In this document: positions 1 to 64,000 of the stretch, in pieces
Numbering within the stretch: the first letter of the stretch is position 1
Layout of the letters: the number at the start of each line of letters is the position of its first letter
Assembly: GCF_009914755.1 (NCBI RefSeq)
Contig: NC_060939.1
DNA length: 64,000 bases
Source of the DNA: the human T2T-CHM13v2.0 reference genome, Homo sapiens
Reading direction: 5' to 3' (one strand)
Program-made: the position numbers and the translations under genes
The notes under the pieces: generated by a model
Told to the model about the DNA's origin: nothing
The model's database searches: none
The model's input: the letters and a program-made list of their open reading frames with translations, nothing else

Positions 1-1246
1 AAATAGTCCTGGGGAGATGTCCTTTAACTGTAGCCCTATCACAGGGTGTCTTTCTGTAGCCCCATGGTGGGGTGTCTGGACTGGCGAGTATCCTAGGCGC
101 TACCAATGCCTCCTTCCTTTTCCCGACTGGTTCTGTAGCCCTATGGGGGTTGTCCGTAGCTCCACCATGGGGTGTCTGTGTCTGTAGCCCCATTGCAGGG
201 TGTCTGTTCGGCTCCTGGGTGGTCTCAGTTGGCTTTTTCTAACTAGTAGGAAGAGTCCTGGTTTGAGAGACTTCTCAATCAGGAAGATTTCAAGGAGGTT
301 TCTCAGATGGAGAATAGGAGGATAGTTTGGAAGGGATACTCTTGGAGTTCTCGGTTAGCAATATGATTTGGAAGGCCTTCCGTCCATCTCATCTTTGTGT
401 ATGTTTGTAAATGTGGAAGGGATCTCAAAAGGAATTGATGATGGAAGGGGCCTAACTCAGAGAACCCCACTTATTTGTCTGGTCACATTCCATGAGCCCT
501 AAAGAAGGCTCAACAGACCTGTCTCTTGAGGTGACTATCTGCTCTTTGCCTTGCCCAGAGATCCCATTGTGAATTACCATTCAGAGGTCATCCCTTCCCA
601 CCTGGAATGGATCAAAGACAACAGGGATCAATGGGGAAAAAGTTTGAGCTTTGCCAGGTTGATATTGGGTGCTGAACGAGGTGACTACTGTTCATTTTAT
701 TAGGTGTGTTTTGCTGGGATGGAAAATGTTAATTCCATTCCCCGTGCAGCCTGTTGGGCAGCATCTTGCAAATTAAGAATCTTGCCTATGGTTCCATAAA
801 ACGGTGAATGGTGATTTTCTCTTGAACCCCACAGCTATGGCACAGTGAGCAGGATCATCAGAAGCTGCTCCGTTGAGAAAGAGAGTCCAGAAACCTGGTA
901 TGCTGGCAAAACAGGGTAAGAAATTCTTACCAGCCAAGTTTCTGGTCTCTCTCTGTTTCTCTGTCTGGGTAAATGGTAAACATCACTATTTGTCTCTCTG
1001 CAAGGGTCTGATTAATAGAAAAAGGATTTGTGAGACTAGTCTTAGGCAGTAGCAAATCTGGTGTACTTTGTGCTAAGAATTTGTCTTTCTGTGTTCTGTA
1101 ACGGAGAGAGGGGCATCACAGGATAGAATGTGAGTTTAGGACGTCTATCAGCCCGCTTTTCAAGCCAGACAAAAGCAGGTCAGTTACAAACTTTGCTACG
1201 GACGGGTCTCTGAAACCAATACTGTATGAAATTTCTGTCTTGTATA

Positions 1247-1589
<343 letters not shown>

Positions 1590-2456
1590 TTAACCTTGTG
1601 ACCATGTAGGGATACTTTCTCTTGGCTCCCACTCCCACCATCGAGAGGACAGGAATTTTGAGGTTCATGTCATAGTTAGCCCTAAAAATTATCTTGAGCG
1701 GTTAAAAGCCTTTGCAAGCTTGAAATTGACTTCTCTAGGATCCTTTTGGGAAAAGCAATAGAAATTGCTCATTGCTCTAACTCAGGAGCTAAGGCTTTGC
1801 TTTTTGACAATGGCAGCCTGGGTTCTATTCTTGCCTTCCAGAATGATTCTTTTCTGGTTTTTTATTTATGTTACTTTGCCATTTACTGAGGTTTCCCTCC
1901 ACCCCATGGATAGCTTCTGATTCCCTGTCTTGAATTTTTTTTTCTCTAAACTACCCTGGGGGAGATTCTAAATTTTGTAAAAACAAAAAAAAAAAAGAAG
2001 GAAAAGGAAAAGAAACTGCTTACCATCACTTTGAGACACCTATGTGTCCATGGTTAAGTTGTAACCTTAGTTAAAACGGGTTAATTTCATGTGGGAAGTT
2101 ACCTGTGATAGACTTCAAGAGCCAAAAATATCGGCCGCTTGGCATGGCTAAAGTCAGGTAATAAAAAAATTTTAAAGGATTTTTTTTGTAAGAGTGCTAT
2201 GGCTAAAAGTCAGCTTAATTAAAAGTGGATAAACAAGCTCTAAGTATATTTAAAGGCCTTTATGTTTTTCTCTTCTTGGAACTTGTTTTTCTGGAAAAAG
2301 ATTTTTTCTTCTCAGTCGACTGAATTATTTTTCTCAATTTTTTTTTTGTCTTGCCACTCTTAATGCATACATGAGAGGCCCTAAGATAACTTCTGCTAGT
2401 CTGGGACTCATTGGGGAAAAACAGAGGAGGCACCACAGACCCCATTTTGGGAAAAC

Positions 2457-2487
<31 letters not shown>

Positions 2488-2830
2488 ACAAAAAAAACTT
2501 CTGTTTTCCTCATGAAACCCAGGAAGCAAAAGCAGATAGATCTCTCTCAAAATCAAAGGCTCTGTTCTGTTTTGCATTGTGTTATCTGACAGTTTTGAGT
2601 TTGGGGGATATCAGAAATTACTTCGCATTATGAGAGAGCTTTGGTGTGTAATAACTAAGTAGGAAATATACTGTAAGGATGGCTAATAGTAGTTACGGAG
2701 GAATACTTGACTCTGCACACTTGGATCAGAGAAGCGTGCTCTTGGCCGCCTGGAAGATAAGAAAACATCCCCACCCCTGACTGAGAGATGAGACTCCCAT
2801 GAGGGATGTGCTGATGACAAAATGGGCTCA

Positions 2831-3259
<429 letters not shown>

Positions 3260-3575
3260 TCAGCTACTTATTTGCTGCTTGTTTGGCCCTAGAAACGCAT
3301 GCTTTCCTGGCCCTGTTCCTCCACAGCCTCCACCCTGAAGCCAGTAATCCAATTAAGAAACTGGCAAATGAAAAATCTTACAAGTGCCGTATCTTCTGTC
3401 TGTATTTATATGTGTTGTCTGTGAGGTTTATATGTAAAAGAGCTCTGATGAATTGGCTTAGAAAAATAAGGGCTTAAATATTTTGTCACAAAAATGGAAA
3501 CTTTAATGCCTTTTTGTTCATGTGATGTTAGTAACCTTTTGGAAATAAAGACAGTTTTAAAGATTATTGGTAATA

Positions 3576-4320
3576 TCTGTAATCTCAGGACTTCGGGAGG
3601 CTGAGATGGGCGGATCACAAGGTCAGGGATTCGAGACCAGCATGGCCAACATGGTGAAACCCCATCTTGTTGGGAACAAGCCCCCCAAAATCTGGCCATA
3701 AACTGGCCATAAACAAAATCTCTGCAGCACTGTGACATGTTCATGATGGCCATAAAGCCCACGCTGGAAGGTTGTGGGTTTACTGGAATGAGGGCAAGGA
3801 ACACCTGGCCCGCCCAGGGCGGAAAACCGCTTAAAGGCATTCTTAAGCCACAAACAATAGCATGAGTGATCTGTGCCTTAAGGACATGCACCTGCTGCAG
3901 TTAACTAGCCCAAACTATTCCTTTAATTTGGCCCATCCATTCGTTTCCCATAAGGGATACTGTTAGTTAATTTAATATCTATAGAAACAATGCTAATGAC
4001 TGGCTTGCTGTTAATAAACACGTGGGTAAATCTCTCTGTTCGGGACTCTCAGCTCTGAAGGCTGTGAGACCCCTGATTTCCCACTTCACACCTCTATATT
4101 TCTGTGTGTGTGTCTTTAATTTCTCTAGCACCTCTGGGTTAGGGTCTCCCCAGCCAAGCTGGTCTCAGCACCATCTCTACTAAAGATAAAAAAATTAGCC
4201 GGGCATGGTGGTGCATGCCTGTAATCCCAGCTACTCGGGAGGTGAAGGTTGTAGTGAGCCAAGATTATGCCATTGCACTCTAGCCTGGGCCACAAGCCAA
4301 GACTCCATCTCAAAAAAAAA
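3576..4320 (+). repeat. AluS, 5'-truncated, split by MER9
   Basis: TSD AAAGATTATT(G/C)GTAA at 3559 and 4321. Confidence 0.9.
3668..4170 (+). mobile_element. MER9 solo LTR (HERV-K HML-3) inserted inside an Alu
   Basis: TGTTGGGAACAAGCCCCCCAAAATCTGGCC...GGTCTCAGCA; perfect 6-bp TSD CCATCT at 3662-3667 and 4171-4176. Confidence 0.9.
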
Positions 4321-4793
4321 AAAGATTATTCGTAAAATAAAAGGTCTTGAAAACGTAGATATTTGGTCTAAATTAAGGTCAGATATCAGATTTGCTAAAT
4401 GCTTTAAGGTCAAACTGTTTCTTTGACTTTTGAAAATTGTTCAATTTACCTACTTTGGAGCATTAGGTGATAGATAAGGCCTGGGGACATGTGGAGAGCC
4501 ATGCCTGCTAGCTATGCTAAAGAGTCAGGCCTTATTTTCATTTCTGTCTGATGTCCTAGGCTCCACCCCAGTACATAATTAAAATTGCTTACTTATCAAG
4601 CTTCTGACTAAAAATAAAAGTTGCTAAGAGTTAACATTGTAACATGTAATTGAGACCACTGGAGAAACAGTTTTACATACAAGGTGTGTAGGAAATGTGT
4701 TTTTGGTAAAAGATTATAAGAAGGTATGGGAATATGGCTTTGTTAAAGGGAATGTAATTTTGTCTAGTTCAGAGGGTTTTAAAGATTGTCTTG

Positions 4794-5097
<304 letters not shown>

Positions 5098-6511
5098 GAT
5101 TGTCTTAACCTAAAAGAGTAATGGAACAAAACTGAAGGTTTACGCAAAGTGAAAGGGTTAGTAAATGGTTAATCTTATAAAAAAAATTCTGTGGGTATAA
5201 ACAAGTTGGCTGAGATTTAAAAGAAATTATTTAGCTTTTTTTCTATAGGTTAAAACTTTAAAATGATACTGTTTTGGGACCAGAATTTGGGCCCATGTGT
5301 CTGAATAACACAGTTTTCTTAGAAAATTGATCTGCTGTTTGATGGAAAATTGTAAAGGGTTCTAGAAAACCTTACCTTATGGTCAAACTAATTACAACTG
5401 AATAGAGATATAAAATTTTATTTAGGAAACTAGCCTTAACATTAAAGATGCACTAAAGCAAACATGAAATTTGGTTTTCTCTTTTGAAAATGATTTTTAT
5501 GTAATGATAAAAGATAATGAAATGGTTTTGTTTTCTCCTTTGGGTAAATGGCAGGGAAAAAAGGGAAAAGAGAGAAGAGACAAATTTAGTTAGCCTCATA
5601 CTATCTTTATTGGGTCTTGTTTGGAAAGCTAAGTCTCCTCTCTCAGAGTAAAGGCTTTCTTTTTAAAACTTCTTTTTGGAGTTATCATTTTGGGCAAATG
5701 AATAACTTATAGTGACCTGGGATTCTCTTTTGTGATATCCAGTGTTTTAAGCCTTTGATATTTAACAAACTTTCCAAAATCAAATTATAGATTATGTCTC
5801 TTTGTAGCCCAGTATTTTAGATATTAGGTCCTCTAAAGTCCAAAAATGACATTTGGCTTATTTGGTACAAAAATCATACAGGAAGCATTGTCAAATATGA
5901 AATGGTGTTTGGCTTTCTTTGGTCTATATTTGTGTAAATGTGTTGTTGGTATATGTTCCAAAATTATGTAAAACTGCTGTAACTCAAATATGACTTAGTA
6001 TGTTTTATCAGTAATAATTATAATTATTATGTTAAATGACTGTGTGCCACAGAGGTAAATTTCCTTGTCAATTTTGCCTTTAACTGTGGTGCCCTAAAAT
6101 GTTTTTGTCATCCCAGACAATTGTTATCTCACTTTGGTCCTCTTTAAAAGATGATTTTATAGTCAACTGTAAAATTTAACAGGTGCTCCTAAATGCAGAT
6201 TTCTGATGAATAACTCTGGGAGACTGTGACATTAGAATAGAAAAAAACCCTTCAAATAGAAGAGTGAATGGTGTTTCGTTTTCTTTGGACTGTGTTTGTT
6301 TAAATATGTTATTGGTATGTGTTCCAAAATTATGGGAAACTTCTATAATGTTGAGATAATTTAGCATACATTATCAATAATTATAATTGTTATGTAAAAT
6401 TGTTGTATGCCACAGAAGTAACCAAAATTCCTAGTCAATTGTAGCTTTAATAGTGGCTATAGACTTTTGTCATCCACAGATCTTTTGTCTTACTTTGGTC
6501 CTCTTCTTTAC

Positions 6512-6821
6512 TTCTTTTTTTTTTTTTTTTTTTTTTTTTTTGAGACAGAGTCTCACTCTGTCGCCCAGGCTGGAAGGCAGTGGTGCAATCTTGGCACGCT
6601 GCAACCTCCGCCTCCCGGGTTCAAGCAATTCTCTGCCTCAGCCTCCCAAGTAGCTGGGATTACAGATGCCCGCTACCAAGCCTGGCTAATTTTTTGTATA
6701 TTTAGTAGAGACGGGGTTTCACCATCTTGGCCATGCTGGTCTTGAACTCCAGAAATCATGATCCACATTCCTCAGCCTCCCAAAGTGCTGGGATTACAGG
6801 CATGAGCCACCGCACCGAGCC
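6512..6821 (-). repeat. AluS
   Basis: Poly(T) followed by Alu reverse complement. Confidence 0.95.
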
Positions 6822-8109
6822 TACTTTAGTCCTTTTCAAAACACAGTTTATAATCAGATATAGGACTCTCAGTGCAGGTCTCAGATAAGTTTAAAAATTG
6901 TGCTATTGGAATAGAGGAAGAAAACAAACTTCTAGGACTCTCAGGGAGAGCTAATGTGTTAAATATTGCTAAACCTTTTGTTTTCAGAGTCAAGAGAACT
7001 TATTTCTTTAGAGCTATTTGCAACTTTCAACAACTGAGTAAAATATACTCCTGTGAACAAAATTTGGAGCATATTTATTCCTCTCTACTTTATTTCTCCA
7101 GAATTTGGAAACTATTTGTGAGTATTCTCAATTTATGGCAGCATAGTTAATTGCATAAGTGCAATAAGAATCTGTTTTCTTTTGTAACAGGACACAATTG
7201 GAGAAATTGGTTATTTTATGAAGGCTTTGACTGGAATGGCATGCTTCTTTTAAGGAATCAAAGTTGACTTATAAAGCCAATTAAAGCCCATTAGGGCATC
7301 TGGCCTCATGCCCTGTCCACAATAGAGTCCCTGTGCAGGGTTCCTGACCTGTGATAAGTAAAGAATGTCACTTTCTAACTGGCCCAGGAACCCCAAGTTA
7401 CCTTGGGACCCCAAGAGGAGAGGAATTTGCCCAACTCATAGGTATTTGAGGGTACAAACCCATGGCTGGGCTCGGCTATTAAAAAGTCTTATCTGAGATT
7501 CCTCATGGAACAGAGTTCTATTAAAGCCAATTTTTAAAAGCCTAAGTGGAAAATAATTATTTTTGCTTCACTTTATGTAAATAATCAGGCTGAGTACAGT
7601 AAGGCTAAAGTTTATTTTATAAACAAATCAGTTCCATCATAATAGGTTTTTAATAAAAATGGGGACTGGAGAGAGAAAAATTATGCTTCAGAAGAAAAAC
7701 TATAGTACACCGTTAGCTGTTCTTGAGGTTTTTCCTGCAGTTTAGACTAAATTCTAAATTCTTTATGGGTTAGAAGTCCCCAAACTAATGTTTTCAAATC
7801 TTTGCTTTTAAAATTTAGAATTGTACTCTTCATCCTAGGACTTATTATTTACCTTACAGTAGGCTGTTCACTTAAACACTGTAGTAAAACTATAGATGAG
7901 AGTACTAATGTTTTTGCCACGCAAGCCTCAGAAGCTCAACCAGGCCTGCATGAGTATACTCAGACAATTGCAAAGTAGTTCCATTCTTCTCACCTTGGGG
8001 TTCACTCCCATTCCCACTACATTCCCTGTCAGCAGAAAGAAGCCAGAGTGATCAACGGCCTTTTCCCATCTTCATAGCCTACACCTTAAGATTAAGGTGT
8101 TATAAAACC

Positions 8110-8120
8110 AAAGGGAGGGA
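8110..8120 (+). other. Polypurine tract of the provirus
   Basis: AAAGGGAGGGA immediately 5' of the TG start of LTR8. Confidence 0.75.
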
Positions 8121-9380
<1,260 letters not shown>

Positions 9381-9384
9381 CTAG

Positions 9385-9930
9385 CCTAGGCCTGTAACAT
9401 TCTTGTACATGTCTTTTGGTGAGCATATGCCTACATATCTGTTGAGTGGTTACCTAGGAATTGCTGAATCATAAAGCACACACATACTTAGCTGAGTAGA
9501 TGCTGCCAGTGTTCCAAAATGTTTGTACCCCTCCAGTGGATTTTATGTGTTTTGTTTTGTTTTGTTTTTGTTTCGCATATACAATCAAATCCACTTTGTT
9601 TACCATTACCTCAATAAACAGAATGTTGAGCAAAAGAAACCAGACACAAAAGAGGACATGTTCTGTGGTTCCATGTATACAAAGGTCAGAGGCAGGCAAG
9701 AGTAATCAATGGTTTAGAAGTCAAAATAGTGGTTAATCTTGGTGGAAAACTAGTGATGTAGAAGTACAAGTGGGGCTCCTGGGGGGTCGGGAGGCTGGAA
9801 ACATTCCAGTTCTGAGGGCTAGTTACATGGGTGTATTCACTTTGTGAAAAGTCACCAGGGTGTATAGTTGTGATTTGTGTCATGTTTTGAAGATATGTTG
9901 AACTTCATACAAAGCTTACATTTTTTAAAA
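9385..9930. mobile_element. Old L1M (L1ME/L1MC-like) 3' fragments in two orientations
   Basis: L1M 3'UTR-like motifs (AAAGAAACCAGACACAAAAGAGGAC; GGAATTGCTGAATCAT). Confidence 0.55.
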
Positions 9931-9939
9931 TTCTATTAA

Positions 9940-10270
9940 AGGACTTTAAGGAGGAGAGTGCCAATAGTTTTAAAAGATGGTTCTGGCTGCTATGTGAAGA
10001 ATGGGTTCTATGGAGACGGGGGAGAAGCCCAAAAGCCAATTAGGAGGCTAGTACAGTGGTCCAGAAGATAAACAAGGGTCATTTGGGCCAGGAGTAAAGG
10101 AGTGGAGTTGGAAGAAAGAGGAAGAATACCGTATGTATTTTGGAAATAGAACCAACAAGACTTGCTGGTGGGTAGGATGTGTGGGGTTAAGTATACAGGA
10201 ATCAAGGATGCTACCCAGGTTCTGGCCTGAAAAACTAAGTGGATGATGGTGCCTATATTGAAATAAGTTG
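9940..10270 (-). repeat. L2 fragment
   Basis: TTCTGGCTGCTATGTGAAGAATGG...GGAATCAAGGATG..CCCAGGTT L2-like motifs. Confidence 0.6.
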
Positions 10271-10352
10271 CCTGTTACCTATCTATCCTTGCTAGGTGAG
10301 CTCCTTATCTCCAAGACTGGATGTGGGGCCCAGCATGATGGAAGTACCTCTA

Positions 10353-10682
<330 letters not shown>

Positions 10683-11995
10683 GGATATTTGGATATTTGT
10701 TGAATGAATAGAATGACTATCCCCTCATGGAAGAACCAGAAGCCAAGTGTGGAGACAACAGAACAGCAGATGTATACAGGAGAGGAAGTGCTCTCCAAAG
10801 AGAGGTGAACTGCTCTTGTTGGGGGTGAGTCCCTGTGATTGGAGGAATTTAAGCAAAAGGCATGTGTCAGGACAGTGAGAGGGATCATGGGGCCAAGTGA
10901 CATTTTCTCTAAGGTGCGGGCTTACAAGTATGTGTCAACACTGCCTAACTCCATCGATTTGGAAAGGAGGGAAGAGGTTCTCCAGGCCAGCTCTTCCTCC
11001 TCCACTTTCCAGTATTCTCCAACACAGACATCACATGAGCTTGAGCAAAACAGGATGGCAGCCCCACACTCACACCCTCCAAATGCACACCCCCTATCCC
11101 AAACCAGATGCTCTGAGCATACATCACAATCAGAGCAAACATCCCAGTCCAGGGACCAAACAACCGCCTTTTGTTTCTAATCCAGAGGCTAAGGGCCAGA
11201 GGCCAGTGCTGGGGAATAAATATGCCTTCAGTTTAAAAATGTAAACGTGTTTTCTCACTGAAACCAAATGGGTGGGTCAAATTCTGAGGCTCCTTGATGT
11301 GATTTCCATAGTTCAGTTGGGTTTCTGTTGACTACTGTCCTCCACTGAATTCCTCTGGCCACTCCCTCCAGTCTGACTAGTTTCCTTCTTTGAAATCCTG
11401 CAGCCCTGACACTTGGAAGCAGCCAGTGGTCTCCTATTCACAGTTGGGTGGTGCCTTGGTATGTCTTCTCACCCAGTGTGTCTGCTATTTGGAGACAGGC
11501 AGCTGGGTGTTGCACAGAAAGATTTAGAGCCTGAGATTTGGATTTGAGCCCCAGTTTCACATTTTATCTGGCTGATGACCTTTGCTGAGCTGTTGCTCAG
11601 ACACATTTATTTCATTGATACAAGGTCATTTCCTCTCCTCTTTCCCAGATGATCAGTGGCATCTATTGGCCCAGAACAGTTCTAGGAGCCTGAATCTCCT
11701 GTGGATAAAGGAACACACTCAGGCCTGAGTTGGGTATTTAGTTGCAGAATAAGAAGGATGTGGAAGAAATACATTAGAAAGATTTATTTTTATAGGGCTC
11801 TGCTCAAAACCTTTCTAACTGGGCCAGCTGGACATCTGGACAACTCATCTCATGCCTGAGTCCACAGTAAGGCCATTTCCGGAAGAACATCAAGTTCTTT
11901 GTTGGAAATCAAACCCAAGAGCAAGAGCCCCAGAATGGGCAGGGTTGAGGGGTAGGCAGTGAACCACAAGTCCAGGAAGATTTGTTGCTGGCTAA

Positions 11996-12407
<412 letters not shown>

Positions 12408-12824
12408 CTGCATGGGGGCCTTTTCAATGCAAAGATACCTGACCTGTTTAGGAGGTGAATGCCCTCTTTCTCCCACCCACTGTTCCCCTTTTCAAGCCAG
12501 CAGCCCAGGAGAACTTGTCAGACACTTATTTTCCCATTTTATCCAAGAAAAAGTCAACCATGTCAATGAACTGAGCAGCAGCTTAAAATTTCTGACTCCT
12601 TGCTCCAAACCTACTGCTCTATAGCTCTGGCCTCAAAGCCTTTTAGAACTCAACTCCTGAGTCCTAGCAGATGTCAAGAATGATGGAGTCGCCAAGTGAA
12701 AGAGTTGGTTGACCCAGCCTCTGCCACTTTTCAGATATACCACTGAGTCCAGTGGGGTCCCAGCTTGGCTGTATGGGACAACCCCCCCACCAAAGGGGGA
12801 AATTTAGACTTCATCTGCTGTCCA

Positions 12825-13910
12825 TATCAGGGGAACCAGCCCCCAATAGGACAGAAAAGAACGTAGGTTCTTTTCTATTTTCCCTAAGTGTCAGCCAGTC
12901 TGAGAAATAAAGGGAAAGAGTACAAAAGACAGAAATTTTAAAGCTTGGTGTCCGGGGGAGATATCACATGTCAGCAGGTTCCATGATGCCCCCTGAGCTG
13001 CAAAACCAGCAAGTTTTTATTATGGATTTTAAAAGCGGAGGGGTGTACAAATAGGGTATGGGTCATAGAGATCACATGCTTCAAGGGCAATAAAATATCA
13101 CAAGGCAAATGGGGGCAGAGTGAGATCACAGGACCAGGGTGAAATTAGAATTGCTGATGAAGTTTCATGTCCCACTGGGCACGCACTGTTATTGATAACA
13201 TCTTATCAGGAGACAGGGTTTGAGAGCAGACAACCAGTCTAAAATTTACTAGGCAGGAATTTCCTCATCCTAATAAGCCTGGGGGCGCTACAAGAGACCG
13301 GGGCTTATTTCATCCCTTATCCACACCTGTATAAGACAGACACTTCTATAGCGGCCATTCTAAAGACTGCCCCCTAGGAATGCATTCTCTTTCTCAGGGC
13401 TGTTCTTTGCTGAGAAAAAGAATTCAGCAATATTTCTCCTGTTTGCTTTTGTAAGAAGAGAAATATGACTCTGTTCTGTCCAGCCCCTCAGGCAGTCAGG
13501 CCCAATGGTTATCTCCCTTGTTCCCTGAAAATCGCAGCCATCTTTTTCCTTTTGGAAGTCCAGATTTCATATTGTTCAAACACACATGCTCTACAAACAA
13601 TTTGTGCAGATAACACAATCATCACAGGATCCTGAGGTGACATACATCCCCAGCTTACGAAGATGATGGGATTAAGAGATTAAAGTAAAGACAGGCATAG
13701 GAAATTATAAGAGTATTGATTGGGGAAGTGATAAATGTCCATGAAATCTTTACAATTTATGTTCAGAGACTGCAGTAAAGACAGGAATAAGAAATTATAA
13801 AAGTATTAATTTGGGGAACTAATAAATGTCCATGAAATCTTCACAATTTATGTTCTTCTGCCATGGCTTCAGCCAGTCCCTCTGTTCAGGGTCCCTGACT
13901 TCCCGCAACA
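12825..13910 (-). mobile_element. MER11 solo LTR (HERV-K HML-8; length fits MER11C)
   Basis: Reverse complement begins TGTTGCGGGAAGTCAGGGACCC, contains the tandem GAACATAAATTGT..ATTTCATGGACATT repeat, and is ~1086 bp; flanks GTCCA/GTACA. Confidence 0.9.
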
Positions 13911-14059
13911 GTACAAATCCCTGGGCCACATGCTTGGCCATCAAACAATAGCCTCTCTACCTAACCCCTACTGTGTTCATTCATTCATTCATTCATTAAA
14001 AACATTTATTGAGCAACTACCAAGCCATGTGGGGTGGGGAATAACTTGGAACTCTAGAG

Positions 14060-14921
<862 letters not shown>

Positions 14922-15768
14922 GCATTTGTACTGAATCTTGTTTTACCCTCCAGTTCTCAACAGGGCCTGGACCCCCTAAGACCCTCATCTAGAACTGCCA
15001 ACTTCTTTATCCTCAAACAACAAACCCTTCTCACAGGGTTGTTCAGGGTGTCCCAGTTCTTAGCCTTGTTCCCCTCCTGTCCTCACTCTCCAAGTGTACC
15101 CTAACCTTAGAAGAGGAACTGTCTGAGGCATGGGTCGTGAGCCAGGTTCATTTCCCAGTACACCCTCAAGTCTAAGTCTAGAATCTAGAATCTAGATTAA
15201 TGCCTGGGGGGCTCCTGCCAGGGAGTGTGGTGGCCTTTGGCCACATGAGCTTTGGTGCATGAAGTCCAGACCCCTTCAAAATCTCACAAGCAAAGTGAGT
15301 TGCAGATCATTTTTCTGATCATCCAGCTTATATTTGCTGAATCAGACACCCACCTATTTCCAAAGGGCAAACTTTCCTTCTCAGAAATAGTACTGCTTAA
15401 CCCTAAAAAGGAAAGGAAATCATTCGTAAGAGCCCTATAGTTTGTAAGGCAACCTCTCCAATCCTCAGCTAATACTTCACTCACCCTAGGGCTTGCCAGG
15501 AACAAGAAAGAGTCCCAGGTTGAGCCAAGACTTCTTAAAGGCTGCTGTCAGCTACACACACAAAGAAACGGCAGAGGCTTTGAAATTACCACTTATAAAT
15601 GCACAATTGCATTCATGGGCTAGCGGGTGGGGGCTGGCTCTTCTTCTATGCCACTATCTGGAGGTGGAAAATAGGGGGAAGTTCATTCTTCCCTTGATCT
15701 TAGCATTTGGGCAGGTAAAGTTGAGGTGCTTACGCCATCTAGGCAGTTGAAAATAAAGCTCCAAGGAG

Positions 15769-16000
15769 TAGCCAGGAGTGGTGGCTCACACCTATAATCC
15801 CAGTACTTTGGGAGGCCTAGGCAGGCGGATCATGAGGTCAGGAGATCGAGACCATCCGGGCCAACATGGTGAAACCCAGTCTCTACTAAAAATACAAAAA
15901 TTAGCTGGGCATGGTGGCGTGTGCCTGTAATCCCAGCTACTCAGGAGGCTGAGACAGGAGAATCCCTTGAACCAGGGAGTCAGAGATTGCAGTGAATTGA
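15769..16000 (+). repeat. AluSc-like, 3'-truncated
   Basis: Alu consensus match. Confidence 0.9.
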
Positions 16001-16139
16001 TCCCTACAGATAGATGTGAAAACCATCAGCTGTAAAATGGCAGCCCATGCTATGGAAATGGGGGTGTTCCTATGGGGGCAGACACAAGGAGAAGGCAGAA
16101 CCTGTTTTCCCCACTCAGCTCTGCGAGGATGTTCTCCCC

Positions 16140-16255
16140 TGTAAACCAAAAAGTATCTGAGATGGGTCTCAATTAATTTACAAGTTTATTTTTCCAAGAT
16201 TAAGAACATGTCCTTAAATTGATTGAGACCTGTCTCAGATATTTTTCGGTTTACA
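16140..16255. mobile_element. Palindromic MER4-LTR remnant (inverted U5 plus direct U5)
   Basis: 41-bp arms 16140-16180 and 16215-16255 are reverse complements at 36/41 positions; both resemble the LTR end at 18823. Confidence 0.85.
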
Positions 16256-16258
16256 AGT

Positions 16259-16278
16259 TGGCAACCAACAGAAGGGAC
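16259..16278 (+). other. Degenerate primer-binding site
   Basis: TGGCAACCAACAGAAGGGAC lies 3 nt after the LTR-terminal CA and resembles the TGGCGACCACGAAGGGAC PBS class. Confidence 0.6.
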
Positions 16279-16377
16279 TCTGAGTGGCAGTGGCCCGGAT
16301 GTTTGACAAATCTCCTTTCAGTGCTTGGCACCAGCTTGGGCTATCTTGATTGCTCAAACCAATAGAACAATTCTCTA

Positions 16378-16740
<363 letters not shown>

Positions 16741-17102
16741 TTAAGAAAGACAAGGAGTTTTCAGGAGAACAAATAGGAGATAGGAAAATGTGTGATAATG
16801 TTTGTCTATATATGTATGAGTGGGCCTTCTGTCTTCTTCAAGACCATAAAACTCTCCCAGAGAAGGGATTTATGGCACATTTGCTGTATGTAAGATTCAT
16901 TCTGCTGTATGCCTCTTCTGGAGTTTTACTTGCTTCCCAACAAGGAAGGTGAGTTTTCCTGCTTCCATGATAATGGAAGGCAGGCAACTCCTTTCTGGGA
17001 GTCTCAGCTCATTTCCAACAGGGAAGGCAAGTTTGAGTCTTCTCCTGCTTCTAGGATGGTAGCAGTTTTCAGCCTGGGCCCCATTCTTAGGTAAGTAGCT
17101 GA

Positions 17103-17422
<320 letters not shown>

Positions 17423-17607
17423 AGGAAATTCTTTTTAATGACTAAAAGTTAAGATTAACAGCCAGCTGGTCTTAATTTCTCCTTACCATTAGAGTGCTGA
17501 GTAATCATATGAACTGTGCAATTGTTTGTTTCTCTTAGCTTATTTTTGTTCATTTGTTTCTTTCTGTTTTTGTTTTTTTGTTTGTTTGTTTGTTTCTGCA
17601 TGGCTCT

Positions 17608-17992
17608 TGTATCAGTTCGAACCTCGAGAGTCGCCAACAAACAACACAAGGCGGTGTAGAGCAACACAGTTTTAAGGCGCACCGCGTGGGGGCAGACAGG
17701 CTGAGGCCTAAAATGGCTCAGCACCTAAGGAGGATGGGGCAGAGATTTTATAGTCTCCTGTAAACAGGAAGTGTCTCAGTCTGATGTAACTGCTACGCCG
17801 TACCCGGACAGCCTTTCTCTCGGTCTTCAGGGGGTACCTGCCTTCCAGCCAGCTAGCTTGCTTCCTGCTTCTGTTATCTTGCTGACGCATGCCGCTGGCG
17901 CAAGTGGTCTTTACTTTGGGACTGGGCCTGAGAAGGGCAGAGTTATTCACCACCCTCCACCACCCCCAGCTTCCAGGCCCAGGGTAAAGTCA
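17608..17992 (-). mobile_element. ERV LTR, family tentative (LTR21-like)
   Basis: Minus strand has TATAAAA and ends CGAACTGATACA; CpG-rich; interrupts MER4-int; no clean TSD. Confidence 0.6.
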
Positions 17993-18822
17993 GTTTCCAT
18001 CTTTTTCCCATTGGGTTTGACCAACTCTACCTGACTTGGTCAAATCCAAAGGAAAGTTCCAAATCATGGGAAACAAGGTCTCTGAATTTGCGAAATCCCT
18101 GCAGCTGAAAAAAAAAGAAACAGAAAAAAAGAAAGAGAGAGGGAGAGAGAGAAAGAAAGAACGAGAGAATGAAAGAACGAGAGAGAGAGAGAGAGAGAAG
18201 GGAAAGGGAAGGGGAAGATTTTGACTATCTGAGGAGTTTTATTTACATGACAAGGCCACCTTTTGCTAGCCAAGCCCAAACTGACAGAGCAATGGCAGCT
18301 GTCCGTGCTGTAGTTCTGTAGCTATGATTCTGCCTCTTGTTTTTTACATGGTGACAGCCTGGGTTTGGTTCCTAAGTCAAGTCCTTTCTAATTTGATATT
18401 TGTGTTACTTTCAAACTATCAGCAGTTTTTCCCAGCAAAAATATGATAATAGGAGATTTAAAAGGATTTTTTAAGAGCTCAATGGTTAAGTCAGCTTAAC
18501 TAAAAGCTAATATCTAAGATATATATACACACACACATATAAGCATATATATATACACACACACTTTTTTCTCTCCTAGGTTCTTGATTTTTGAGAAAAA
18601 GGTTTTTTTCTTCTCAATCCACTGAATTCTGTTTTGTCCATTTACTTCTGCCTGTCTCTCCTTCCTCTTACCACCCTCTGCTGCATGAAGGACATAAATA
18701 GTTCCTAACAGCCTAGGATTCCTTTAAGAAAACAGAGAAGGCGCCAGGTTTCTTTTTGGGAGAAACCTCTGTTTTTCCTTATGGAACCCCAAGAGTGTAA
18801 ACAGACAAGTTCCTCTCAGATC

Positions 18823-19293
18823 TGTAAACCAAAAGTATCTGAGACAGGTCTCAATCAGTTTAGAAGTTTATTTTGCCAAGGTTAAGGTCGAGCCTGTGAC
18901 ACAGCCTTAGGAGGTCTTGAACAACATGTGCCCAAGGTCATAGGGCTACAGCTTGGTTTTACACATTTCAGGAAGGCATAAGATATTAATCAATACATAT
19001 AAGATGTACATTGGTTCAGTCCAGATTCAGAGAGAGTAGATCGTAAATGTTTCTTATCAGACGTAGAAAGTGTTATTATCAGACTGTTCTATCGGTCTTA
19101 AGGTCTGTGTTGATGTTAGTGCTGGTCAGCGGTGCCTGAATTGCAATGGTCAGAGGGTATAATAGGGCATGTCTGACTCCTGCTTCCCATCATGGGCTGA
19201 ACTAGTTTTTCACTTTCATTTTGGAATGCCCTTGGCCAAGAGGAATGATCATTCAGTTGGGTGAGGAGCTTGGAACTTTATTTTTGGTTTACA
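18823..19293 (-). mobile_element. MER4 solo LTR nested antisense in MER4-int
   Basis: TGTAAACCAAAA...TTTTGGTTTACA termini; 4-bp TSD GATC at 18819-18822 and 19294-19297. Confidence 0.9.
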
Positions 19294-19413
19294 GATCTTC
19301 AACTGCTTGTTCTTATGTTACCTGATCTTTTTTTTTTTTTTTTTACCAAAATCGTGATTACCCTGTACAGGGGTTACTCTTGCATATTTTAAGATAATAA
19401 GTGGTGTGGTTTA

Positions 19414-21697
19414 TTTTTTTTTTTTTTAATTTATTTTTTTATTGATAATTCTTGGGTGTTTCTCACAGAGGGGGATTTGGCAGGGTCATGGGACAATAGT
19501 GGAGGGAAGGTCAGCAGATAAACAAGTGAACAAAGGTCTCTGGTTTTCCTAGGCAGAGGACCCTGCGGCCTTCCGCAGTGTTTGTGTCCCTGATTACTTG
19601 AGATTAGGGATTGGTGATGACTCTTAACGAGCATGCTGCCTTCAAGCATCTGTTTAACAAAGCACATCTTGCACCGCCCTTAATCCATTTAACCCTGAGT
19701 GGACACAGCACATGTTTCAGAGAGCACAGGGTTGGGGGTAAGGTCACAGATCAACAGGATCCCAAGGCAGAGGAATTTTTCTTAGTGCAGAACAAAATGA
19801 AAAGTCTCCCATGTCTACTTCTTTCTACACAGACACGGCAACCATCCGATTTCTCAATCTTTTCCCCACCTTTCCCGCCTTTCTATTCCACAAAGCCGCC
19901 ATTGTCATCCTGGCCCGTTCTCAATGAGCTGTTGGGCACACCTCCCAGACGGGGTGGTGGCCGGGCAGAGGGGCTCCTCACTTCCCAGTAGGGGCGGCCG
20001 GGCAGAGGCGCCCCTCACCTCCCGGACGGGGCGGCTGGCCGGGCAGGGGGGCTGACCCCCCCACCTCCCTCCCGGACGGGGCAGCTGGCCGGGCGGGGGG
20101 CTGACCCCCCCACCTCCCTCCCGGACGGGGCGGCTGGCCGGGCAGAGGGGCTCCTCACTTCCCAGTAGGGGCGGCCGGGCAGAGGCGCCCCTCACCTCCC
20201 GGACGGGGCGGCTGGCCGGGCGTGGGGGCTGACCCCCCCCTACCTCCCTCCCGGACGGGGCGGCTGGCCGGGCGGGGGGCCGACCCCCCCACCTCCCTCC
20301 CGGACGGGGCGGCTGGCCGGGCGGGGGGCTGACCCCCCCACCTCCCTCCCGGACGGGGTGCTGGCTGGGCAGAGGGGCTCCTCACTTCCCAGTAGGGGCG
20401 GCCGGGCAGAGGCGCCCCTCACCTCCCGGACGGGGCGGCTGGCCGGGCGGGGGGGCTGACCCCCCCCACCTCCCTCCCGGATGGGGCGGCTGGCCGGGCG
20501 GGGGGCTGACCCCCCCACCTCCCTCCCGGACGGGGCGGCTGGCCGGGCGGGGGGCTGACCCCCCCACCTCCCTCCCGGACGGGGCGGCTGGCCGGGCGGG
20601 GGGCTGACCCCCCCACCTCCCTCCCGGACGGCACGGCTGGCCAGGCGGGGAGCTGACCCCCCCACCTCCCTCCCGGATGGCACGGCTGGCCGGGCGGGGG
20701 GGCTGACCCCCCACCTCCCTCCCGGATGGGGCGGCTGGCCGGGCGGGGGGCTGACCCCCCCCACCTCCCTCCCGGACGGGGTGGCTGCCGGGCGGAGACG
20801 CTCCTCACTTCCCAGATGGGGTGGCTGCCGGGCGGAGAGGCTCCTCACTTCTCAGACGGGGCAGCTGCCGGGCGGAGGGGTTCCTCACTTCTCAGACGGG
20901 GTGGTTGCCAGGCAGAGGGTCTCCTCACTTCTCAGACGGGGCGGCCGGGCAGAGACGCTCCTCACCTCCCAGACGGGGTCTCGCCGGGCAGAGGTGCTCC
21001 TCACATCCCAGATGGTGCGGCGGGGCAGAGGCGCTCCCCACATCTCAGACGATGGGCGGCCGGGCAGAGACGCTCCTCACTTCCTAGATGTGATGGCGGC
21101 TGGGAAGAGGCGCTCCTCACTTCCTAGATGGGATGGCGGCCGGGTGGAGACGCTCCTCACTTTCCAGACTGGGCAGCCAGGCAGAGGGGCTCCTCACATC
21201 CCAGACGATGGGCGGCCAGGCAGAGACGCTCCTCACTTCCCAGACGGGGTGGCGGCCGGGCAGAGGCTGCAATCTCGGCACTTTGGGAGGCCAAGGCAGG
21301 CGGCTGGGAGGTGTAGGTTGTAGTGAGCCGAGATCACGCCACTGCACTCCAGCCTGGGCACCATTGAGCACTGAGTGAAGGAGACTCCGTCTGCAATCCC
21401 GGCACCTCGAGAGGCCGAGGTTGGCGGATCACTCGTGGTTAGGGGCTGGAGACCGGCCGGCCAACACAGCGAAACCCGGTCTCCACCAAAACCAGTCAGG
21501 CGTGGCGGCGCGTGCCTGCAATCGCAGGCACTCGGCAGGCTGAGGCAGGAGAATCAGGCAGGGAGGTTGCAGTGAGCCGAGATGGCAGCAGTACAGTCCA
21601 GCTTCGGCTCCGCATGAGAGGGAGACCGTGGGGAGAGGGAGAGGGAGAGGGAGAGGGAGACGGAGAGGGAGAGGGAGAGGGAGAGGGAGAGGGAGAG
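19414..21697 (-). mobile_element. Full-length SVA retrotransposon (SVA_F-like)
   Basis: Poly(A) at ~19414-19440, SINE-R ~19441-19940, GC-rich VNTR ~19940-21270, Alu-like domain ~21270-21630, (CCCTCT)n hexamer 21631-21697. Confidence 0.97.
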
Positions 21698-22268
21698 CTG
21701 CATTCCTTTTCTTAAAGTTCTTAAGTGATATACTCAAGATGGAGTACTCTGTAATGATCTGGCCCCAACTGACATTTTCCAGCTCACCTTCTGCCCCTTC
21801 TGGACATGCCCTGACCAAGTTACCTCAATGTTGTGTTCCTGATACAATATCATGTCATTATCTTCCATACTTTTGTCTCTTTGCATATGTAATTCCTTTT
21901 GCATAGAATGTGTTTCCCTTGTCAGCCTGGCTGGCTTAAGACAATTGAGATCTAGGAAATTTGCCATAACTTCCTTCGGCAGGTTTGAGGTAGTTTTCTC
22001 TTATTTTCCCATACTGGCCAATCTATAGAAATTATGATAATAATGTATTACATGTATACTATACGCTAGTCCCTCTGAGGCTAATTATTAGTCTATGTAG
22101 ATTGGCATCTCAGTAAAGAAATTGAGCTGAAGAGAGGTTAAGTGACTTCCTGAAGTCTTCATGGTTAATCCCTTTCCAGTGTCAGGTATCAAACCTAGGT
22201 CTCATGGCCCAGTGGTGCGATCTCGGCTCACCTCAACCTCCGCCTCCCTGGTTCAAGCAATTCTCCTC
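21698..22268 (-). mobile_element. 5'-transduced sequence carried by the SVA (L2, MIR and Alu fragments)
   Basis: TSD AGTGGTGTGGTTT(A) at 19400-19413 recurs at 22269-22282 rather than beside the hexamer; MER4-int resumes after it. Confidence 0.88.
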
Positions 22269-22844
22269 AGTGGTGTGGTTTAAACACTTAGAGAAATATC
22301 TTTGTAACAGTGCACCGTTAAGCACATTACATGGCCTAGTCCCATGATGTCACTCTGTTTGGAGAACTAGGATTCAGTGTGGGCTCCACCCAGAGCTCAG
22401 AGGTCCAGTTAAAAGATAGAGAGTAAATTTAAAACTACCTATCTAAACAAAATTTGTCTCCTTATCAAATCCTATGGTATTTTTCTATCATTTTATGTTT
22501 GGCTTGGTATCCCTTTTTAATCTCCTGCTAACACACCTAGACTTCGTCTGTACTTTGAGATGTAAATTTCACTCTCTGATTTTCACTTAGAGTTGTTCCT
22601 TTGGTATGCAAATTTAGAGGTATCTAGCTGACAATTGCCTAGGGAAATGACACGGATTATCAAGAAATTAGAACTCTAAAATAGGAGACTGAAAAGGGGA
22701 GTCTTATGAATCTATGAGCTTCTATCTGCATGTCTAATAAGTCCATGTATTTATGTGTCATGTATATGATGTTTCACTACCAAAAATATATAAAAGAGCT
22801 CTAATTAATTGACTTTTTTAAAAAAGCTCTTAAATACTTTATCA

Positions 22845-23143
<299 letters not shown>

Positions 23144-23330
23144 TTATCAGAAAAATAGGAACTTTAAGCCCAAATGCTTTCTCAAGTTCATGTGACTTAA
23201 GTAAATCCTTAATAAGCTGGTTTTAATAGATAAAATTAGAAATGTCTTCAGAATTCTTAACATACATTATTGTTTAGATTCGTTGGTCAAGTGGTTTCAT
23301 ATTTATCTCTCCTAAATATTATAAGGTGTC

Positions 23331-23792
<462 letters not shown>

Positions 23793-23808
23793 TTAGGTAA
23801 ACACTTGA

Positions 23809-24451
<643 letters not shown>

Positions 24452-24935
24452 GTTGTAACTTGCACCAGCCCAGGTATATAAAAGGAGTTAAAATTTGTTT
24501 TGTTCCCATATCCTTTCTTGTTCCCCAAGACCATTAGTTCCTCAAGAGAAATTACAGTCTCTTCCTTCTTTGTGATCACAGTGCCTGGCTTACAGTAGGT
24601 GCTCAATAAATGTTACAGACGCATCATGTTCTCAAGCTCTTGCTGAACCTAGACCCAGCCTCCCTTTCAAAGAAGACTGTTCTGCCAGGTACTTCACTCA
24701 GTGTCCTACTTCTTTGCTCAAGTCCCTGGGCCCTTGGACCTCCTGAATTTCCACCACTACTGCAGGGATCAGATCTTTCAATTCTCTAGTTTTCTTCCAC
24801 TGATGAAACTTTTGGTTCCAGTCTTTAAGTCTGCTAGCAAAAGACAAAACAAACATACAAACAAAAAACCAGCAATAGACAGGTTAACAGGAAAAAAAGC
24901 ATACAAATTTATTTGCATGGGAATGGGAAGCAGGG

Positions 24936-26126
<1,191 letters not shown>

Positions 26127-26175
26127 GAGGCATCACAGAAAAGCGAATACCCAGTAACCCAATGACATTCTCTAA

Positions 26176-26870
26176 TCATTACTGTTTAAGGAATGGGACA
26201 TGTTTGAGAAATGCACCATTAGGCAATTTCATCATTGTGAGAACATCATAGAGTGCCCTTACACAAACCTCGATGGCATAGCCTACCACACACCTAGGCT
26301 ATAGGTATAGCCTATTACTCCTAGGCTATAAACTTTACTGTATGTTACTGCACTGACTACTGTAGGCAACTGTAACACAATGGTGAATATTTGCATATCT
26401 AAACATGTCTAACTGTAGAAAATATGTTACACTATGACATTACCAAGGCTAGGAGTCACTAGGCGATAGAAATTTTTCAGCTCAGCCAGGCCTATGGCCT
26501 CACACCTGTAATCCCAGCACTCTGGGAGGCCAAGATGAGAGGATCACTTGAGGCCAGGAGTTTAATACCAGCTTGGGCAACATAGTGAGACCCCTGTCTC
26601 TACAAAAAAATTTAAAAAATTAGCCCAGTATGATGGCATGCACCTATAGTCCCAGTTACTCAGAGGCTGAGGCAGAAGGATTGGTTAAGCCTAGGAGGTC
26701 CAGGCTGCAGTGGGCCATGAATCAGGCCACTGCACTGCAACCTGGGCAAGAGTGAGACCCTGTCTCAAAAAAAGAAAAAAAAAAATTGGCTCCATTTTAT
26801 TCTCATGGGGCCACCATTTTACGTGTGGTCTGTCATTGACTGAAACATCCCTACCCATCACATGACTGTA
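26176..26870 (+). mobile_element. Tigger3-family DNA transposon with AluJ insertion
   Basis: GAGAAATGCACCATTAGGCAATTTCATCATTGTG...CATGACTG-TA. Confidence 0.75.
26484..26785 (+). repeat. AluJ
   Basis: Alu consensus match. Confidence 0.9.
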
Positions 26871-27619
26871 TATCCTTCTTCATGGGGGTGAGGGAAGTGG
26901 GATATATAGGCCAACATACAAATGGTTATGAAAGAAAAAAAGAAGATGAGCCTTCAGAAGAATAGGTAATAGACTGTCTGGATGAAATGTCAACTTTAAT
27001 CTCTCCTAGGTTTGAGTCCTCATGTTAATCTTCCTGATAGATACAAATTTCTAGGGAGGGTTTTCATGACAATTGGCTTCCTTCTGGAGAATCTACCTTT
27101 ACTCAGATAAGGGAAATTCAGGAAAAGCCCCTCTGTGTATCCATTGTTTTCCCAGAAGCCTTCAGTTTGAAGCAATCAGCATACCAATGTGGCATTTTGG
27201 GGGGTGATATCTCCTGGGTTCATTCAAAATATTAGCAACATGCTTGGCAGCTTAACTCCCTCATTGCAATACTCAAGAAGGTACTGCGGATATTATTCCT
27301 TACCTGGAACAAAATCTTCTTAGTCAATGAGCAATTTCATAGGGTGGTGCAAAATATTACTTTTTATTTTTCCCATAAGGGTAGGCTTGCATAGAGATCC
27401 AAGCATCCCTTTTTCTCTCTGGTATTCCTCCCTTTCCCTTTTTTGTCCTCTCTGCCCTCCCTGCAAGCCTGGTGCCACCCTGACAGCTGCCACGTGTGGT
27501 CCTGGAAACTTGTTCCTGGTTCCATCCTAGAGGAGTGGGCAGAGATGGGGACTCACCTACTCTAGGGGGCTTGGGTCTTTCAGATTCACCAAGGTGAGAA
27601 TCTGCAGGCAGACAAACCT

Positions 27620-27921
27620 TTTTTCTTTTTCCTTTTTTTTTTTTTTTTTTGAGATGGAGTCTCTCTCTGTTGCCAGGCTGGCACGATCCCGGCTCACTGC
27701 AACCTCTGACTCCCTGGTTCAAGTGATTCTCCTGCCTCAGCCTCCCGAGTAGCTAGGATTACAGGTATATGCCACCACGTCCAGCTAATTTTTTTTATTT
27801 TTTAGTAGAGCCGGGGTTTCACCATGTTGGCCAGGATGGTCTCGATCTCCTGACCTCGTGATCCGCCCGCCTCAGCCTCCGAAAGTACTGGGATTACAGG
27901 CGTGAGCCACAGCGCCAGGCC
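27620..27921 (-). repeat. AluSc-like
   Basis: TSD AAACCTTTTT. Confidence 0.93.
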
Positions 27922-28699
27922 AAACCTTTTTTCATGACCTCTCCTAACCTGACTTTGCCTCATTATCATGCTAAAAATTTCTTTTCTACTAGGGTGGGAG
28001 GGGAAAGAACAAAAGTAGGGTGTCCTACACCAGACAGATCCCTCTAATTATTTACAAGCCTCAGTTGATTCATACTTGCAAAATGGCTCTGGAAAATTTC
28101 AAATGGTTTATTAAATTTTCCATCCTCATACTGAGCATGTCCTACCTGGCAAGCCTGTGTTGGATGCCAACGGAACATGAAGGTGACCAGGAGAAGCTCT
28201 AAGTCCCATGGGGAAACAAGCTCATCCAGGACTAACAAAGCACAAGTGCCCAGTGCCCATCTCAACAAAACCACAGTGGCTCTCAGAGACAGGTCAGACT
28301 GCTTGAATCACACACAGCACACTCTGAATGTCTCTCCGTAAGGCCTTCTGGCTGCAGATTTAATGCCTTTCAGCTGCCAGGGATGTCAGCCGAACTCTCA
28401 AAACCCCATGCCAGAGAAAACTCTATTTTCTCCATGAAGAAGCACGTGGATGCCCACTTGCTGCCTGAACTCCCTGAAGGATGTGTTTGGAAGGGAGGAT
28501 CGGGAGGGTCTCCCAACACCCTCCCCCTTCTGAGTTAGCACCGAACCTTGGTTCCTGCATTCCTGGGGTGACAGTCCCCTGCTTGCTTTCCAGTACCTCC
28601 CAGAGAACTCCTGCACAATTGCTGTCCTGAACTTCCCCGGGGGGACCCATAGCCTTCTTCTTACCCTCTGCAAGTATTATGACCATTTTCCCCTATGCT

Positions 28700-29649
28700 G
28701 CGACTGGGGCACAAAAGATGCTCCTCCAAATTGGAGGCCTCAAGGGCAGCCTCAGAAGCAAAAGTTTCGATCTCATCTTCTCCTGCCTCTTGTTTCTGGC
28801 CCCCAAGGCTAGCCACAGAAACTAGAGTCTCTCTTCCCCAAAGCAGGTCTTAGAAACCAAACCCCTCTTCCCCAAAGCCAGCCATCAAACCCCAAAATAT
28901 TACTCTAACTTCCTCCCTTTTTCTGTGTAAAACATGGCTGTAAAGAAATCATCTGACCAGGCCAGGTGCAGTGGCTCATGCCTATAATCCCAGCACTTAG
29001 TCAGGAGGAGGCAGGTGGATGGCTTGAGCCCAGCGGTTCCAGATGAGCCTAGGCAACATGGTGAAACCTCCTCTCTACAGAAAACTTAAAAATTAGCCAG
29101 GTGCAGTGGTGCATGCTCTGTGGTCCCAGCCACTGGGTATGCTGGGGCGGAAGGATCACCTGGGTCTGGGAGGTCAAAGCTGCAGTGAGCCAGGATCACA
29201 CCACTGCACTGCAGGCTGGGCAACAGAATGACCCTGTCTTAAAAAAAAAAAGAAAAGAAATTATCTAACCTACTTTGTTTGATAGTAGGTCACAAGATCC
29301 CCGTTCCAGAGAGGGTCTTGCCCCATACCCAGAAGGAAGGAATGCTGCGTAGAGAGGCCAAGAAGAAAATATACAGACAGCACTTGCTGCATTTCCCCAC
29401 TCAACCTATTAGCATTAGAGTTTTGTCCAATCATAGTTCTGCACAACCACTCATACTTTTCTGAACCTAAGCATAAAAATAGACAGCTTCCCCTGTATCT
29501 TTGGGGTCTTCATTCTGAAGGTTCCTCTGTCACATAAAATTGTGATCAAATAAGTTTGTATGCTTTTTGGCCTGTTAGTCTGCCTTTTGTCAGTGATTCT
29601 CAGTGGACCTTCAGATGGCAAAGAGAATGTTTTTCTCTTGGCCCCTGCA
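28700..29649 (+). mobile_element. MER39 LTR containing an AluJ
   Basis: CCCCATACCCAGAAGGAAGGAATGCTG core; ends TTGGCCCCTGCA. Confidence 0.8.
28960..29260 (+). repeat. AluJ
   Basis: Alu consensus match. Confidence 0.9.
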
Positions 29650-29874
29650 CCACTGGGAAAGGCTGCAGGCTGCATTGCCTCTACAAGGCTGCCATCTGCA
29701 GCTGCTTCAAGTGGGCTGTGACCTACGTTGGGGCACTCCATTCTCGGGGTACCGGACCGGACCTACATCCAGAACACTGATGTCTCTCCTTGCCATCCCC
29801 CACAGGACAGGCCCATGCTGAAGATGCCCTGGGCCATGTCCCCCTGGTACCACATTTGGGGGCCGACGTCCCAG

Positions 29875-30420
29875 TGTCAGAGGCATTTGAACCAGAGCAA
29901 CTCCATCTTGAATAGGAGCTGGGTAAAATGAGACTGAAACCTACTGGGCTGCATTCCAGACAGTTACACATCCTAAGTTGCAGGGTGAGATAGGAGATTG
30001 GTACAAGATACAGGTCATAAAGATCTTGCTGATAAAACAGGTTGCAGTAAAGAAACCGGCCAAAATCCCCCAAAACCAAGATAGCCACAAGAGTGACCTC
30101 TGGTCGTCCTCATGGCTACACTCCCGCCAGCGCCACGACACTTTACAAATGCCATGGCAACGTCAGGAAGTTACCCTATATGGTCTAAAAAGGGGATGCA
30201 TGAATAGTCCACCCCTTGTTTAGCATATATAATCAAGAAATAACCACAAAAATGGGCAACCAGTAGCCCTCAGGGCTGCTCTGCCTCTGGAATAGCCATT
30301 CTTTATTCCTTCACTCCTTTATAAACTTGCTTTCAGTCTACAGACATGCCTGAATTCTTTCTTGGGTTAGATCCAAGAACCCTCTCTTGAAGTTTGGATC
30401 AGGACCTCTTTCTGGTAACA
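29875..30420 (+). mobile_element. MER41A solo LTR
   Basis: TGTCAGAGGCATTTGAACCAGAGCAACTCCATCTTGAATAGG...CTGGTAACA; lacks the tandem TTCCGGGAA sites of MER41B. Confidence 0.88.
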
Positions 30421-30564
30421 CTTGGGTTGAGTGTGGACCCCAGCCAACACAAAGCTCTCTCCTCTCCCCACCTGCCACCAACAGGCCCCTCTATTTTTGC
30501 TCTTCCGGCAAAGTTTCTCCCAGCAGAGGCTGGGCTACAGCCTGCTCCTCTCCCGGCTTCATCA

Positions 30565-31355
<791 letters not shown>

Positions 31356-31850
31356 ATCCTCCTCACCTTCATCAAATCTTTTTATTGTGAGCATTGAGGC
31401 AGCCCAGCTCCTCCACGGCCGGCAACACTGGGCATACGCCCTCCCCACTGCCAAAGAGGAAGAGGAAGATCAGCTCCACAGACGCTGCTGCCAAGGAAGA
31501 GCCCAGGAGGAGGTTGGCACGGTTGTCAACTAACCTGCTCTTGCAAAAGTGGAAACAAAGCTGAAACAGGCAGCAGAGAAGGATAAATCTTCGGACAAAA
31601 AAGTGCAAACAAAAAGGGAAAGGGGGGCAAAGGGAAAACAGGCTAAGTGGCTAACTAGGAAACTAAAGAAGATTTACCTGCAGAAAACGGAGAAACTAAA
31701 ATCAGCCTCTGATGAAGCTGGAGAGAAGGAAGCCAAGTCTGATTAAATCACATACCATGTTTTATCAGTGGTCCCCATCTCCCTTTTTGTACAATCGAGT
31801 ATATATTTTCATCAACTATTTTGTAAATGCAAGTTTACAAAATAATAGTG

Positions 31851-32201
<351 letters not shown>

Positions 32202-32456
32202 TAAGTGTAAATGCTTATTTTAAAAAGGTGAAACCATTTGCTGCTTGTTTGTTTTTTGGTACAACCAGAAAATAGTGTGGGCTATTGAATTCTGGGAGGC
32301 TTTGACTGTCTTGGGTGTCAGCTTAACATTCCATAGATGGAGGGTTAGTGTTTATATCCTATAATAGAAAGCATACTAAATGGCAATATGGAGTCACAGT
32401 CCTGCATTTAATGTCCTGGGCATTTTAAATTACTTCTATTCCCATGTTGTTGTTAA

Positions 32457-32774
<318 letters not shown>

Positions 32775-34397
32775 TAGCAGAATTGTTTCCTAAAGAAATC
32801 CACTTGATCACGGCCGTCCCTGTGAGAATTGTGTGCACTCTGTAACATCCTTGGTCGTGGTAGTCTTGTTTTCCTAGTAACTTTGTTAACGTGCTGTGAA
32901 AGATTGAAAATTTGAGTATGTGGTGTATTTGCTGTTCAGTTGTGTATTGGTGGGATGTTTGTAACAGCTTATCCACATGTGAAAATACTGGTACTTGATA
33001 GCCTCTTAAGGAAAATTTACCTCCAAATTTTAAGCTGGAAAGTCACTGGAATAACTTTTAAAAAGAATTACAATACATGGCTTTTTAGATTTTCAGTACA
33101 TATGATAAGAACTGTGTGCAAACTGAAATGTCTGTGTATTGAGCCTCAACACAACCAATAAAATCTCAATTATGGAAGAGTGTTTTGAAGCACATGGAAA
33201 AAAACAAACAAACAAATCTCCTTGTTGTGACCATTTCACACTTGGGAGGATGAGGCACAGAGACCCTGCCCATTGGCTGTTTGCTCAGGGATGGACCTGC
33301 TGGACGCCTTGCTTAGCGTCTGAGAGCAAAGAGAGTAAATCCGGGCTGGGGCACTGGCTCCTCTGAGGAGAAACCCCACTGGAGCTGTGAGCTTCGGGCA
33401 GCTCCTGGCTCCTGGCACTCCCCTCCAGCCCAGCCAGCAGGCCTGGACCCAGGAGTAAGCACTCACAAGCACGCAGCACCGGAAGCTGCTTGCAGCCTCC
33501 CAGGGGACCTTTCAGGCTGAGCTGCTTTTGAAGAGAGGAGAGCCTGAGGAAGAAGAGGTCATGGGGCTTTTTGTAGGGAAAAACATAACTACACATTTAA
33601 CTACCAATGATGCTTCCCCATTAGCTCAGGCTGGCCAGCTCTCCCTGGCCCCCAGCCCTTGCGCCAATCCCCACTAGGCTGGTTGGCCCAGAGCACGGGC
33701 AGGGAGAGTTCCTTCCCAGTGTGGCAATGAGATCCAGACTTGGGATCTCACATTCTCAGGGAGGCCAGTCCTGAGGCCTTGGCAGGGACCACTGCAGCTG
33801 CCCATCTCCAGCAAGGCCATCAAAAGGCGGTGAGGCGTGGGAGCCGGCCCTCGGAGGGGCCACCACAGGACCTGCCAGGCTGCCATCAGGTCTTGGCAGG
33901 AAGAGAAAATGTTTTTGCTCTTATAGAGGGTGCAGAGAAAGGCAGCATGGCCGGGCAGGCCAACTCCTGCCAGTCTTCAGGGGGTGTGGAACAAAGCCCT
34001 TTTTTCTCCAGGTCCTCGGACCCTCTGCCAGGCCGGACCATTGGTTAGTTCCTTCCCAGTTCCCTTGGCACCAGGAGATGTGGCAGTCAGAGCTGCCCAG
34101 GGCTCATTGAGGAGAGGCCCTGAATGGGCACATCCAGGGGGCCCAGGCCAGCTGACGCTCCCTCGCAGTCAGAGCCTCCCCGCTTAGGAGAGGCACGGGC
34201 TGTGCATTCAAAGAGACCTGCATTCACCAGCTAGGCTTCATAAGCCGAACCTCAGAGTCCTCTCATTTAAAATAACGAGGATGGGGTATATTGTTAATAA
34301 AAAAGGCAAGGTGCAGAATGCATGTATAGCGTGCCACCAATCGAGGCAGGAGATGGAGAGACATAACATTTACACACATTTACTTGTGTATGCATAA

Positions 34398-35013
<616 letters not shown>

Positions 35014-35189
35014 GTGTGAATTGTTTAAATTATATATATTTAAAATGAGATTTCAATGAAGAAAAACAAAGGTAACAGTGAGGACCTGCCTCAATTGCTT
35101 TGAGAATAAAATGAGCTAACATAGATGACAGCAGGGCACCCTGCATGCAGGCCCTCAGGAAGTGGTGTAGAGCCTTAGGGGTTACAGGT

Positions 35190-35570
35190 CCATATGGTTT
35201 GGATTTCTGTCCCCACCCAAATCTCATGTGGAATTGTAATTGCCAACGTTGGAGGTGGGGTCTGGTGAGAGGTGACTGATCATGGGAGCGGATTTCACCC
35301 TTGCTGGTCTCATGATAGTGAGTTCTCACGAGATTTAATGGTTTAAACATGTGTGGCACTTCCCCCTTCACTCTGTCTCTCTCCTGCCGCCATGAGAAGA
35401 AGGTGCTTTGCTTCCCCTTCGCCTTCTGTCATGACTGTAAGTTTCCTGAGTCCTCCCCAGCCATGTTTCCTATACAGCCTACGGACCCGTGAGCCAATTA
35501 AACCTCTTTTCTTTATAAATTACCCAGTTTCAGGTCTTTCTTTATAGCAGTGGGAGAACAGACTAATACA
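35190..35570 (+). mobile_element. MSTA MaLR LTR
   Basis: TATGGTTTGGATTTCTGTCCCCACCCAAATCTCATG...GACTAATACA. Confidence 0.85.
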
Positions 35571-36784
35571 CAGGCAGCGCATGCACTGGCTCATGCTGCT
35601 GAGCGAGGAAGGGTGCAGAGCAGGCACAGTGCATCCTGCAGTGCAGATGGGAACCTGAGGTCTAGAAGGAACCTGCCCAAGGTCACACAGATGGAAGTGA
35701 TAAAGGATGCATCTTGAACATGAGTCCCATTCCCAGGGCTGAGAACATTTGTAGAAACTAGAAAAACTATTAGGATCTTTGGAGACCTGAGTGCCAGGTG
35801 AAAATCAGACTCTCCCAGGATAATGAGACTTTCAAGTCCAGCCTTCAGAAGAGCAAAGGATGCGGGTCTTGACTGATCAGGGCAGGGACTTTGGACTGGG
35901 GCCTGAGACAATGAGGCTGGATGTCAGAACCTAGCCTCCTGCTGGAGCAGATCAACCCCAAGAGGCCCATCTGCCAAGGGAACACATGTTCCTGGTCTGT
36001 GGTTTCTCCTCCCAGCCCCAAGCTTGGCATCTGCTGGAGATGAATCCCTTTTCAAAATGCACCCAGCCTCTTACCTCCCCAGCAGACTTCTCCTTCACTA
36101 ACATTGCATGCCACCCTGTGCTAGGTATTCAGCCAGGCCATGGGAACACCAAGAGGTCTAAGGAATCCCTCAGAGCTTCTAGTTTAATCAGAAGATATGT
36201 CAGGCAGTTTTGGATAATAATCCCGAAAGACAAAACCCTGAATGTTGAAATCCTAAAAGATCAAAATCCATAAATTCTAAAATCCTGAAAATCACTATCA
36301 CAGATCATGTTAGGTGGAACTATTACCTTGTTACTGTCTTTATTTGGAAATGAAGCACAGCTCAAGGAGATGCATATGGGTTCCGAGTTCACAAAGGGTG
36401 GATGTGTGAACCTAATTTAGTTCTGTGAAAATAGAAAATCACTTAATTGCAATGGCCAGGCAATAACCAGACTTTCAAATAAACAGCATATACTTAAAAA
36501 ATTTGTAGGCCAGAACCACTTTCCAAATGCAATTGCAGCAAATGTTTTGAAGATGATAGAAGTGAAACTGCTGGCAAAAAAAAAAAAAATGCAAGAAATC
36601 TCCTCTACCGAATTATTGAATCATGTAGGACTTCTGCCCCTTCACACATCATGCCATGCTTGCTTTCAAAAAATGTGCTTCATCAGGGAGTAAAAAGAAT
36701 CCAACAAGCTCAGCGACCTCTGAACCAAAGATGCTCGCTGATACTGAGGCTTCTCCAGCAAAACACATTAAATGGTGAGCTAGT

Positions 36785-37110
<326 letters not shown>

Positions 37111-37219
37111 TGATTAGGGGTTTGACTGTTGAAGAAGATAGAATTTTTATGTTTATCACTAACTCTAACATTAAAAAAAACTTGCACATACTTCACTTTG
37201 GCGAATAAATAGGACTTTC

Positions 37220-37539
<320 letters not shown>

Positions 37540-38119
37540 TAAATGGGACTTTCAAAACTGTCACTCATTTTTTTTTTAAATCAACTATATACAATTCATG
37601 CCCCTGTTGGGTCTGAAAACCCTAGAACTTATCCACTTGTTTATGTATTAATGACTGAAAAAAGTGATGCAATTTATAAAAGTTTATTTGAAGATTTGGT
37701 GAACTATGCAGAAGAAAATGGATTTCAATTGAATCCCCAAACCATAATGACAGATTTGGAATTAGGTGTGATCAAGGTTACTAAAAGTGAATTTCAAGGT
37801 GTTTCCAATAAAGTTTGTTTTTTTTCCATTCAGTCCAGTGCATTTGGTGGAAAACTCAGATGAGTGGACTGGCCAAGCAATATGGCAACAACAATAACTT
37901 CAGTTTAAGAAGGCATAATTTGTCTACATTGATGTTCCTTCCAGCTGATGACATTCCAAGAGTGTTTGATGAATTAAAGGCATATTTACCTGAAGAAGCT
38001 AACAAAGTTACTGAATCGTTGTAAAATAATTATGTGCCTGGTAGAATAATAAGACACCTATGCAACAATGTTGCTATTCAATCACTAGTATTGTTTCCAC
38101 CAAATTTGGGGCCCCTTTA

Positions 38120-38550
<431 letters not shown>

Positions 38551-38611
38551 TCAGCATATATCAAACCAGAAGAATTTCAAAAAGAGCAGTGCTACGTGGA
38601 AAATGAAGGTG

Positions 38612-40046
38612 GGGACAGAACCTGAATCCTGTCCCCTTTCTTTCCTCCCGAGACAACATGAGCTTCATCTCTCATTCCACCACCTTCTCCACCAACTACT
38701 GGTCGCTGAGCTCTGTCACCCAGGCACAGTGTCTGGCTCACGAGCAGCGTGGCCAGTGTCTATGCAGGTGCTGGGGGCTTATTCTCCTGGATCTTCATGT
38801 CCTGCTCCACCAGCTTCCAAGGAGGCTGGGAGTCCGGGGACCTGGCTGCAGGGATGGCCAAGGGTCTGGCGGGAATGGGGGGCATCCAGAGCAAAAAGGA
38901 AACATGCAAGGCCTGAATGACTGCCTGGTCTCCCACCTGGACAGAGCGAGGAGCCTGCAGACCAAGAATCAGAGGCTCAAGAGCAAAATCTGGAAACACC
39001 TGGCATAGAAGGGACCCCAGGTCAGAGACTAGGGGCATTACTTCAAGACCATCAAGAACCTAAGGGCTCAGATAATTCTGTGGACAATGCCTGCATCATT
39101 TTTCAGGCTGAAAATGCCCGTCTTGCTGCTGATGACTTTAGAGTCAAGTATGAGACACAGCTGGCCATGCGCCAGTCTGTGGAGAGTGACATCCATGAGA
39201 TCTGCGAGGTCGTTGATGTCACTTGGCTGCAGCCAGAGACAGAGATCAAGGCTCTCAAGGAGGAGCTGCTCTTCATGGAGAAGAACCATGAAGAGGAAGT
39301 AAAAGACCTACAAGCCCAGATTGCCAGCTGTGGGTTAATCGTGGAGGTAGATGCCCCCAGATCTCGGTACATCAGCAAGATCAGGGCAGACATCCAGTCC
39401 CAGTATGACGAGCTGGCTCAGAAGAACCGAGAGGAGCTGGACAAGTACTGGTCCCAGCAGACTGAGGAGGGCACCACAGTGGTCACCACGCAGTCCGCTT
39501 AGATGTAAATGTCATCTTAGCAGTCCATGGAGCTGCTAAGATGATGCTCACGGAGCTGAGACATACACTTCAGTCCTTAGAGATTGACCTGGACTCAATA
39601 TCTGAAGGCCAGCTTGGAGAACAGCCTGAGGGTGGTGGAGGTTCACTACACCATGCAGAGGGAGCAGCTCAATGGGGTCCTGCTGCACTTGGAGTCAGAG
39701 TCGGCACAGACCCAGACAGAGGGGCAGCACCAGACCCAAGAGTACGAGGCCCTGATGAACATCAAGGTCAAGCTGGAAGCTGAGTTCACCACCTACCACT
39801 GCCTGCTGGAAGACAGGGAGGACTTCATTCTCGGTGATGCCCTGTACAGCAGCAACTCCATACAAACCATCCAAAAGAGCACCATCGGCAGGCTGGTGGA
39901 TGGCAAAGTGGGGTCTGAGACCAATGACACCAAAGTTCTGAGGCGTTGAGCCAGCAGAAGCAGGTAACTTTTGGGAAGCAGGAGGCCAATAAAAAGTTCA
40001 GAGGTCATTGGTCTGAAAAAAAAAAAAAAAAAAAGAAAGAAAGAAA
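38612..40046 (+). pseudogene. KRT18: KRT18 processed pseudogene (stops and frameshifts)
   Basis: MSF..STTFSTNY start at 38658, ARLAADDFRVKYET, DGKVGSETNDTKVLR* ending 39949, AATAAA at 39988, poly(A), 13-bp TSD GAAAATGAAGGTG at 38599-38611 / 40047-40059. Confidence 0.97.
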
Positions 40047-40948
40047 GAAAATGAAGGTGAACATATTCTCCAAGGAGAGCCATGTCCTAAAAGAAAAAAA
40101 GCAGCTCTTCATTGTGATATAAGACTTCAAAATATGGTTAATGATTGTGAAAGTCAACCAATGCAATTGCCCGTAATCTGTCCCTACAACACACTTTCAT
40201 ATGTTGAATTTTCTTCTTTGTTTTGTTCATTTTTTCACTTTTTTCTTTTAAATTTTTTTACTTTTAAAGTTTTTAAAATTGGAACATAATAATTGTACAT
40301 ATTTATAGGGTACATAGTGATGCTGTGATACATACACTGTATAGTAATCAGATCAGGGTAATTAGCGTATCTATCATCTCAAACATTTATCATTTCTTTG
40401 TATTGAGAACATTCAGAGTTCTCCTTCCAGCTATTTGAAACTATATAATATATATTGTTGTTGGCTATAGTCATTCTACAGTGATATAGAGTACTAGAAT
40501 TTATTCCTCCTATCTGGCTGTGATTTTGTATCATTTAACAAATCTCTCCCTATGGCTCCTTTCCCCTTACCCTTTCTAGCCTCTGTTTTACTTTTCTTTC
40601 TAGGAGACCAACTTTTTTTTTTAGCTTCCACATATGAGTGAGAATATGCAGTATCTAACTCTGTTTCTAGCTTACTTCATTTAACATGATGCCCTCCAGT
40701 TCCATCCAAATTGCCAACAAATGACAGGATTTCATTCTTTTTTATGGATGAGTTATATTCCACTATGTACATATACCACATTTTCTTTATCAACTAATCT
40801 GTTGTTGGACACCTAAGTTGATTCTATATCTGGGCTATTGTGAATAATACTGCAATAAGTGTGAGGGTGCAGGTGTCCCTTCTATATACCAATTTCCTTT
40901 CCTTTGGATAAATGTCCAGTAGTGAAATCACTGGATCATGATAGTTCC

Positions 40949-41241
40949 TTTTTTTTTTTTGAGACAGAGTCTTGCTCTGTCACCCAGTCTGGGGTGCAGT
41001 GACACAATCTCGGCTCACTGAAACCTCCACCTTCTGGGCTCAAGTGATCCTCCTGCCTCAATGTCCCAAGTAGCTGGGATTACAGACGCCTGCCACCACA
41101 CCTAGCTACTTTTGGTATTTTGGGTAGAGACAGGGCTTCGTCATGTTGCCCAGCTGGTCTTGAACTCCTGCGCTCAGGGGATCCATCTATCTCAGCCTCC
41201 CTAAGTGCTGGAATTATAGTCATGAGCCACCATGCCAAGCC
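40949..41241 (-). repeat. Alu (J/old S)
   Basis: Alu consensus match. Confidence 0.9.
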
Positions 41242-41454
41242 TTGTATAATAGGTCTATTTATAGTTTTTTGAGATACCTCCATGTTATTCTCCATAGTGG
41301 TTGTACTTGTTTACATTCCCACCCACAGTGTATAAGAATTCCCTTTTCTCAGTATTCTCACCAGCATTTGTTATCTTCGTCTTTTTGATCATAGTCTTCC
41401 TAACTGGGGTGAGATGATACCTTATCATGGTTTTGATTTGCATACACCTGATGA

Positions 41455-41812
<358 letters not shown>

Positions 41813-42275
41813 TTTTTTCATATATTTGTTGACCATTTGTATGTCTTCTTTTGAGAAAAGTCTGTTCAGATCATTTGCCCGTTTTTAGTTAGATTGTTTT
41901 TTTTGCTATTGAGATGTTTGAGTTCCTTGTATATACTGAATATTAATCCCCTGTCAGATGAAAGGTTTGCAAATATTTACTCCCATTCTTCTGCAGGATA
42001 TCCTTTGCTGTGCAGATGCTTTTCCATTTGATATAAACCCATTTGTTTATTTTTACTTTTGTTGCCTGTGCTTTTGAAGTCTTCTTGTTCATAAAATCTT
42101 TTCCTTAAACAATATCCTAAAGCATTTCCCTTATATTTCCCTCTAGTTGTGTTAAAGTTTTGGGTCTTACCTTTAGGTCTTTGATCTATTTTGAGTTTAT
42201 TTGTGTACGGGGCAAGAGAAGGGGATCTGGTTTTATTCTTCATATGGATATCCAGTTTTCCTAGCACCATTTATT

Positions 42276-42435
42276 CTCTTCTGTATACCAATTTCCTTTC
42301 CTTTGGATAAATGTCCAGTAGTGAAATCACTGGATCATATGACAGTTCCTTTTTTTTTTTTTTTTTTTTTTTTGAGACAGAGTCTTGCTCTGTCACCCAG
42401 TCTGGAGTGCAGTGACACAATCTCAGCTCACTGAA
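42276..42435 (+). other. Templated insertion copied from 40877-41022
   Basis: Near-identical L1/Alu junction sequence sharing private Alu variants. Confidence 0.9.
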
Positions 42436-42652
42436 GAGCTGTCCTTTCTCTGATGTATGTTCTCTGACTTTGTCAAAAATCAGTTGGCTATAGATATGTG
42501 GATTAATTACTGGGTTCTCTATTCTGTTCCATTGGTCTGTGTTTCTGTTTTTATGCCAGTACCATGCTGTTTCGGTTACTACAGCTTTGTGGTATATTTT
42601 GAAGTCTGGTAGTATGATACCTCCACCTTTGTTCTTTTGTCTATTTGAGGTC

Positions 42653-43039
42653 TGATATAGTTTGGCTCTGTGTGCCCACCCAAATCTCATGTCAAATTGT
42701 AATCCCCATGGGTCAGGGAAGGGACCTAGGGAAGTTGATTAGATCATGGGGGTGGATTTCCCCCTTGCTGTTCTCGTGATAGTGAGTTCTAATGAGATCT
42801 GATGGTTTAAAAGTGTGTGGCATTTCCGCCCTCACACTCTCAATCTCTCTCTCCTGACACCACGGGAAGAAGGCGCTTGCTTCTGCTTTGCCTTCTGCCA
42901 TGCTTGTAAGTTTTCTGAGGCCTCCCAATCATGCTTCCTGTTTAGCCTGTGGAACTGTGAGTCAATTAAACCTCTTTTATTCATAAATTACTTAGACTCA
43001 GGTAGTTCTTTATAGCAATGTGAGAACAGACTAATAACA
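42653..43039 (+). mobile_element. MSTA MaLR LTR inside L1
   Basis: TGATATAGTTTGG...GACTAATAACA; flanks AGGTC/GGGTC. Confidence 0.85.
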
Positions 43040-43378
43040 GGGTCTTTGTGGTTTCATGTAAATTTTAGGATTTCTTTTTCTATTTCTGTGAAGGATGTCA
43101 TTGGTATTTTCATAGGGACTGCATTGAACCTCTAGATTGCTTTGGTTAGTATGGTCATTTTAACAATATTAATTCTTTCAATCCATAAACGTGGCATATT
43201 TTGTTTGTATCCTCTTCAGTTTCTTTCATTAGTGTTTTCTAGTTTTCCTGGTAGAGTTCTTTCACCTTATTGGTTAAATCCCTAGGTATTTTGCATGTAT
43301 GTGTAGCTACTGTTAATGGGACTGCTTTCTTTATTTTTTTTCAGGCAATTCATTATTTGTTTATAGAAACGCTACTGA

Positions 43379-43779
<401 letters not shown>

Positions 43780-44248
43780 TAGGGTTTTTTAATATATGAG
43801 ATCGTGTCATCTGCAAAGAGGGAAAATTTTATTTCCTCCTTTCCAAATTGGGTGCCCTTTGTTTTTTTCTCTGGCCTAAATGCTCTGGCTAGGACTTCCA
43901 GCACTGTGTATAATAAGAGTGGTGAGAGTGAGCATCTTTGTCTTGTACCAGTTCATAGAGGATAAGCTTTGAGTTCTTCTCTATTCACTGTGATGTTAGC
44001 TGTGAGTTTATCATATTTGGCCTTTATTAGGTTGAGTGACATTCTTTCAGTGCCTAATTTGTTGAGTTGTTATCATGAAGGGATGTTGAATTTTATCAAA
44101 TACTGTTTTTTGCATCTATTGAAATGATCATATGGTTTTTGTCCTTTATTCTGCTGATGTAATGTATCACATTTATTGATTTGTATGTTAAACCATCCTT
44201 GCATTCCTGGGATAAACCCCCACTTGATCGTGTCATATTATCTTTTAT

Positions 44249-44548
<300 letters not shown>

Positions 44549-45092
44549 TGTATTATCTTTTTGATATGTTGTTGAATTCAGTTTGCTAGTATTTTATTGA
44601 GGAATTTTTGCATCAATGTTTATCAGGGACTTTGGCCTGTAGTTTTCCTTTTTTGTTGTGACATTATCTAAATTTGGTATCAGGGTTATGCTGGCCTTGT
44701 TAAATGAGTTATGAAAAATTCCCTCCACTTGAATTTTTTGGAGTCATTTGAGAATAATTGTTATTAATTCTTCTTTAAAGGTTCAGTAGAATTCAGAAGT
44801 GAAATCATCCAGTCCTGGATTTTTCTTTGTTGGGAGACTTTTTATTACTGACTCAATCTTATTACTTGTTATTGGTCTGTTCAGGTTTTCTATTTCTCCT
44901 TGGTTTAATCTTGGTAGGTTGTATGTGTCCAGGAAATTATCCCTTTCCTCTATGTTTTTTAATTTATTGGCATATATTTGTTCATATTAGTCCCTAATGA
45001 TCCTTATTTCTGTGGTATCCATTATGACATCTCCTTTTTCATTTCTGTTTTTATTCATGTATCCTCTCATTTTTTCTTCATCTAGCGAATAG

Positions 45093-45458
<366 letters not shown>

Positions 45459-45667
45459 TGTATTATTTCTTTAGTCTCAATTTTCTTTATTTCTGCTCTG
45501 ATCTTTATTATTTCTTTCCTTCTAGTTTTGAGTCTGGCTTGTTCGTGCTTTTCTAGTTCCTTGAGTTGCATTATTAGGTGGTTTCTTTGAAATCTTTCTA
45601 GCTTTTTGATGTAGACCTTTATTGCTATCAACTTGCCTCTTAATAGTTTTTCTGCTGAGTCCCATAG

Positions 45668-46001
<334 letters not shown>

Positions 46002-46033
46002 TTGGTATGTTGTGTTTTTATTTGTTGCAATAA

Positions 46034-46362
<329 letters not shown>

Positions 46363-46371
46363 TTAAGTTCC

Positions 46372-47697
<1,326 letters not shown>

Positions 47698-47914
47698 ATT
47701 AAATTTCATTCTTAACGTCTTCCTTTACCCACTGATCATTCAGGAGCATGTCATTTAATTTCCATATATTTGTATAATTTTGAGTGATTTTCTTTTTATT
47801 GATTTCAAGTTTTATTCCCTGTATTCAGATAAGACACTGGTACAATTTCAATTTTTAAAACATTTTTGAGACTTGTTTTGTGTCCTAACATGTGGTCAAT
47901 CCTGGAGACTGTTA

Positions 47915-48618
<704 letters not shown>

Positions 48619-49785
48619 CCTATGATGTAGTTTAAGTCCAATGTTTCTTTGTTGATTTTCCATCTAGATGATCTGTCCGATGCTGACAGTGGCGTATTGA
48701 AGTCCTCAACTGTCATTGTACTGATGTCTATCTCTCCCTGTAAGTCTAATAATATTTGCTTTACATATCTGGGTGTTCTGGTGTTCGGTGCATATATATT
48801 TACAACTATTATAGTCTGTTGCTGAATTGATCCCTTTATTATTATATAATGTTCTTCTTTGTATCTTTTTACAGCTTTTGACTTGAAATCTGTTTTGTCT
48901 GATATAAGTATAGCTACTCCTGTTTGCTTGTGGTTTCCATTTGCATGGAATATCTTTTTTTATTCCTTTACTTTCAACCTATGTGTGTCTTTACAGGTGA
49001 GGTGAGTTTGTTGTAGGTAGCATATAGTTGGGTCTTGTCTTTTTTATCCTTTCAGACAGTCTATATCTTTTAAATTGAGAATTGATTTTGTTTACATTCA
49101 GGGTTAGGTTATTATTGATAGATAAGGACTTACTCTTCTCATTTTATTTATTGTTTTCTGGTTGTTTTATATATCCTTTGTTCCTTACTTCCTCTCATAT
49201 TGTTTATTTTTATGGTTGGGTGGTTTTCTGTAACAGTAAGATTTTAGTCCATTCTCTTTCTCTTTTCTATATCAGCCTTACCAATGAGTTTTGTAGTTTC
49301 ATACGCATCATGGTGGTTGTTACCTTTTCACTTCCAGATGCAAGACTCTCTTGAGTATCTCTTTTGAGGTCAGTCTAGTGGTGATGAATCCCCTTAGTTT
49401 TTGCTTGTCTGTGAAAGATTTTATTTCTCCTTCATTTCTGAAGGATAGCTAATCTGAGTATAATATTCTTGGCTGGCAGGTTTTTGTTCTTTCAGTACTT
49501 TGAATATATCATCCCATTCTCTCCCAGCCTGTAAGGTTTCTACTAAGAAATCCACTGTTAGTCTAATGGCGGTTGCCTTATATGTGACTTGATGCTTTTC
49601 TCTTGCTGCTTGTAGAATTCTGTCTTTGTCTTTGACTTTTGGTAATTTTACTATACTGTGCCACAGAGAGGACCTGTTTGGATTGAATCTATTTAGGGTT
49701 CTTTGAGCTTCCTGTACCTGGATGTTCATCTCTCTCTCAAGACTTGAGAAATTTTTAGCTAGTATTTCAAAATAAAGCTAAAATA

Positions 49786-50037
49786 GCCGCCGAGCCGCAC
49801 CCACCCAGAACTCGCGCTGGCCCGCGAGTGCCACGTGCAGCCCCAGTTCCTGCCCACACCTCTCCCTCACACCTCCCCACAAGCAGAGAGAGCCGGCTCC
49901 GGCCTCGGCCAGCCCAGAGAGGGGCTCCCAGAGTGCAGCAGCGGGCTGAAGGGCTCCTCAAGCGTGGCCAGAGCGGACGCCGAGGCCAAGGAGGTGCTGA
50001 GAGGGAGCGAGGGCTGCTAGCACATTGTCACATCTCA
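49786..50037 (-). mobile_element. LTR12 (ERV9; LTR12D-like) 5' 250-bp fragment
   Basis: Reverse complement begins TGAGATGTGACAATGTGCTAGCAGCCCTCGCTC; CpG-rich. Confidence 0.85.
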
Positions 50038-50104
50038 GCACCACTGCACTCCATCCTGGGCGACAGAGCGAGACTCCATCTCAAAAAAAAAAAAAGAAGA
50101 AGAA
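50038..50104 (+). repeat. Alu 3' fragment abutting the LTR12 terminus
   Basis: GCACCACTGCACTCCA..TCTCAAAA. Confidence 0.9.
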
Positions 50105-50110
50105 GGGCCC

Positions 50111-50812
<702 letters not shown>

Positions 50813-51111
50813 GGCCCTATGAGCTGGTGAAACTTAAACTGGTCCTTGAAGCAGAGAAAAAAGAAGAGGGTCTTCCAAGGGGGAGGATCAGTAATAGCCA
50901 AGGCAGGAGGCAGGTATGAGTTCCGTATGTTTAGAGTCCTAGTTCAGCTAGAGCAGAAAGACTTGCCTGAGGTCATGATGGGAGAAGAGGCTGAAAGGCT
51001 GAAAGCTCAAGGGGCCTTAAGGTCCTGGCAATGGGAAGCCATGAGTCATGCCTTGGTAGGATGGCTTGGGAAGGACCAGAGAGGGAAGCAGGATGCCAGC
51101 TTGGAAACTAA

Positions 51112-51667
<556 letters not shown>

Positions 51668-51669
51668 GT

Positions 51670-52208
51670 GAGAAAGCACTCCACAGGGTGGGAGTGGGCT
51701 GGAGCAAGTGGCTGAAGGGCCCAGTTACAAAGTTTTCTGGGTGTTAAATACTCCATTTGAGGTCCCTGTCAGCTACTCCTGATCTGGATGAAGGATTTGG
51801 CCTGTGGCTAATTAAAGGCTGAGGTGAACTGGCGCCCCTTGCAGATGAAGGGATGGCCCGTGCTTGGCCTGCTGCCAATTCAAGGCACTCTCTCTTTCCA
51901 TCTGAGACGTGGTGGAAGGGGGAGGGGTGTAGGGAGAGTAGCCTTTGACCCTTTGCTACTCAGGTGGTGGTTGGGGGCGGGGGTGGGGTTCCTTTTGGTT
52001 CAGCTGTAGGAAGTTGGTGTTAACTGCATTTAGGGTCCCTGCCCCAGACCCAGGTGTTTTTCCCTTTTGATGCAGCTTTAGGAAATTATCGTGAATTGGT
52101 CTCAGATTCCCTGCCCCCAGACCTTGTGTTTTCCCTCGATTCAGCTTTAGGAAGTCAGCACCAACTGGCCTTAAGTTGCCTGCTTCCAGACCCTATTCTC
52201 CTGCCTCA
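51670..52208 (-). mobile_element. MER51-family LTR (3' end missing)
   Basis: Reverse complement begins TGAGGCAGGAGAATAGGGTCTGGAAGCAGG; three ~70-bp U3 repeats. Confidence 0.7.
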
Positions 52209-52853
<645 letters not shown>

Positions 52854-52915
52854 ATGAACATTCAAAATCCTCCCTTCTAGCTTTATGAAAATATTAAATA
52901 TATATATATATAGTT

Positions 52916-53297
<382 letters not shown>

Positions 53298-53343
53298 CTA
53301 GCGGTAATTTTGTATCCATTAACCAACCTCTCACCGTCTGCCC

Positions 53344-54033
<690 letters not shown>

Positions 54034-54565
54034 AACATCCTCCAGGCTCACTCATATGGCCACAAATGACAGGATGTCATTCTTTTTTATGACTGAATGG
54101 CATTCTATTATGAATATATACCACATTTGCTTTATCCATTAATCTGTTGTTGGAAACCTATGGTGACTCCATATCTGAGCTATTGTGAATAGTGCTGCAA
54201 TAAATATGAGGGTGCAGGTGTCTCTTCAATATACTGACTTCCTTTCCCTTAGATAAATGCCCAGCACTGGGATTGCTGGATCATATGATAATTCCATTTT
54301 CAGATTTTGAGGAAACCCCCATACTGTTTTTTATAGTGGCTATAATAATTTACATTTCCACCAACCATCTATAAGAGTTCCCTTTTCTCAGAATTCTCAC
54401 AGCATTTATTTTTTGTCTTTTAGTAATAGCCATTTAACTGGGGTGGGATAACGTCTCATTGTGATTTTGATTTGCATTTTTTTGGTAATTAGTGTTGTTG
54501 AGCATTTTTTCACATATCTGTTGGCCATTTGTATGTCTTCTTTTGAGAAATGTCTATCCATGTTC

Positions 54566-54845
54566 TTTTTTGAGCCCCACTCTGTTGCCCAGGCTGGAGT
54601 GTGCAGTGGTGCAATCTTGGGTCACTGCAGTCTCAACCTCCCGGGCTCAAGCCATCCTTCCACCTCAGCCTCCCTAGTAGCTGAGCCTACAGTGTGTACC
54701 ACCACTCCTGGCTAATTTTTGTATTTTTTGTAGAGACAGGGTTTCACCATGTTGCCCAGGCTGGTCTTGAACTCCTGCTTAAGCAGTTCTTCCACCTGAG
54801 CCTCCCAAAGTGCTGAGATTACAGGCATGAGCCACCACACCTGAC
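54566..54845 (-). repeat. AluJ
   Basis: Alu consensus match. Confidence 0.88.
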
Positions 54846-55481
54846 TTTTTGCCCACTTTTTGATGGGATTTGGTTTTTCACTGTTGAGTTGTTTGAATTC
54901 CTTGTATATTCTGCATATTAGTCCCCTGTGGGATGAACAGCTGGCAATTTTCTCCCATTCAACAGGTTGTCTCTTCACTCTGCTGATTGTTTCCTTTGCT
55001 GAGCAGAAGCTTTTTAGTCTAATACAGACTCAATTCTCTACTTTTGTTTTTGTAGCCTGTGCTTTTGGAGTCTTTGCCATGAAATTTTTGCCTAGAGCAA
55101 TGTTCTGAAGCATTTCCCTTGTTTTCTTCTGGTAGCTTTAGAGTTCCAAGTCTTATATTTAAGTGTTTCATCCATTTTGAGTTGGTTTTGCATGTGGTGA
55201 TAGGCATCTAGTTTCATTTTTCTCGTATGTATATTCAGTTTTCCAGCACCATTGGTTGAAGAGGGTATCCTTTCCCCAATGTTTGTCCTCTCAAAAGTCA
55301 GTTGGGTCTAAATATATGGATTTATTTCTAGGTTGCCTATTCAGTACAGAAGCATTTAAGAAGGAAAGAACCAATATCCAAATCCTTCACTCAGAAAGAG
55401 CCACAATAGTCATTTTGCTGTGTATGTCTTTCCAACTTTTATCCTATCCATGTGGTTTTAACAAAGTTAAAAATTATGACT

Positions 55482-55993
55482 TGTATAATAGGCAGCCTTC
55501 TAAAATGGCTTTCATTCATCCCATCTTCTAGTACTCACACTTTTTTATAATTCCTTCACCTTGAGTGTGGGCTGAACCTTAGTTAGTGACTTGCTTCTAA
55601 CAAATAGAATACAGCAAAAGTGTCAATGTCAATTTCAAGATTAGGTCATAAAAGACTGAATTGCATCGTGCCAGCATTTTCTCTCTTTGGCTCTTCTCAC
55701 ATGCCTGCCCTGATAGAGGCGGCTGCCTGGTCAGATGAGGGAAGCCTCATTCCAACAGCCTCAAGGAACTAAATCCAGACAAAATCTATGAGACTGAGCT
55801 TGGGAGCAGATACTGCACCAGTCAAGTCTTCAGATGGGAACACAGCCCTGGGCAATACTTTGATTGTAACCTCATGACAAACTCTGAAGAAAAGAACCCA
55901 GCCTAGGCTGACCCATGCACTCTGAAATAATAAATGTGTGTTGTTTTAAGCCCTACATTTTGTAATGATTTGTTACACAGCAACTGGTAAAAC
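55482..55993 (+). mobile_element. MLT1 (E/F-like) MaLR LTR
   Basis: GACTTGCTTCTAACAAATAGAATACAGCAAAAGTG; AATAAATGTGTGTTGTTTTAAGCC. Confidence 0.75.
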
Positions 55994-56277
55994 ATGCATA
56001 TAATTTTATAGATGATTTTCAAAGCCTAACAACATAACATAAGCACTCTGCCAGGTTATTATACCTCTCTGTAAACTTTGTTTGCTTGTTGTCTAATACT
56101 TCATCCATGATTTGCTTAACCATTGTGCTATTGCTGAACATATGAATTGTTTTCCAGTTTTCACTGCATGGTTAACACTATTATGCATAAAGCATTGTCT
56201 TTAAGATGATTTCTTCAGACCAGGCATCCATAAGAATTATTAGGTCAAAGAGTATGACCCCAAAAAGTTTATCATGA

Positions 56278-56964
<687 letters not shown>

Positions 56965-57204
56965 CTCTCATTCTCCTTTAAATCCTAATTATATGAACCA
57001 AATTACCTGACAAAGCTCTCACAGAGGCAGGCTGAGAGCCAAGGATTTGGTTGGGATTAGAAAGTAAGATCTTAAAGAAGCCATAAAGCAGAGGTTCAGG
57101 CTCAAGTTGCCTTTTATGAGGCTCAGGGTGCATCTTCTAGTTTCTGTTTACTACAAACTCAAACAGGATGCCTCAGCAAACCAGTTCTCATTGTTTCTTA
57201 TGGT

Positions 57205-57535
57205 TCCCATCAATTAGCTGTGAGAGCTTGGGCAAGTTATTAATACTTAACCACTCCGTGCCTCGATGTCCTCATATATAAAAGTGGAGGATGAAAATAA
57301 TACCTACATAATAGCGTGTTGTGAAAATTAACTATTTAAAATATGTAAAGTGCTTCCTATGTGTGTGGCACATAGTGAATGCTATATATGTGTTATTCCC
57401 GTTTTCAGAGAAGGGTAATTTGCTGATGAAAAGTTGGGCAGACCTGGCTTTCAATTCCCTCTCCACTGATTCTGAGCTGTGTGACCTTGGACAAAAAAAC
57501 TTAGATTCTTCTAAACTAATTTTCTCCATCCTCAA
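57205..57535 (+). repeat. Two MIR fragments
   Basis: TTGGGCAAGTTA.. and GCTGTGTGACCTTGGACAA cores. Confidence 0.65.
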
Positions 57536-57539
57536 ATCA

Positions 57540-57992
57540 GGCCATGAAGCTAATGAAGCTTAAGCTTTGGGACTACTTACTTGCTAAGGCTCTCTACCTA
57601 ATTTTGTATTATAACTGTATCACTGCAATTTAATCTTTTAAAGAAAGTCCTCTGAATTTTTTTTTTTTAAGAGAGTCTCATTCTGTCACCCAGGCTGGAG
57701 TGCAGTGGCGTGATCATAGCTCACACTATGATCGAACTCCTAGGCTCAAGTGATCCTCCCATCTCAGCCTCCCAAATTTAGCTAGGAGTACAGGCATGCA
57801 CCACCACGCCTGGCTAATTTTTTATTTTTTGTAGAGACGGGGGTCTCACTGTGTTGCCCAGGCTGATCTAGAACTCCTAGGCTCAAGTGATCCTACAGCC
57901 TTGGCCTCTCAAAGTGCTGAGATTACAGGCATAAGCCACCATGCCTGGCCGTCTCTATTTTATAAGCTTCATAAAACCTGGATCCATCCCTA
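57540..57992 (-). mobile_element. MER53-like hAT MITE with an internal AluJ
   Basis: ATGAAGCTAATGAAGCTTAAGCTT...AAAACCTGGATCCATCCCT. Confidence 0.6.
57657..57950 (-). repeat. AluJ
   Basis: Alu consensus match. Confidence 0.9.
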
Positions 57993-58020
57993 AGAAGGGG
58001 GTAAAATAACAGTACAGTCA

Positions 58021-58342
58021 GGCCAGGTGCAGTGGCTCACACCTGTAATCCCAAAATTTGAGAGGCTGAGGCGGGTGGATCACTTGAACTCGGGAGCTTG
58101 AGACCAGCCTGGGCAAAATGACAAAGCCCTGTCTCTACAAAAAAATACAAAAAACAAAATTAGCTGGGCATGGTGGTGCACACCTGTAGTCCAAGCTACT
58201 TGTGGGGGGCTGAGGCAAGAGGATCACTTGAGCCCAGGAGGTCGAGGCGGCAGTGAGCCATGTTTGTGCAACTGCATTCCAGGCTGGGTGACAAAGTGAG
58301 ACCCTGTTTCAACAACAATAATAATAATAATAATAATAATAA
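58021..58342 (+). repeat. AluJ with (AAT)n tail
   Basis: Alu consensus match. Confidence 0.9.
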
Positions 58343-58422
58343 TAGTACATCATGTGTCACAAACAGCATTTCAGTAAACAATGGATTGCATATATGACAG
58401 TGGTCCCATAAGATTATAATGG

Positions 58423-59202
58423 GGCCAGGTGCGGTGGGTCCCTCCTGTAATCCCAGCATTTTGGGAGGTCGAGGCAGGTGGATCACCTGAGGTCGGGAGT
58501 TCGAGACCAGCCTGACCAATATGGAAAAACCCCATCTCTACTAAATGCGGGGGTCTGTCCTGCAGACCCTGACCCAACAATGGATGAATAATGTACATTG
58601 ACATATAGATATTCTGCTTTGCCAATCCGGCTGAGTGTCCGTGCCACTTACAGACACCAAGGAAGGTTCTGTACAGAGTCAGCAGCCATGGCCTCGACTT
58701 ATCAGCGAGACTTGCATTCAGTAAGGATTAATTGAGAAAGGTCGTGAGTAAACACACCTGTGGGTAAGTAATTAACCTGGTCGCCCCCACCCTGGAGGGA
58801 GCTACCACGCACCGGTGAATGATCAAAGGTTGGTCTTAAGACCACATGAATAAACAAGCTAGTTAGATAAACTACTCTACCTTCCTTTGTACCCACTTTA
58901 AGCTATTTACTCAAGGTAAGAATTAGGTTGCCTTCAGCCATAACCTTATCCTGAGACTTTTGCAAAAACCTTCAGGCCTTCCAAGAAGGTTTGTGGCTTA
59001 TAATTTTCCCCACCAACCTGACTGAACCCCCACAACTAAAAATACAAAATTAGCTGGGCATGGTGGTGCATGCCTGTAATCCCAGCTACTCAGGAGGCTG
59101 AGACACGAGAATCGCTTGAACCTGGGTTGCGGTGAGCCAAGAGTGCACCATTGCACTCCAGCCTGGGCAACAAGAGCAAAATTCCGTCTCAAAAAAAAAA
59201 AA
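58423..59202 (+). repeat. AluSp-like split by LTR22
   Basis: GGTCGGGAG, CCTGACCAA and AACAAGAGC diagnostics; TSD ATTATAATGG. Confidence 0.9.
58546..59034 (-). mobile_element. LTR22 solo LTR (HERV-K HML-5) inside an AluSp-like element
   Basis: Reverse complement begins TGTGGGGGTTCAGTCAGGTTGGTGGGGAAAA; perfect 6-bp TSD ACTAAA at 58540-58545 / 59035-59040. Confidence 0.85.
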
Positions 59203-59482
59203 TTATAATGGAACTTAAAATTCCTATCACCTAGTGACATTATAGCTGCTGACATTATTCACATGTTGAGGGTGATAGCACAACATATTACTTGTATGTT
59301 TGGGGTGATGCTGGTGTAAACAAACCCACTGTGCTGTAGTCATACAAACATGTATAGTAATGTCCTAGGCCTTCATATTCACTCACTGTTTACTGATGAA
59401 CTCACTCAGAGCAACTTCTAGTCCTGCAAACTCCATTCATGGTAAGTGCCCTATATACATGTACCATATGTATACCATACCA

Positions 59483-59753
59483 TTTTTTTCTTTTCTTTTT
59501 TGAGATGGGGTCTTGCTGTGTTGCCCAGGCTGATCTCAAACTCCTAGTCTCAAGTGATCATCCTTCCTCAGCCTCCCAAGAAGCTAGGACTACAGGTACA
59601 TGCCATCAGGCCTGGCTAATTTTTTTTAAAAATTTTAGGGACGGGGTCTCACTATGTTGCCCAGGCTAATCTTGAACTCCTGGCCTCGAGCATTCCTTCT
59701 GCCTTGGCCTCCCAAAGCACTAGGATTACAGTCAGGAGCCATCACGCCGGGCC
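59483..59753 (-). repeat. Dimer of left-arm-like (FLAM) Alu monomers
   Basis: Both halves lack the right-arm GGAGTGCAGTGG insert. Confidence 0.75.
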
Positions 59754-59992
59754 CATTTTTAATCTTTTTTACAGTATTTTTACTGTACCTTTTCTATGTT
59801 TAGACATGTTTAGATACACAAAACTTACCATTGTGTTACAATTGCCTACAGTATTCAGTACAGTAACATGCTATACAGGTTTGTAGCCTAGGAGCAATAG
59901 GTTACACCATATAGCCTAGGTGTGTAGTAGGCCATGCCATCTACGTTTGTGTAGGACACTCTATGATGTTCTCACAACAAAGAAATCACCTA

Positions 59993-60406
<414 letters not shown>

Positions 60407-60956
60407 TGAAATAGTTTCTGGCACATAGAAAGTCCCGAATAATATATAGTAGCTACTTCTTTGGAACGTATGACTGCAGAATTTATTTTTCTCCTTTTTT
60501 TCCTTTTAAATACGTAACCACTTCAGAAAACTCAATTTACAAAAACCCAAATTTTGGAAGCGAGAATAAGCCAGTGGGTAATAATTCTAGTTATAAAATG
60601 ACTCACTAACCATTGTTAGGCTCTTTACATTTTTACTTGATGTCTTAAAAGCAGTGATCCATCCACTGAGCAAACACAATGATTGAGACACTATAAATGC
60701 TTTGAAATCCTGAGAGGGCAGACCCTGCGGAGAACAGGAATAAACGGACCTTTGGCATCCTGTGCGGCTCCTGTCGAAGTGCTGGAAGCCAGAAGGGGCT
60801 TCTCACTCACTGGACTGAAGAGGGATTCACCATCTTCCCAGCTAGACCCCAAGTCCTGAGCCTCACATTCCTTTAACTTCCTCTTCCCTCCAGCCAACCC
60901 AGTCCATTTGGAAATTCCTAGAATTTCAGCCTGATCCTTCCTCAAGAACAAAGTGG

Positions 60957-61257
<301 letters not shown>

Positions 61258-61806
61258 AACAAAGTGGGAGGCAGCATTTCCTGCCGAGGCCTTCTGACCT
61301 GGCATCAGATAAGCTGGCTCTAGACAAGGGTGACGGCCCTGAATCAGATGGCTCTGGCACTGCATCTAAGGGGACAGGGCACACTGGGTCAGAACAGACC
61401 TTCTGGCACGGGGCAGTGTAGGATGGACAGCCCCACTGTCCCTGAAGGTTGCTAGAGCTGCAGCCGCAGCCCCAGCCCCAGGCCCCTGCTAGAGCTCCCA
61501 GGAGGACTCCCTGTAGCCAGATATTCCATGATGCTGTGGGAACTGGCCTGAGTCCAGAGGTCTTCTGAAATTCTGAGTCAATCCTCAGGAGAGGAAGTAT
61601 CCACTAGGCGTGGGAGCCTGAGTGACCATTTAAAAAGCTGCAGAGAGCCCAGAGCCACCTGTAGTCCCAGCATACGGCCCAGAGGTTCCTGTGGCCCAGC
61701 ACTCTCTGGGCTGTGGTTGACACAGCTCAGAGAGCAAAATCATAGCTAACCCTAACATAATAGCAGCTCACTCTCACTTCCTTAAGAAGAGTCCTGCTTT
61801 AAGCAT

Positions 61807-62222
61807 TGTATTAGTTTCCTGTGGATGCTGTAATAAATTGCCAGACACTGGGTGGCTTAAAACAACAAGAACTTATTTTCTCACAGTTCTGGAAACCGGA
61901 ACCTGAAAAGGTATTTGGCTGGGCCAAGCTCCCTCCAAAGGCTCAAGAGGAGACTCCTTCCTTGACCCTTCTAGCTCCTGGTGGCCCCAGGTGTTCTTTG
62001 GTGTGTGGCTGCCTCACTCCAACCTCCTCCTCCCTGCATGTCTCCTCCTCCCTGCATGTCTCCTCCTCTTCTGCCCCTGTCATTGTCATTGGATTTAGGG
62101 CCCACTTGGATAATCCAAGATGATCTCCTTATCTCAAGATCCCTGACTTAATTACATCTGCAAAGACTCTTTTCCCAAATAAGGTGACATTCACAGGTTT
62201 TGGGGTTAGAACATGGACCTCT
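61807..62222 (-). mobile_element. MLT1 (B/C-like) MaLR LTR
   Basis: TGTATTAGTTTCCT..GGTGGCTTAAAACAACA; TTAATTACATCTGCAAAGAC. Confidence 0.8.
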
Positions 62223-62531
62223 CTGTTACGTGTACTAACTTCTATCCTCACAACAACCCTATTTTAAAAAGTGCTCTTATTTGATAGATGGAGAACTCAG
62301 GTATAGGCAGTTAAGGAATTTGGCCGAGGTCACACAGCCAGGAGGTAGCATAGTCACTATATCATATTGCCCCTCCCATAAGTCCTGGGGTCCCAGACAC
62401 AAGAGCGTTCCCACAAGAGTGACTAAGGGGGTCTGGGACACAGGAAGCCAAACCTTGTTACATAACCTCGCCATTCCATACACACCTGGACATTTGATGA
62501 AATGACTGAAATAATATTCAAATAGATGAAG

Positions 62532-62835
<304 letters not shown>

Positions 62836-63179
62836 TGAAATAAAATGGATGAGAGTGCCATGAGGAAGGATTTCAGGTAAAAGGACAAGTGCCATTTCAT
62901 TCACACTTCCCATTGGGAATGGCGTCTGGAACTTGGTAAGCACTGAATCCATGCTGGTCATTATCATGCACATTCCTAGCAGCCAGGGAACAAGAAGGGG
63001 AGAACTAGCACAATGGGAGACACAGTCTCTCTATCCTTGCAGGTGGCCCTTGCCTGGCAGGCTCTGGTACCAGTCTGACCTGACACCTCTGCACCCTCTC
63101 CTATAGGGAAACTGAGGCATGGTGACATAAAATTAGAATCTGAGTTACGCAACTAAAATCAAACCAATGTTCCTAAGTT

Positions 63180-64000
63180 AATCATAGAATTAGCGGCGTA
63201 ATCCAGCAATTCCACTCCCAGGTATTCAACTCCTAAGAACTGAAAACAAGTGTTCGAACAAAAACGTATACACAAATGTTCACAGCAACATTCTTCACAA
63301 TAGCCAAAAGGTAGAAACAACTAGATGTCACCAACCAATAAATGGATAAAAGTGGAATATCCATGCAATGAAATATTATTCAGTCATAAAAAGGAATGAA
63401 GTACTACATGCTACAACATGAACCAACCTAAGAAACATTCTGCTAAGTGAAAGAAGACAGATACAAAAGGCCTTATATTGTATAATGCCATTTATTTATT
63501 TTTTAATTTGTTTTTGAGATGGAGTCTCACTCTGTCACCCAGGTAGGAGTGCAGTGGCACCATCTCAGCCCACCGCAACCCCCACGCCCTGGGTTCAAGT
63601 GATTCTCCTGCCTCAGCCTCTGTAGTAGCTGGGACTACAGGTACCACCACCATGCCTGGCTAATTTCTGCATTTTTAGTAGAGACGGGGTTTCACCATTT
63701 TGGCCAGGATGGTTTCGATCTCCTGACCTCCTGATCCACCTGCCTCGGCCTCTCAAAGTGCTGGGATTACAGGCGTGAGCCACCGCACCCAGCCGTATGA
63801 TGCCATTTATATGAAATACCCAGACTAGGCAAATCTGTAGAGACAGAAAATAGATTGGTGGTTGCAGGGGGTAGGGGAAAAGGGGAGTGGGGAATGACGG
63901 CTTCATAGGTAGAAAGATTTCCATTTGGAATGTTGGAATGATGGAATATGCTGGAACTAGATAGTGGGTAAGTTTGCACAAAATTGTGAATGTACTAAGT
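63180..64000 (+). mobile_element. L1MB-type 3' end with an internal Alu, continuing past the window
   Basis: CCAGCAATTCCACTCCCAGGTAT..AATAGCCAAAAGGTAGAAACAAC. Confidence 0.8.
63490..63794 (-). repeat. AluSc-like
   Basis: TSD ATGCCATTTAT. Confidence 0.92.

What the first reader, a model, noticed from the sequence alone, without database searches (positions are those of the whole stretch)
19400..22282. Young SVA carrying a ~570-bp 5' transduction from another locus
Seen in sequence: the 13-14 bp TSD AGTGGTGTGGTTT(A) lies next to the poly(A) (19400-19413), and its partner is at 22269-22282, about 570 bp beyond the hexamer. MER4-int reads continuously once everything between the two copies is removed, and the target GGTTT/AA fits the L1 endonuclease consensus. 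The extra DNA contains L2-like (~21730-22020) and MIR-like (~22110-22205) fossils. Established: L2 and MIR stopped moving long before MER4-group proviruses arrived, so they cannot have inserted here on their own, and SVA 5' transductions are a described class. Inference: a source SVA was transcribed from an upstream start site and mobilised its flank. There is no MAST2 exon, so this is not the SVA_F1 group. I cannot tell whether this lineage is already catalogued.
Basis: partly seen in the sequence, partly recalled or inferred. Interest (0 to 1): 0.8.

Follow-up and report, generated by a model that had tools for sequence, protein, structure and literature searches.

The report
Polymorphic SVA_F with chr5 5' transduction
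This is a young human SVA retrotransposon that carried 570 bases of chromosome 5 DNA with it when it copied itself into chromosome 15; it is a well-known kind of event, and this copy is already listed in a public catalogue of human structural variants.

Summary
Window 19414-22268 is one L1-mediated insertion on the minus strand: A14 tail, SINE-R, VNTR, Alu-like domain, (CCCTCT)n hexamer, then 570 bp of non-SVA DNA. It is bracketed by an exact 14-bp TSD. The extra DNA has exactly one other place in this genome, C5:65927853-65928422, with 2 mismatches in 570. There the sequence runs on past both ends and has no TSD or poly(A), so chr5 is the origin.

- No SVA lies at the chr5 site in this assembly. 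A parent is inferred only from a 16-bp candidate source TSD ending at TCTT/AAAG, a pattern found by chance at 9% of positions.
- The last ~60 bp of the transduction is an Alu fragment, followed by one untemplated G (sense strand), the known cap signature.
- The SINE-R is identical to labelled SVA_F/F1 exemplars and 19-29 mismatches from E and D exemplars.
- The element is already catalogued as a polymorphic SVA with a transduction in Schloissnig et al. 2025, Supplementary Table 18.

This is an ordinary, known event of low interest.

The parts
19400..19413 (.). TSD copy next to the poly(A) (3' side of the minus-strand element)
   Evidence: Exact 14-mer with 2 hits in the window; 0 of 100 shuffles reached 2.
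19414..19427 (-). Poly(A) tail, 14 nt, read as T14 on the + strand
   Evidence: Read directly from the sequence.
19428..19935 (-). SINE-R domain including the polyadenylation signal region
   Evidence: 19431-19935 is identical (same bit score as the self hit) to 28 other genomic copies among 40 scored of 1,495 candidates. It shows 0 of 505 differences to TSD-verified SVA_F (10q24.2) and SVA_F1 (9p13.1) exemplars.
19936..21265 (-). VNTR domain
   Evidence: TRF arrays: period 49 x 16.7 copies (20013-20795) and period 40 x 12.7 copies (20770-21265), plus period-37 units from 19959.
21266..21615 (-). Alu-like domain, complete
   Evidence: 98-99% identical to other SVA copies over its full length. 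The alignment shows 3 private substitutions, 1 private 1-bp deletion and one variant shared only with the chr12 copy.
21616..21697 (-). (CCCTCT)n hexamer array, 13.8 units, the canonical SVA 5' end
   Evidence: TRF period 6, score 129.
21698..22267 (-). 570-bp 5' transduction copied from C5:65927853-65928422
   Evidence: 568 of 570 bases identical to chr5. The homology begins exactly at the hexamer edge and ends at 22267. It is the only other copy in the genome.
21698..21713 (.). Inferred TSD of the missing chr5 parent SVA (CTGCATTCCTTTTCTT), followed by AAAG
   Evidence: An endonuclease-like site (at most 1 mismatch to TTTT, then AA) lies exactly 16 bp from the junction. Such a site at 7-20 bp occurs at 923 of 9,977 positions (9.3%) in the chr5 10-kb region, so this is supportive, not decisive.
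22208..22267 (-). Alu fragment at the 5' end of the transduction, sense relative to the SVA RNA
   Evidence: 43 genomic hits cover only this part of the query; 99 HSPs fall here and nowhere else in the transduction. On chr5 the Alu continues to about L009 6600.
22268..22268 (-). One untemplated base (C on +, G on the SVA sense strand) between the 5' TSD and the transduction
   Evidence: It matches neither chr5 (G on +) nor the TSD. The same signature is described for full-length SVA insertions and attributed to the m7G cap (Raiz 2012, passages read).
22269..22282 (.). TSD copy at the 5' side of the element
   Evidence: Exact 14-mer, followed by AAC, giving the target GGTTTA/AAC.

Best explanation
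A full-length canonical SVA_F RNA was reverse transcribed and inserted by the L1 machinery (target-primed reverse transcription) into an old dispersed repeat on chr15, at a TTTA/AA-type site, creating a 14-bp TSD. The RNA came from a parent SVA_F lying in minus orientation at C5:65927853. It began about 570 nt upstream of that parent, inside the right arm of a neighbouring Alu, and so carried 570 nt of chr5 flank as a 5' transduction. The single extra G at the 5' junction suggests that the cDNA reached the capped 5' end, which would make position C5:65928422 (minus strand) the transcription start rather than a truncation point. The parent is absent from this assembly: the chr5 site is an empty allele with one copy of the inferred 16-bp source TSD. 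The chr15 offspring is still polymorphic in living humans. Shown: the anatomy, the TSD, the chr5 origin and direction of copying, the absence of an SVA at chr5 in this assembly, the F-type SINE-R, and the catalogue entry. Inferred: the existence and exact site of the parent, the cap origin of the G, and the start site.
For: SVA anatomy, A-tail and exact TSD. An empty-site structure is supported by 9 of 10 host-repeat relatives being colinear across one TSD copy, 6 of them exactly. The transduced stretch is 568/570 identical to C5 and occurs only twice in the genome. The chr5 sequence extends beyond both ends without retrotransposition hallmarks. The junction with the hexamer has no filler, no poly(A) and no splice donor, and lies 16 bp from a TCTT/AAAG site. 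Kirby 2025 uses this same criterion, a source TSD inside the transduction, to confirm sources. An untemplated G at the 5' junction was seen in 3 de novo full-length SVA insertions and attributed to the cap. SINE-R shows 0/505 differences to TSD-verified F and F1 exemplars, against 29 and 21 mismatches to two E exemplars and 19 to a D exemplar. [quoted passage not shown] Missing sources are documented: in Kirby 2025, 84% of transduction-carrying SVAs were traced to a source and the rest were not.
Against: No SVA lies beside the chr5 stretch in this assembly. No mobile-element call at chr5 65927xxx/65928xxx appears in the held part of Table 18, but only 18,827 of about 35,115 rows are held. No chr5 5q12 source and no sibling carrying this transduction appear in Kirby's tables. 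The source-TSD signature would arise by chance at about 9% of positions. The extra base could instead be a chr5 variant or filler added at a 5' truncation. The catalogue flags the row NOT_CANONICAL=1 with no poly(A) and a 41-nt 'TSD'; that string is the element's own poly-T plus SINE-R end (window 19414-19454), so I read it as a miscall.
Confidence: 0.85

Rival explanations
1. Template-switch chimera: L1 reverse transcriptase copied an ordinary SVA_F RNA to its 5' end and then jumped to an unrelated chr5-derived RNA. In that case no parent SVA ever sat on chr5.
For: No SVA at the chr5 site in this assembly and none in the catalogue parts I could read. Kirby 2025 names template switching as one route to transduction-like structures.
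Against: The junction falls exactly at the canonical start of the hexamer, with no filler and no cap-G, and 16 bp from an endonuclease-like site as expected of a source TSD (9% by chance). The second RNA would have to be entered at an internal position with no poly(A). A parent that is simply absent from one haploid assembly is a documented situation.
Confidence: 0.1
2. Exon trapping by splicing, as in SVA_F1: an upstream chr5 exon was spliced onto an SVA.
For: Splicing into SVAs is a recurrent mechanism (Kirby 2025).
Against: The full hexamer and the whole Alu-like domain are retained, whereas the known splice events enter within the Alu-like region. On the sense strand, the chr5 bases after the junction are TC, not a GT donor (read).
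Confidence: 0.02
3. Reverse direction or non-retrotranspositional duplication: the chr5 stretch derives from chr15, or the two copies arose by segmental duplication or gene conversion.
For: Only the near-identity of the two copies.
Against: The chr15 copy lies inside the TSD/poly(A) bracket together with the SVA. The chr5 copy is embedded in continuous DNA, with its Alu complete beyond the breakpoint and no TSD or poly(A).
Confidence: 0.01

Closest known systems
Polymorphic SVA insertions with partnered 5' transductions (Schloissnig et al. 2025, PMC12350158; Kirby et al. 2025, PMC12593883; Chu et al. 2023, PMC10681720)
   Same: Full-length SVA with unique non-SVA DNA between the 5' TSD and the hexamer, traceable to one origin locus. 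Alu sequence within the 5' transduction is a reported ~4x enrichment. This very insertion is a row in Schloissnig Supplementary Table 18.
   Different: At 570 bp it is longer than the typical 5' transduction (mean 172 bp, median 124 bp in Kirby 2025), though within the reported range. It is a singleton in this assembly, and its source SVA is not in this assembly.
SVA_F1 (MAST2 exon 1 - SVA_F fusion lineage)
   Same: The SINE-R is identical to a TSD-verified F1 exemplar, and foreign sequence sits at the 5' end.
   Different: F1 replaces the hexamer and the 5' part of the Alu-like domain by splicing. Here both are intact, and the extra DNA is contiguous genomic flank, not a spliced exon.
[quoted passage not shown]
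   Same: The origin locus is identifiable but no SVA sits beside it in the reference assemblies consulted.
   Different: Only one assembly and partial catalogue tables could be checked here, so 'missing' means missing from this assembly.
L1-mediated chimeric retrocopies made by template switching
   Same: Two unrelated sequences are fused within a single TSD-bracketed insertion.
   Different: The junction carries a plausible source TSD and endonuclease site, and no poly(A) or small-RNA partner is involved.

Membership tests
SVA (SINE-VNTR-Alu) non-LTR retrotransposon | (CCCTCT)n hexamer array at the 5' end | tested here: met
   13.8 units at 21616-21697.
SVA (SINE-VNTR-Alu) non-LTR retrotransposon | Alu-like domain made of antisense Alu fragments | tested here: met
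   21266-21615 is 98-99% identical to other SVAs. Two segments are complementary to a sense Alu fragment.
SVA (SINE-VNTR-Alu) non-LTR retrotransposon | VNTR of about 36-42-bp and 49-51-bp units (unit sizes as given in Raiz 2012) | tested here: met
   TRF periods 37, 40 and 49 across 19959-21267.
SVA (SINE-VNTR-Alu) non-LTR retrotransposon | SINE-R domain ending in a poly(A) signal and tail | tested here: met
   505 bp identical to 28 other copies; A14 tail.
L1-mediated (TPRT) insertion | TSD, poly(A) and an endonuclease-type target site | tested here: met
   14-bp exact TSD, T14 run, target GGTTTA/AAC. The host repeat is continuous across one TSD copy in 9 of 10 relatives.
SVA_F subfamily | SINE-R sequence of F type rather than E or D | tested here: met
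   0/505 and 4/505 mismatches to two TSD-verified F exemplars and 0/505 to a TSD-verified F1. Against this, 29/500 and 21/500 (+1 gap) to two TSD-verified E exemplars, and 19/500 (+4 gaps) to a D exemplar located by one TSD copy. No consensus library was available; the labels come from Kirby 2025 Table S8.
SVA_F1 | MAST2 exon 1 spliced into the Alu-like domain, with loss of the hexamer | tested here: not met
   The hexamer and the complete Alu-like domain are present. The MAST2 sequence itself was not searched for.
SVA 5' transduction | Non-SVA DNA between the 5' TSD and the SVA 5' end that maps to one other locus, which continues beyond it | tested here: met
SVA 5' transduction | Source SVA directly downstream of the origin locus | tested here: not met
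   No SVA lies beside C5:65927853 in this assembly. Other haplotypes could not be tested, and the published source catalogue (Table 20) is not held.
SVA 5' transduction | Source element's TSD retained inside the transduced sequence | tested here: inconclusive
   A candidate 16-bp TSD ends at TCTT/AAAG. Without the filled allele its second copy cannot be seen, and the chance expectation is 9.3%.
Human polymorphic mobile-element insertion | Presence/absence variation among humans | not testable with these tools
   Taken from the literature only: the element is listed as a DEL relative to CHM13 in Schloissnig 2025 Table 18. No allele frequency was seen. Ape orthologues were not available.

The most novel reading that the evidence does not exclude
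The parent SVA_F at C5:65927853 may no longer exist in the human population, or only at very low frequency. The chr15 copy would then be the only record of an extinct or 'stealth' source element, preserving its insertion site, its TSD and its upstream start site inside an Alu. In addition, the transduced sense-Alu 5' end is complementary to two segments of the element's own antisense Alu-like domain (39 nt at 85% and 29 nt at 86%). That could fold the 5' end of this lineage's RNA back on itself and change its mobility.
Probability: 0.15. Interest if true: 0.3.

Novelty: already known. Interest (0 to 1): 0.15.

Why it matters
It matters little beyond curation. The element is one of 231 reference SVAs that the 1,019-genome long-read study calls as deletions relative to CHM13, and 5' transduction is a routine SVA behaviour.

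Three small points could be useful:
- Its catalogue row carries miscalled hallmarks and a 'non-canonical' flag, although by hand it is a textbook TPRT event.
- This assembly holds the offspring but not the parent, a concrete case of source and offspring not co-segregating.
- It is a full-length, barely diverged, polymorphic SVA_F about 27 kb from the MFGE8 start (hub annotation). It could be considered in eQTL or association work at that locus. I found no paper linking the two.

Tried and rejected
- Sibling search: the unique part 21698-22200 has only the chr15 and chr5 places in this genome.
- 3' offspring of this element: the search with 19000-19413 returned only old-repeat hits at 94% identity or less, besides the self hit (40 of 1,668 candidates scored).
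- Schloissnig 2025 supplement: the coordinate search found the chr15 row but no chr5 row. The file is cut, so Table 20 (SVA source catalogue) and about half of Table 18 are not held. The source may be listed there.
- Kirby 2025 supplements, all 0 hits: TSD and transduction motifs in both orientations (the motifs lay beyond the 400-character cell cut, so one search used a motif nearer the 5' end); cytobands 5q12 and 15q25 (the 5q13 and 15q26 terms hit only three unrelated chr15 rows); rough chr5 hg38 coordinates; rough chr15 hg38 coordinates. The rough hg38 coordinates rest on gene positions recalled from memory.
- Chu 2023 supplement: only 7,245 characters are held, no hit.
- Damert 2009 (PMC2775593) and Hancks & Kazazian 2010 (PMC2945828) are not held. 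Whether the 2009 reference-genome screen listed this element is unknown.
- Subfamily shortcut via a chr10 copy suspected to be F1: it is a canonical SVA. This was replaced by the labelled-exemplar test. Four labelled loci could not be fully verified by paired TSDs and are not counted as verified: L029 and L033 had 0 TSD hits, L031 and L032 had 1 each.
- L2/MIR labels: no support, but the test is weak.
- MFGE8 plus SVA literature: 2 papers hold the terms, neither about this element judging by title and abstract start.
- Cap-G literature search was uninformative; Raiz 2012 supplied the passages.
- Age: 2 differences in 570 bp is too few to date. One of the two is probably a change on the chr5 side, judged from my recollection of the usual Alu base at that position.
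Full report
**What is there**

Reading window 19000-22700 with Tandem Repeats Finder shows a complete SVA on the minus strand. From its 3' end to its 5' end it has:
- a 14-nt A-tail (T14 at 19414-19427);
- SINE-R (about 19428-19935);
- a VNTR with 37-, 40- and 49-bp units (about 19959-21267);
- the Alu-like domain (21266-21615);
- 13.8 hexamer units (21616-21697).

Beyond the hexamer lie a further 570 bp of non-SVA DNA (21698-22267) and one extra base (22268). The whole unit is bracketed by AGTGGTGTGGTTTA at 19400-19413 and 22269-22282. These are the only two matches in the window even when one mismatch is allowed, and 0 of 100 shuffles gave two. The insertion is 2,855 bp without a TSD copy.

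**Empty-site test**

I searched the genome with each flank separately. The right flank belongs to a dispersed repeat (231 candidates, 73-84% identity) whose alignments begin within the TSD. I fetched ten relatives and aligned both flanks to them.
- In six (L012, L013, L014, L015, L020, L021) the left-flank alignment ends at 19413 and the right-flank alignment places the second TSD copy on exactly the same subject bases.
- Three (L016, L017, L019) are colinear to within 0-5 bp.
- One (L018) had no left-flank hit.

The host repeat is therefore interrupted by a single insertion with a duplicated target. The name 'MER4-int' could not be checked because no repeat library was available. The target reads GGTTTA/AAC, an L1-endonuclease-type site.

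**Origin of the extra DNA**

A whole-genome search with 21698-22268 found one other full-length place, C5:65927853-65928422. The other 43 of 45 matches cover only query positions 509-570 and are Alu copies. Repeating the search with the unique part alone (21698-22200) gave 2 candidates, both scored: chr15 itself and chr5. There are therefore no siblings in this assembly.

The base-by-base alignment shows 568 of 570 identical. Homology starts exactly at the hexamer edge and ends at 22267. On chr5 the sequence continues on both sides: unique DNA to the left, and to the right an Alu that runs on for about 180 bp past the breakpoint. There is no TSD and no poly(A). Chr5 is therefore the origin and chr15 the copy.

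**The parent is not in this assembly**

BLAST of window 17000-25000 against 10 kb of chr5 found no SVA beside the stretch; the only similarities are Alus. The chr5 site looks like an empty allele. The first 16 bases of the transduced stretch, CTGCATTCCTTTTCTT, are followed by AAAG. A minus-strand SVA inserted there by L1 would have this as its TSD, and the right-hand copy would be transduced, as observed.

I measured how often such a site (at most one mismatch to TTTT, then AA) lies 7-20 bp from an arbitrary position. It does so at 923 of 9,977 positions (9.3%) in the chr5 region and 4,296 of 63,977 (6.7%) in the window. The signature supports a parent element roughly ten-fold over a random junction, but it is not proof. 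Kirby et al. [quoted passage not shown]

**The 5' end**

The last ~60 bp of the transduction (22208-22267) are an Alu fragment in sense orientation relative to the SVA RNA. Base 22268 is C on the plus strand, which is G on the sense strand. It matches neither chr5 nor the TSD.

Raiz et al. [quoted passage not shown] They attribute it to reverse transcription of the m7G cap, and note guanosines at the 5' end of about a third of pre-existing SVAs (passages). I therefore infer that the source RNA started at C5:65928422 on the minus strand, inside the Alu. A filler base at a truncation point, or a chr5 variant, cannot be excluded. Alu sequence in SVA 5' transductions is itself reported as about four-fold enriched (Kirby 2025, section read).

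Splicing is excluded. The hexamer and Alu-like domain are intact, and the chr5 bases after the junction on the sense strand are TC, not GT.

**Subfamily and age**

The 505-bp SINE-R is identical (same bit score as the self hit) to 28 other copies, and one mismatch from 11 more, among 40 scored of 1,495 candidates.

For labels I took the source elements of Kirby 2025 Table S8, located them in this assembly by their published TSDs or by position, fetched them and compared them.

| Exemplar (label from Table S8) | How located | SINE-R difference from this element |
|---|---|---|
| F, 10q24.2 | both TSD copies | 0/505 |
| F, 3p12.3 | both TSD copies | 4/505 |
| F1, 9p13.1 | both TSD copies | 0/505 |
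| E, 20p13 | both TSD copies | 29/500 |
| E, Xp21.2 | both TSD copies | 21/500 plus one gap |
| D, 10q23.1 | one TSD copy directly 5' of the element | 19/500 plus four gaps |

Four further F/F1-labelled loci, matched by position only, differ by 0-1 of 505. They were not verified by paired TSDs.

With its full hexamer and Alu-like domain, the element is a canonical SVA_F, not F1. The Alu-like domain carries three private substitutions, one private 1-bp deletion, and one G-to-C variant shared only with a canonical copy on chr12. That chr12 copy has its own TSD and no transduction. With only 2 differences in 570 bp between the paralogues, the event is too recent to date usefully. This fits the element still being polymorphic.

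**Already catalogued**

Supplementary Table 18 of Schloissnig et al. [quoted passage not shown] Position 86695414 is window 19414. The main text explains that reference elements absent from some genomes are called as deletions relative to CHM13, and 231 of them are SVAs (passages). So the insertion is a known human polymorphism with a recognised transduction.

The row's TSD_SEQ (41 nt) is in fact the element's poly-T plus the end of SINE-R, and its poly(A) field is empty. I read these, and the non-canonical flag, as automatic miscalls, since the hallmarks are clear by eye.

The paper's SVA source catalogue (Table 20) and about half of Table 18 are not in the held copy (18,827 of about 35,115 rows). 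Whether the chr5 source is listed remains open. No chr5 row was found in the held part, none in Kirby's tables, and none in the small held supplement of Chu 2023. Damert 2009 is not held.

**How common the class is**

- 218 of 406 partnered SVA transductions are 5' in Schloissnig 2025.
- There are 1,389 5' events among 7,554 polymorphic SVA insertions in Chu 2023.

At 570 bp this one is on the long side but within the reported range.

**Chr5 context**

Pfam searches of the genome place an ADAMTS-type gene on the minus strand of C5, with its propeptide exon at 66,292,590-66,292,877 and its C-terminal PLAC exon at 65,971,963-65,972,061. The source site is about 44 kb downstream of that last coding exon, outside the coding span and on the same strand. 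That the gene is ADAMTS6 is my recollection, not a tool result.

**Verdict**

The event is an ordinary, already catalogued SVA_F 5' transduction whose parent is absent from this assembly. Interest is low.

Noticed in passing
window 22210-22248 versus 21306-21344 and 21562-21590: The sense Alu fragment at the 5' end of the transduction is complementary to two segments of the SVA's own antisense Alu-like domain (39 nt at 85% and 29 nt at 86%). The RNA of this lineage could fold its 5' end back onto the Alu-like domain.
   Followed up: partly
window about 21660-21665 (hexamer array); L022 about 1483-1488: There is a single CCGTCT unit (sense strand) inside the otherwise CCCTCT/CTCTCC array, three units from its 3' end. 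The chr12 copy has the same unit at the same relative place. Kirby 2025 mentions this variant as possibly cap-derived.
   Followed up: partly
Schloissnig 2025 Supplementary Table 18, row chr15 86695414 (window 19414-19454): The catalogue's TSD_SEQ for this element is 41 nt of its own poly-T and SINE-R end, POLYA is NA, and the row is flagged non-canonical. By hand the element has a 14-bp TSD and an A14 tail.
   Followed up: yes
window 19026-19294: A different, abundant dispersed repeat (1,668 candidate places, 75-83% identity) lies just left of the host repeat. A T-run at about 19326-19345 lies between it and the insertion site.
   Followed up: no
G000 C5:65,971,963-66,292,877 (minus strand): An ADAMTS-type gene (propeptide and PLAC Pfam hits) ends about 44 kb upstream, in gene orientation, of the chr5 source site. 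The source site is outside its coding span.
   Followed up: partly
L028 (G000 C23:28924000-28927600): In the Xp21.2 SVA_E exemplar, the SINE-R match ends about 550 bp inside the TSD on the 3' side. This suggests a 3' transduction or other extra 3' sequence in that element.
   Followed up: no
L009 5353-5641: A second, full antisense Alu with a T-run lies about 210 bp to the left of the inferred chr5 insertion site.
   Followed up: no
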